Part shown: positions 1-64,000 of the stretch, in pieces
Layout: each line of letters begins with the position of its first letter
How positions within the stretch are numbered: the stretch's first letter is position 1
Source: Paramecium tetraurelia
Lineage: Eukaryota
Length of the DNA: 64,000 nucleotides
Direction of reading: 5' to 3'
Assembly: GCA_000165425.1 (NCBI GenBank)
Contig: CT868096.1
Coordinates: 372,001-436,000, forward strand
Notes under the pieces: generated by a model
The model's input: the letters and a program-made list of their open reading frames with translations, nothing else
Told to the model about the DNA's origin: nothing
Databases searched by the model: none
Program-made: the position numbers and the translations under genes

Positions 1-541
1 TTTCAATTAAATATATTCTCAAAGAAAATTAATAAATCCTTGAAAATCTTATTAGTACTTTAAGCAAATAACATAACCCTTCAGGAGATATTGAAAAATT
101 CAGAATGCACAATGCCAATACTTTTAGAAATATTTATCAACACTTAGATTAAACAAATCTTAAGATTTATGAATAAAGTTTAACTGATTTAATCGAAATC
201 GAATGTAATATATCATCACTATAAAATAGAATCATGTAAAGTACTTTCCATTTTGCTTGAGTGTCTTTATATTTTAATCTAAAGATTCGCTGACTTAAAA
301 TACCTGCCATTGATTGAAATCAAATTGAAATAATGCTATGAATGTTCATGTTGGTAAAGTCTTAAATATTTAATGCTTTGTAAGTATCTCAATTAATATT
401 ATAGCTATTGCATTGATAAGTGAATAGGATGCAATGAAATCACTCAAGGAATCGAAGATTGGTTATTATCTTGAGCTCTTAAGTTAAAGTGGAAGCAAAC
501 AGATTCAAACTCTAGCTTGTAAATTATTAGAATAAATTTGA
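1..541 (+). CDS. 3' part of a hypothetical helical (ARM/HEAT-like) protein, 5' end outside window
   Basis: Open in code 6 after removing tiny introns at 205-229, 261-284 and 380-404; ends ...SGSKQIQTLACKLLEQI-TGA at 539-541. Confidence 0.55.
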
Positions 542-716
542 TTTAATAAAATCTCTATAAGATTAAATGAAATGGCTAATCCAAATTTATTTTCTTTTCA
601 TTTACAACTTGAAATTGAGGATATATAGACAAATACTTCTTTTTTAGGATAGAAAGCATGCTTCTTATCAAGGAAGTAGCTTATTATTATTGTATAAATA
701 AAAATTAAATAATTAA

Positions 717-1846
717 ATGCTTCCAAAAATTTAAGGACAAACAGTTGGGAGAAAAGAGAATTTGGCTTCATAACAGATAGTAGAAGATCATCTTAAAAAC
801 ATTTTGAAAAAACAAGAAAACTAAGTAATACAATTATTGAATTATATACAGAATTATAAAGCTTGGAAAACCCCATATGCTCCAAAGAATCCTCATTCAC
901 CATTTGGAGATTTTCCAAGAGAATATTTGCCAAAAGAAAAGGCTAATTAATAAAAAGTAATTGAACCTGTTCACGAGACTTCCTAAAATGCTCTAATAAC
1001 AAGTAAAGGGTTGTTTGAGATTAAATAGATAAATATTAGGGGACTCATTAAGGAACAGGAGGAAGAACTAGTTCATAATTATAGAAGAAAGAAGAATACA
1101 GACCTGCACCACCGAAAGCAGGAGCATACGACTAGAGAACAATATCAGTTTCAGATTTCAGGAGATATTATGATCGAGGGGATTTACCCATTAAAGTTTC
1201 AATTTTCAAAATATCAATAGGTTGATCATTAAGGAAGTGTAAATAGAATTATATGGAAAATATCTCCAGAACAATTGGATTATCATCATTATTTGCCAAT
1301 CTTTTTTGATGGATTAAGAGTATTTTGATAAATTTAAAATAAGGAAAAAATGGATCCTTACAGATTCTTGGCAATCTTGGGAACATATGGATTACTCGAG
1401 AATGGAGGTAATAAGATATTACCAGTTATTCCATAATTGATTATTCCAATCAAAAGTAATATGCAGTTTTAGAATAATAGCAAATTTGAATACTAGAGAT
1501 CCAAGTATTATGGAAGTTCAATTAAAGGTATTACAAAAATTAGTGTTGAGTGGAGAAATGGTTGGGGAAGCATTAGGTAATACAGAAATCTCAAATTATT
1601 AGTACCATATTATAGACAATTATTGCCAATAATGAATTTATATAAAAACAGAAATTCTAATTTGGGTGATTTTATTGAGTACAACCAAAGAAAAAGAGTT
1701 AACGTTGGTGACTTGATCTAAGAAACATTAGAATTATTTGAATAAACAGGAGGAGAAGTAACACTTTTAGATTAATAAAATAATAGGATGCATATATAAA
1801 TATTAAATACATGATCCCAACTTATGAGAGTTGCATTTTAAATTGA
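717..1846 (+). CDS. PACRG: Parkin co-regulated gene protein (axonemal inner-junction protein), 7 tiny introns
   Basis: Spliced code-6 translation contains [52 protein letters not shown] and [10 protein letters not shown], the PACRG signature blocks. Confidence 0.95.
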
Positions 1847-2073
1847 AAAAGAATAATAATATATATATAAACATTAATAATTACACAAACAATTCTCATA
1901 ATATCACCAGATATTTAGTATTTAAACTAAAAGCTAACATTCACAAGAAAGAATAAAGCTAATTATTATGCCATAAAAATACATATATAAGATTAATACG
2001 ACTCTTCTTAATGAGATTGGTAAGAAATTAATTCAAAATTTTAAACATTATATAAAACTAAATTTATTTGTTA

Positions 2074-3914
2074 TCAAATTTCAATTATTTTCCAAAGTGT
2101 TTGATTGTCATTTGGCTTGCCACAATCTATCTATTATAATGAGACTTTTAATTGGCCTTCAAGATTACACTAATTTACATGAGTTTGTAAATAGTACCCA
2201 GTGTTTTAGTGTTTAATTTCTAACCAGGTTATAATTTTTAAATTTATTTACTTATATTATCACTTATTTTCTCTATGCTCCATTCATCACCTTCGTCGCT
2301 TCCTCCAACTTCAATCTACCCATTATTACTTCTTTTTTAGGCTTTCAAATAGTATTTAGTTAAAGGATGATATAACTAACAGTTAAATCAATATTTTAAT
2401 ACTTTAACTACATTTTCATTAATGTTTTCAAAAACCCAAGTATCATATTCATTATGACAATCCTAGCAACATAGAACTTCATTCAATCGAGAATTTTGAT
2501 GCCGTATCCTATGAGAATGGAGATATCTCTCAGAACTTACATTAATCAATTAAATTGTGTTATGATTAATACTGCTTTCCCCTAGGTTTTAGTTAGATGT
2601 GCACTAAGTAAACCTACTGTTTTTATGACCACTTTCTCTGATTTTTTGTATTTCAGTCTCTTTTCCTAATTCTTCTTTGATTATCAATCTACTTACACTA
2701 GGCATTAAGAGTGATTGTTATCGGTTGAATAAATATTTGTCAATTATGTTTTCTTTAATGTAAATTCCACTTCTTGGTTCAAAATAGATAGAAGATTGAT
2801 CAAAACAATTCGCATTTTATTCTTTCTTACACAAATTACCCATAAAATTTTAATTTAATTAGTAGAATTCATTCAAGACCAACAGAATTTGAATATAATT
2901 TTGTAGTAATTAAGTCAAAAATAATCAACTAACTAAGAACATCTAAATAGATTTTATTCTAATTTTAATAAGACCTTAAAGCCTTCATTCATCAATTAAT
3001 CTATAGGAGGACTTAAATTATAATCTTTATAAGGAATTTAGTCTAATCATGCATTTTAAAATTATTGAATAACTCTATATTAAATTAAGAAGATTCCAAA
3101 TTTATTTAATTTTTATAGATTATACATTCTTAGAAGTTAGAGAAAATCATAGAATCTTTTGGATTAAAATTATATCTAATCTTATTTAAAGATTATATTT
3201 TTAATATGTTGCATTTGATTAATTGTAGACAGATTATAATAAGATAGATTTAGAATTGAATTTCATAAAAAAAATTGCTATTTAATATCATTTAGGCCTT
3301 CACTAATTGAATTTAATTACTATTTTAGTGATTTGTATTGAGGATCTATGGATAACAACTCTTTGTAAGATTTTAATAGGATTAACATATCATTATCTTG
3401 TTTTTTAATCTAAAAATAGAGGATTAAATACATGATTCTAAATTTCATCCAAATCTTCTTTTATGCTTTTGGATTGTTTTGCTAAGTGATTACTTTAATT
3501 TTCAAGAAAGTTAAATCTATCATTAAGGATAAGATCTAATTATTATGGGAATGTCGAAAAGTATTTGTCTAATGCTTATTGTTATATTTAACTCTTTTAA
3601 ACCTTCTCAATTAATTCTTCCTAAAGTGGAATTACTACTTAAGCTATTCTATTCACTACTTACTCTAAATCATTAAGCTTATTCTCGAATTCATTAAATG
3701 TCTTGAAATAACTAAAGATTTTTTCAAAGTCTTGTTATTTCACTTATATTTCTCTTAAAACTGACTATAATTGAGTAAAAAATAAATCCAAAACTTCATA
3801 TGTAACAAAGGAAGAAGGGTTTAAAGATTATAATTTTGTAACCATCTCCTTATTTAGATATGATTATTCACTAGAAGTGTCAACTCTTAAACTTTTGCTT
3901 CTCGGTTAATTCAT
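2074..3914 (-). CDS. Coiled-coil protein with a C-terminal MIR (beta-trefoil) domain
   Basis: Long Q/E/L/K-rich N-terminus. The C-terminus has three MIR-like repeats: IQLINVSSERYLHSH..NEV..DTWVFE, KLYHPLTKYYL..QIEVGG..DEWSIE and KIKHQNTGYYLQTH..QLKVS..QTLWKIIE. Confidence 0.7.
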
Positions 3915-4270
3915 TACTAAAATTTAATAATAAAATAATATCGTAATACTATTATATTAAATCTATATATAATTTGTTTTTGAATTAAATATTCTTTTAT
4001 TCAAAACACAAGCTAATATGCAGATAAGACTCTAAAAATCTTAAATATATAAATAATAAACTAAGAGTTTTAACTGAATTTATATTTCTGTATTAATGTG
4101 TTAGTTGAAGTAAGTTCTTTCTTAAAAATAACGATATTTCAAAATAAGAATATGAAACTCTATTGAAAAAGAATCGTATTGGTGATGAATACAAATTTCT
4201 TAATTCTTAACACAAATTAGTTAATTAGTTCCCTTATATTAGATTTAGAATATAAAATATTAAATTTTCC

Positions 4271-4759
4271 ATGGGTACAGCATGTTCCTCTGATAAATTT
4301 AAGATTTCGCCAACTGCATCTACTTGTGAACTGTTAAATTGTGAGCACCCTCTCATTTTAGTTGCTCATCAATGCAATTAAAACATTGATCTTATAGGAT
4401 AATTAGAAGCTGCACCAATTATTGTTCAATAATATTGCAAGAAACTTAAAGATTCTAGTTAAGTGCTTAAACCTGCTTTGGAAAGGTTAGAAAATGAAGA
4501 GGAGAATTTCCTTAAGGTTTGGAATTTGATTGTTTCAATATTAAAAAATGTTTCGTCTCTTATAAAGAAAGCTTTGTAAGAACCTTAGTTTATTGAATAT
4601 TTACCCATTATCTCTTATAATCTTTAGGAATAGTAAAATGATTTGGAGATGCTGATAAACCAGAAGAAAGGTTAATAACAGATCAGGAGAGCTTAATCTC
4701 ATATTATATAGAGCAATGTCATCAGAATCAACAAAAGACATTAAACCGATAAAATTTGA
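4271..4759 (+). CDS. Hypothetical 162-aa protein with a predicted N-myristoylation/palmitoylation start
   Basis: Intronless ORF in code 6 beginning MGTACSS; TGA at 4757-4759. Confidence 0.65.
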
Positions 4760-4789
4760 ATATTTACATAATCAATATATCCTCAATAT

Positions 4790-5314
4790 TCATTATTATG
4801 ATTGTTATGAGAGTTGCTTAATTGATTTTGGTTGATAAAATTTCAAAGCACCAGAATTAATTGAATATCTTAAAAATGTTGGTGGTGGTCCGTCTTTAGA
4901 AATTTATCCAAGATAAGATTAACAATTCATGCACTAGAGAGCTGAGTACCTCTTTATTGTTATAAAATTACAAATTTTTCTTTAGTCTCAATAATCTTCA
5001 CACTGTTTTTATGATGCTAAAAGAATGATGCATAACCTGTTTATGCCTAGTATTTAGTATCACTTTAAAATAATGTAATTTTGCAATGGTAACATTAATA
5101 AACACCTTATTATTCATGCTTGCAAATATGAAAAAAAATGTACATTGCAAAACTCTCCTGTGAATGGTCTTTCCATTCCTTTGCCAACAGCTATCCAATA
5201 ATGATGAGGATCCATAGATAATCTATCTAATCTAATTTCTATCTTTTTTTATGGTTTGATTAGGTTTTTATTTAATGCATCCAGAATTTTATTGAATAAA
5301 AACTTAATTTTCAT
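4790..5314 (-). CDS. MSRB: Methionine-R-sulfoxide reductase (MsrB/SelR)-like protein, catalytic Cys replaced by Ser
   Basis: GMERPFTGEF, Zn pairs CYHC and CMNC, and DGPPPTFLRYSINSGALKF (canonical RYCINS); two tiny introns. Confidence 0.85.
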
Positions 5315-6094
5315 TGTTTTTAATTTACCACATAAAAATACTTTATTAAGAAAATGAATTAATAAAGATTATAGTAAATAAATCAGGGAACCAAAAAATA
5401 TTAGTAGAGTAATATATCAATAACCAAAGCATAAAGCTTAAACGTTTGAGTATTCTTAAAAATTATTGATTATATTATAATAAAATTTTATTCATATACA
5501 ATAATAATATTTAAATCAAAAAAAAAATATTTCAAAATAAGATCAGCTACTGTGTAAACTTCATATGCTGTTTTGCAAATTTTTACAAACAATCTTATAA
5601 GAATGATACTTGTATTTATATATTTGGAGCTATAAATAACATCTATATTTATAGTGTTATTATTCTTTATAGTGTTGAAGTTATTTCTTACTTATTTAGA
5701 TCTCATTAATACGAAAACAAAATGGAGGTGTTTTATTTGTTATGATTAGGTAACAAATATTTTGAAAAATATTGTTTATTTTAGGTACTTGTATAACTTA
5801 ACAGAAATTTTTCGGATTAGAGCAGTGCGTCTAAGAGCCTAAGGAATGTAGCAAGTAAATTTTAAATCCTTACCTTATAACATTCCATCAAGACTTAAAA
5901 TCACTTAAAAGAAGTAAATGACTTTGCAAAATGAAGTAAAGAAGATAAAATTCATGATGAATATAGAGGAAAATAAACAAAATAATAAATTATTTAGATT
6001 ATTACAGAAATAAAACTTTGATTAAAATAATTAATTCAATCATTAAAATTTTATCTCTATAAATATCTCATTATCCAAAAGGTTTATTGATTCT

Positions 6095-6961
6095 TCATTT
6101 TGATGATGTAGTTTATTTCTTGTCAATTAAATCTTAAATTCTCTTTACTTAATCTGTTGTTTGGATATTATTTAGTTATGTTGAAATTGATTTTAAAAGG
6201 ATAGCTGGCATTCTAGCTAAATGATGTTAAAGAGCATTTTCAATCCAATCCAAAGTTCTTAGTTTATGCAATAAAAATTCCACTTATGTAGAATCAAGTC
6301 TTTCAGTACACGGACCTGTTTTCATCATAGTTGATATAATTATTTAATCATCTAAAGACGTTAATGCAGTACAATAAGCTTCATTGATATTTTCTTTCTA
6401 AAATAACATATTAACATTACCTTCAATTGTTCCTCCACTCTTTACATTATCTTCTATTATTCTTTAATTTTTGGATCCTTAAGTTGAGGTTAAGGAGAAC
6501 TCTATTCCTTTGTATACTTGCTATCATTTGTTAAAATTGATTAATCTCGATTTCTTTATGGAGAAGCCTCTGAAGTAGATCTTTGATGATTTTCTCTTTC
6601 TTTGCAATCAGCTTCACTCATTTTTCTTGAATTAAATTCAAAATTTGATTCTCCCAATTTAGAGTCAGAAATTAATTCACATTTTTATCCAAAAAAAAAT
6701 AAATCTTTCATTTTTGAATTCTCTTATTATTCTTAGTTTGCTACATTTAATGAATCATAGATATGTTAATCTTTTTATTATTAATTTTCTTAATGAAGTA
6801 AACAAGGAATCATCTGATCTTCATAAATCTCAACAGGTTGTACTTTTTTCTTCAAACAAAGCAATTATTATTGTTATTATTATTGTTATTATTATTATTG
6901 TTATTATTATTATTATTATTATTACTACTATTATTATTATTATTAATTTTAGTATTATTAC

Positions 6962-6995
<34 letters not shown>

Positions 6996-8555
6996 ATTTC
7001 TTTTCTATTGTTTCATTCAACTTCTCTAATAGTAATTCTATTTTATCTATTCTATTATTAATTTTAGTAAATTCCTGCTTAGTTGTCTATTCAGACTCCT
7101 CAATTCTTTTAGCTATTATCTATTCATAATATGCTAACTATTTAGCTTTAGCAGTATCACACAATTTAATCAGATCTGTTTATTATTATTATTTTTTAGG
7201 CGTGGAACTTATTAATTGATTAGATGTTTAAATTTCTTAACTAAGATTGACTTATCGTTTCTTGGAACTAGATCCAAAACTATTTATTTTAAGATTGGAG
7301 TCCATCTGTTAAATTTATTCTTAATGAGGAGATGCTAATACATTTGATTCAGTCAAAATTTAAAAAGGCGATTATCTTTTTTCATTACTATAAAATCTTT
7401 CCCTTTTTAATTGGGGTTCATATCCTAAATTTTATTGTTTTTGTATTTCAACGTCTTTTGGCTTGTTTTCAACAATTTATATGTCATATTTTTTTTCAAA
7501 AAAACTTTTATTAGCATTTTATTTAAACACAGATTTATGTTCTCTTTATGATTATTATTATAAGATTGAAGACTCTTTTAGTGATGAGATAGCAATCGAA
7601 GCAGCATCTCTTACATGCTTGATTTTATCAAATCTTAATTCGCTAATCTTATTTGAGTACTATTAATTTGCCCTAAAATAATGTGGGAATATAACACTTA
7701 ATGTATACAATATATCCACTGCAAATTTACTAATCATAAAATAAATGATACCGTGAATTCCATTCAGATGATTATAGGCAATTACAAATTGTATTTAAAC
7801 AATCTTCCAAACATGGCTCAAAGATTTCTTCTACACTTAAGATTATACACAAAAGACTTTCTAATAAACCTTATTATGTTTAACAATGGGGTGATCTAAG
7901 TAGGACTCTAATTTTACTTCAATATTTCTAGAGTTCTTTAAGTATATTATTTGCAAACAAGCTCTAATAATTGAGATTTGCTAGTTTTGATAAGTCTACA
8001 TAGAGAGGCTGCACTTATCAACTAAGCTACTTTGTTATTATGAATAAAATTAGATTGCAGCAATTCAGTTATTTAGAAGAATAAATCGTACTAATTAGGA
8101 GATGTTTGAATTGTGAATTCATTAATATTCGCAAAGGTGTCTGAAATAACCTGTAAAAAAGAAGAGTCTCCTATTTGAAAATTGATTAAATATTTGTACC
8201 CTCTGAAATTCTTTTATTAATTATTTGAACTACTCTCGGTATTTATTCTTAGATATCATTACCTCTTATTTCAGATAAAAGCCCAAAGACTTTAATATAA
8301 TCTTTCTTTGCCTATTTAGATAGATCATTTGAATCAAGCAGATTTGTTAAAATTACGAATTAATTTTATGACAATTAGGCAATCAATTACCTCAATTCAC
8401 TAAATCCCGTCTAAGCAGTACTTTGGGAACTAAAATAGAAGTTTACAAGTGTACTGCAATTTAGCCAAAGAAGCCAAGAGGATAGTTCTTAATTATGAAT
8501 TTGAATCATAAGAACTTTGTTGTCTTCTGGATTTATTTAAAGCGCTACTATTCAT
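6095..8555 (-). CDS. SPR2: SPIRAL2/TORTIFOLIA1-like HEAT-repeat microtubule-associated protein with a central polyQ linker
   Basis: N-terminal HEAT blocks (IINKRISEGDS, NNKVAQLISAASLCRLI, SSEWNSR, ELRFDKIKHVRDA) and C-terminal NEAYCTALTSLDDQIIISTMMKTGP resemble the TOR1/SPR2 N- and C-terminal domains. Confidence 0.75.
6864..6994 (-). repeat. (TAA/CAA/TAG)n tract encoding polyglutamine in the SPR2-like gene
   Basis: An (ATT)n-rich microsatellite on the + strand reads as TAA/TAG/CAA codons on the coding strand. Confidence 0.8.
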
Positions 8556-8600
8556 TTTAAATTTATTTATAATATAACTGCTCGACAATAAAAAAAGCTT

Positions 8601-9090
8601 TCATAAAATGTATTTTGTTGTAATCAATTTTACGAAGTCTTCATATCTGATTTCCAAATCTTTATCTGGATTTGCTTCTTTAATTAATTAATTTGCTTCT
8701 TCCTCAGTCAATCTTTCTCCCATAGATTTGACCATATGTCTTAACTCATTAGCATTTATTGTTCCTTTATTAGATTTATCCAATATTCTAAATGCATCCA
8801 TTAATTCCTCTTCTGGATCCACATCTCTATGTTTTCTTGCCATCAAACTCAGAAACTCAGGAAAATCAACCATTCCTGTAGAATCAGGATCCACATCGTT
8901 TTTCATTTCACTTATTTCTGCCTCTGTTGGATTTTAATTCAATGATCGGATTAATAAACCCAAGTCATCTACCTTTATAAAAATATAATTTAAGTTGATT
9001 TACTTTTATTTTATTATCACCATCTTTATCAAAGAGAGAGAAAGCTTCTTTATAATTGGCAATTTAATCTTCTGTTAATTATTGGTCCAT
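8601..9090 (-). CDS. Calmodulin-like protein with degenerate EF-hands, one intron
   Basis: [25 protein letters not shown]...NPTEAE...[13 protein letters not shown]...GERLTEEE; loops 1 and 4 deviate from the canonical EF-hand. Confidence 0.9.
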
Positions 9091-9106
9091 TAATTTAAAT
9101 AATATA

Positions 9107-9403
9107 ATGTTAAAATCGTGGGATTCATTTATGACTGCAGCTTTGGATTTACTTATGGAATCCCCCTAAGCCAGAGCTAAAGTTAAATACTATAAAATCA
9201 AGCAATTAGCCTTACTCACCGTCACTGATGATAAAAAGCATTGCATCTTCAAATCAAGAAACGTGGATGAGATTGAGCAGTTTATAAAATTGACAAGTAA
9301 ACTAATGTTGAATGTTGATCCAACTGAAGTGAAAGAGGATCCTCAAGATGCAAAAACTGATAAAAAATAAGCCAAGAAAAAAGGAAAGGGAAATAAAAAA
9401 TGA
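9107..9403 (+). CDS. SRP9: Signal recognition particle subunit SRP9/SRP21
   Basis: MLKSWDSFMTAALDLLMESPQARAKVKY...LTVTDDKKHCIFKS follows the SRP9 pattern W..F..AA..L...P...R...KY...VTDD; basic tail. Confidence 0.8.
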
Positions 9404-9826
9404 GTTTTATATATATGTATAATTTTATTTTAAATTTTATTCATAATTCAATTATACACTAAGATGGAAAAATATAAATAATATTATCTGTTATATAAAG
9501 CCGAGCGATATTGAAAACGAGAGAGTTTAAGTATATTAAATTAATTACTTCATTTTATCAAATATGTCTCCCTTCATCTAATTTATTTTTTGTCTTTTTG
9601 TATTCAATCAATATCCATCGATTTTATTGAAAGTTCCTATAAAAAAGGAATTATTAGACATAAAAATATATATTAATTTTATTGTCATGTAAATAACTAT
9701 TTTTTTTAATTAATTCTTAATATATCTTTAGTAGGAATTATAGAATTCCAAACTCAGAATTTATCAATTTCAGGTAATATAAAACTTTTTTGTAATATTC
9801 TTAAAGCCATAAATAAATTTAGTTGA

Positions 9827-11883
9827 ATGACAGATAAACTTTAGTCAATAGGTAACATGATTATAGATTTTAGCCAACAGAGAGGAACAACTTGTAAATA
9901 CTGATAATAGAGCTGAATTTTCACTTGGAAAATTTACACCTATTGAACTAGCTTGGGATAAACTTATAATAAATGCCACCATAAAAGTTGGGAAGGTAAT
10001 ACCTATTTATAAGTTAAGACTACCACCGAAAAATGCTTGCTTAATAATCTTTAAGGAGTGATGAAACCTGCTCACTTTACTGCTATTTTGGGTCCATCAG
10101 GATCAGGAAAGACTACTTTATTGAACTTTTTGTCAGGTCGTTTAATATCTGACAATCTAAAAATATCAGGAGAACTTTCTTTAAATGGAAAACGAATTAA
10201 TGACATTGATAAATTTAATGATTAAATGGCCTATGTCATGCAAGATGATATTTTACTAGCCACCTTCTCACCCAGAGGTATTACATTATATAATTGTATT
10301 AGAGGCATTTTATTTTTCAGCCAATATGAGATTGACAATCAGCGCAGAGGAAAAAGCATAAAGAGTAGAAGCTTTGATTAGAGAATTAGGAATAACAAAA
10401 TGTGCAGACACTAGAGTGGGAAATACATAAATTAGAGGCGTATCAGGAGGTGAAAGAAAGAGAGCAAGCATAGGAGTGGAATTATTAACAAATCCAAGTC
10501 TAATATTTCTAGATGAACCAACCACTGGCTTGGATTCATCAACTGCATTATAAGTGATTGATTTATTGAAGAAATTGGCCAAAAATGGTCGTACTATAGT
10601 TAGTACGATACATTAGCCTTCATCTGAAATTTTTAATAATTTTGATAGACTTATGCTATTGGTTAGAGGAAACATAATTTATCAAGGGGATGCAGAATAA
10701 GCCATTGATTACTTTGCTACTATGGGATACTAATGTCCTAATTTTTCTAATCCTTCAGATTACTTTATGAAATTGATGAATGAGGAAGGGCTACTAGTTG
10801 AAAAGATTCAAGCAGGAGAATCTGAAGATTTCGATGATGCTTAAATAAAGGCTGAATTTGAGTAAAGATTAGAAGGATTTATTGAAAACTACAAAAATTC
10901 AAATATGATTAAAGAATTGGATACACATGAAACAGCATTAATTAAAGAAAATGATGTTGGATTCCATATAGGATTTGTTTAATAATTTTTACTTATTTAT
11001 TAAAGATCATTTTTGAATGAAATTAGAAATCCAATGGATGTAAAATTGAAAATATTTTAATCTATTGTCAATGCTATTATGTTAATGCTCGTTTATTCAG
11101 ATGTATATTACATTATAAATTATTTAGTTGGGCAAATATAACGAAGGATTGTAAAATAGATTTGGTGCTTTGTTCTTTATTTGTACTGGTAATGCTTTTG
11201 GTGGAATCCAAGGAGCTTTACATACTTTTTCAATGGAAAGACCTCTGTTTTTAAGAGAAAGAATAAACAAAACCTATAGTGTTCATTCATTCTTTTGGGC
11301 AAGATCATTGGCTGAATTTCCATTCCAAATAATCTACCCTTCTCTTTGTGTTATAATAGTTTACTATGTAATAGGATTAAGTGATGAAAATGTAGGCAAA
11401 TTCTTTATGCTTATTCTCATCTAATTCTTAACATATTAATATGCAGTTTCATATGGATTGCTTTTATCAACCATTATTCCAAAGATTGAAGTGGCTACAG
11501 CACTAGTCCCTGCTTTGGTTATTCCATTTATGATTTTGGGAGGATTCTTCGTAAATTAAGATAATATTCCTTATATTTTCTACCCTTTCACCTACTTATC
11601 AATGTTCAAGTATGGATTTGAGGCAGCCGTTATTGTAAGATCTATTATTTAATTTTAGAATGAATTTGATAATATAAGTTACGAGTGCATGCCAGGTCAG
11701 CCATGTTAACCAGTAGAGATGTTATCAATTTCATTGACAAAATGGGAATGTTGCTATATCTTAATTGGATTAGCTATAGGGATTAGAATTTTCGCCTATC
11801 TGGCACTTCACTTAATATCAAGTCCTGAGAAACCAAAATTATAGCCTCCTGAAAGCATGCAAATAAATAATAAACCAAAATGA
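9827..11883 (+). CDS. ABCG (White-family) half transporter
   Basis: Walker [11 protein letters not shown]-loop AYVMQDD, signature VSGGERKR, Walker [13 protein letters not shown] and H-loop STIHQP, followed by a C-terminal TM domain (ERPLFLRE); several tiny introns. Confidence 0.95.
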
Positions 11884-11917
11884 CTTTTAGTGTTTATATA
11901 ATTATTTATTTTTAAAT

Positions 11918-12600
11918 ATGATAAAAAAAAAGTAATTAGAAAGTTTTTTGCAATAAGTCCCTGACTTTGATGGAAAACCTAATTGGAACCTAGAATAACA
12001 TATGACTCCTCCTTCTTTTGCTAGCGAGATAATATAATTGATTCTTAATGAAGAGTCACTTGAAAATTTAGTATGTGCAGATTTTGGATGCGGAACAGGA
12101 ATGCTAACAGCTGGATTATTGTGTTGCAATGTAGCTCATGTTTTTGCTTATGAATTTGATGAAAATGTTGCTTAAGACACTTTATAAACTTTATAAGAGA
12201 TGCATGATGGAGCATTTGATTTGATTATAACAAATATTAAGCATCATAAATTTCCATCTCAAAAAGTTGACTTAATTTTAATGAATCCTCCATTTGGTAC
12301 AAAGGAAGCCAATATTGATACAGTATTTTTGTTATAAGCGTTCTAACATGCAAACGGTAATGTCTACTCAATACACAAATCTTCTACCAGGTAATATTTG
12401 GAGAAATTAGCAATAGAAAATAAAAGAACCTTTAAAGTACTTAAGGAATTTGAATTTCCATTACCTAAAAAATTTTCTAAATATCACAAAAAAGGTTTCA
12501 AGAATATTCTATTTTAGACCTTGCATTTACATAAGTAGATTTCATAAAGTTTGGCTATGTAAAGTAGTAAGAAGAGAAATAAGATATTTAATTAAATTGA
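11918..12600 (+). CDS. METTL5: METTL5-like 18S rRNA N6-adenosine methyltransferase
   Basis: LEQHMTPP, SAM motif ADFGCGTGML, catalytic MNPPFGTK, VYSIHKSSTR and KYHKKD; one intron near the 3' end. Confidence 0.9.
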
Positions 12601-12976
12601 ATGGTTATATAGAAAAATCTGCTATTTTATTATAAATTTCTATTTTCTGATTTTGAACTAGATTGATTATGGGTAATATTCTTTACCGAATTTTATTTCT
12701 ATTTTCCTCTATAGATTAATTTAATTTTTGTTTTTATTAAGAAAAGATAAAAGGACGAATAACCCTGTATTGGTAAATTAAGTATCGATAAAATGGATGA
12801 TTTAGAACAAGCCAACAATGAATAAATTCAAGATAGTTAGTTATTAATTTCTAATTATAAAATTTATTTGTTTTTGAAATATTAAAATCAAGTTTAGATG
12901 CTTTAAAATCTACAGATTATTTGCATTAATCCTATAAATAACTTCGATTGTTTTAATTATATAATTAAAATTTATT

Positions 12977-13305
12977 ATGTAAACTTCAGTGACTTACTTT
13001 GAACTTTAGACTCTCATATTCTTGATCATTATTGGAATGATCTTGATTTCATTGAAATACTTTACAGATCCAAATCAAAAGGAATCAAAAGTATTTTTTG
13101 ATCAATTAATCAATAGTTAAAGCTTTGGAATCGAATGATTGTTAATTATGAAGGTATATAACTAAGCATTGATGAAGAATAACTTTTAAAATAAACTTTT
13201 AAGAACACTTTGAAAAATCGCAGAGTTGTAATCAATCCATCCATTCCAAGATAGATAAAAACTACAAAAAGGGTTAGCTTTTCTAATTTAGATGACTAAC
13301 TTTGA
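12977..13305 (+). CDS. Small single-pass membrane protein with a C-terminal RVxF motif
   Basis: Hydrophobic TLIFLIIIGMILISL near the N-terminus; one 26-nt intron; ends TTKRVSFSNLDDQL-TGA. Confidence 0.55.
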
Positions 13306-13417
13306 AATCTACCCTTTATTGATTTTTTTAATTTAGTATATTTACAATTATAGACATCATTGTTTTTATTTATTTTTAAATTAATAAGTCATATAAATTA
13401 TATTATCAATACTTCTT

Positions 13418-14952
13418 TCAGACGATATCTGCCATGAGTTCCTTGAAATTCCTATAAGTTAACTAATTATATTAATAATATTTTACATAGTCTTTTTGAT
13501 TTAATTCCATTAGAATTTCCATAAAGTATTCCTTTTCCAAAGAAAACTAAGTAGCCAAACTCTCGGCAGTAATAAAATTTTTTTTATTTTTCAATAATTT
13601 AAAGCTAGTATCCAAGACTTCTTCTTGAATCAGAGTCTTACGTTTGATGGCATAGAGTATGAATTCAGCAAAGGTGATTTTGCTATCTTTATCCATATCT
13701 ACTTTTTTAAATATATTCACACAAACTGATTTGGTTTTATCGTCATCTTATACAAAATCTGTGTATGAGGCCAAAAGTTCAGAGAGACTAAAAAATCCAT
13801 CATTATCAAGATCTAAAGATCTGAAGACAGAATAAATATCACGAAGCTTATCTGGAGGATAATTATTAATTATAAACTTCAAGATGTAAGCTTATAACAT
13901 ATTTAACTTTTTAGATTTTTATAATCTAAGCAAGGTTTCTCTAACTTGTTCTTCTCTCGATTAAACCTCTTATTTTAGTAACCATGGATGTTTTGTTATA
14001 TCCTTTAATTTAATTCTTTTTTTTGGATTTTTATCTAGTAATTATTACAATAATGAGATAGCCTCATTGGAGATTGATTATTCAAATTACATCTCTGAAA
14101 TTAAGATTTCTACTCTTAATTTATTAAATGATTTGGACTCATAAGGAGAAGTATGATAAAGTAATTAGTAAAGGATTATTCCCAAAGACCAAATATCTCT
14201 TTCTTCTGTATACTGTTGATTTTCAAAATATTCTGGAGGCAAATAATGTGATTCTTCAAAAGACGGTTTCTTTTTCATAAACAGGTGGAACAAATTATAT
14301 AATTTTATGTATTTATCTCCAAAAAGGGCAAATGAATCTATGGTTAGATGGCCATGAGTGAGTTATTAGTGATGGATATAGTCAATTGCTTCTACTATTT
14401 GGTTAAATACGAATGCAACATCTTGTTCAGTAATGAACATTTTTGAATTCAGAATTACTATCTCTTTGCTATTCTCCTCGGCCACATGATACTTTTATTG
14501 TTCTTCATATATTTCATATAATTGAATTAGATTAGGATGATGCTATTTAAAATTACGAATATAATTACAAGTTAATAATTGAGTAAGGAAGCAACATATT
14601 TTTCATCTGTAAGTTTGTATGATTTGATGATCCTAACTATTCCTGTATTGTTATGCTGGATGGTAGTAAATGGAAAATCTTTATCCTCTTTTCTCAACAA
14701 ACTATAATAAGTTGAGAAGTTAGTGCTTCTATAAACTAGTGTTTAATTTATATTTTGAAGACTTATTGATGTCAAACCTTACTCAACTACAGTCTAAGGG
14801 ATATTCTGAGTATTGCATCTTGTGTTTGGTCTTACAACTAATGGCTAAGTTGTCGACCTGTTTGGAGTTGTTGTCTAAGATTGTTTTTATTTTGCCTCTT
14901 GCAATTTGGCTTTCATTGTTTTTTTCATTTCTTATGAGGAACAAGAACCCAT
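13418..14952 (-). CDS. CDPK-like pseudokinase with C-terminal EF-hands and an N-terminal acylation motif
   Basis: Starts MGSCSS. Kinase-fold motifs HHPNLIQLYEIYE, YLPPE and DIWSLGIILY are present, but HRD is HGH and DFG is NLF. EF-hands DLDNDGFFSLSE and DKDSKITFAEF. Confidence 0.85.
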
Positions 14953-15225
14953 CTTCTTACAATAATTTAATTTTTTTGGGTTAGATTATGATAATGAGTT
15001 ATCAAACAAATAATTCACTGATCTGATAGATACGTACGTAATATATTGCAGATTATTATTTACTTAATTAAAGAACACATATTAATTAAATTCATTTTAG
15101 AAAAAAAATACATAAAAGTTAATTCAGACCAACTTTAAGAATATCTAGAACATGCAAAGATTGGTCAATCAACGCTAAATAATTTATAAGTATGTATATT
15201 TATAATTTTATAAAGTAGGGAATAA

Positions 15226-17087
15226 TCAATATTTATTTTATTGTTTATATTACAGGAAACCTAAATTATATATTAGTAATTACTTATTCCAGGTCTTAAG
15301 GATATTTTTTAAACATTTGTAATTTTTATTGGTAATTCATCTTTTACTTTTAAAAATTCAGTAAAGCTTGCAGTTCTTTATTTAAAGCTCTCATTCGATC
15401 TAATACTCTCAAGTATTCTGTTGGTCTATTCAGTACTTTGCTATATGGATATCGATTATTTTTAAAAAGAAGACGCCTATTATTAAGATAAACTAGATTT
15501 TTATAATAATTATTAGATCGATCGTTAATCAAATTGCGATTAATTTGAATACAGAGACTTTTAATTAAGCTCTTATTCGAAGGTTAATACTTATTACTTA
15601 CCTAAAAGTGAAGTTGGAGATTATACACATTCCTCTTGACTATTATTTACCTCTTGAAAAGTGATTAATTTAGTCTGGCATAGGGCTATGCTTTCTCTTT
15701 GACTTCCCATTATAGCGAAGTCACTGATATGGTTAAGCTCATTCATTTGAACAGACTTCTTTGTTTCTATTACAAAACTAGGTTCTCTACTTAATTTCCG
15801 AAGACTCTAAAAGTTTTGCATTAGTTGATCATATCTATTCGACTTATTTGAGAAAGCAGAAGGAGGTGGCACTTATTCAATCAGTTCTTACTATTGAACC
15901 AATTCTTACTCATCATTACTATATCTTTTTGCCGATGAAACCTTACCTTAACTATTATCTAATTAAACATATTTGACAGTTTCTTTCATAACCTGTTATT
16001 CACTAAATAATTCTGGTTCTACTTGCTTTGGGGATTTTATCAGAGACTCCAATTAAGAAGGACCAAAGGTTGTTCTACAATCATTTCCTTAGACCATCTC
16101 AAATTATAAATTAATGGGATTTTATTCCAAACTACTTTCAAAGGAGACATTAATTTTCTTATTTTAATTTGCTGACACTTCAACTGGAATAATTGATGAT
16201 AAGTTGCTTATTGTAAATTGTGATTTCCCATAAATATCCTCAATACTTTCATTCTGTTATTTTTTCATTTGATTATAAAAACTATTCAAATTTGTCTTGC
16301 TGTTTAAAACTGATACTTATTATTGTCTTAATGCTTCTTATTATTATTTTATAATTTCCAACTGCTACTATAAAATTTACGATTATTATTCTAGAAATTA
16401 TGATTTAATTTATGAGTTTTCCTCAGAATAGAAAATTTCTGGGTGTTTTATGCTCTTTTGGCTGGAATAGTCAAAATAAGGAACTTTTATCTAAGTTTCC
16501 TTATATTCTAATATATGCTTGATTTTTTGGTTTTATTTTTGGAGCATTTCCACAGGTTTAGGAGTATTGGATTGATACCTTTTAGTTACTTCTTATAAGT
16601 CTCTAAGAATATTTTATTTTAGATTATCAACCATATCCATAATTTAAGGGTCTTCAGGCTACTTAAATGCTGATTTATTTTGGCTTTTGGATGTCTGATT
16701 TTATTACACACATCTTAAAGGACTAACAGAACCTCTTCCTCTAGTATTAATTACAATTGGGCTCTTTTAAGCCATTGGTGTTTGTGATCTATTTTCTTAA
16801 TACAAATGTTTTTTGGATGGTTAATTTTCTTTGTTGTTTTTACAAGTGGAGTTATCGAAATAATTCCTAAGAGATTGTTATGAGTTGATTTCTCTGGTTG
16901 TATATATAATTTTCTCTTATTTATCAGTTTTCTCGCATTTTTATACCTCAGCTACTCTTTTGGTGGAGGGCTATATAGTGCTTTTTGTCCGACTAGCTTA
17001 AGTAACTAATTATGTTAACTATTAAATTGCATTTATTTATGGATTTCTAACAAGCTTTACAAAATTTTGACGATCGTTGGATAACAT
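15226..17087 (-). CDS. Hypothetical low-complexity Q/S/K/N-rich protein
   Basis: Code-6 reading frame from ATG 17087 (MLSNDRQNF...); the 3' end depends on a 23-nt intron; the middle was not fully checked. Confidence 0.55.
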
Positions 17088-17109
17088 ATAAATTTTTATT
17101 AATAAATTA

Positions 17110-18203
17110 ATGAAACTAGTCCAATAAGAGTATTACTTCAGCAGACCCAAAATCAATAGTCTGTATTCACCTGATAGCAGATTTAAATCTATCTCTCATT
17201 ATTCTGATAAGTCTCTGGTTCAGAATATTGATACCCAAATCTAAATCAATTAAGTCATACAAAATATACAATACTTGAAGGGCAAGATAAATTATGAAAA
17301 GAGTTAATTGTAGCAGCTATCCTTTCTTAATAGCGATACTAATTTCTCATTTACATCTGTTCCTCTTAGCAAATTAGATCCAGAGTCTTATACTATGAAA
17401 TAAAAGATCGTATAACTTAAAGAGCAAGTATGAATGTAAAATATTAGTTAAAACAATTAGAGAACGAAGAGAAGCGAATTTAAATGATGAATTATTAGAG
17501 AATTGATCAAAATGAAGAATACGCCTTTAAAAATTATACTAGAATAATGATGATGAATAAATCTAAATAATAGCTCATTCAGCATAAAACTGGACTTATT
17601 AATTAGATCAAATAATTAAAACATGAAATTTATATAGACTAGATGGAGATTAATGTATAAGATCATCAAATTCTTGATTTAGAAACAAAAAATAAACAAT
17701 ATAAAATAAGATCATCCAAAGTTTCAGAATAGCTTAAGCAAATAAAAAAAAATCTCGCTAAGTATTAACAGTTTGATCTGAAAAAGTCTAGATAAATCAA
17801 AGATTTTATGAGTAAGTTAGGAGTAGGTGATTCTAAAGCAGACGATATGGATGAAGTACTTGAAAATTACAATAGAAAAATACTGAATAATCAAAAATCT
17901 ATTGATGAATTTCTATTAATAGCATAATAACGATCATATTATGCATTATCATAAATGTAAGATTTGGAATATCAAATCAAAAATTAAAAAGAAGTTAAAT
18001 CAGAAATCTTTTCATAAATTAGAGAATTAAAATTACTGATATCTAAATTCTCAAAAACTAGAAGTACCTCTTTAGAAAATAATTACAATAGAGATAATTT
18101 GAAAGAGGAAGAAAAAGTTGATTGGATTTTTAATAGTAGAGATTTAGATGAATTTCCATTAACTTAATCTAAAATCATAGATGATGTTGAATTCGATTAT
18201 TGA
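17110..18203 (+). CDS. Hypothetical coiled-coil protein
   Basis: MKLVQQEYYFSRPK...; heptad-like Q/E/K/L-rich body; ends DDVEFDY-TGA. Confidence 0.65.
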
Positions 18204-18737
18204 AAATTAATTATAATTAAAAAAAAACTACAAGTGTAAAAAAAGCCAATTTTTCTTTAATGCATATATTATAAGCTGATTAGAATAATTCTATTATTAT
18301 ATTTTGTTAGTAATAAAATTATACACTTCTTTTTCATTTTTTGAGGAATGAATTATTCATTTCAAAAAGCATTAAATCTATTTCAAATAATTTAAGATGT
18401 ATTTTAGTTTTTTCAATAAATTTAGTTTTTTCAATAAATTTAGTGTAAATTAGGTAAACTTATCTTTGTAATTCTTATTACTCCTATTATTAAATCAATT
18501 TTTAATCTTTAAATTTATTGACGAGTCAGGATAAAAAATCAAATCAAGTTATTGTGATCTTTGTTTAACCCAATATCAATTTTATTATTTCTATCATCCT
18601 TATATCTTAACTGATCTATTTCAAGAATCCCTTTAATTTATTATCACTAAAAATTTAAAGAAATTCCGATTCAAATTCATTATAAATATTTCTTTATATC
18701 TTTCAATTTAATCAATCATATTTATTTATTATTTTTA

Positions 18738-19806
18738 ATGAATAGTGGGGAAGAAATTCTTAAATAATTTGATACTTTGCTTAAATAAGTAGATAATTTT
18801 GAGGACTAAAGTCCTGATGATGAAAAATTGATGAACCTAATTGAGAAATTCTAATTAACTCAATAGGCAATTATTAAACTTTCACATTTTTTCTCCAAAT
18901 GAGGAATTCAATGAAATAAAAACAGAACATCTCAAATTTTTTTTTTGGCCATATTATGTTGGTTGGGCATTAACATAAGTGTAAAATGAAGATATTAGAT
19001 AATAGAATGTCGAAACCTCTAATTATTATGCGATGGAATTTTTAAAACTATTAAAACATTACGAAATCCTAAAAGGGAATCAATTAAAATAATTTAAATC
19101 CATGTTGGAAAATGATACTTTTTAAATTAATAGAGATTGTAAGATAGCCAACTAAAAAATGTTGAATAAAAAAATATAGGTATTTTTGGTAATAAAGACT
19201 TTAGAATTTATAAAAGTAGGATGATAATAAATTATCGAGAGAAATTATAAAATTGCAATTAAATTAAAAAATTATATCTTCACTTGATATATTGAATAAT
19301 AATTAATAGGAATTGGAGATACTAAATTTTAAATCACAATTGAAAAAAGATAAATAACTTCAATAGCAATATTAGGAGCAGTAAGAAAAGCCAATCCCAA
19401 AAATGAAAGTCTGGAATATTCAAGTAACAATTGATAATAACTATCTTTTAGAAACCCACTATGCAACCCTAATTCTTTGATCCACACTGTCAAAATTGCT
19501 AAACCGAAGCAGAGTTCAGGCAAAATCACGTTGCCGAAGTTTGGTAACCTAATGCAGCCAGACTTCCGAATATGACATTAGAAGAATTTGCTGATTCAGA
19601 GATGAAAGTAGTATTTTTAATAGATTCTAGTTTGCCAAAGATTAAGAAGTAAAAATGAAAAAAGCACAAGAAGAACAACTAAAATTAGAGTAGGATAAGG
19701 ATGATGATAAAGATTATTGGGCAGATTAGTAAACATCAAAAGATAGAAACTGGGATGATTGGAAAGATGACAATGAAAAGGAGCTGGTAATAAAATGGGT
19801 AGATGA
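18738..19806 (+). pseudogene. TAP42: TAP42/alpha4 (IGBP1) PP2A regulator with two apparent frameshifts (pseudogene or assembly errors)
   Basis: FSPNEEFNEIKTEHLKF..PYY, LPNMTLEEFAD and RNWDDWKDDNE motifs. One extra T near 18881 creates an in-frame TGA at 18900-18902, and one missing base near 19779 shifts the terminal GAGNKMGR-TGA out of frame. Confidence 0.7.
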
Positions 19807-19817
19807 TATATAATACA

Positions 19818-20856
<1,039 letters not shown>

Positions 20857-20883
20857 AATATAAAGAACAAAAATTAATTATTA

Positions 20884-22479
20884 TCATTTTTATTAAGAGT
20901 TATTATTAACATTTTGTTATAATGCTTTCACTTACCAATGAATTAGATTATTAATTCTGCATCTCACTGTTAAAGGTTTTGGAGTCAATTGTTAAGCAGA
21001 ACTAGTTTAAGTCCTAAATGTTAAGCTAGTTTAAAGATTATTAAAATTATTAATTGTTTGCAGGTTTAATTTTGGAATATTTTTTTATGTTTTTTCTTTA
21101 TTAGAATTCTTTTCTAATTTGTAAATCATCAACTTTTTTAGATCATTTGCTTTTAATTTTGATTGCTGTTTATCTTTGCTTCTCTTTTATTCATAGGGAT
21201 TATTTGAGGATGAGATTGGATTTAAAACACTGTTAAAATTCGTTTGATTTTTGTAACAATCTAATTAGTTAGTTACTTTAATTGATCGATTAGAACAACT
21301 CTTTAGTAAGGAAGTTCTATTAATTTCTTTAAATGAATCTGCCTTATTAACTTTACTTAATATTTAATGCAATCCTTTGTTATTTTAGACACATTTATTC
21401 CTTTATGATTTTGGAGTGTTCTTTCCCATATCCTTGATTGATTTCATTATTTTAAGTTCTAGCTATTTCATTTCAGGTATTGAATTTTTGGTTTCTTTGG
21501 TTTAATCCACTTTATTTTCAAGTCTAGCTCTGCTTAATTTAGAATATTTATTAAACAATGAAATTAAGCTTTCCTTTTGAACATTATTTTCTTTAGTTCT
21601 CTCTTAAGATGTCTTAAGTACCTTACTGACGGAGTCTGTAGTAAATCTAGTTGATAAAGGAACTCTGATATCATTGCAACATTTACTTTAGGTCCTTGAT
21701 GATTGAGACAAAGCAAACTCGTCTAACTTTAGAGATTTTTTAAATAAAGGATTTTGCTTTTTAAATACTTGATACTTCTAAACATTTTTCTGATTGTTTA
21801 TTTATTGTGGATTGAAAGCTTTCAACATTTGAATAATCTCACTTTGCTAATCTTCTTGGATTTTCGAGATTTTACTAATTTCTTCTTAATTTAACTCTTC
21901 TTATTATTTTATATCTTGAAGAATGTTTTCAACATTGTTGTTAATAGTTGAATCATTACTGCTTTCGGATTACGGAGTTGTTTGGGTTTCAATTGGTTTA
22001 TCCCCCACTATACCTTTTGGAGGTCGATTTGGATTGTTTCGATTCTCATATTCAATCTATCTTTATATTTTGTAGTATTCAAGTTTTCGCTTTTTATCAT
22101 AATACAAATTCAATATTTGTATCAAATTCTTGTGAACAGTAAACCGAGGCAAATCGTTGTGATATTTGTAGAACTCTGTTAGTAATTTAATTTTAGCAAT
22201 ATATTCATTAATATAGTAATATCTCTTCATTCTTTCTCCTAATTCTTAAAATTGTGTATCATCCTTAATTTATCACTAATTGCTTACATAAAATTAAATA
22301 GTAGCAGGTGTTCTGTTCTTACCCAAAATATCATTGATTTCTCTTGTGAAGTAATAATTTTATGAGGCTGCATACTTATGATAAAGAGTATGGTTGATAA
22401 TGTTACTAGGAGCAGATTCTGATTGATAATTTCTAACATAGCCCAAGGTTTTTAATTAACATTTATGCTATTAATTCAT
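20884..22479 (-). CDS. Hypothetical protein with a structured-looking N-terminal domain and a low-complexity tail
   Basis: KYAASQNYYFTREINDILG...KLLTEFYKYHNDLPR...YYDKKRKLEYYKI after one 24-nt intron; TGA at 20884-20886. Confidence 0.65.
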
Positions 22480-22497
22480 ATATAATTAAATAAGTAA

Positions 22498-22764
22498 ATG
22501 TCTGACGAATTAAATTCAAGTCTTGATTCCCTTGAATTGGATTTATACCACAAACCTAATCCTCGAATTAGAATGATCCTCAATTACCTCAGAGCCTAAA
22601 ATATCAAATTTTGCACAGACCCAAAGAAGAAAGAAGAAGACTACTATTTTAAAGGAGCTTCACCAGAGATCAATCCTGATCTTGATTTTGGAATGAGAAA
22701 AAATAGATTTTTAAAAAGAGGTCCCCAACGAAATGGTATCACTTTAGTTTCAAATACATCCTGA
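22498..22764 (+). CDS. Hypothetical 88-aa protein
   Basis: Intronless ORF MSDELNSSLDSLELDLYHKPNPRIR...SNTS-TGA with a coding-like GC level. Confidence 0.55.
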
Positions 22765-23104
22765 TTTACTATTATATATAATTTATTTTTTAGATTCAGT
22801 AAGCTTCTATATTGATATCTATTGGTCACTTAGATGTAGCATCATTCATGCTAGATCATTTATTTTCACTATGAACATTGAAATGAAGTTGCGATGAGCG
22901 AGATGTGTTTGATTTGAATCTTTGATTAATCAAATTTGATTTCGTTTTTAAAATGAAATTTGGGAGAGTATGATTTAATTATGAATTTCATAAAATATTG
23001 ACTTATATATCAAAATTTATTGTTAATATTAAAATTGTATAATAGTCAATTAACTTAAACTATTGCATGACATAAAAACTTGAACTCTTGAAATTTATAT
23101 TATA

Positions 23105-25527
23105 ATGTTTATAATTTTATTATTCTAGACTATTTATTCATTGGGGCCAGCCAATTTTTTATGTGGATTGAGACTCTATTATGCCCAAGAATCATATTTC
23201 CTACTTGACTAATAGAATGAGAAGTAAATTGTATTTATTATACTTGAGTACTATGCCATACATCCTTACAAGCAAATCTCCTCATTTTGCATTGGATGTT
23301 TAATAGAACTATTAATCAGCACATGGGATGAACAATAATTCATATTTTCTCATTAATTTCCCTGATGCTTACATATTTGCAGGAAATGCTAGTGATCTAT
23401 AATGGTTGTAAATTTAGGAATTCAAGGTAAAACAAAATTAAACTAAAGCTGACGTTTTAATCTATAATGATTATTATGGTTATTATGTAGATAAAGCAAA
23501 TCAAGGTGGTCATTTGTTAATTTCTAAACAAAATCTGATTAGAGAATTTACATTTGGTAAAACGGATGCAGTTGATAAATACCTCAAACCTGGATTTATT
23601 TATATTATTGCTTGGTCCTCGCAAGGAGATGTTAGTATGATATTCAAAAGGTTTATCTAATTCATTACTTAATCAGAAGGCATTAATTATTGCGAATTAA
23701 AGACTATAACGAATTCTTTAGATTAAATAAAATGTAATTTGGATTTTAATTTCGATCAATTAACTTTCCATACTCCGGATCTCTATCATCCACCAGTGCA
23801 TTATTATTTAGGGAATCAGACCATCAATGGTTCTCTTACAAACCAATACTTTACAAAAAATTATCCAGGATTATAAGTTTTTGTTGCTTAGAATTTAAGC
23901 GATACATTAGAAATTAGATTACCTATAAAAAACATGGAAACTCATTAAAATGCTGTTGAATCTCCTCTAAGTGGGTTAATCATTACGATTTAATAAGAAA
24001 ACAGAGGATTTATACATATATTAATCTTTGAAAGCGATGAGGGAATCATTATCAACTATAAAGAAGATGAAAATTTGGCTTATGTCACTATAGGAAAGAC
24101 AGATTCAAAAGTGTTTGTGTTTTCATTTGTTACCTCTTCTTTTACAAAATTTCCTTAAATAGAATTAATATAGCATGTATTTCAAGATTGCGTTACGATA
24201 ATTTAATAGCGTAATAATATTTGCGAAAAACCAAATAAAGAATGTTAAAGTCTTTCATATGATTATTTTCATTAATTTGATTTTAATTTAAATTTTGATT
24301 AATAAGTAACATTTAAAATCAATGGAGAATCATTTTAAGCTCCTTACATAGAATTGTATGATGATTTAAGTACAATTTAAAATGAATTTACTAATTTTAT
24401 ATCATCAACAATAAACAATAGGGAAATGAATCATGGGGGATATATTGGGTCATTTTTGAGAATTACTAATAAAAATCAAAGCATTAATTCATTAATAATC
24501 AATGAACAGAATGAAAAATTAGAGGTGTATTATAATATTAATGATAACATATGTATGTAATTTTATGCTATTCATAGATTCCCATTCAGTTTAAAATATT
24601 ATTGGAAGAACGTATGTTTTAGTATTTGTATCATAAAACGAATTAACAGATATGGAATGTCTATAAATTTTTAGAGAATTCATTCACCATATTCAAAAAA
24701 TCTTCATAATTGAATAATGTAAGCAATGATAAAATAATGATAGTGGAGTAAAGATGTGAAAGTTAAATCAACAATTTTGATGTGAAACCCATTCAGTATA
24801 AAGATATTCACAAATTAGTAAAGTAACCAACTGAATTGCTTTAGAAAACTCACTAATAAGATTTTGATAAGTAAAATGATTTTGAATATTCAACCAATGA
24901 GGATCCAGACGAAGATTTAGAATATTTGGATGAAGATGAACAAATGTACGCTATGGATTATGAAAATTAAGCATAATTTATGCCTGATAATTAAGAATAA
25001 TTTATGCCCCAAAATTAAGATTAATTTATGCCTTAAAATTAAGCTTAATTTATGCCTCAAAACTAAGGATAATTTATGCCACAAAATTAAGGCTAATTTA
25101 TGCCTTAAGATTAAGGTTAATTTATTCCTTAAGATTAAGGATAATTTATGCCTCAAATGTAAGGCTAATTTATGCCACAAATGTAAGGCTAATTTAATCC
25201 TAATGAAGATCCCTCAATGGAAATGTCTTAAGAATAATTTATGGAATATCAAAGAATGTTGGACATGGAGTAATAATAGCAATTTTAATAATAGTATTAA
25301 TAAGAATAATAACAACAACAATCTAGAAAAGTTGAGGAAATTCATTTTAACAATCCTGGAAATTAAAAAAAATAATAATAATAAATCCATAAAGTTGAAT
25401 AAAAAGTTTAAAAAAAGTAATAAAACTAAAAAACTGTATAAAAAAAATAAAATGTAAAACCACCTGAAAAGGTTCAATAGAATTTAAGATAAAATAAATA
25501 AAAAAATTTGTAATAATAATAACAATA

Positions 25528-25566
<39 letters not shown>

Positions 25567-25978
25567 TTAAAACTAATTGCCTTCTCATAATGAAGATTCA
25601 AAATATTAGCAAACGTTTCATTAAAAAGAAGAGTATTAGGATAAAAATGATAGGTATAGAAGAAGAGATTATAGAGAAAGAGGAGATTACCCTGGAAGGA
25701 GAGATGAATATTATGGCAGAAGGGAAGATTACGGCAGAAGGGATGATTATGGCAGAAGAGATGATTATGGAAGATCAGATGATTATTATGGTAGAAGGGA
25801 TGACCATTATGGAAGAAGAGATGATTATTATGGGAATGATTATGATAGGGAAGATGGTAGAAGAGGGCCTGCATTGACTGGTTAAACCATAATGGTTCCT
25901 AAAAATCCAAGTGATTAAGAACTAGGCAGATTCTTTAGAGAAGTAATAGGAAGATTATAAAATAAAGGAAAAAATTGA
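23105..25978 (+). CDS. Predicted secreted protein: signal peptide, beta-rich region, then QFMPQNQG repeats, polyQ and GRRDDY repeats
   Basis: MFIILLFQTIYSLG signal-like start; one continuous code-6 frame with 3 tiny introns through to TGA at 25976-25978. Confidence 0.7.
24965..25204 (+). repeat. 24-bp coding tandem repeat, about 10 copies (8-aa unit NQ[G/A/D/E]QFMPQ)
   Basis: Unit close to AATTAAGGCTAATTTATGCCTCAA, repeated head-to-tail with no spacers. Confidence 0.9.
25694..25834 (+). repeat. 18/21-bp coding repeat encoding GRRDDY(Y), about 7 copies
   Basis: GGCAGAAGGGATGATTAT-like units in frame with the 23105-25978 gene. Confidence 0.85.
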
Positions 25979-26157
25979 AAATATAAAATAATATACATCT
26001 TCAAAATTTTTACCATATTCCAAATATTGAAACAGATTTTTTATTATTAAATATTGCTTAAGATTTTATTATTATAATAATAGGTTTATTTAAGTTATTT
26101 AATTTTATTTATAACTAATCACTGCAATGAATATTTTTATTTAATTTATTAATCCAA

Positions 26158-26538
26158 ATGCAAGCTTCATAAGAGAAAATACCAAATTTAGATCTCAGCA
26201 ATAGAAGATCACAATCAATGGTCACTTCAGATCCAGCCATTAAGAAACTTAAATAAACATTGTAGGTTGATAATGAAACTAGCACTCGTTAATTGAAACG
26301 AAAGTAAGGCGATATTTTGGATTCAATTCTTGAGGATGCGAATTTGATACTAAGAAATAAACTTTTGGAAAAGAATATTTATTAACTGAAGGAATTAGGA
26401 TTACTTAAATAACATGATCCTACTATAGCAGTTCAATAAGGATTTAAAAAAAGTAATTATGTGATGAATGATTATCATAATAAAAGTACTACAAATGGAT
26501 ATGCCAGAAATTATGGAGGATTGTTTTATAATAGATGA
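26158..26538 (+). CDS. Hypothetical 126-aa protein with a C-terminal NDYH..T.NGYARNYGGLFY motif
   Basis: Intronless code-6 ORF from ATG 26158 to TGA 26536-26538. Confidence 0.7.
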
Positions 26539-26619
26539 TTTATCTTAATAAAATTTAATAAACAATTAAAATACTACTTCTAAATAATATTCATGTAAAA
26601 ATATGGCCATTCTTAATTA

Positions 26620-28827
26620 TCATTATTCTTAATCTTCTAGTTTGGGTTGCTTATTAAGATTTTCCATAAACTTCTCTAACGGACTAATTGTCTTAGCATT
26701 TAATTCTAACTATTTATTCTTCTACATTTGTTTTAGAATTTTTTTGTTTTTTTTCGTTTCTTCCATATCAAATAAGGTTTAATTATCAGATATTTATAAG
26801 CCTGACTGGCCATATCGATTTAGATGTTTAATTAATTATATTTTAAATTTCTTTTTTTACTCATCTAACCTATTTTCTATTTCATTCAAATCATTTCTAT
26901 GTCCAAGCATAGGTTATTGTTATACAAATTAATCTTTTGTTATTATCGGTTGGAGTAAATTAGGAGAAGGAATCATAGATTGATATTTCCTGGATAATTC
27001 TTAAAACTCATAATTTGAGAAATCCTCCAAATTAGACTATCTATAGATTTCCTTGTTATAGGATGAATAATTTCTAAGGTTCTATTTTTCTTATTTCTTC
27101 TTCTTTAATGCATATTCATCATCTTAAGAATGATAATGATTTTAAGAATTCAAGTCATTTGAAAAATACACGCCATCACTTAATTATTCTATTATTTTGT
27201 TATCACATTCAATAAATTAACTAGGATTGCGATGAAATAATTCAAAGCATGGAAATGCACAGATAAATATTTTATTTTCATTGAGTAGTTTTTCACATAG
27301 TCTACATCTATAAAAAGGTTTAGTTAATTAATTGAATTTCATACAAACAACACAATACTTAAATGATTCCTCTTATTTTTAAGGGATTGGAGTATGATAT
27401 GATTCAGAGTATTATTTGCTTAGGCCAAACTCTAATGGCAATGTATTGGTAGTACATTCTTAAAATGTTGAATTCATTTTTTTTTTTGCTTTCTATAAAT
27501 TACTTTCTATTTGTTGCGCTTTCTCAAAAGTAAAGATTTTAGCTAAACTCAATCTAAAGTTGGATTATAGCATGTCCTCAATCAACAATGAAGTATTATA
27601 GATCATAACTTCAAAGTATTCTTCAAACTCTATTCTTAATTAATTGAATCCTTCGACACTGTTTAATTAGGAACATAAGTAAAAATTGCTTCTATATTGT
27701 AATAAATTCATGATTGAGTGTTCGTAGTATTGTTATTAAACATCCTTATAGACTTTAAGAAAACTTTGATTTGAGATTGATTGTTTTTAGGGGAATAAAT
27801 GTACTTAGTATTGATTTTTGATTAAATATAATTATTCTATTTAATATTCACCTGGCAATAAGTTTTAAATTGTTTGATGTAATCTTTTTTCATAAGTAAT
27901 AACAGGGTAGATATCTTAATCAGTTAATTGTATGATTCTTTCCAAGCTCAATTCAAACATGACATATAATATATGATTGTGATTAGAGTATTTGAAGAGC
28001 ATTCTCATAAGTCGATTAATCCTATCCTCTTATTGAATCCTATCAGAAACTACTATCAAATCTATAATGATAAGTCGTGAGAAATCAAAGAGATAGTATG
28101 CTGTATATGCCTTATAAATTTACTCAATAAGAATCAATTCTTATTCTGGTTAGCAAATAGATTTAACTTGTTTCTGAAATTATAGTACTTCATTTAGCAA
28201 TTTAGATTTAGCATTTTAGTTAAGGTACATAAATAAATGAGTGTCTAGAAATTTAAATCTGCCAATGGGCATCATGTATTCAATCCCGCATCTAAGCCAA
28301 GGTTCTGCATTCCAATAATCGTCAATGTAAGGAAATCTAAAAATTCCAAATAATATTTAGAGTCCAAAATAAAGTTGGATCTCTGTTTCTTTATATTTCT
28401 TTTTATTGTATTAAGATGCAATTTTAGAAGGTTGTTACTTTAAGTCTTCTTCTAGAATTGAAAACAAATATTGATTAACTAAATCAGTTAAAGTGACAAT
28501 GAGAGAAGTTGGGAAGAAGTGATCATATACATTTTATGGTGTTTGGAGTTAGACAATTTTCTTAGCATGATATTATGAATAATCCAAAATGTCAGAGGAT
28601 GTTGGTATGATTGCTTCAATGATTTTGAAAGTTCTTTCCAGATTTATTTAAGAGTTATATTCTCTTTCATCATCAGAACGTGGTTAAGTACAATATTCTT
28701 CACAATCACTAAGAGTAACTTCTTATTTCCAAAGGCAATTATATTTCCTAACTTTTTCTGAGATTTGTTATGTTTGGGGCAAGGAAGTCACAACTGTAGT
28801 AGAATTGATTATCACTTCTTGTTTCAT
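26620..28827 (-). CDS. PGML: PiggyMac-like (PgmL) domesticated piggyBac transposase, catalytically inactive, 735 aa, intronless
   Basis: piggyBac core blocks: TPQNVYDHFFPTSLIVTLTDLVNQY, EIQLYFGLQILFGIFRFPYIDDYWNAEPW, MPIGRFKFLDTHL, PEQELILIE, NHILYVMFE and MIYNTSLL..FRLSLA. A Cys-rich domain H..CVVC..CRLC..CAFPCFELFH follows at 27232-27396, then a charged C-terminal extension. Confidence 0.88.
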
Positions 28828-29011
28828 AGTAATTATTAAATTAGCAGGTCTGATATGGGATTAGATAATTATCTTGGAAATAAAGAGATTTTTATTGATA
28901 TCCTTTTATTTTTTTAGAAATTGTAATTATATGCATATGTCTATATTTGCTTATTTAATATAGAGACAATATGAAAAGTTTAAATTAAATAATTTCTTAA
29001 TTTCTCTCTTA

Positions 29012-30783
29012 ATGCAACGCGAAAATTATAATGATAATAAAAGTAGAAGCAGAAGTCGCAGTAAGTCTAGCAAAAGGAACAATTAACATAACCAACCCTA
29101 AAATTAGAAATCTCAAAAAGAAGGAAATTGTTACTAAAATGATAATAAAGAATATATATCTCACAATTCTAGTCCAATTAGATTATAAGAAGAACATCAT
29201 ATTAGCGATGAACATACTAAGTAAATATTGTGATAATGCAGAGAAAGCAAAGAAGAATATAAGATCTTAGATTAGAATTAAAAGATCAATCTAGCGCCTA
29301 ATAATTAATTTTAAATACAGTGTGAAAATTTAGATTTGGGCAATAGACATTATACAACGATTCCTCTACCTTAGAAGGATCTTAATAGTAACATAAAGGA
29401 GTCCCTTGATAAATAGGTATATGAAATGATCACGATAAATGACAGTAGCCAAGAAGACAACCGAGATGCTGGCAGTATTGGAGATAAGACAGGGCATCAT
29501 CATGATATCGATTAAGTTGAGAATTCTAAAATGGATTCAACAAGAAATGGCCAACTAGGATAAAAAATACCAAAAATTTAGAAAACAAAAATAAAAAGAG
29601 AATCGTAATAACAAACTAAATAAACAAAATAATCTTTTGATTGTATAGATTTAACTAAGGATGATACTATCTTATCCTTTTTTGGACTTAATCATCCAAT
29701 GTTATAAAGTTCTTTGGAATACAATAAAAATGAATTATTCGAATTAGTGGAGCCTTATGAATATTAATGTGGAAATTTCATGATTAGTTTAGGAATACAA
29801 GGCCATTATACTGCTATTGTCACTCTGCCTAGTCTATCCTAAAAGAAGGCTGTTTATTATTTATTTATGAAGTTCCAATTTGATCAAAAAAACGTTTATT
29901 GCATGATCCCTGAAGATGACTAAACAATATTACTGGTTAATTCTAATATTTAAACACTTTATTATTACTGTAACTCAAATACTCAATAAAAGGGAAACCA
30001 TAAAACAACCTTCTAAGAAAGCATCCTGAAATACAAATTTCCATATATCTTTCCAACTCTAATCCGAAAATTTGTAGTTTCTTATTAAAAAAATGATTAA
30101 TAGATTCGATATCAAATCAATTATGATTCGCATGCTATTCAACTGGCAATTGAAGATTATTATTAGGATATTCCTGGGCATTTAATAACAGGTACTAGTC
30201 ATCCTATATTGAAAATTCTTTTTATTAAAACGCAAAATAATTAGATTCCTTAATTTTACTACAAGTTTTTAAGTGTTCCACTCTATGAAGGACAATTCAG
30301 TTTGAAGGCTTCACTTCTACAAAATTCCAATTTAATTGTTGTAGAGAGAAGGTTAATTACTAAATAAATTTTTAGGTTCTTAAGTCCCTTCTGTTATGGC
30401 ATCCATTCAATCAAAATCGAAGTCAATCGAATTACAAATGTTATTATAATGAAATAATCTGGAAAAGATTAAGAAATTCAATCAAAAAATATTCAATAAT
30501 TTTGGGATGAAGTCCATTAAAAATATCTTTAATTATATCCTTCGTATAATTTTAATTTATCTTTAGGAAATTGTTATATAATTACTTTGTAGAACTCATA
30601 AACTAGGATAGAAAAGTGTTAGAAAAGTATAAGAAATGGAATCAATTAAATGAGTACTTGAGTAAATCTCAGTAATTCAAACCTAATAAGTAGAATGAGA
30701 AGCCCATTATCCTCAATAATAAGGAATTCTTTTGTTTTTCTATAGAGGACATAAAAAATGGAAACAGAATTAAATATTAATGA
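29012..30783 (+). CDS. Hypothetical protein with an RS-rich N-terminus, SUMO-interacting-motif-like peptides and a folded-looking C-terminal domain
   Basis: MQRENYNDNKSRSRSRSKS...MITINDSS...CIDLTKDD; three tiny introns; TGA at 30781-30783. Confidence 0.75.
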
Positions 30784-31810
30784 TAAATATGAATAAATTA
30801 TAGTTTGTCTTTAAATTTTCAAAAGTAAATCTATAAACTTGAGAATGCCCAAAAATACATCTCTGATTTAGTCTAAAAGACTGATTGGATCTGTTTTCCA
30901 ATATCTAGACATGTTTCTTAATAAGTGAAGTATTTATTAATAAACGAAAAAAGATAAGATTACTTGAACAATTTGTCTTCATGCAGCTGCAAAAATAACT
31001 CATTACAAAAATACCTATTTCAAAAAATGATAAACTAGCAAGTAATAAGTAGAGAAATCAGAATTTGCAAATATTGTATTTGATAAGTCAATAATGATAA
31101 TAATCATTTTAGTATAGAATTGCTATATTGACAATTATAAATTGTTGGTATAATTCAATAATTATTACTAATTTTTAATAAGATTGTAAATTAATTTTAA
31201 ATTTACAATATATAGGGCTACTACTGCTGAAGCAAACAGATGATCACAATTTATATTGCTTTTATTTTTAATGAGAATGGATATTGAAAGCCTAGATTCA
31301 AAATCATTAGCAGAGTTATGAGCATAAACAGTTGGCTATACAGAATATCAAAACTAGTGCCTTTGACACTTTAAGATTATAAAATTAAATTTACCATATG
31401 ATATGAAATTTAAACATAGTATAAATCTTCGATCACTTTGGGATAGAATTAAGGGTACTATTATAATAGATTTTCAAGGGGAACCTAAGGAAAAACTATT
31501 TGATGCAGTTTAGAAGAGGCTGCTTTCACTAGACCGCAATTAATCAAAAAGGCTTAATTTAAAGATAAAATTATAGATTAATCTTTTCAGAGCCTTTCTA
31601 CACTAATTCAAACTGAGCAATATTTAGAAGAACTCGAATTCTATTATGTTAAGATATTTGAAAAGCATAGTTCCATTTATATTAAAGCGATCAATCAAAA
31701 TTCATATGTATAGTTACCATTAACTTTGTTTAAAATAGCAGAAAATGAGATTTCTAAATAAAGATTACGAATCCTAATGAATATTTATTTATTGAAATTA
31801 AATTAATTTT

Positions 31811-34544
31811 ATGAAAAAGTCATATTCATAAAATAATTCAGGACCTTTTGATTTTCCAGAAGTTAATAAACCCAGGTTCGAACCTTAACTTCATAAAATC
31901 AGTGCAAGCACTCAGTAAAAGGTTGTAATATAGAAATTGACTAATTCTCTCAATAATAATAAAATTGTTACACAATCAACAGAATTACCTCAGACAATTA
32001 GAAGTTAAATTTAAAAGCCTTTAATTAATTCAGAACGATTTATGTTTGATTTAGATGCTTCAATGGTTTATATTCATAGAGAAAAAATAAGTTAATTTGA
32101 AGAACTTGAACAATAAAGGATTCTATAATTATTAAAGGATGTGCAATCAAAAGTTCCTTAAGTAAATGATAAAGTAAATCATTTCATAGGATTAGCAGGA
32201 TAGTTCGAAAATGAAAAAGTCAATCCATTAGTGAATTAATTCATAAAAATAGTTGAATAATTATTGTAAATTTTGGATGAGAAAACAAAGGAAATGAAAG
32301 AATATTAATTTGCATTAAAGCAAAGCAGAGAGCAAGTGTAAAATAATAGTAGGTTGATTGAAGATTAATCACAGATGATAAAATATATGGAAAGTCAAAA
32401 TTAAAATGCTAAAAATGTGACCAGAACCTTTTAGAGATCTAATGAATTGGCTGTAATAAACGTTTAGCTTGAGAAGAAAGTTGAACTTTTGAATTAAAAT
32501 TTATAATTTTTAATGAATCAAAACAAAGATAGTTTAGCCACTCAATTATAATAGAAAATTGATTAACTAAATAAAACTATTGAGGAACAACAAAATAAAT
32601 TATATGATGATAACAATAAAGAGATTTAATTGTCACAATAAATATAGGCTCTCAAATCAACCGAATTTAAACATTAAATTCAACTTAAGAAATTAGAAGA
32701 TAAAATCTAAGATTATGAAATAAAACTAAAAGAGTTAACTTTTTAGGCTTCATACTCTAAAGAATAAAAGGATCAATATCGAGAACTATATTATATGACA
32801 TATGAAGATTTATAGATGAATAAATTGAATACTCAAATGGAAAGAAAACAAATGCAAAGGAGTTTTGAAAAAATTAGAATGCTATAAGATAGGATAGATG
32901 AAATGACAGTCAAAAGAAGTAAAGAAGTGGATGCTCCTTTTTAAAGCAGAGTTGAAGGTGATATGGTCTAATTATAAGCAATTACCAAGATTTTAGATGA
33001 AGATCACGTATTTTAAAGGTATATGATGAGTAGTTTCCTAAAGAATGTCCAAGAGTATGATTCAAAATTAGTAGATGCATATGTTGATGTGAAAAGGCTA
33101 GTTGTAGGCAGAGATGAAGAAGCAGAATTATAAACATTAAGATATAATTATCCACCATTCACTCTATTTCTGGAAAAGAGGATTGTCGATTAGGAAACTT
33201 AATATTTATAAATAAGACCAATCTCTAATAATTTTATGGGTCTACTTAGAGCTATTTTGGATGGCATGCACATTGAATTTCAAAAAAACACTTGCATTTC
33301 TTTTTAAAGTTATGTAATTTCTTGGTTAAGTACATTCACAATTGAGAATCATCAAGTTATAATATTTCCGGATGATACAAAAAGAGTATATTTATAAACT
33401 ATAAATTAAGGTCAAGATAGAAGAGTAATTGCACACTTTTTATCTAGATTTGATGGTACCTAGATTAGATAAAGTTTGGGAAGTAGTACAATTTAGACAT
33501 TTTTTAAATGACATCTATTCATTAGAGGAATTATATTTCTATCTTCATGCTCGCTTTCTGTTGAGAAGGGGACCTTGGATGGAAACCTTTGATGCAATAT
33601 ATGGTGTAGTCCATTATATGAAAGTACAATAAGCAGAATCCATAATACTCAGGTTTTTAGAATAATTTGATAAAATCAATTAAACTTTAGTAATAAGAGC
33701 AGTAAATGAGCGAATCGTAGAAGGAAAAAGTAATTTATATATTTTAATTAGATAAGAAGATAGAAAATTAATATAAACTGGCTTTGTATTATAGTTACTG
33801 TTGGAAATTTTCAGAATAGATCGAATGAATAGATACAAAATTCTATCTTTTGCGTTTCCAGCATAACCCATAACCTTTAAATAGTTTCATAAGTTTGTGA
33901 GGGGAAATTTTTCAAAATGTACTGAAGGCGAGACTGCTGATTTATGGAGGGAAGTCTATATGATTTCAAATGGTATTCCAAATTTGAATTCGTTTTTCAC
34001 TGCTGCTTAATCCCTATTTATCAAGTCTCTAATTCTCCCTGCAATATATACTCTTCCTCTTTTGGATTCTAATAAAAAATTAGCCTTTGATGAATTAAAC
34101 TTCACTACAATGAAAATCTAAGAATAAATGAAAGAACTTGCCGATTCTGAGTTGGATGTTCTCAAAACATTAATTCCTACAATTTATTAGGAAGAAATGC
34201 TCAGAATAATAAAATAATTATTACCAAAAAATTAAATTCAATTTGTTAATCCTCTAGAATATATATTTAAATTTATGAAGCTAATCCTCACATTGAAATA
34301 TAATACTATTCTAGCAGATGGTCTAGAAGAAGATGGTGTAAATAGAAAAGGTTTTATCACTGAAACATTTACTTAATTTATCACTTAAGAGATTAATGAT
34401 TTGAATAAAATTACTTATAAAAAGCAATCGTTTATGTCAGATTAAGAAATTAGAATATCCAGACTACAAAAATTTGCCAAGAAAAAAGTAAAAAAAATTT
34501 ATGTTATCATGTCATCTGTATTACAATCAAGAATTAAATAATGA
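31811..34544 (+). CDS. Large hypothetical coiled-coil protein with a helical C-terminal domain
   Basis: Long code-6 frame from MKKSYSQNNSGPF; includes WEVVQFRHFLNDIYSLEELYFYLHARFLL; ends VLQSRIKQ-TGA. Confidence 0.7.
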
Positions 34545-34551
34545 TATTATT

Positions 34552-37500
34552 TCACATATTATCAAAATCGTTGAAACTCTGTATCATTGCTCCTTAATTA
34601 ATATACTATCCAACGTCATCTACAACTTATTAAATTAGTTATGTTTGCTATGGTTGACCTTGTGCCTAAGAAGTTTAAGTTTATTATTATGGATCTTTTG
34701 GCTTAGCAGGCTTTCTTTTAGTAGCCCTGTAATCTTCAACAATTTTCTTTCCTTTCTCCAATTTAGTTTCTGAGGTTTCATTTATGAAATCGCCTTCATT
34801 TTATTCTTGTTGATCTTTCTCATACAATCTTATATACATATTATTTAATAATGGTATTAGAGAATCCTATTTAAATAGCTCAATAGTCCTTCTATAAGAT
34901 TCAGATTTCAATATTATGTCTCTAATTAAAATTTTATCATCAATCCTTTTACATTCGTCTAGCAATCCGATACAGGCCTAAAATAATCGAATATCGTAAG
35001 TTTTATGCAGTTTTTCAAAAAGTTAATAGATATCCTTGAATTTTTGCATTTTTAACAAAATTTTGATAATTAATTTGATTATTTTAGACTTTTAATAATT
35101 AAAGATGAGGTCTTATGAATAATAGTGACTGAGTACTTCATCTTTTTCACACTTGTATTTATCAATTTATAAGTAATAATACACAAGATCTCTACTGTTT
35201 GGTTGATAAATAGAAGATATTTATGCAAAAACTTAATCTATAGGGGCTTAACTGTTAAATTTTAAATGTGTTGCATAATAGAATGATTCAATAACATACC
35301 TTTAAGCCTTTTTCCTTACCAATTTTTGTGTATTCTCTATGAATATAGTTAAAAGGTTATTCAAAATTAAATTAACTTCTTATGTATTGTATTCAGTGTT
35401 CTCCTCTTATTCAAGTTGTTCTTAAGTAAAATTAGATATTTTGAATTTCCTATTGTCATATTAAAATTAAAATTATAGATCACTCTGATTTTAATTTAAT
35501 AAATAAGAATACTTTTCTTTGATTATTTAAACTAATTGATTTAATTGGTTGTAAAGTCTGTGCCTTAGAAACCTTCTGATAAATTTATAAATATTTATAT
35601 AAAGATCCTACTTCATTTCTTGTTCACCGTCATTGGATTGATAAAAATATTCAATTTCATATTCTTTCATTTACTTGATTAAATCAACAAGACTGCAAAT
35701 ATTATCTAAATTTTAACTAATTCTTTCAATTGGAATATTCCTATATTTTCTCATTACTTTTTTTTCATAAAGTTGTAAAACCCTGAAGTTGTTCTCTATT
35801 TCAAAAGCATCTTTTGGCAAATTGAATTATTTCTGATAAAGTGCCTAATATCCTTATTCTGTCTTTTTATACAACTATTCATTACTTGAATGTTAATATT
35901 CAACCTACCTTTGCATTAATTTGATAAGGTCCATAATATATCTATATTCATTTAAGTGATTTAATTGAGGATTCTTATTCACCAGTGCCTAAATCTTTTT
36001 CTAACTTAAAAACCAATCAATTTCAGTTTAATTCTTCTGCTTAAATTACTTTTGGGCTTATTCAAAAGTACCTTAATACAAATAATTCCATAAAAATGGT
36101 GATTCTTTATAAGCTAAAGCATAACAAATATTTTTAAAATCAATCTTTTGTTGACTTTCATTAAAATTCAGTTCTTCTGATTTTTGAATTTGATAATATA
36201 AGTTTGATTTGTAATCACACTACAAATTGTTCTGATGAATACATTCTTGAAATTCTTTAATTGATTAAACTTTTTATTTCTGCTTAGTAAATATTGATGA
36301 ATATAACCATTCAGCAAATTCCTAAATTTTAGTATCATTAAATTTTTGCAGAGACTTCTTAATGACATCAAGAATAAATTGATTTAATTATCTCTAATCT
36401 TAAAATAGCTTTGAAAAATGAGTTAAGAAATAACCCATGAACTGAAGCTCAATCTCAGATAAGTCTCTTGTAAATTCTTACAATAGATAATAACTTTTTA
36501 AGAATATGTACTAAAAGTTTTTGCTTAATTCTTTAGTACTTAATCCGAATTCAACTCTAATTTTCTCTTTAGCAAATCTCTTTATATGTTCAATAATTTT
36601 TGGATCTCCCATATTAATTTTGATAGTATGATTTTATAAGAATTCAACTGATTTAGTGGGGAACTAATAATTATACTTTCCTATCTTAAAGGCATTTTCT
36701 GTTTGTTCTTTTGTTAATTATAGATTTTAGTATGATTTCTAGAATATGTCATCCGATTCTACTTCATCCTCAGAAGCACTTGAAAATGATTCTGGCTAAG
36801 GGTATTTACTTTCAAATTTTTCAATTTCAATTTGCAACTCATTTTATTGGACCATAAATTAAGGTGTGTATTGGTCTTTTAAATCTAACAAATGAATCAA
36901 ATAATAACGAAGCTCTAAATCATTTTAAACACTGTTTTTATATTAATCTATTAATTGATTATATCTATCTTTCATTTATATTTTTGCTTTAATGAACTCT
37001 TGAAGGATGAGATCTATGTTTACATATGTGAAAAGCTTGTTTATATTTAGATGATGAAATCTTAGAATTTCCATCAAAATTAGATGCTTATTATAGCCAT
37101 TTGTTTGAGTTAAGAATATTTCAATAAATTTAGCCAAAAACTCACTTGAATCATATTCCATTAAAGAATAAATTATGGAAAATTTCAAGAATATAAAGCC
37201 AATTAAAAGATCAGGTTAATTGATATTCAAAAATTACTAAATTAATGGTTATACAAATCTATAAATTACTTTAAGTTCTTCCTTTTATTGTACAAAATAA
37301 AATTAATTAAGACAAATTATAGCTAACCTTTTGACTAAATCATAACTTTAATTCTATTATAGATAGTCTTACACATAATTGATTTAAGTTCTAATTTTCT
37401 CATTATCTTCTAATCTCTATTCTTTTTATTCCCATTAAGTAAGAATTTATTAAATTTATTAGGATTAATGTGGTGAGTTAGAAGAAATTTAAAATTATGC

Positions 37501-39167
37501 AGATTTTATCTTATCTCTAATTTCTTAAGTTATTTCTGGGTTATTTAATTCTAATACACACAATTTTGCTATTCTTCCTTAAAAAAAATTGATATCACTA
37601 TGTATCTAGGCCATGACTCTGTAATATTTTGATAAATATGATTAGATTTCTGCTTGATCATTTATTACTTAAGCGATATTTGTTTACAAAAGTTCTAATT
37701 TCATATTATTAATAAAAGTAATAAAATTTTTAATTTTGTTTTGTTGTTCTGGAGATTTTGGTTTCTTTTCTTTAAATCTCAAAGTTAATTCTTCATATGC
37801 AACTTCCAATAATCTCAATTTAATTTTAGGATTATCAGTAAATTTGTTCGTTGAGTATTAAGCCCAAACAATACAATTTATTAAACCTCTTAGAGCTTCG
37901 TGGTATGAAGAACTATTAGAATTTTTACTTTAGGGACTTTTTTATTGTTCACTTACCATATCCTATTATTAGGGAGGATTCTCATACAATTAATAGTCTT
38001 AACAAATTAATGTTATTAGACTTTGTAATAATTCAATTATTGTCAAGAACTATTTTTTGTTTAATTGTTCCAATAGAAATTTAGCTACAGGACACTCTTA
38101 CTTTTCATTTTATTCACTTGAAATTTTATTGTTATTATTATTAAGTTAGAATATTTCATTTCCATCAAATTACTTCATTAATTCTATTAATTTATTGTGA
38201 TTAGATTGAATAATTTAATCTAATACGAATTATTAATCTTATTGCTGCTTAGATTTTTTTGACTTCTATCTTTCGGATTATTTAACTGGCTGACTTTCCT
38301 TTGGCAACTCCTTTGAAACATCTTTGGAATTTTATTGTTGATCTTTGGAAATCACTATTATTTTAGTATTAGACATAAAGCATTTCTCATTCTAAATAAA
38401 ATCAAACTTTTTTGGTTCAAAATTGACATTTATTTATAAAATATTCTATATTTTTTTAAAGAATTTCTTTAAATCATAAGTATCTAATTTAATTTCAAAT
38501 TAGAATGTTTAATTAAAATATTCTAACTTCTAATTTGATTCAAAGGGAATCTTTTCTAATTGTTATTGAATTTAAGATTGTTCTTTCAAAAGCTCATTAA
38601 CAAAATCAGTAATATTATTTTTATCAATAAAGTATTTGTTCAATTCTGCAATTTTGTGCTTGAGATTATTATTATCAGCCATTTTATCAAAATATATTTG
38701 GAATTATTTTTAATCATCCATTAAAAAACAAATAGAACAGACTTGATAGAGTATGGCCTAGATGAGATTAGGTGAATTGCATAATTGTAGTCTATATAAA
38801 TCTAATTGAATTAATACGCTTTCAATATAACATTTAAGGCTCTAGGCATCATTCCTAATTGCCTAAATATTAAAGCCATTTTTCTTTGGGTTTGCCAGCA
38901 ATTATCTGAAATTAATGTACTTTGGTAATAATAATATAAAGCTTCGCATTTATTCTCTACACAATCACTTTAGGCTTGAATTTCAGCTAATGACATGTAG
39001 ATTCCATATAAAATCTTTTTATCATCTTGATTAATAATGGATTGATTCTGCATTAAATCCTTCAAAATTTGTATCCCTTTTGCTTCATTCCCATTTTCAA
39101 GCAGGTCAATAGCCTATTAGTATTACTAAAATAATTCGGACTCTAGCTTCTCTTGGTTTTGACTCAT
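34552..39167 (-). CDS. Large TPR/helical protein, N-terminus resembling Cabin1/Hir3 (HIRA histone chaperone complex)
   Basis: About 4.6 kb of coding-like sequence, with only the ends translated. N-terminal ESELFQQYQQAIDLLE...ILYGIYMSLAEI...EALYYYYQSTLISD..W..MALIFRQLG is TPR-like. Confidence 0.6.
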
Positions 39168-39202
39168 TAATAAAATAAAATATTATGTAAAAAATAATAA
39201 AT

Positions 39203-42200
39203 TCATTCTTCCTAACTAAACACTAGATCATTGAGTTGTACAAAGAAAGTAGGTAATGTAATATCTTTAGAAGGAATATAAACATCCTTAGCATATTCAA
39301 ATTTGAAATCTTCATAAACACTCTCCACTAAATTTTTTGTATGTTCACTTACTAACATTTTGCCTTCCTAAAAAGAATAGAAACATAATAAATACAGAGC
39401 CTGATGATTCCATGAGATTAGCAATAGTCACATCTTCTCCATAGATATCATATCTGACAACATCTGTACCAACAACTCCCCCAAGGACTTTGCCTGTGTG
39501 TACTCCAATTCTCATATTAAGATGTTAATATTAGGGATCTTTATTGCAATCATTGATAATTTAAATCATTTTCAAACCAAAAACCAATACATTTTAAGCC
39601 TTAAATTAAGTGAATAATATACTTCTTCAGCAGGATCTCTTTAATTCAAATCCATAACTCCCATACAAACGTAACAGTCTCCTATTGTGAATAATTTATA
39701 CACCTAAGTCATTTAACAAAACTCATCAAAAGTTTAAAATAAGTTTCTAAGCATTTCAACAACTGTTTCTGGTTCCACAGAACTAGAATATTTTGTAAAT
39801 CCTGCGATATCTGCAAATAACACTGTTGCATTCTCTAATACATCAATAAAGGTTTCTGTGTTGTCTTAATCTGGTTACAATAGCCGTTTTAATGCATGTG
39901 GGGGCATCAAATATTATAACATGTTTTCATACTTTGCAATTTATATTTACAATTATTAACTTACCTTATAATTCTTCACTAATATTTAATTAATTTAATG
40001 TTAAGAATAGAAAGTAATTCCTATTATACTTAGTCCAAAAAATAGTATTTCTAGTATAAATTATTCATACACAGTGACCAAAACTATTAAAATAATGTAG
40101 GTTATCAATAATTTATATTTGTCTGGCACTATCAACATTTATAAGTAGAATAAATTAACATAAATTGATGTTATCTGACAAGTTTATAAGATTACTTAGT
40201 AATTTGTTGCTTCACTAAATTAAATCAAAAGAAGATTCAAGAGATTTGTAGTTATGAAATATATAAATCCTAAAGTCTTTATTTTTAAAATGTCTGATTA
40301 TTCCCTATACTTATAGATTGGGATTGCCAACCCCAAGCTTATTGAAATTTAACACAATACTGTTATTAATAGTTCAATTTGAGATTTTGAACTTAAGTTT
40401 TCTAATAAAAAGTATAACAGACTTTTAAAAATCATTAAGACTAATAAGAATGAAAAGGTTGATCTAAATTTAATCAATTCTTGATCTTTATATTCTTCAT
40501 AAATTTAATAGTATTATATTTGATCCTTACTATCATAATAGCTTTTAAATTATTCAGAATCATAATCCTTATCAAAGTCTAATTTGAATTTTTTGATGTT
40601 CTTCAATTTCATAAGATCTAATTTTTTCTAAAGCATGGAAATGCCCTATCTCTTATTAACTTCTAACTCCTCAAACTTTTCCAAGATGCTATCATACTTC
40701 TTAATTGCAGAATCCGATGGTTCCTATTAAATAGGCTTTATTGACTTTTATTTGATGATCTGCCTTCTTCCCACTTATTCAGCTTATTAATCATTATCAA
40801 TTTAAGCTATTTTAACCACCCTATCTTTATCCTTTTCTTCAGGAATCATTATTCTTGTATTTGATTTCATTAAACAACTTTTCTTTTATTGTACTAAATC
40901 TACCATAATTATTGTTCCTTTCTTTTTCAATTAAGGCCTTTAAATCTATTGCTGGACTTGCTATTAAGGAATTTAAACTTCATCTTCATTCTTCTCTTGC
41001 TATAAACTCTCTTTGCTTGGATGTTCAGCTATTAAAAGTAACTAATTTTAAGAAGCTTATTAAAATGAGTTAATTATAGGTTACTAATTGTTATTAGGAC
41101 TTTAATTGGTTTGGATATGAGATTAAATTAATTAGGGTTGGGTTTTCAAATCAATTTGTGAAAAGTGAGTCATCGATATTTATTATAAAGTTCCATTATT
41201 ATTATTATTATTAGTGCCATCTTCTGATTATCTAATTAATCTCCTATGTGTATTTATACTGTTTCTCATGGTACTGATTAAGGCTGGAGTTTTTGCCTTC
41301 TGATGAATTTATGACTAATTATCATTCTAAAATAACTATTATTTTTACATCTAGATTAGATCCTGATTTTGATTTTTAAGAATTCAATCTTTTTAAATCT
41401 AAATCTTTACAATCATGTTCAATAGATGACTTTTTCTTGATTATGACTGAAGGTTACTATTTATTTTTAATGTCTTTCGAGATCTATTTGAATAAAACTA
41501 AAGGTGCTTTTGTGTCATTAGGAATTCCTGTTTAATTCATTAAAGAAGTTCTTCTCAGTCCTCCTTTGAGGGGTGTTTTACTATTATCTGAATTTTTCAA
41601 TGGCATTATTTACACTTTACAATCTAATTCAAAGTTTTTGTCATTCTTATCTAAACAAGCCTTTGGAGTAATACTCTTGCTTGGGTCCTTCTCTTTAATG
41701 CATATTTTCAATCTAAAAGTTTCAAGAGTCCCTTTGCCTTTAGCAGCCACTGACTTTTATTCGAATTAATGTTTAGTAGTGTCTTTGATATGATTATAAG
41801 CAGATTCACTTAAAGTGATAAAACCAGCATCACTAGTACTGCATACTCTACTAGTAGTATTAACAGTATCTCCTATCAATGAAAATTACGGTTTATGAAA
41901 TCCTATCACACCAGCAATCACTCTTCCATAATGAATTCCTATTTTAAGTTTGACATCTTAGTTGTCTCCATACTTCATTGTCTTAACTGTTTCCATCATT
42001 GCAATTGCTGTCTCTAAAGCTCTTGTGGTGCTATTGGAATTTTTTTAATCTAATTAAATTATAAAGATACTTATAACTGCATCATAATCTTTGAGACCCC
42101 CAGCTGCCATATAAGTCTTACCTACAGTCTCAATCTTTTATAAATCATATGTTTAACAAAGTTAATCAAATGCTCTATAGAGAGTATCCAAAAAATCAAG

Positions 42201-45200
42201 GATGTTTTCTTATTGAAATTTAATCACCTTATCGAATTAATAGATATCACAAAATAACACAGTCACATCCCCTTGATCTTGAGATATTTGAATCTACCCC
42301 TTATTCATTCTCTCCTATATAAATCTTGGCATTAACAGTCCTAGAATGTTGTTGATCTTCTTCTTCTCATTATTTAATCTGTTTTAATAAATGTAAAAGG
42401 ATCTTTATAAAAAGTGAGTTTTTTGAACCATTTAAAAGACTGGATAAGATACTTCTAATAAGAGTAAACTATATTTAGCAATGCAAAATATCAGAACGGT
42501 ATAATCTGAATAGGTCATTGTAAATCCATCAGAGAGTAAATTGATCACGTAATTAATTAATTACAGTGTTACATATAACAATATAGGTATTTTAGGTTGG
42601 GTTGTCATTGAAAATGCCAATATAAATGAATAATTGAATATATATCCTACAAATGTTTACTCACTCTCAAAATAGAGAATGTCGATTATTATTTAAAATA
42701 GGAACCTTAGAATATAAGAGAGAATTTGTAAGTTTTGTTTGTTCTTTTTATCATTTATAACTCTGAATTATAAGAAGGCTATAAAAATTTGGATTACAAA
42801 TTATATTACCGTAGTTATGAGGATGGAGAACTAAAAAATATCTTCAGTAAATATTTAATAAAGATACATATTGATGATGCAGATATCATAAAAGATAAAT
42901 GCATAAACAATATTGAATCTATGATTGTTTTGTTCTCTAAAAAAATCTTAAAAAGATGACTCTGTTTTCTTATCTTAAAATCCATGGAGTTTATCCATTT
43001 CATCTATTAGAGACTAATCTCCTTTAATTTGTTTTATAATGCACTCTTCAATTATATCTTTATTATCAAATAATTAATCAGTTAATTGTTTTAATTTTTA
43101 ATTAAACACTCTTAATTTTTCATCCTCAAATTCACTAAGGGAATTTTAAGATGAGATATTGTCCCTCAATGATTTTATCTCTTGATAATTCTAATCAAAT
43201 GAATATAAGTCAGATGGAAGCACAAATTAAATTGAGAAAATTTACAAGATCTCATAGAAAATATATGAAAGACCAAGTACAAACACTGCTATAAAAATAA
43301 AAGCTACAAAATTCTCAAGATCAAATTCTTCTATTATCATTTGATCATCCTCAATTGTTTATATGATGTTATATATAATTATGAGTATTGTTACCATTAC
43401 AATGTTCAAGCATATTTGTATTATTTTTTGTTGGAGCTGAGTTGAGAGGGAGAAGATATAAAATATTATTTTAGATTTCTCCAAAATCTCCAAAGCTAAA
43501 TAAAGCAATATTATTTACTAAGTCTAATTAACCCTACCATTTAAAGATACGAAATTTAAAATAGAATTATGGATTAAAATCAATATAAAAAAATCGATTA
43601 TCGCTATTAGAATGATTTTTAAGGCTGACTTTAATAAAATCTTATTTTTTAAATTCTACAACAACCGTGCATAATTATTTGCATTCTTCAATTACTATTT
43701 AGTGTGTAACACAAACAAATAGTAATATTAGACACTTGACAGTAGATTGCTTGGTATTAAATAGAATAATAACAAGTAAAACATGTTAATATCGTTTAAT
43801 TCAAAATGACCAGCAAAAATGGTTAGTCCTATCAAAGTGCATCTATACAGTTAAACTTCTATAATTGCCAAGTAGTTTAACATTTGTTTTGGACAATAAA
43901 TGAATAACATTCTAAAAAGCTATTTCATGTTAGATGTGACAAATTTTGGGTGTAAAGTAGATACTAATGATTTATTTCTTAACAAACTGACTGAAACATC
44001 TGATTTTGAAAACATATACCCATTATCTAAAGAGTTCCCTACTGTCAGTATCTTTTTATCAGCCATTTTCAGCAATTTTATTAGTTTTCCTTTCTAGACA
44101 CTATTTAATTGGTAAGCCCCTAGTCCAAAAGAGAATTAAACAATAAATATAAAATGGTATTTTAGATAATCGTCTTTTATAATTGTGTTAAAAGCTTGAG
44201 AACTAACAATAATAAATTGTTCTTCATTTTAATTAGCATTTTAATTCTCTAATAAGGCTTAAATATGCTATTTGACTTTGAACTGTAATTGTTATTTATC
44301 TTTTTCCTTGAATTCTACTATCTATTCTCTAGAACGTATAATTTAAAAGCTTCTTAAGAATATTAATAGTTCATCATAACTATATTAGGTAATAAAGCAG
44401 GTTTTCAAATTGAAGTTATATAGATGCTAGAATATTTTGTCTTGATCTAAAATATCATAATTTAATTCTTAAGAAGAAAGTACTAAACAATTTGAATTGT
44501 GTGATTTGATCCCAATAGAAAACATAGGCTCACTTTATTACTCTAATTCAATAAACAATTTTTCAATTTCATGAGATCTATTACCATAAGTTTCATAAAT
44601 TGCCGAGAGTTTCTTTAAGAATTCATCAGTTTATGTTTAATCTAATTGTTTCTTTGTGTATAAAAAGGTCTTTTGTCCATCCCATGACATTTCAGATAAA
44701 AATTCATTGTACTTATTTTCCTATTAACTATAATTGCTAGTTTCGATGCGTGAATATAGTAATGCTCCTTCATCTAATAAAAAAGACTCTGGATCTCTCA
44801 CTAACACAGATAATGTATTTTTTCTATTTTCAGTTGGTTCTAAGAATGTCAATACATCAAATATTTTAGATATATTGGAAATGGTGATTACCTTTTTAAT
44901 AATAGTTTTCATATTGAATTCTGGTCTTGAATTTTCAATTTCAGTAGCACACACAAGACAATAATCAAATAGCTCAGTAAATTAAAGTATGGATTGATCA
45001 TATTTATTTTCAAAATTGAATTCTAATTTCTGTAACTTTTCATTATAAAGAGTCATAACACTATTTGTAATTAGCATCATTATTAAGATTTCATTATGAA
45101 TAGTGTCATCTTTACTATATAGTACATCTATGAAATCTTGTTCATTTAAGATATCGCCAATTAATCTATCTTAATTAGCTTCATTTAACTTTGATTGGGA

Positions 45201-46987
45201 ATTTTAAAATGATGATGAATTATTTTTAAATTAAGTTCCTTAACGATTGAATTAACTTTTTTATTTTAATATGGGTGGAGATTGAAAGGATTGTGAACCA
45301 TTATTATTGGATATATCTTTACTACTATCATGTGTATTTGATTAGTGATTAGATTTGGCAGCAAATGATTAATCGAAGATGAATCTAGAGCTCTTTTTCT
45401 TTCCAATTCCATTGGCTAATTTTGGTTCTTACTACTTGAAATCAGAAAGAGTGTCTTTTCTCATAAATTATAATTTCTTGATTTATTTTGTGGATACAAA
45501 TGACTCTTATGAGCTTCTTAAATCAGGTACTCTTTTTTCTTGGATTAGCATTTCAATATCCAAGGTTTTCATCTCATCTTATGTTTATTAACGATTAGTG
45601 TCAATTAACATTTTATCGCAATTAGTTTTATGTTAAGGGGAAGCCTTTGTGACAAGATCTTTCAGTTTATCATAATTGAATTGATAGTTCTTAAAGTTCT
45701 ACACCAATTAAACGACCTTTGGTGATTCTTTGAATAAATGCTAAGGATTTTCAAATACGATGATGTCTGTTTAAATTAGATCCAAAATGTTCTGAGGTGC
45801 TAAAGCCAAAAAGCCACTTATATTTTATTTGTTACTATTATGCTTCATTAGTCTTAATTAACTTGATGCTGGTATTAAATTCAAACTAAATTTCTTTTTT
45901 ATAGGCATTAATATCTTTCTTTCATTCTAAGATGTAATGGTTACATGATTATATTCAGTTTTTATTTTCTAATCAGTTTATTTTGAATCTTTTAATGCTT
46001 GTTAAATTTAGTGTTTTTCAAATAACTAATTGTTATACAATAATATACAAAAATACCATATTTTTTCTACCAATAATAGAGCTTATGGAAAGATCAATAA
46101 GCAATAGATTAAACTATCAAAAAAGTAATCAGTTTGAGTTAGAGATGAGTATATGATATTAGGAATAAAGCATATTGAAAATAATACTCCACATAGACAC
46201 ACGATTTAAGTGTGGAAGTCTCTTAACCAACTTTATGATTAAAAGCTTTGCTTATTAAGATTTGTTTATACATAACGGCAATCGTCGCCAACTCTTATAG
46301 CCAATCCAAAAATCCAATCTGCTCTGTCCATAATTTCACCTCTCATTATCATATTCTTTTTATTGAAAGAGGTGGCTTTGGGATCGTTTTTCAACTTAAT
46401 ACTTCCAGTAATACTTTCTTACACAGTGAAGGAGATGGAGCCATTTAATTTAGTTATGAAATCCATAATATTACCTTTAGAATTGTGATTCACATTCACA
46501 AAGGTACATGGACAAGGAATACGCAATTCATAATCAGCAAGCACTTATTCCTGACTTGAATCGAGAATCAAAAGATCAGCAGGACTTTGCTTTCCATGTT
46601 TTAAACAGACTATCTATCCAACTTGTAATTCACACCATTTTATTGTGAGATACGACTTAAATCTATTTAGTTGATATTTTTGTACTCAATATAATCTTAA
46701 TTATTTTCTTCCATCTTTTGGATTTCCTCATCTGAAATGTTGGGAAACTTTTGGAAAATGCGGCATTTGTTGTTGTTGATACTAGATTGTTATTTCCATC
46801 TTTAATAACTGATGAGCAAAAGATTAATTAAATATTGCAATTTATCCAACAAGTAACAAATTAAGGTGAATAAAACTATGATTTGTCCTGTTGAATCTTA
46901 GGTATATGTATTCCCAGCTAAGGCTATAATTAGAATTATCAAAATAATTAGATTCTCTGTTCTCAGGATTTTATCAACTAATTTCAT
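39203..46987 (-). CDS. Alveolate-type membrane guanylyl cyclase with an N-terminal P4-ATPase-like domain
   Basis: P4-ATPase A-domain WCELQVGQIV..SPADLLILDSS. Two cyclase domains: VTVLFCDI..KIETVGKTYMAAGG..GIHYG..KPQFSLIGDTVNTTSR and VLFADIAGFT..KLFTIGDCYVCMG..RIGVHTG..VRYDIYG. Multiple TM clusters. Confidence 0.92.
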
Positions 46988-47268
46988 TAAAATAAGATTA
47001 ACCTAAAAGAAATACAATCATCTTTACGCTGATTAGATTTAATTAATTATTTTAGATCTCAAAATTTACAAGCTTCTAGACTTCTCCATTCGAAAATTCA
47101 ATCTACTCTAAATTATAAACAATACTTTGAAAATCTATTCATTTTCTTGTTGTTAAAACAATGTTTTCTGAAGAGTCTTTTACAGTTTTTTAGGTAACCA
47201 TAAATAGCAGTAAGAGATAAGGCGATAAATAATTTTCATATAATATAATTATTTTTATATTAAACAAT

Positions 47269-49077
47269 ATGTAATAAAATTAAGAAGGGGATAAACCACT
47301 AAAGGAACAATATTTGTAGGATCAGGTCGAAAAAGGTTTAGACGCTGATTTATGTGCCTAATTTCTAGTCTCTTTAAAACCTGAAGGTGGTGATGATATT
47401 GACAATTGGAGTCTAGACGAATTGAGTAAATTCTATATACTAACTAATTAGAGTCGGCTATTGAGTAATTTAAGGAATCTCAAAAATAAGCAGAAGAATA
47501 ATAACCCAATAATTCAGAAGATTAGGGCAATCTTTAATAAGCATAACCATAAGAATAGCCATAATAAAATTAATAGATAATTTAATAAAGCAATACTCCT
47601 GTTCTTGTGAATTGCTATTAAATTCTACCAAATGAACTATCAGGTGATAATGTCGCTGTTAAGATATTGACGTAATTCAATCACTTATTCGTAGATACAA
47701 AAAAGAGAGTGCCGGTTTCTTTTCCTCTTCATACATTGTATTCTAGATTGAAACACAACCTCAAGGATGGATTGTTTTTAGAAGATATTCAGATTTCGAA
47801 TGGCTAAGAGATTCATTGCAGAAATTCTATCCAGCTTTTGTTGTTCCACCAATTCATAAAAAGAGATCAAGGTCATTTGAGGATTCCTATCTTAATAAAA
47901 GGGTGATATTTTTACAAAGATTTCTGAATAGCATATTCAAATCCTATGAATTGAAAAGCAATGTAATTGTGAAGAACTTTTTGAGTTTAACACAAAATAA
48001 TGAATTCAAGAAATTCCAAGAAGTACAAATTTATTTATCCGCAAGAGTATTACTAAATCTGCTCCACCTTAAACAGTACAAAGAATGTTCTCAAAGGATG
48101 GCCAAGTCAATTGCGTTGCTCCCATTGAAATACATCAATATGCCCATCAAACTTAGGATTACTTCTATGAAATAGATGGAGTCTATAAAAAAATTAGAGT
48201 TTTAAGCAAAAGTCTAAAAGAAATTTAATTATAAAATTCATTGAAGATCTATTGTGTAGGAGAAATATTCGCTTCGCTATTTTAACACTTAAACAAATTA
48301 AATTCAATACTTCCAACTGGATAANNNNNNNNNNNNNNNNNNNNNNNNNNNNNNNNNNNNNNNNNNNNNNNNNNNNNNNNNNNNNNNNNNNNNNNNNNNN
48401 NNNNNNNNNNNNNNNNNNNNNNNNNNNNNNNNNNNNNNNNNNNNNNNNNNNNNNNNNNNNNNNNNNNNNNNNNNAGGTCTAGCTGCTACTTTCTTAAATT
48501 TAAATAATACTATGATTACATGGGGCAATATCATTGGAAAATAAATAGAATAAACAGAAGAGTATTTAAATAGCTTCTTTAAATATTAACAACATTATAA
48601 TTCATCCATTAAATAAATATATGAAACCAGAGCTGTCATCTAGTAAGATTTAGAAAAATTCAAGTCTAAATTACATTATAAGAAGGAAAGACTGTTTTAA
48701 TTAGGAGATGTATCAAAATGGGATCTAAGCAAAGATATTAAATTGAATCCCTAAGAATTGTTATAAAATAAAAAGGTTGCATTCCAACATATGTGTGATT
48801 AAGAAACCAAATAGGAGATGGGAATGGAAATGCTAGTGGGATATTATACAAACTAAATATTTTCACAAACTCAATAATTCTTTAAATAGCAATAACAAGA
48901 ATTAGTAGGGCATTTTATTAAATTTTGCTAAGTATAAGCTTTCAACATCACGGATGTAATTATTTATTTAAACTCAAGCATCATTAATTATGGGCTGATG
49001 CCATTACGAATCTACAAAATAATTTATTAATTCAATAGCGGTAGACGCAGAGAGTAGTTGTAGAAAGTATTGGTTGA
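47269..49077 (+). CDS. Sorting nexin (PX domain plus helical/BAR-like C-terminus), interrupted by an assembly gap
   Basis: PX motif VFRRYSDFEWLRDSLQKFYPAFVVPPIHKK..LNKRVIFLQRFLN; N-terminal GDDIDNWSLDEL motif. Confidence 0.85.
48325..48474. other. Assembly gap (150 N)
   Basis: Run of N in the sequence. Confidence 1.
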
Positions 49078-49747
49078 TAAATTGAGAGAATTTATTAATA
49101 TTATTACAGTCATTCATCTATTTAAATTGTTAACATTAACTTAAACTCTTTTAATATCAATTAAAGATCCTCTCAATTTCGTTAAATATCTACTAATAAT
49201 TAAATAAAGTCAAAGCCTAAATTCTTCTTTAAACATTATTTTATTCCTAAAATAATTCATTAAAATATCTGGTCTTTTTGCAAAGTAATACTTGCTTAAT
49301 ACAGCTATATCAAGATTTAATTTATCATTTAATTGATGTACTATTTAAATTAGTTAAGTAATAACATTTATGTTCTACTTAATGATCCTTTTATTATAAT
49401 ATCTACTTGTGGAAAATTCTAATTATTCTATAAATTATATTAACATTTTACATTAGTTTCACATGATTAAAAGAAAGAATAGCTTACTTGTAAAAAGCTT
49501 ATCAAAATAATATCTAAACCTACTTGTGTGCCATTTCTAAAATTCATATAAACTGAATCATAACGAAAATTAATTCATTCAAAATCCAAAGTCTTCTCTA
49601 AAGTAACACTTGATATTGTGAAATAAATATCATCTGAAATTCTTTGCATTTATCTTCATATTAATTATGATTTTAGAATTTTTGAGTTGTTCAAATTAAA
49701 ATATACTCCTGTTTCAAATTTCCTATAATATTATAAAAATAAAGTTA

Positions 49748-50954
49748 ATGTAAGAGATCTATATTGGAGTTGATAACCCTAATTATCTAAAGTTTGATGA
49801 TGGAGAAGTATTGGGGGCTTATCCTTTTCCTCACATAATATCTAAAATTGATGTTGAATTCAACCAATCCCATGTTATTGGAGTAAATGTTACATACAAA
49901 GTTGGAAATGGATAATTTGTATTAATTAAATGTTATTAAGGTATCTGGTCAATCTAGTCTCAAGTTCAAGAACACTCCTGCCTATGTTAAGACATTTATA
50001 GTCCCAGAAGGTAGATAATTGTTTTTAAAATAGGCGATTTTTTATCTGAAATAAATGGATGTTTTGAAAATGTCATCAATTCCATAGGATTTGTTACTTA
50101 CAAAGGATATAAGGAGACTTTTGGAAATCCCATTGGGGTCTCATTTAGACACTTTTCACCGTAAAATACATTCACTGCTGCAAAAGGATCCTTCGACAAA
50201 TGGTTAAATTTTATTGCATTCAGAGTTGTACCACTTCCACCTTATGCTATGCAATAATTTGTAAGCTATTTATCAACTACAATCTAGTATCCAGGAACCA
50301 ACTAAAATTAATAGATGAATTAAGTTCCTCCATAATAACCCTTATAACAGTAGCCACCTCCATAATATCCTTATCCATCTAATAATTATCCACCATAGCA
50401 ACAATAACAACAATATCCACCTCAACCTCCCAATTAATAAGGATATGTGCCTCCACCTCCTCCTATGCAATAAGGTTATGTCCCACCACCTCCTCCTCCT
50501 ATGCAATAAGGTTATGTGCCTCCTCCTCCTCCTATGCAATAAGGCTATGTTCCACCACCTCCTCCTCCAGGTTAATAACCATATACTCCTTATCCTTCTA
50601 CATATACTCCCCCATATACAGGTTATCCAGGATAGTAACCATATCCTTATGTACCTATTTTCATTTATTTTAGCCAACTTATTAACCATACCCATAATAA
50701 AACTCCACAACCATAGTTGAGGTAATAGACACTAATCCTTATGGAGGTGGCTATAACTCAAGCTATAACAATTACTATAATTAAAGACCAGGGATGGGAG
50801 TTGGAGCAGCAATGGGTCTAGGAATGTTAACAGGAATGGCAGTGTCAGATTTGACTCATCATAATCATCATGGAGGAATTTATGATGTAAATATATTTGG
50901 TATAAATCATTACTTATCAAAGGAGGCCATCACCATCACCATCACAGATATTGA
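49748..50954 (+). CDS. Jacalin-like lectin domain protein with a Pro/Gln/Tyr-rich linker, Gly-rich hydrophobic segment and His-rich tail
   Basis: KFDDG..ISKIDVEF..VIGVNVTY..GDFLSEING..INSIGFVTYKG..TFG..G.SF..AAKGSFDKWLNFIAF; then (QQGYVPPPPPM)x4; GMGVGAAMGLGMLTGMAV; ends GGHHHHHHRY-TGA. Confidence 0.75.
50435..50569 (+). repeat. 33-36 bp coding repeat, 4 copies of QQGYVPPPPP(P)M
   Basis: CAATAAGGTTATGTGCCTCCTCCTCCTCCTATG-like units. Confidence 0.85.
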
Positions 50955-51299
50955 TTTTGATATTATAAGATGGAAATTAAATTTAATAACGATAATTGTA
51001 AGCTTATTACATAATATCAATTTATATTTAATGGAAAGAATTTGAAACTGCTTTCTATAAATAAAATAAGATATATTCTTCACCCAAGAATATCAATTAC
51101 ATCACTAGCAACTATATCTTGGTCTTATCATCAAGTTTTCTATTAATAAATTAAGTTTGTTTTATGTTATTTTTCTACAATTGTCTGTAATTTGATATCT
51201 TACACAAATTTTAATCTTTACTATATCGAATATATGAAAAATAGATTAAATACATATTATTAATATATATAATTATTATAATAATAATAATATTAGAAA

Positions 51300-51682
51300 A
51301 TGTCTAAAGGGTTCAATCTTAATTTAAAAAATTCGAACGTGATGACTTTTGAATAAGAAAATGAATTATTTGCTGGACAAAGTATAAAAGTAAAGCAATT
51401 CTAATATCTAGCTAAATTTTAAATTGGGGGATAAGTAATTTGATTTGGAGGTAAACATTATTTTCTCATAACAAGTTAGTTTAAAGTAGGATAAGATGTG
51501 GAATGGGCTAAAAAATGTGTTGCAGAATAATTAGATTGCGGAAGAAATGACTTTGTAATATAATTTAAATAAGTAAATAGGACTTGATATTTGAGGAAAA
51601 GGTAATGCCAGAATTCTTTTCATTAAATGATATTCCCAATTTAAAGGATCAATCATCAATTTAAATAAGAATGAAGATATGA
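51300..51682 (+). CDS. Small ubiquitin-like (beta-grasp) domain protein, 3 tiny introns
   Basis: IKLNFKLGDKQFDLEFKVGQDVEWAKKCVAEQLDC...DLIFEEKVMPEFFSLNDIPNLKDQSSIQIRMKI fits a UBL pattern; no C-terminal GG. Confidence 0.6.
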
Positions 51683-52550
51683 TTCTATAAATATAATGTA
51701 TATACAAATAAATGAAATTGTTTCACTCAATTCTTTTATAAAAACTTTGAAATAAGTCCTACCTTATTTAATCTTATAATCGATAAACCCATATCAAATG
51801 TCTTAGATCTCCATATCACTTAATTAGTAGCCATATTAAACCTTAACACATACATTAATAACATAAAAGACAAGTTACAAGATAATATAGTTGATTTTTA
51901 TTGAATTATTTTAATTTATAGAAGTTTTAAACTATTGAACTAAAAAGGAGAGATTGCATAATTACATTTGTTTTTACTCTTGAAATTAATTAAAATATTA
52001 AGAAAATCAATTATTCTTAAATTTTATAGTATGCTAAGATTATTGAAGTCATAAGATATCTATAAATAAAAAGTATATTTTAATTTTCAAATTATGTTTT
52101 AATCACCTGATATGATAAACAAACTGAATAAGATAACTTAAACATCTACTTTTAATTACCACTAAATCTACAATCAATAGATATATTCTCTCTAAAGTTC
52201 ATTTATATTATTATTTTATTAGTAGACACTTTTCACTTAATTAATAATAAATTACTAAAATCATATTAATATTTTCTCATTAGTAAATTTATAAATTGAA
52301 AAATATACCCCATAACTAATGAAGAAACATCTTAAAAGATATATATTTATAAGGCACTCACTCTCATAGATTTTAGATTTATCTCCTTTCCATTCTCTTG
52401 GATAATTCTTTAAAGATTAACAGTAATAACGGGTAGTAAGTTATTTAGTTGAATTGTTTAAAGGAATCAAAACATCAACAATTTAATTAATTATCATATT
52501 TAATCTATAAATATCATTATATATATGCTTGAATTATAAGTCAAGTTTTA

Positions 52551-53273
52551 TCATTTATATTTGAACAATTATGATTTCATACTATGATATTTTAAAATTG
52601 GCTTTTCAACTGGAAAGACATTATATTATGGACTGATTGGATGATATCCCTCATAAGGTTGAGCCTCAGAAACAATGGTTTTTGCTTTAGGTTCTTCACT
52701 TAAATAAAACCGTCCGTATTTCTATGAGGAGGGCAAGTAATCATCTAATTTATTATCACTTAAATTCATTGGATCTGATCTTAAGAGATATCTCTGGCTA
52801 TATTTTCCATATCTATTGATGTGAGCTAAATTAAAAATCACTATACCTTAAGTTGGAATGGGTTGAATAGGTTTGAAATCAGTAACTTGCTAGGATTACT
52901 ATAAAGATCTACCTTATGATGATATATTCTCGGTAAAACTAAACTTTAGGAATCTTTAATTAATTATTAATCACTTTCTTAATCTTTACACCCTTCTTAA
53001 TCTGCATTCTTCCAAGTCATATCAATCTAAACTTTATGATTTTAGTGCTCTCAATTTACTTAAAATAGATACCTTGATTCAATTTCTTTTGATAATTACC
53101 TTCGCCGTCATACATTATAAATTTTGCCATAGGTCTTGACTTAAGTTAATAATTATATATACCCCAAGAATTTTTGTTTTAAGTTCTTTATATGTTCCAT
53201 CATGCTTTTACTTATTTATTTCAAACTATTCAATGCATTTTCCACAATTCTTGTGTTTATCCAATTTATCCAT
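52551..53273 (-). CDS. Hypothetical protein, 4 tiny introns
   Basis: MDKLDKHKNCGKCIEQF...; open after removing four GT..AG introns of 21-23 nt; TGA at 52551-52553. Confidence 0.6.
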
Positions 53274-53516
53274 TATTATTAAATAAATTATATATATAAT
53301 AGATTTATCTTAATGGATATGATTTAGAATATCAAAAAATGATGGAAATATCTTTAAATTTCAATTATGTTCATATCAAATAATTTATTACTATTTATTG
53401 AAACATAATATAAATTATAGAAATAATCTAATCTCAAATTGTAAAATTTAAAAAATAATAAATTAAAAGCATCTCTAATCATTTATATTTATTTTCAATA
53501 TATATCAACATTTTAT

Positions 53517-54722
53517 TCAAGCATCTGCTTTATTTTGGAAAATTTTATTTTTCTAAACTCTTTCTTAAAAATCTTATTACTTATTAGAACTCTTTTTATA
53601 TGTTTGAAATGCTTTTGGATCGAGACTACTATTCGTTTTTGTTTTTGCAGCATTACAAGTAACTATGCCTACTTGTTCATCAAAAATTGGACTTAAATAA
53701 TGATTCAATCTTACGTTATATTTGAAGAGTTTATTTATGTAGAGAGAATTGTAACAGAGAATCTTTTGTTTGATTTAAACTTGTTTTAAGAATACTAAAG
53801 TCTTAAATCACTTTAAAGATTAATGTCCTATTGAGTTGATGATCTTTTATCAGTTAAATAATTTTTAAATTCCATCATACTTTCTTATCTTCTATTTAAT
53901 AAACCCATTTTCTTATAATGTTTTCTAATTATTTGATCAAGATCCTAGAATTTTGGATTTTTTTAAATTTCTTTCCTATTTTAAGAACTGCTTTGATTCT
54001 ATTACATTTTTTTATCTTCATCATTTTGTATTGATGAGCATAGAGTTCTTCTTGATGTAATTGGTTTTTCCGAATATCCTAGAATCTCTTCATTTTCATC
54101 GATTTTATCAAACCTATCCAAATTTTTGAAACTCTATTTTTAATTAATTTCCTATTATTATTTCTTAATCTCCATTGTTTAAAGCTTTTCAATAATTTTC
54201 GAGTATAGATTTGATTTCATTTTTATTTTTTCCAATTCTTCTCTCTTATGTAAAATTGAATTGATACCTGCATATATTAATTTGAATTCTGCTCATTGAT
54301 TGATAATTCCTAGTTCTTTTCTTTGATTTGAAGTTTAATGTTCTCAATCAAAGGAATCATAGACTATTGAATCTTTTTACATGTTTACGAATAATTGAAT
54401 CTTTATAATAAAGTTATTAGTACTTACAATTTAAGGACTCGTCAAGTTCATATTAATAAGAGCATCTGTTCATTTCTTAATCAATTTTATTTTAAACTTC
54501 TTTAGACTTAGAAAGGGATAATAAAACTCTACTGAACTTTTTCCCTTTTTAGAATGTATTCAAAATTTTAATTGGACCATCTACAATCTGCTTTTATGCT
54601 ATTAAACGCCTTTGTAATTGCTCTAGTTTAGGTTTAAATTGATTGGTCAACTTAAGGAAATCTTAAGAATACTATTTTCTTCTTTAAGTGTAGAATTCAA
54701 TATTTTCGCTAGTTAATAACAT
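53517..54722 (-). CDS. Hypothetical K/Q/N/S-rich protein, 3 tiny introns
   Basis: MLLTSENIEFYTQRRKQ... to NKADA-TGA after splicing. Confidence 0.55.
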
Positions 54723-54844
54723 AAATATTTAATTTTTGGAATAAATCAAAGCACTATTATTACTCATTTTCTTTATGTGTTTTCTATATTATTGTTTTAT
54801 AACCCACTCTGATTGAGATATTATACTAATTAGAGGTTGAAGAA

Positions 54845-55488
54845 ATGAATAAATAAGAACAGTATTATATACCAATGAATAGGATTCCTTTACAAAAACA
54901 AAAAAATAAAAATAAATAAGTTAATGATAATAATTATGGTAAGTATGAAATTAAAACCATAAAGGAACTTTATTGAACAAAGAAATGAAGGTATCAACCT
55001 ATAATTTGAGGTTCATAATAAATTTTGTGAATATCTGAATGAATTTACTTAATATATAAGCAATCAAAATTGTTAAGAGAGGGAGAAGTTAATGAATCAT
55101 AAATTAAGGAATATTTAAAAATCAAAGGAAGAATAAAATAGCAAAAGCAAGATTTCAATTAAATTTTCTCTTTGAAGGATATATCTAACTCTGAAGTTGA
55201 AGACACTTTTATTTTAGCATTAAATACACTTAAAGCTGACTTGGAAATACTTGATTTCAATAATTCTTTGATATAAGAGTATTTAATCTAAAGACAATTA
55301 TTTTCAGCGCAAATACAAATTTACTCAAAAAACATAAAGTAATTCCTATAATTGCATTTTGATTTAATTTACATAGAAATAATATTGCCTGTGAATATGA
55401 AAATTTTGATCTCATTCCCTAATAAATAAACAGTAGCGTTATCGAAGATTCAAGAATCCAATTACATTGGTTCACACAATTATAGTGA
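54845..55488 (+). pseudogene. Hypothetical gene or relic with an apparent frameshift near 55079
   Basis: Coding-like sequence with plausible tiny introns, but the upstream and downstream open frames differ at about 55075-55080. Confidence 0.3.
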
Positions 55489-55710
55489 TTTGTTTAATCA
55501 TTCTTATATCCTTACAGACAAATTAAGTAATATTTAAAAAAAGAATCTACCTAAAAATCACATTCTCATTTTCTGAATTGAACAATATATGTCTATAATT
55601 ATTGATAGATTGGAATTATAATATTTTAGAAATATACTATATATTAATAGCAAAAATTGAAGTAGAATTAGTAATTTGATTTGAATTATAAGAATAATGA
55701 AAGAATTAAA

Positions 55711-55752
55711 TAACCCATAAAATGATTATCAAATTAAATTCTAATATATAAA
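55711..55752 (+). promoter_or_regulatory. snRNA-type upstream sequence element (TAACCCATAA) plus TATA box
   Basis: ACCCATAA about 65 nt and TATATAAA about 30 nt upstream of the RNase P RNA 5' end; matches the ACCCAT-type USE known for ciliate snRNA and telomerase RNA genes. Confidence 0.7.
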
Positions 55753-55775
55753 TATTTAATTCAATAAACTGATAA

Positions 55776-56039
55776 GGGAGTTGGGTACCAGTTCACCTTA
55801 AGGCACACATATTACGAAATTGCGCAAGCAATTATTCACAATGCCTGAGTAAGTTCTGAGATGCCGTTAATTCGAAAGAATATGAGACTTCCTCCAGAAA
55901 TCTATTTCGCTCTGACTTAGAGAAGAGGATTGTAAAATCTGATCGTTAGAGTGAAAGTGAGAAGGGGGTTTGGCATAGCATATTAAGTGCAATAGGTGAT
56001 ATCCAATTCAATTCAGGCTACTCGGTGCCTAATTCTCCC
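55776..56039 (+). ncRNA. Nuclear RNase P RNA
   Basis: Helices: P1 GGGAGTTGGGTACC/GGTGCCTAATTCTCCC, P2 TCACCT/AGGTGA, P3 AGGCA/TGCCT, P7 ATGCC/GGCAT. Conserved regions: CR-I GAGTAAGTTCTGAG (55847-55860) pairing with CR-V ATTCAGGCTAC (56011-56021), CR-II AGAAA, CR-III TGAAA, CR-IV AAGTGCAAT. Confidence 0.88.
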
Positions 56040-56045
56040 ACACCC

Positions 56046-56050
56046 TTTTT
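56046..56050 (+). terminator. Pol III-type oligo-T terminator
   Basis: TTTTT 6 nt after the 3' strand of P1. Confidence 0.6.
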
Positions 56051-56122
56051 ATGGTTTGTTAATTGTTTAATAATTTTAAAAATATTATTAATTAACAAAA
56101 AAACCAAATAAATATAGATAAT

Positions 56123-57575
56123 TCAACCTGTGGATTTTGAGACATTTCGAAATAAAAATTTTGAATCTGTGGATTAAGAATTTAAATTTTCTTGATATTA
56201 AGTAATTTTTTGTCCATTTTTATGATAATCTAAAAATACTGGAATTTGATTAATGGGAGGTAATTCATTATTGAAATACTCTACATGAATATCATCATCG
56301 CTAAGTAGTTGTTTTGTGTTCGATGTTTAAGTATGAAAACTAGCCCTCACTTGGGACAGTAAAAGAGGAATATTCCGAGTACTGATTCTAAAATTTTCTC
56401 TAAAGAAGTGATGTTATAAGGCAGATGTAGCTTTGATTCTCAATCGAGGATCTTCTTGCAACATTTCTGATAGTAAATTTTAAGCAGTTATTGGGATATG
56501 GATCAATGATAAATTTTAAATGTTACATAGGCATCTTCTATTAGCTGATAAGATTTCATTTTGAGTTTCCCCATAAAATAAATCCTTCCTCAACAGTCTT
56601 AAAAATGATAAGAAATTTAAATTTACAGTTTATAGAATACACATCCTACAGAAAAAATGTCGCTCTCTAAACCATATTTTCCATTTTTTAGATTTATTAT
56701 CTCAGGAGCCACATAACCTGGAGTTCCGCATTTCTTGAGTTCTTTATTGGGCTCTAGTTTTACAGAGAGACCAAAGTCGACTATTTTGAGATCTATTTTC
56801 TTTTCCTGAATATTTAATATAATATTCTCAGGTTTTATGTCACGATGAATTATATTTAGAGAATGCAGATAGGCAACACCCTGAAGTAATTCCCAAAGAA
56901 TATTCTAAATAATTCTTACATTTAATTAATGTTTTAATTCTTTAATGTATGAATTTAAACTTTGCCCCCTGCAATACTCTAAGACTATATAATAGGTGCC
57001 ATCACCAACATAGAACTCTTCAAAGCGAGGCAGATTAGGATGATTTAACTGTTTGAGGATATTTAATTCATCAAAAATTCCATTCTAATTAAATAACACT
57101 TCTGCTGTACCATTTTTTCAACCGAATTCTAAATTGCCTCTTTAGTAATACATTTCGTGACATAATTATCACTTTTATCACTTTTCCTCACAACTTAATA
57201 AACTTGACTGTTGCTGCCAGTCGCCAAATGTTCTGTAGCTTCATAAAAGTCTTATACTTTAGTGAAAGAAACAAACTTGGAAAGAATCTTCTTTAAAATG
57301 AGTAAGTCACTTTGTTTAACATGAAACCACTTAAATTTTTTGGGTGATGTCCAGAAGCCAAAAGCATTTTCTTTTGGTGTAAGTTGCCATGAAATTTAGG
57401 AGGACCAATTTAATGGGACGATGTACTTAGGAGTATCAGGTCTCTTGGGCTATAGAGATTTTAGATGATCATTTACATTTGTTAGTGTGAGAGCATTATC
57501 AGTGAATCTAATCTCATAAATCTGATCAGCAATAAGATGCTTACGATAACAAATGATGATTTCAAACATTTGCAT
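56123..57575 (-). CDS. Ser/Thr protein kinase (CAMK-like) with an N-terminal PH-like region
   Basis: LATGSNSQVY, VTK, HRDIKPENIIL, IVDFGLS, CGTPGYVAPE and DIFSVGC motifs; tiny introns. Confidence 0.9.
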
Positions 57576-57593
57576 AATAAATAAATTAAAAAT

Positions 57594-58066
57594 TCAGAAT
57601 CTATAACATTCATTGAGATACGACTACACTTCTGTAAAGAAACGACTTTGGAGGGCTACATTCTACAGAATCTCTTACATTTATGTTCTTCCTCAAGTAC
57701 AACTAGTTCTTGATGTTATGTAATTATTTTAAGAGTCTTTTTTTACATATTTTTCTAATTTTTATCTTAATTATTCAACTACACAAACGCAAGTAACATT
57801 TTGTCAAAACTAAGTACTTCAGGTATGTTCTCTTTAAGTATTATTGTTTTAGGTGGTTTGGCTACATATTATTTTTTAGGTTCGAGGGTTCGGAGTTGCA
57901 ATTCTTTCCTCTGAACGAAAAGAGATTTTTCATAAAAGGAATCTGCTGATTGCTCAATCCTCCGTTCCATAGGTTAAGTAGAATTATATCTTCTCTTAAA
58001 TTTTCTAAATATATTTCGATTTTCCACTAACACAGGAAAGAAAGGCTCTTTTTCAGTTAGAAGCAT
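57594..58066 (-). CDS. Hypothetical basic protein
   Basis: MLLTEKEPFFPVLVENRNIFRKFKRR...; the stop at 57594-57596 requires one 23-nt intron. Confidence 0.55.
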
Positions 58067-58111
58067 TATATTTATATTAAAATAATAAGAGGATATTAAT
58101 ATAAAGAAACT

Positions 58112-61100
58112 TCAATAAACATATTTGATATTGAGTGCAATGACATCAAATATTCTTTCATCAATGTCAGTAATGAAGATGCGTACTAGTTCTTCACTAC
58201 CCGGTAAGACTCTGATTTTGAACTGAACAATTTCATTAGGTCCTGTAGAGATATTTTGATCAATAATCTAATGGAACATACTAATAAATGATTACTTTCA
58301 CAAATTCACTTGAAGATACAATATTATATTAAGTAGTGTAATTAACTTAATTTTTGTAATTGACTTAATGACGAGATTCTCTTCCATCTATGCATCTAAA
58401 ACATTAATTAAAACATACCTCAAATCATAAGTAGCACTTGGGGGTTAAGGCTCGGCATGAACATTCACTAGCCAAGAATAAATTAGTTCTTGAGAGTGAA
58501 TGTCAACTCCATTCAATTTAATTAGATGTTTCCCATCCTATAGAGCCAAAATATTAATGGGAACTAAATTTATTTTGCCTGGTAACATCGTGATTTCAGA
58601 ATCAAAAGGTTTAACAAAAGATATCATTTTATTGGAAGATGTCATTTTAATAATACGAGTAATATCACAAGGAAATGTTATTTTAGTGCATACTTTTTAA
58701 CCCAATGGAACTTCAATGTCTATTGTGGATAAACTATAAACTTCTATCTTCCAATTGGCTATTATTTTATGCTGATATTAATCTTAATACAAAAGGATGT
58801 TGAATATCTTGACACTCTATGGTTCTCCTATCCTAAGATTCAATCTAATTGAATTAAAATCAGATGACCATTCAATCATGACATCAGGATCAGTGATATG
58901 TACATGAGGCTATTATTGTAAGGGTTAGTTGAATAATCTAGGTATTATAAGTCTAGTCTAACGATTCTCTCTTTCATAAAATCTAAGCACATGATCAATT
59001 GGCTATTAATGAGGCTCAACAATTATACGTAGTCCATCCATCATCTTACCATCTTGTTATAATAAAATCGTTATGTGACGAGATTACATATATTTTTTGA
59101 TATATTCAGGTGTTCTATCGTGATCATCAACTCTATAATCATATTACCTAAAACTTATAAATTTGAACAACAAAGTAACCTCCTAATTAGGATCTAATAT
59201 GAAATAATATTAAGTTTTCCCTTAATTTTCTTTCATTCTAATTAAATCATAATTTTCAGGTTCTGGGTATTTGTTATTAGTAACCCAATATTTCCATTCA
59301 GCTGGATTACCAATCAAAAAGAATTCTTAATATTCTAACATTCTGCTTTCTGGATCCTCTATATTTACAGTGAATTATTCTGGTTTTGGATGAGTATTCT
59401 TAAAATAAAGTGGAACTATTTCACATTTACCATAAAATGAATGAACTACTTTCTCATTTTATAAGAATCCTTACATAATTGTTTTTACTAATGATGGCTT
59501 TTTTATTTCTTTATATTTTAACACTTCATTTAATGATCTTTATTGGCTCTATTTATTTTTAATCATCTCTTATAAATTTTATTGTTTGATCTTTTTAATC
59601 CTATCTTAAATACTATTTCCATCAAAAGCTTAAGCAGGAACATCCATTCTATTCACTGGCTTCTCAGATACTAATTTCTTTTTCTATAATCCATTAAATG
59701 TGTTTTCCAAAGGAACGGTTTTACTCATGTCTTATTAACCAATTTTGCCGATATTTTTAATGACAATCTGTAATGTCCCTTTAGCCTTCTTCGATTGAGG
59801 ATCAAAAATTTCAACATCAGCCATTATTTAGGCATTTTGTTTACCTCCTCTCATTATGCCTCTCAATGGTATCCTAACACTACCAAATAAAAATAAACTC
59901 TCACTATCCCAAATATCCAAAATTAAGTTTTTATTGAATAAATATCTTGCAAAATCTTAATCCAAATTTGCATATCTTTATAAAGATGTTTCAATGTTAA
60001 ATTTACAACTGAAAATCTCATTATTATACAATAATCTTAAGGGATTACCATTCTCCAAATTATATTTAAAATTTCTTTCATCATTATAATATTCCAGATT
60101 TAAGAATGGTGATTTGAAGGTCTATAAATCATAGAATATAATTCCTATTTAAACTGATTTACAAATAGGATATGGTCCTAAAACTTATTTCATAGAAACT
60201 GGTTATATTACTATTATTTGGTCCTTCCTTTCATCTTACATTTCAAGTGCCATCAATCTATTTTCTTAATCCATAGATGTAGGATCATCAACTAAAGCAG
60301 TAACATCTGTGCGAGTTATAGGTTTCAATGTGGCTGAAGGTACAGGGTATGCATAAGAATCTATTGGTTTTATAACAGTATTTTAAGGTTTTGCCTCAGC
60401 CAAAACCACTGGAGGAGCAGCAGTCCTCTCAACTGTTTTCTAATCTTTAATCAATTTCTCAAGTCCTTCGAATTACCTAGCTTAAGTAAATTATAATAAT
60501 CTATTCTCTTCTCTTAATTTTTCAATTGCTTATAAGTATTCTTATTATTTTTGGGGATCCGAGGTTTGCTAAATTGCTAATCTTCTTAATCTTTCATTTT
60601 CCTCTTATAATCTCAATAATTATTATTCAAAATCCTTCAATTTTACTTATGTTCTTATATCAATATCTGATCCTCTTACCTATTCTTACTTATTTTAGTG
60701 TTATTATTAAACTGCTTAGTGTTAATTCAAATTAGTTTACTATTAGAATCCCTGCTAAGGAATTTATTAGTATCCATACTATTAAGGAGCTTATTACTAT
60801 TACTAGGCTGCTCCCATATATAAATCTTGAAATTAAAATCCACCTCCAGAAAGATTAAGACTACCTTTCAATTTAATCGATGAATCAGGGTTCTAAAATG
60901 ATACAAGTGGTCTACCATCCAACGTTTTCCCTGGTCCTATAATAAAGTCTTCCTCAATGAGTTCGTCAGCACCAAATTTATTATTAATGTAAATAGGAAT
61001 CCATCCGAGTGTCAATTACATAGTTTCCTTAGTTAGATTTGATACTAGGAACATAGCTTCATATTCTAATTAAGCTACAAGCATGCCTGAATTAACTGTA

Positions 61101-62109
61101 GGGTCAGTTGAGCAAACATTATTGATATCAATAACACCATGATATGCTAATTATTTGTATTGGATTTGTTTCTAATCGACAAATTCATTTACTAGCATTC
61201 TTGTTTCTCCAAGAGGCACAAAGTTATTTGTTCCTCTAGTATTTATAAATGTCCAGCCATTATGAAATGCTACAATCAATCTTTTATTTATAATCTAAAT
61301 GTCTCCTTTATAGTCATCAGGAGTTCTGTATTTATAAGTCCTATATCTCTATACTTATCTATATATATCTGCTTCCATAGTATCAGGAATCAGCACTTGT
61401 ATTTTACTCATGGAATACAACCATACCTTCGCGATAATTCAAAATCCCCAGCGACAAAACTCTTTTTAAGTCCTGGTAATTCATCCCCTAATCCACATAA
61501 TGCGTTTTCTGGAGCCAAATGCATACTTATTTGAAATTCTTCACTCTGCACAATATCACATGTTACATTGATACCAGAGGATTCAAAGTTCACCTATTAA
61601 CCCAATAATAAGATTCTTGGACTTCCCTTTCTGAAATTGAGCTTTGTTGATTATGTAGTAATGGTTAATGCTGCTAGTTCACACCAACCCAAATGCATGC
61701 GTTTTAACACTAAATCTTATTGAGATTCAAATGCTTATATTTCCAGAATTATCAACAAAGGCATATCCTTATTATTTAGAATTCTAGTATGGTAATAGAT
61801 CGGTATGATTGGATGTTCATAATTTACTCCATCAGGTCCAAATTCCACATTTAGACGTGGACTATTATATGTTCTTCCAAAAAAGCACTTTTCTCCTTGC
61901 GAGTTTTAAATAAAAAAGTTGGCAGCAACTGAGAATTGTAAATTCAGAACAGGATTCTAAGGACGTCTGAGTCCCCCTATTCGAGACACAATCAACTTAA
62001 AAGCTTTTGAATCTAAGCCCATTTAGATTGGGATTGAAGAGGGTAGACTCTTATGCATCTTCTAAAATTTTAGAAACTTCTTTATTGAGTTTATGTCTTC
62101 GGTTGACAT
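58112..62109 (-). CDS. NPHP4: Nephrocystin-4 (ciliary transition-zone protein)
   Basis: CFFGRTY, IYYHT, GSPRILL, HLAPENALCGLGDELPGL, AFHNGWTFI, YLFNKNLILDIWDSESLFLFGSVRIPLRGIMRGG and C-terminal IFITDIDEKNFDVIALNIKY match NPHP4 blocks. Confidence 0.88.
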
Positions 62110-62283
62110 TAATATTATTGTTTGAAATAAAAAATATCATCTGTAAAATTATATTTATCATTCCTTATTGATACTTCTCATTTCTAAAGGTATATTGAAT
62201 GGTCCTTTGAATTTATGAAGAATGCAATTATGATAAGTTATACAATTTTTTATTAATTTAGTTCATCTATAATACTATATATA

Positions 62284-64000
62284 TCATTGTTTTGAATCTT
62301 CATTATCCCAGATGTTATCCCCTTCAAATACCTCTCCTTATTCTTAATTCTCCTCTTCCATAGCTAATCTAACATATTCCTGGTATGCAAATCTATCCCA
62401 ATCAGTAAAATCTGGATGATCAACTATGTCATTTCTTACTTGAAATGGGTCTCTATTTTCATAAGCAATTAATTTATTTAAATTGGTCAAGAAATTGAAG
62501 AACACTCCACAAACAGTCAGATTCTATTTGAAATGACTTAATTTAAAGAGGATATCATTTTCAGGATGTAGAAGATCAACCATTTAACAAACAAAATCAT
62601 GGAATAAAATAGGTTCATGATTTAAATAATCCATTCTCTATTTCAGTTCCTCATAAAAGTAATCCATCTCAAATCCTGTAATAATTCCATTGTCATCCAG
62701 ATCAATAATCTTGAACCAATATTCTATGGATTATATAGTAGTCTTATCTTCTTCACATAATATGAAGTAAATGAAATCCTCATAGGACATCTTCTAATCT
62801 ATTTAACTTCTGAATCTACGGAGGAATCTGATCAAATATTCTATCGACAACTTTACGACTTAGACCATGACTGGAATAACGAGAGAAGTCTTCCTTGCTG
62901 ATATGGAAATCGTGATCACCATCTAATTCCCAGAATTTGCAATAAATAACATAGAAATGTTCATATGAGAAATATTATCTGATCTAATATAGGAACTATG
63001 AAATAATACTTTGTTAATATCATCTTCCTTTCCCAATATATCCAAAATATCAAATAAGTTACTTGATTTGAAGTCACGCCATGTAATTTTATTGTTATCC
63101 TTTCGACATAAATGAAAGAATATTCTATGAATTACTGTGTCTGCATATCGTTCTTAAAATTCCGGTGTTGCTTACAAAAATTCCAACCCCGGATGCTATT
63201 CAAGTAAAACTATTTAGGAAAGAGAATGTAGTACTCTTCATGAAAGGTTTGAAATCATCAAATTAAATGAAGTCATTCTTTGGTTTTTTGAGAATATGAA
63301 AACACCTCTGTTTTGGTTCTTTTTATGCTAATTGCTAATTCCAATACTTGATAAAAGCGGTTTTACTAATTTTGTTGCCTGTACCTTCTACTGCTGTCAT
63401 TAGAATTCTTGTTAAGTATTTGCATAGACCACATAAATTTGTAGTGATCTGCTCAAAATGACTAGCGTCGATTTGTTCAGCTTTACCAAATATTTCGTAA
63501 ATAATTTTCTAAAACCCTATAAACATATGGATTATACATTCTATTCTTATTGTAATTATAAATTGATCTCTTATGTGGGGAAATAGAATTGTGGAACCAA
63601 ATCGTAATTTTATACCTCCTCTACATGAAGCTTTTTCTATATTATTTACGATTAGGTCAATGATTATGATAAATCATCTGGAATACGCTATTTAATTTCA
63701 TGAAATGAGTCTGCACGAGGAGGAGTTGAAGGACCTTAGCTTTTTTTGTTAGGTGAGCTTAAGAGTGCACTTTGTGACATCCCAGACATAGTCATCTTAT
63801 TTGTGAAAAATGCATTAGGTTGAGTAATTAGATTATTTTACTTTCCTTCCCGCACATCCTTTATCAGTTGATGTACTAACTTTTAAGTTTAAGGTAGAGT
63901 TAGCCATTTAATGAAGAGATCATCAACTCGAGTTTTGGCCAATTAATATCTAATATTCTAAGTAAGTGGGAAACCTGCTCCAACTCCTTCAGAATACGAT
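62284..64000 (-). CDS. PPP2R3: PP2A regulatory subunit B'' (EF-hand, PR72/FASS family), 5' end outside window
   Basis: [69 protein letters not shown] and [11 protein letters not shown]. Confidence 0.92.

Follow-up and report, generated by a model that had tools for sequence, protein, structure and literature searches.

PGML3c of Paramecium tetraurelia: an intact, transcribed and catalytically dead piggyBac-derived gene of the PiggyMac-like family

The window analysed here is a 64,000-nt stretch of the Paramecium tetraurelia contig CT868096.1 (positions 372,001 to 436,000 of the forward strand; assembly GCA_000165425.1). An intact frame of 735 aa was read under NCBI translation table 6 (ciliate code) on the minus strand, from the ATG at 28827-28825 to the TGA at 26622-26620. 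Within this frame, 52 TAA/TAG codons (47 TAA and 5 TAG) are read as Gln. The median length of TGA-free runs in the six frames of the window was 25 codons, and the 99th percentile was 317 codons. TGA has a frequency of 0.0175 per codon, which puts the chance of 735 open codons at ~2.4e-6. The coordinates of the open reading frame (ORF), which we identify below as PGML3c, and of its features are given in Table 1.

PGML3c is transcribed from the minus strand and has no intron, as determined from the RNA runs X3 and X20-X22. A colinear contig from run X3 covered the whole ORF without gaps. In the same run, the contig of a neighbouring gene lacked a 21-nt GT..AG intron, the ends of which were read in the DNA; run X3 therefore holds spliced RNA. 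The raw reads of the three stranded oligo-dT runs X20-X22 spanned positions 26535-28820, with the first mate on the plus strand, and no joints were found over PGML3c in these reads. The preliminary description of this DNA, which was made from the letters alone, had reported an intact, intronless ORF of 735 aa with ordinary genes 81 bp and 184 bp away. Both the complete frame and the gap-free transcripts bear this out, and so do the spacers, whose lengths were measured from the ORF ends. Both neighbouring genes are transcribed from the plus strand. On the side of the 184-bp spacer, positions 28821-28947 had no reads from X20-X22. Read depth in these runs is not informative about induction in autogamy. 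A Pfam scan of five neighbouring ORFs returned no families, and no tRNA was found in the window. A megablast search of the ORF against a phage collection, which is uninformative for this ORF, gave no match.

Table 1. Features of the PGML3c locus and of its product, in window coordinates
Feature	Positions	Strand	Basis
PGML3c CDS, 735 codons plus TGA stop, ciliate code	26620..28827	-	Exact protein on record in NCBI/UniRef/eukprot, one 950,118-bp contig
Colinear, gap-free 2300-nt transcript contig, run X3	26610..28909	-	RNA contig vs window
81-bp spacer to convergent plus-strand gene 26158-26538	26539..26619	.	ORF ends
184-bp spacer to divergent plus-strand gene, ATG at 29012	28828..29011	.	ORF ends
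Short N-terminal region, aa 1-85, ahead of published core alignment; no long extension	28573..28827	-	Alignment
piggyBac transposase core, aa 86-433, identical to PgmL3c-Ptet row	27529..28572	-	Published alignment
PF13843-matching part, aa 96-236 = profile positions 1-133 of 349 only	28120..28542	-	48.1 bits, E 1.3e-12
Predicted RNase H-like (integrase/transposase) fold, aa 226-422 = model residues 150-346	27562..28152	-	AF2 model
I234, opposite T. ni D268 (first catalytic Asp)	28126..28128	-	Published alignment and hhalign agree
M290, opposite T. ni D346 (second catalytic Asp)	27958..27960	-	Published alignment and hhalign agree
Y383, opposite T. ni D447 (third catalytic Asp)	27679..27681	-	Published alignment
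M373, alternative to Y383 for third catalytic Asp	27709-27711	-	hhalign
Cysteine-rich domain (CRD), aa 478-541: H478 C492 C495 C508 C511 C523 C527 H532 C541	27205..27396	-	Alignment
K-, Q-, L- and N-rich C-terminal extension (aa 542-735)	26623..27204	-	Sequence
Predicted long helix, aa 642-674	26806-26904	-	AF2 model alone
Predicted long helix, aa 685-713	26689-26775	-	AF2 model alone

Sequence comparison identifies the ORF as the published gene PGML3c of P. tetraurelia (PTET.51.1.G0020217 / GSPATP00000770001). When the published alignment was compared by eye with the protein, its 'PgmL3c-Ptet' row was identical, letter for letter, to residues 86-433 (12 of 12 blocks, 348 residues), the segment that this comparison covers. 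The numbering anchors agree as well, with Y86 at position 1 of the row and F405 at position 320. The row was taken from Supplementary file 1 and the accessions from Supplementary file 2 of the paper in which the gene had already been named and described (Bischerour et al. 2018, eLife 7:e37927). The same paper was the full-text literature match for the name 'PgmL3c'. The PgmL3c orthologues of P. octaurelia, P. primaurelia, P. pentaurelia, and P. sonneborni were 91%, 85%, 85%, and 73% identical to the protein, respectively.

The preliminary description had tentatively assigned the ORF to the PgmL5 group on account of its size and C-terminal extension. An extension after the CRD is indeed present, as in PgmL5, and homology to PgmL5b (GSPATT00017164001) is detectable by BLASTP (E 1e-19). 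However, the identity to PgmL5b was only 25% over 464 aa, compared to 51% for both PgmL3a and PgmL3b. The layout of the protein also differs from that of the PgmL5 proteins: PgmL5b has 990 aa and begins its core only at aa 417, after a long N-terminal extension that is absent here, where the core begins at ~aa 96. Likewise, the CRD is located at 761-840 in PgmL5a, but at 478-541 here, similar to PgmL3a (471-550). A phylogeny with PgmL proteins had been proposed as a check. In quick maximum-likelihood (ML) trees with SH-aLRT values, the protein fell into a PgmL3c clade (SH-aLRT 99-100), with the PgmL3a/b clade as its sister (SH-aLRT 94-100). The latter includes two P. tetraurelia proteins, GSPATT00003675001 (PgmL3b) and the 735-aa scaffold_1 protein (PgmL3a). 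PgmL5b and PgmL1 were outside the PgmL3 clades, and PgmL5 formed a separate clade in its quick ML tree (SH-aLRT 100). Membership in the PgmL5 group was therefore rejected on identity, layout, tree, and the letter identity with the published PgmL3c row, and we regard it as virtually excluded. The preliminary description had added that the family is known and that the ORF would be novel only outside PgmL1-5. It falls inside this set, as PgmL3c, and is thus not novel by that measure.

The piggyBac origin of PgmL3c was visible at the level of both sequence and predicted fold. When the core (aa 77-446) was excised and put to the profile check proposed beforehand, its score for Pfam PF13843 (DDE_Tnp_1_7) was 48.1 bits (cut-off 22.4). 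The full-length protein had no PF13843 match in Pfam, where only a sub-threshold match to zf-Tnp_2 appeared; among the six PgmL3 proteins scanned at full length, it was the one without a match to PF13843. Alignment by hhalign to 10 canonical piggyBac-like proteins gave a probability of 99.5 over 410 columns (E 9e-23). A sequence search of the PDB returned piggyBat only, with an E of 0.16 for the single sequence and 0.0052 for the profile. The AF2 model of the protein is middling, with a mean pLDDT of 65.7 and a pTM of 0.56, and it reaches only 0.29 in global TM-score against piggyBac. The top three Foldseek matches of this model were two chains of piggyBat (9c0f) and piggyBac (6x67), with E between 3.8e-8 and 2.4e-7. 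In VIA comparisons, the model aligned to 6x67_C over 308 residues (Z 11.5, rmsd 9.3) and to 9c0f_D over 271 residues (Z 10.6, rmsd 9.1). The segment predicted to be RNase H-like aligned to integrase and Tn5 cores with a Z of ~10. The model thus points to a piggyBac-type fold with an RNase H-like core in PgmL3c.

None of the three catalytic positions carries Asp or Glu. The residues opposite the catalytic Asp residues of T. ni piggyBac are I234, M290, and either Y383 or M373, depending on the alignment. Position 234 is Ile in all four PgmL3c proteins and Val in both PgmL3a/b proteins, while M290 is invariant in all six PgmL3 proteins. The preliminary description had read the motifs LIE for VDE and LYVMFE for xYxDN, had considered all three catalytic Asp residues altered, and had noted that the QYxPxKP segment is missing. 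LIE (L233-I234-E235, 28131-28123) and LYVMFE (L287 to E292, 27969-27952) lie exactly where they had been placed, and the residue at each catalytic position is non-acidic in both alignments. The hhalign alignment to canonical piggyBacs has an 18-column gap after Y238, where the QYxPxKP segment would stand. With three non-acidic residues in place of the triad and this segment lost, PgmL3c cannot cut DNA by the DDD mechanism. Judged by its sequence, PgmL3c is an inactive derivative of the piggyBac superfamily and not a protein outside of it.

The core is followed by the CRD, in which H478 precedes the pairs C492-x2-C495, C508-x2-C511, and C523-x3-C527; H532 follows after four residues, and C541 is the last ligand position. 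The motif H-CxxC-CxxC-CxxxC-xxxH had been proposed for this domain. The domain itself was found as described, but its last spacing was not, as four residues and not three precede H532. All nine Cys/His residues are invariant in six of six PgmL3 proteins, and the CRD aligns to that of canonical piggyBacs by hhalign. Its score against PF13842 was 17.4 bits, under the cut-off of 24. The C-terminal extension did not stand out in a crude heptad-periodicity script. As a Paramecium relative of piggyBac with an incomplete DDD triad and a Pgm-type CRD, PgmL3c has the features of a PgmL-type protein. The initial view that the ORF encodes a domesticated, catalytically dead piggyBac of the PiggyMac-like (PgmL) family is supported.

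Homology to piggyBac would also be expected if the ORF were a mobile or recently immobilised element. The signs of such an element, flanking terminal inverted repeats (TIRs) and dispersed copies, had been named as evidence that would overturn the call of a domesticated gene, and they were looked for. In line with the earlier reading, no TIRs bracket the ORF in the two spacers; the inverted repeats that were found are AT-rich matches (70-89%). The end motif TTAACCC occurred 6 times in the window, compared to 5.3 expected, but nowhere within 2.6 kb of the ORF. As judged from the window and from protein records, on which the copy number rests, the ORF is present once in the window, each orthologue is on one contig, and there is one PgmL3c gene per species in five species. 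Moreover, no PgmL3c orthologue retains the catalytic triad, and transcribed host genes lie at 81 and 184 bp. We therefore consider a mobile or recently immobilised element extremely improbable. PGML3c is a single, TIR-less, intronless, and transcribed host gene.

Published work provides the background for its function. RNAi against PGML3c had no phenotype, and its knock-down together with PGML3a or PGML3b caused no post-autogamous phenotype (Bischerour et al. 2018, eLife 7:e37927). In that paper, PGML3c stood alone among the PGML genes in that an important function could not be confirmed (Bischerour et al. 2018, eLife 7:e37927). The double knock-down of PGML3a and PGML3b yields no sexual progeny. 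Pgm is bound by PgmL3a in pull-downs, and the binding and localisation assays concern PgmL3a. Depletion of PGML3 disturbs the localisation of Pgm and causes boundary errors. PgmL3 and PgmL1 belong to a condensin-independent subunit set, and all PGMLs are stated to be induced in autogamy.

Taken as a whole, the locus is very probably the macronuclear PGML3c gene, encoding a catalytically dead protein that, if it acts at all, would most likely serve as an architectural subunit. PgmL3c is the paralogue of the PgmL3 group from the intermediate whole-genome duplication (WGD). It has kept the piggyBac architecture, comprising an N-terminal helical region of the DNA-binding/dimerisation type, the RNase H-like core, the Cys/His-rich zinc-finger domain, and the helical C-terminal extension. 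If active, PgmL3c would most likely be a non-catalytic subunit, by analogy with the work on PgmL3a/b; within the developing macronucleus, it could occupy the position of PgmL3 next to the Pgm endonuclease. In that position, PgmL3 helps to keep Pgm in the nucleus and to set it on the TA boundaries of internal eliminated sequences (IESs). The contribution of PgmL3c in laboratory autogamy is probably minor or redundant.

The rate at which PgmL3c evolves bears on its fate. Between P. tetraurelia and P. sonneborni, the identity was 72.8% for PgmL3c and 90.5% for PgmL3a; between P. tetraurelia and P. primaurelia, it was 85.3% against 94.6%. The divergence of PgmL3c between species is thus up to ~3 times that of PgmL3a/b (27% vs 9.5% differences for tetraurelia-sonneborni). 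Such divergence could indicate a duplicate that has become dispensable and is drifting to loss of function while its transcription continues. The lack of an RNAi phenotype, whether 3c was targeted singly or together with 3a or 3b, the published expression, the lowest of its group, and the recent-WGD twin, which was not seen in any of the five species, point in the same direction. On the other hand, the PgmL3c frame is intact in five of five aurelia species (729-735 aa), an open frame of such length has a chance probability of ~2e-6, PGML3c is transcribed, and the nine Cys/His residues of the CRD are invariant. In addition, the CRD identity between the PgmL3c proteins of P. primaurelia and P. 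sonneborni (90.6%) is as high as that between the PgmL3a/b proteins of P. pentaurelia and P. sonneborni (89.1%). We consider decay of the gene quite unlikely.

A specialised role outside the published assays would account for the same pattern differently. PgmL3c might be a subunit for a subset of IESs, be used in conjugation or stress, or modulate the assembly of the complex. It has been retained for a long time since the intermediate WGD, and conservation is concentrated in the CRD and the core blocks: its identity to PgmL3a/b is 80% in the CRD and 56% in the core, but 42% in the diverged N- and C-terminal regions. Furthermore, the subunits that have been tied to boundary choice are PgmL3 and PgmL1. 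However, fast evolution is also expected from relaxed constraint, and a specialised role of this kind is offered as a tentative and unlikely reading. PgmL3c would then be a fast-evolving, specialised PgmL3 variant and not a spare copy, tuning Pgm at a subset of IESs or acting in a sexual or stress setting missed by feeding-RNAi autogamy assays; equally tentatively, such a role would explain its retention since the intermediate genome duplication. As a discovery, the locus is of no weight, as the gene was named in 2018. Its modest significance lies in the combination of an intact and transcribed gene, kept zinc-finger ligands, and a divergence up to ~3 times that of its essential paralogues, which would fit either a duplicate that is being lost or an excision-complex subunit with a specialised task.

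Among solved structures, piggyBac of T. ni (6x67) and piggyBat (9c0f) are the best structural and sequence matches of PgmL3c, but it has neither their active DDD triad nor their QYxPxKP-type segment, and TIRs and integration at TTAA are likewise missing. PgmL3c resembles PiggyMac (Pgm), the catalytic IES excisase, in its origin as a domesticated piggyBac and in possessing core, CRD, and C-terminal extension. Pgm (1065 aa), however, keeps D401, D491, and D609, whereas all three catalytic Asp residues are missing from PgmL3c. The PgmL3c described for P. tetraurelia (Bischerour et al. 2018, eLife 7:e37927) is the same gene: its dead triad and group layout agree with those found here, and no difference was seen. 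The closest distinct relatives are PgmL3a and PgmL3b, which share with it 51% identity, the length class, the domain order, the triad residues (V/I, M, Y), and the nine Cys/His residues. PgmL3c evolves faster than these two proteins; unlike PgmL3c, which has no RNAi phenotype, they are jointly essential, and PgmL3a binds Pgm. PgmL3c itself has the layout of the PgmL3 group, with no N-terminal extension, a CRD near aa 471-550, and a C-terminal extension that is predicted to be helical.

PGML3c, the PiggyMac-like (PgmL) gene on the minus strand of the window, is a single open frame of 735 codons running from ATG to TGA in the ciliate nuclear code, under which its 52 in-frame TAA/TAG codons specify glutamine. 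The G+C of the window is 23–31%. With TGA as the sole stop (0.0175 per codon), the chance of 735 open codons is ~2e-6, and across all six reading frames TGA-free runs in the window have a median of 25 codons and a 99th percentile of 317. The start and stop codons, and the 81-bp and 184-bp spacers to the adjacent plus-strand genes, were confirmed by reading the sequence. What the preliminary description observed at this ORF was borne out in nearly every detail.

Coordinates of PGML3c, its neighbors and associated features in the window
Feature	Position	Strand	Length	Remark
Low-complexity ORF	24551-25978	+	475 aa	
Convergent gene	26158-26538	+	126 aa	81 bp from PGML3c stop
PGML3c ORF	26620-28827	-	735 aa	
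LYVMFE	27952-27969	-		contains M290
LIE	28123-28131	-		contains I234
Span of X20-X22 reads	26535-28820			
X3 contig	26610-28909		2300 nt	gap-free
Divergent neighbor	29012-30661	+		ATG at 29012
Intron of divergent neighbor	29221-29241	+	21 nt	GT..AG ends

Transcription was assessed with three oligo-dT, paired RNA runs mapped as raw reads (X20–X22) and a fourth run kept as contigs (X3). The mean depth of the X20–X22 reads was 0 to 6.5 per bin. The first mate lay on the plus strand in every read pair over the PGML3c ORF, whereas it lay on the minus strand over both flanking plus-strand genes. This opposite orientation indicates that PGML3c is transcribed from the minus strand. No joints within the ORF were reported for the mapped runs, and one X3 contig was colinear with the ORF without differing letters. 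The X3 contig of the neighboring gene lacked 21 nt with GT..AG ends at 29221, which identifies X3 as spliced RNA and PGML3c as intronless.

The divergent neighbor is one gene with a single intron. Excision of this intron drops an in-frame TGA (29231–29233) and fuses the frame starting at 29012 with that of 29426–30661; a Pfam scan assigned no family to either piece. Over the mapped stretch, read depth was highest at the small convergent gene, reaching 22.9 per bin in run X20; many fragments start at 26309/26310 and 26339, and this gene also matched no Pfam family. The low-complexity ORF contains roughly twelve QFMPQNQ-like units in tandem and 19 consecutive Q, and RRDDYG-like repeats follow one another in its C-terminal part; again no Pfam family matched.

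Detection of the piggyBac profile depended on how the protein was searched. At full length, the Pfam scan returned solely zf-Tnp_2 (PF13842; aa 478–532, 17.4 bits, cut-off 24), and hmmscan of all 735 aa gave no match to DDE_Tnp_1_7 (PF13843) even with E values as high as 10 allowed. Scanned by itself, the core (aa 77–446), in contrast, matched PF13843 with 48.1 bits (E 1.3e-12, cut-off 22.4) over aa 96–236, corresponding to profile positions 1–133 of 349. The profile check proposed in the preliminary description held for the core alone and failed for the whole protein. Five of the six PgmL3 proteins, all but the window's own, matched PF13843 at full length, the 91%-identical orthologue with 51 bits. 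Possibly, HMMER filters acting on the K/Q-rich tail account for the loss. Taken alone, the whole-protein test would have led to a wrong rejection of the piggyBac finding.

Because the Pfam match ends at the first catalytic position, profile–profile and structure comparisons were made. The profile of the six PgmL3 proteins aligned with that of ten canonical piggyBac-like proteins from a representative search (probability 99.5%, E 9e-23, 410 columns) over aa 80–537, which include both the core and the cysteine-rich domain (CRD). An AlphaFold2 model of aa 77–560 was built from 23 aligned sequences (mean pLDDT 65.7, pTM 0.56; block pLDDT roughly 53–91 over model residues 21–300). Its best three Foldseek matches in the PDB were two piggyBat 9c0f chains and piggyBac 6x67_C (E 3.8e-8 to 2.4e-7), with no other chains at E 0.001 or better. 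Global TM-scores of the core model to piggyBat/piggyBac were low (0.27–0.29). VIA-align gave Z 11.5 to 6x67_C (rmsd 9.3, 308 aligned) and Z 10.6 to 9c0f_D (rmsd 9.1, 271 aligned). Tn5 transposase, retroviral integrase cores and the core of Mu transposase aligned to model residues 150–346 at Z 9–10.5. As modeled, this region (aa 226–422) keeps an RNase H-like fold. The earlier family-level call of a PgmL was right.

In the PgmL3c row of the published alignment (Supplementary file 1 of Bischerour et al. 2018, PMC6143343), the catalytic D268, D346 and D447 of the T. ni transposase lie opposite I (LILIEQ), M (ILYVM) and Y (RSNF-Y), which are I234, M290 and Y383 in the window protein. Our profile–profile alignment placed I234 and M290 identically, but set M373 against the third Asp. 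This leaves a ten-residue uncertainty for the third position, whose residue is non-acidic in both alignments. Among the six PgmL3 proteins, residue 234 is I or V, while M290 and Y383 are invariant. After Y238, an 18-column gap takes the place of the segment in which canonical piggyBacs bear QYxPxKP. The altered Asp positions and the missing segment agree with the preliminary description, whose LIE and LYVMFE coordinates were exact. With a non-acidic residue at each catalytic Asp position, the PGML3c product is catalytically dead.

In the CRD, H478, C492, C495, C508, C511, C523, C527, H532 and C541 are invariant in all six PgmL3 proteins. Guerineau et al. 2021 describe the CRD of Pgm (PiggyMac) as a zinc finger of the binuclear cross-brace type and report that its Cys/His arrangement is common to all PgmL CRDs. 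In vitro, these CRDs showed weak binding to the histone H3 tail rather than to DNA; PgmL3 was represented by the construct PgmL3a 471–550. An AlphaFold2 model of aa 540–735 (seven sequences, mean pLDDT 60.8) contains two long predicted helices, aa 642–674 and 685–713 (pLDDT blocks mostly 88–93). These predicted helices agree with the C-terminal extension, predicted to be coiled-coil-rich, described for PgmL3, 4 and 5 in PMC6143343.

A mobile element would be expected to show terminal inverted repeats or dispersed copies. As the preliminary description had noted, no inverted repeats bracket the ORF within its two spacers; the pairs found were AT-rich sequences matching at 70–89%. TTAACCC occurs six times in the window (5.3 expected), the nearest copy 2.6 kb from the ORF; plain TTAA is uninformative, being too common at this base composition. 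A tblastn search found one copy in the window. Each orthologue comes from a single contig, and the five species seen have one 3c gene apiece. Judged by the window and by the protein records of these species, PGML3c is domesticated, not mobile.

New here are the faster divergence of PgmL3c than of PgmL3a/b between the same species, the retention of its frame in five species and a CRD as conserved as in 3a/b. Identity between P. tetraurelia and P. sonneborni is 72.8% for 3c and 90.5% for 3a, and between P. tetraurelia and P. primaurelia 85.3% for 3c against 94.6%. The frame is intact (729–735 aa) in all five species, and CRD identity is 90.6% for 3c (primaurelia vs sonneborni) and 89.1% for 3a/b (pentaurelia vs sonneborni). 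The pattern is consistent with real, though weakened, constraint, and would be compatible with slow decay and with specialization alike. A single PgmL3c protein was seen in each of the five aurelia species, against two PgmL3a/b proteins per species, or one in P. octaurelia; 3c seems to have lost its recent-WGD twin in all of them, whereas 3a and 3b were kept. Fragmentary PgmL3-like proteins from Logan assemblies (P0007–P0012) are 27–39% identical to the query and richer in A, R and V. By eye, the first catalytic Asp is also absent in P0009–P0012 (ELILYEQ, ELIVYTR, ELVLWRQ, ELVLMGV), so PgmL3-type dead piggyBacs may exist outside the aurelia species.

As reported in PMC6143343, PgmL3a localizes to the developing MAC and co-precipitates with Pgm, and double knock-down of PGML3a and b yields no sexual progeny. 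PGML3 depletion destabilizes nuclear Pgm; ~17% of IESs are still excised, and these are prone to boundary errors shifted by 10 bp. In a 2025 preprint, PgmL1 and PgmL3 are placed together in a set of subunits independent of condensin I. For PGML3c itself, the lowest-expressed gene of the group, no phenotype followed knock-down by RNAi, and none was seen after autogamy when the knock-down was combined with that of 3a or 3b; the authors state that they could not confirm an important function. A full-text literature search for 'PgmL3c' matched Bischerour et al. 2018 only. By analogy with its PgmL3 paralogues, PgmL3c would most probably act, if it acts at all, as a non-catalytic architectural subunit able to fill the PgmL3 position beside Pgm, and its contribution would be minor or redundant.

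The gene is already known as PGML3c, and the PgmL5 assignment in the preliminary description was rejected on four grounds: identity with the published row, pairwise identities, trees and domain layout. Compared by eye, aa 86–433 are letter-identical to the 'PgmL3c-Ptet' row of Supplementary file 1 in 12 of 12 blocks, with agreeing numbering (Y86 = position 1, F405 = position 320); Supplementary file 2 lists PgmL3c-Ptet as PTET.51.1.G0020217 / GSPATP00000770001. Identity is 91% to the single protein of P. octaurelia, 85% to those of P. primaurelia and P. pentaurelia and 73% to that of P. sonneborni. It falls to 51% for P. tetraurelia PgmL3a and PgmL3b (GSPATT00003675001, the published PgmL3b, falls within the 90% cluster of these paralogues), 25% for PgmL5b (GSPATT00017164001) and 24% for PgmL1 (GSPATT00004877001, 578 aa). 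Quick maximum-likelihood trees placed the protein in a five-species 3c clade (SH-aLRT 99–100), sister to the 3a/b clade (SH-aLRT 94–100), with PgmL5 and PgmL1 on separate long branches. PMC6143343 describes an N-terminal extension in PgmL4 and PgmL5, not PgmL3. The core starts at aa 417 in the 990-aa PgmL5b but near aa 96 in PgmL3c, and the PgmL3c CRD (478–541) lies close to that of PgmL3a (471–550), in contrast to 761–840 in PgmL5a.
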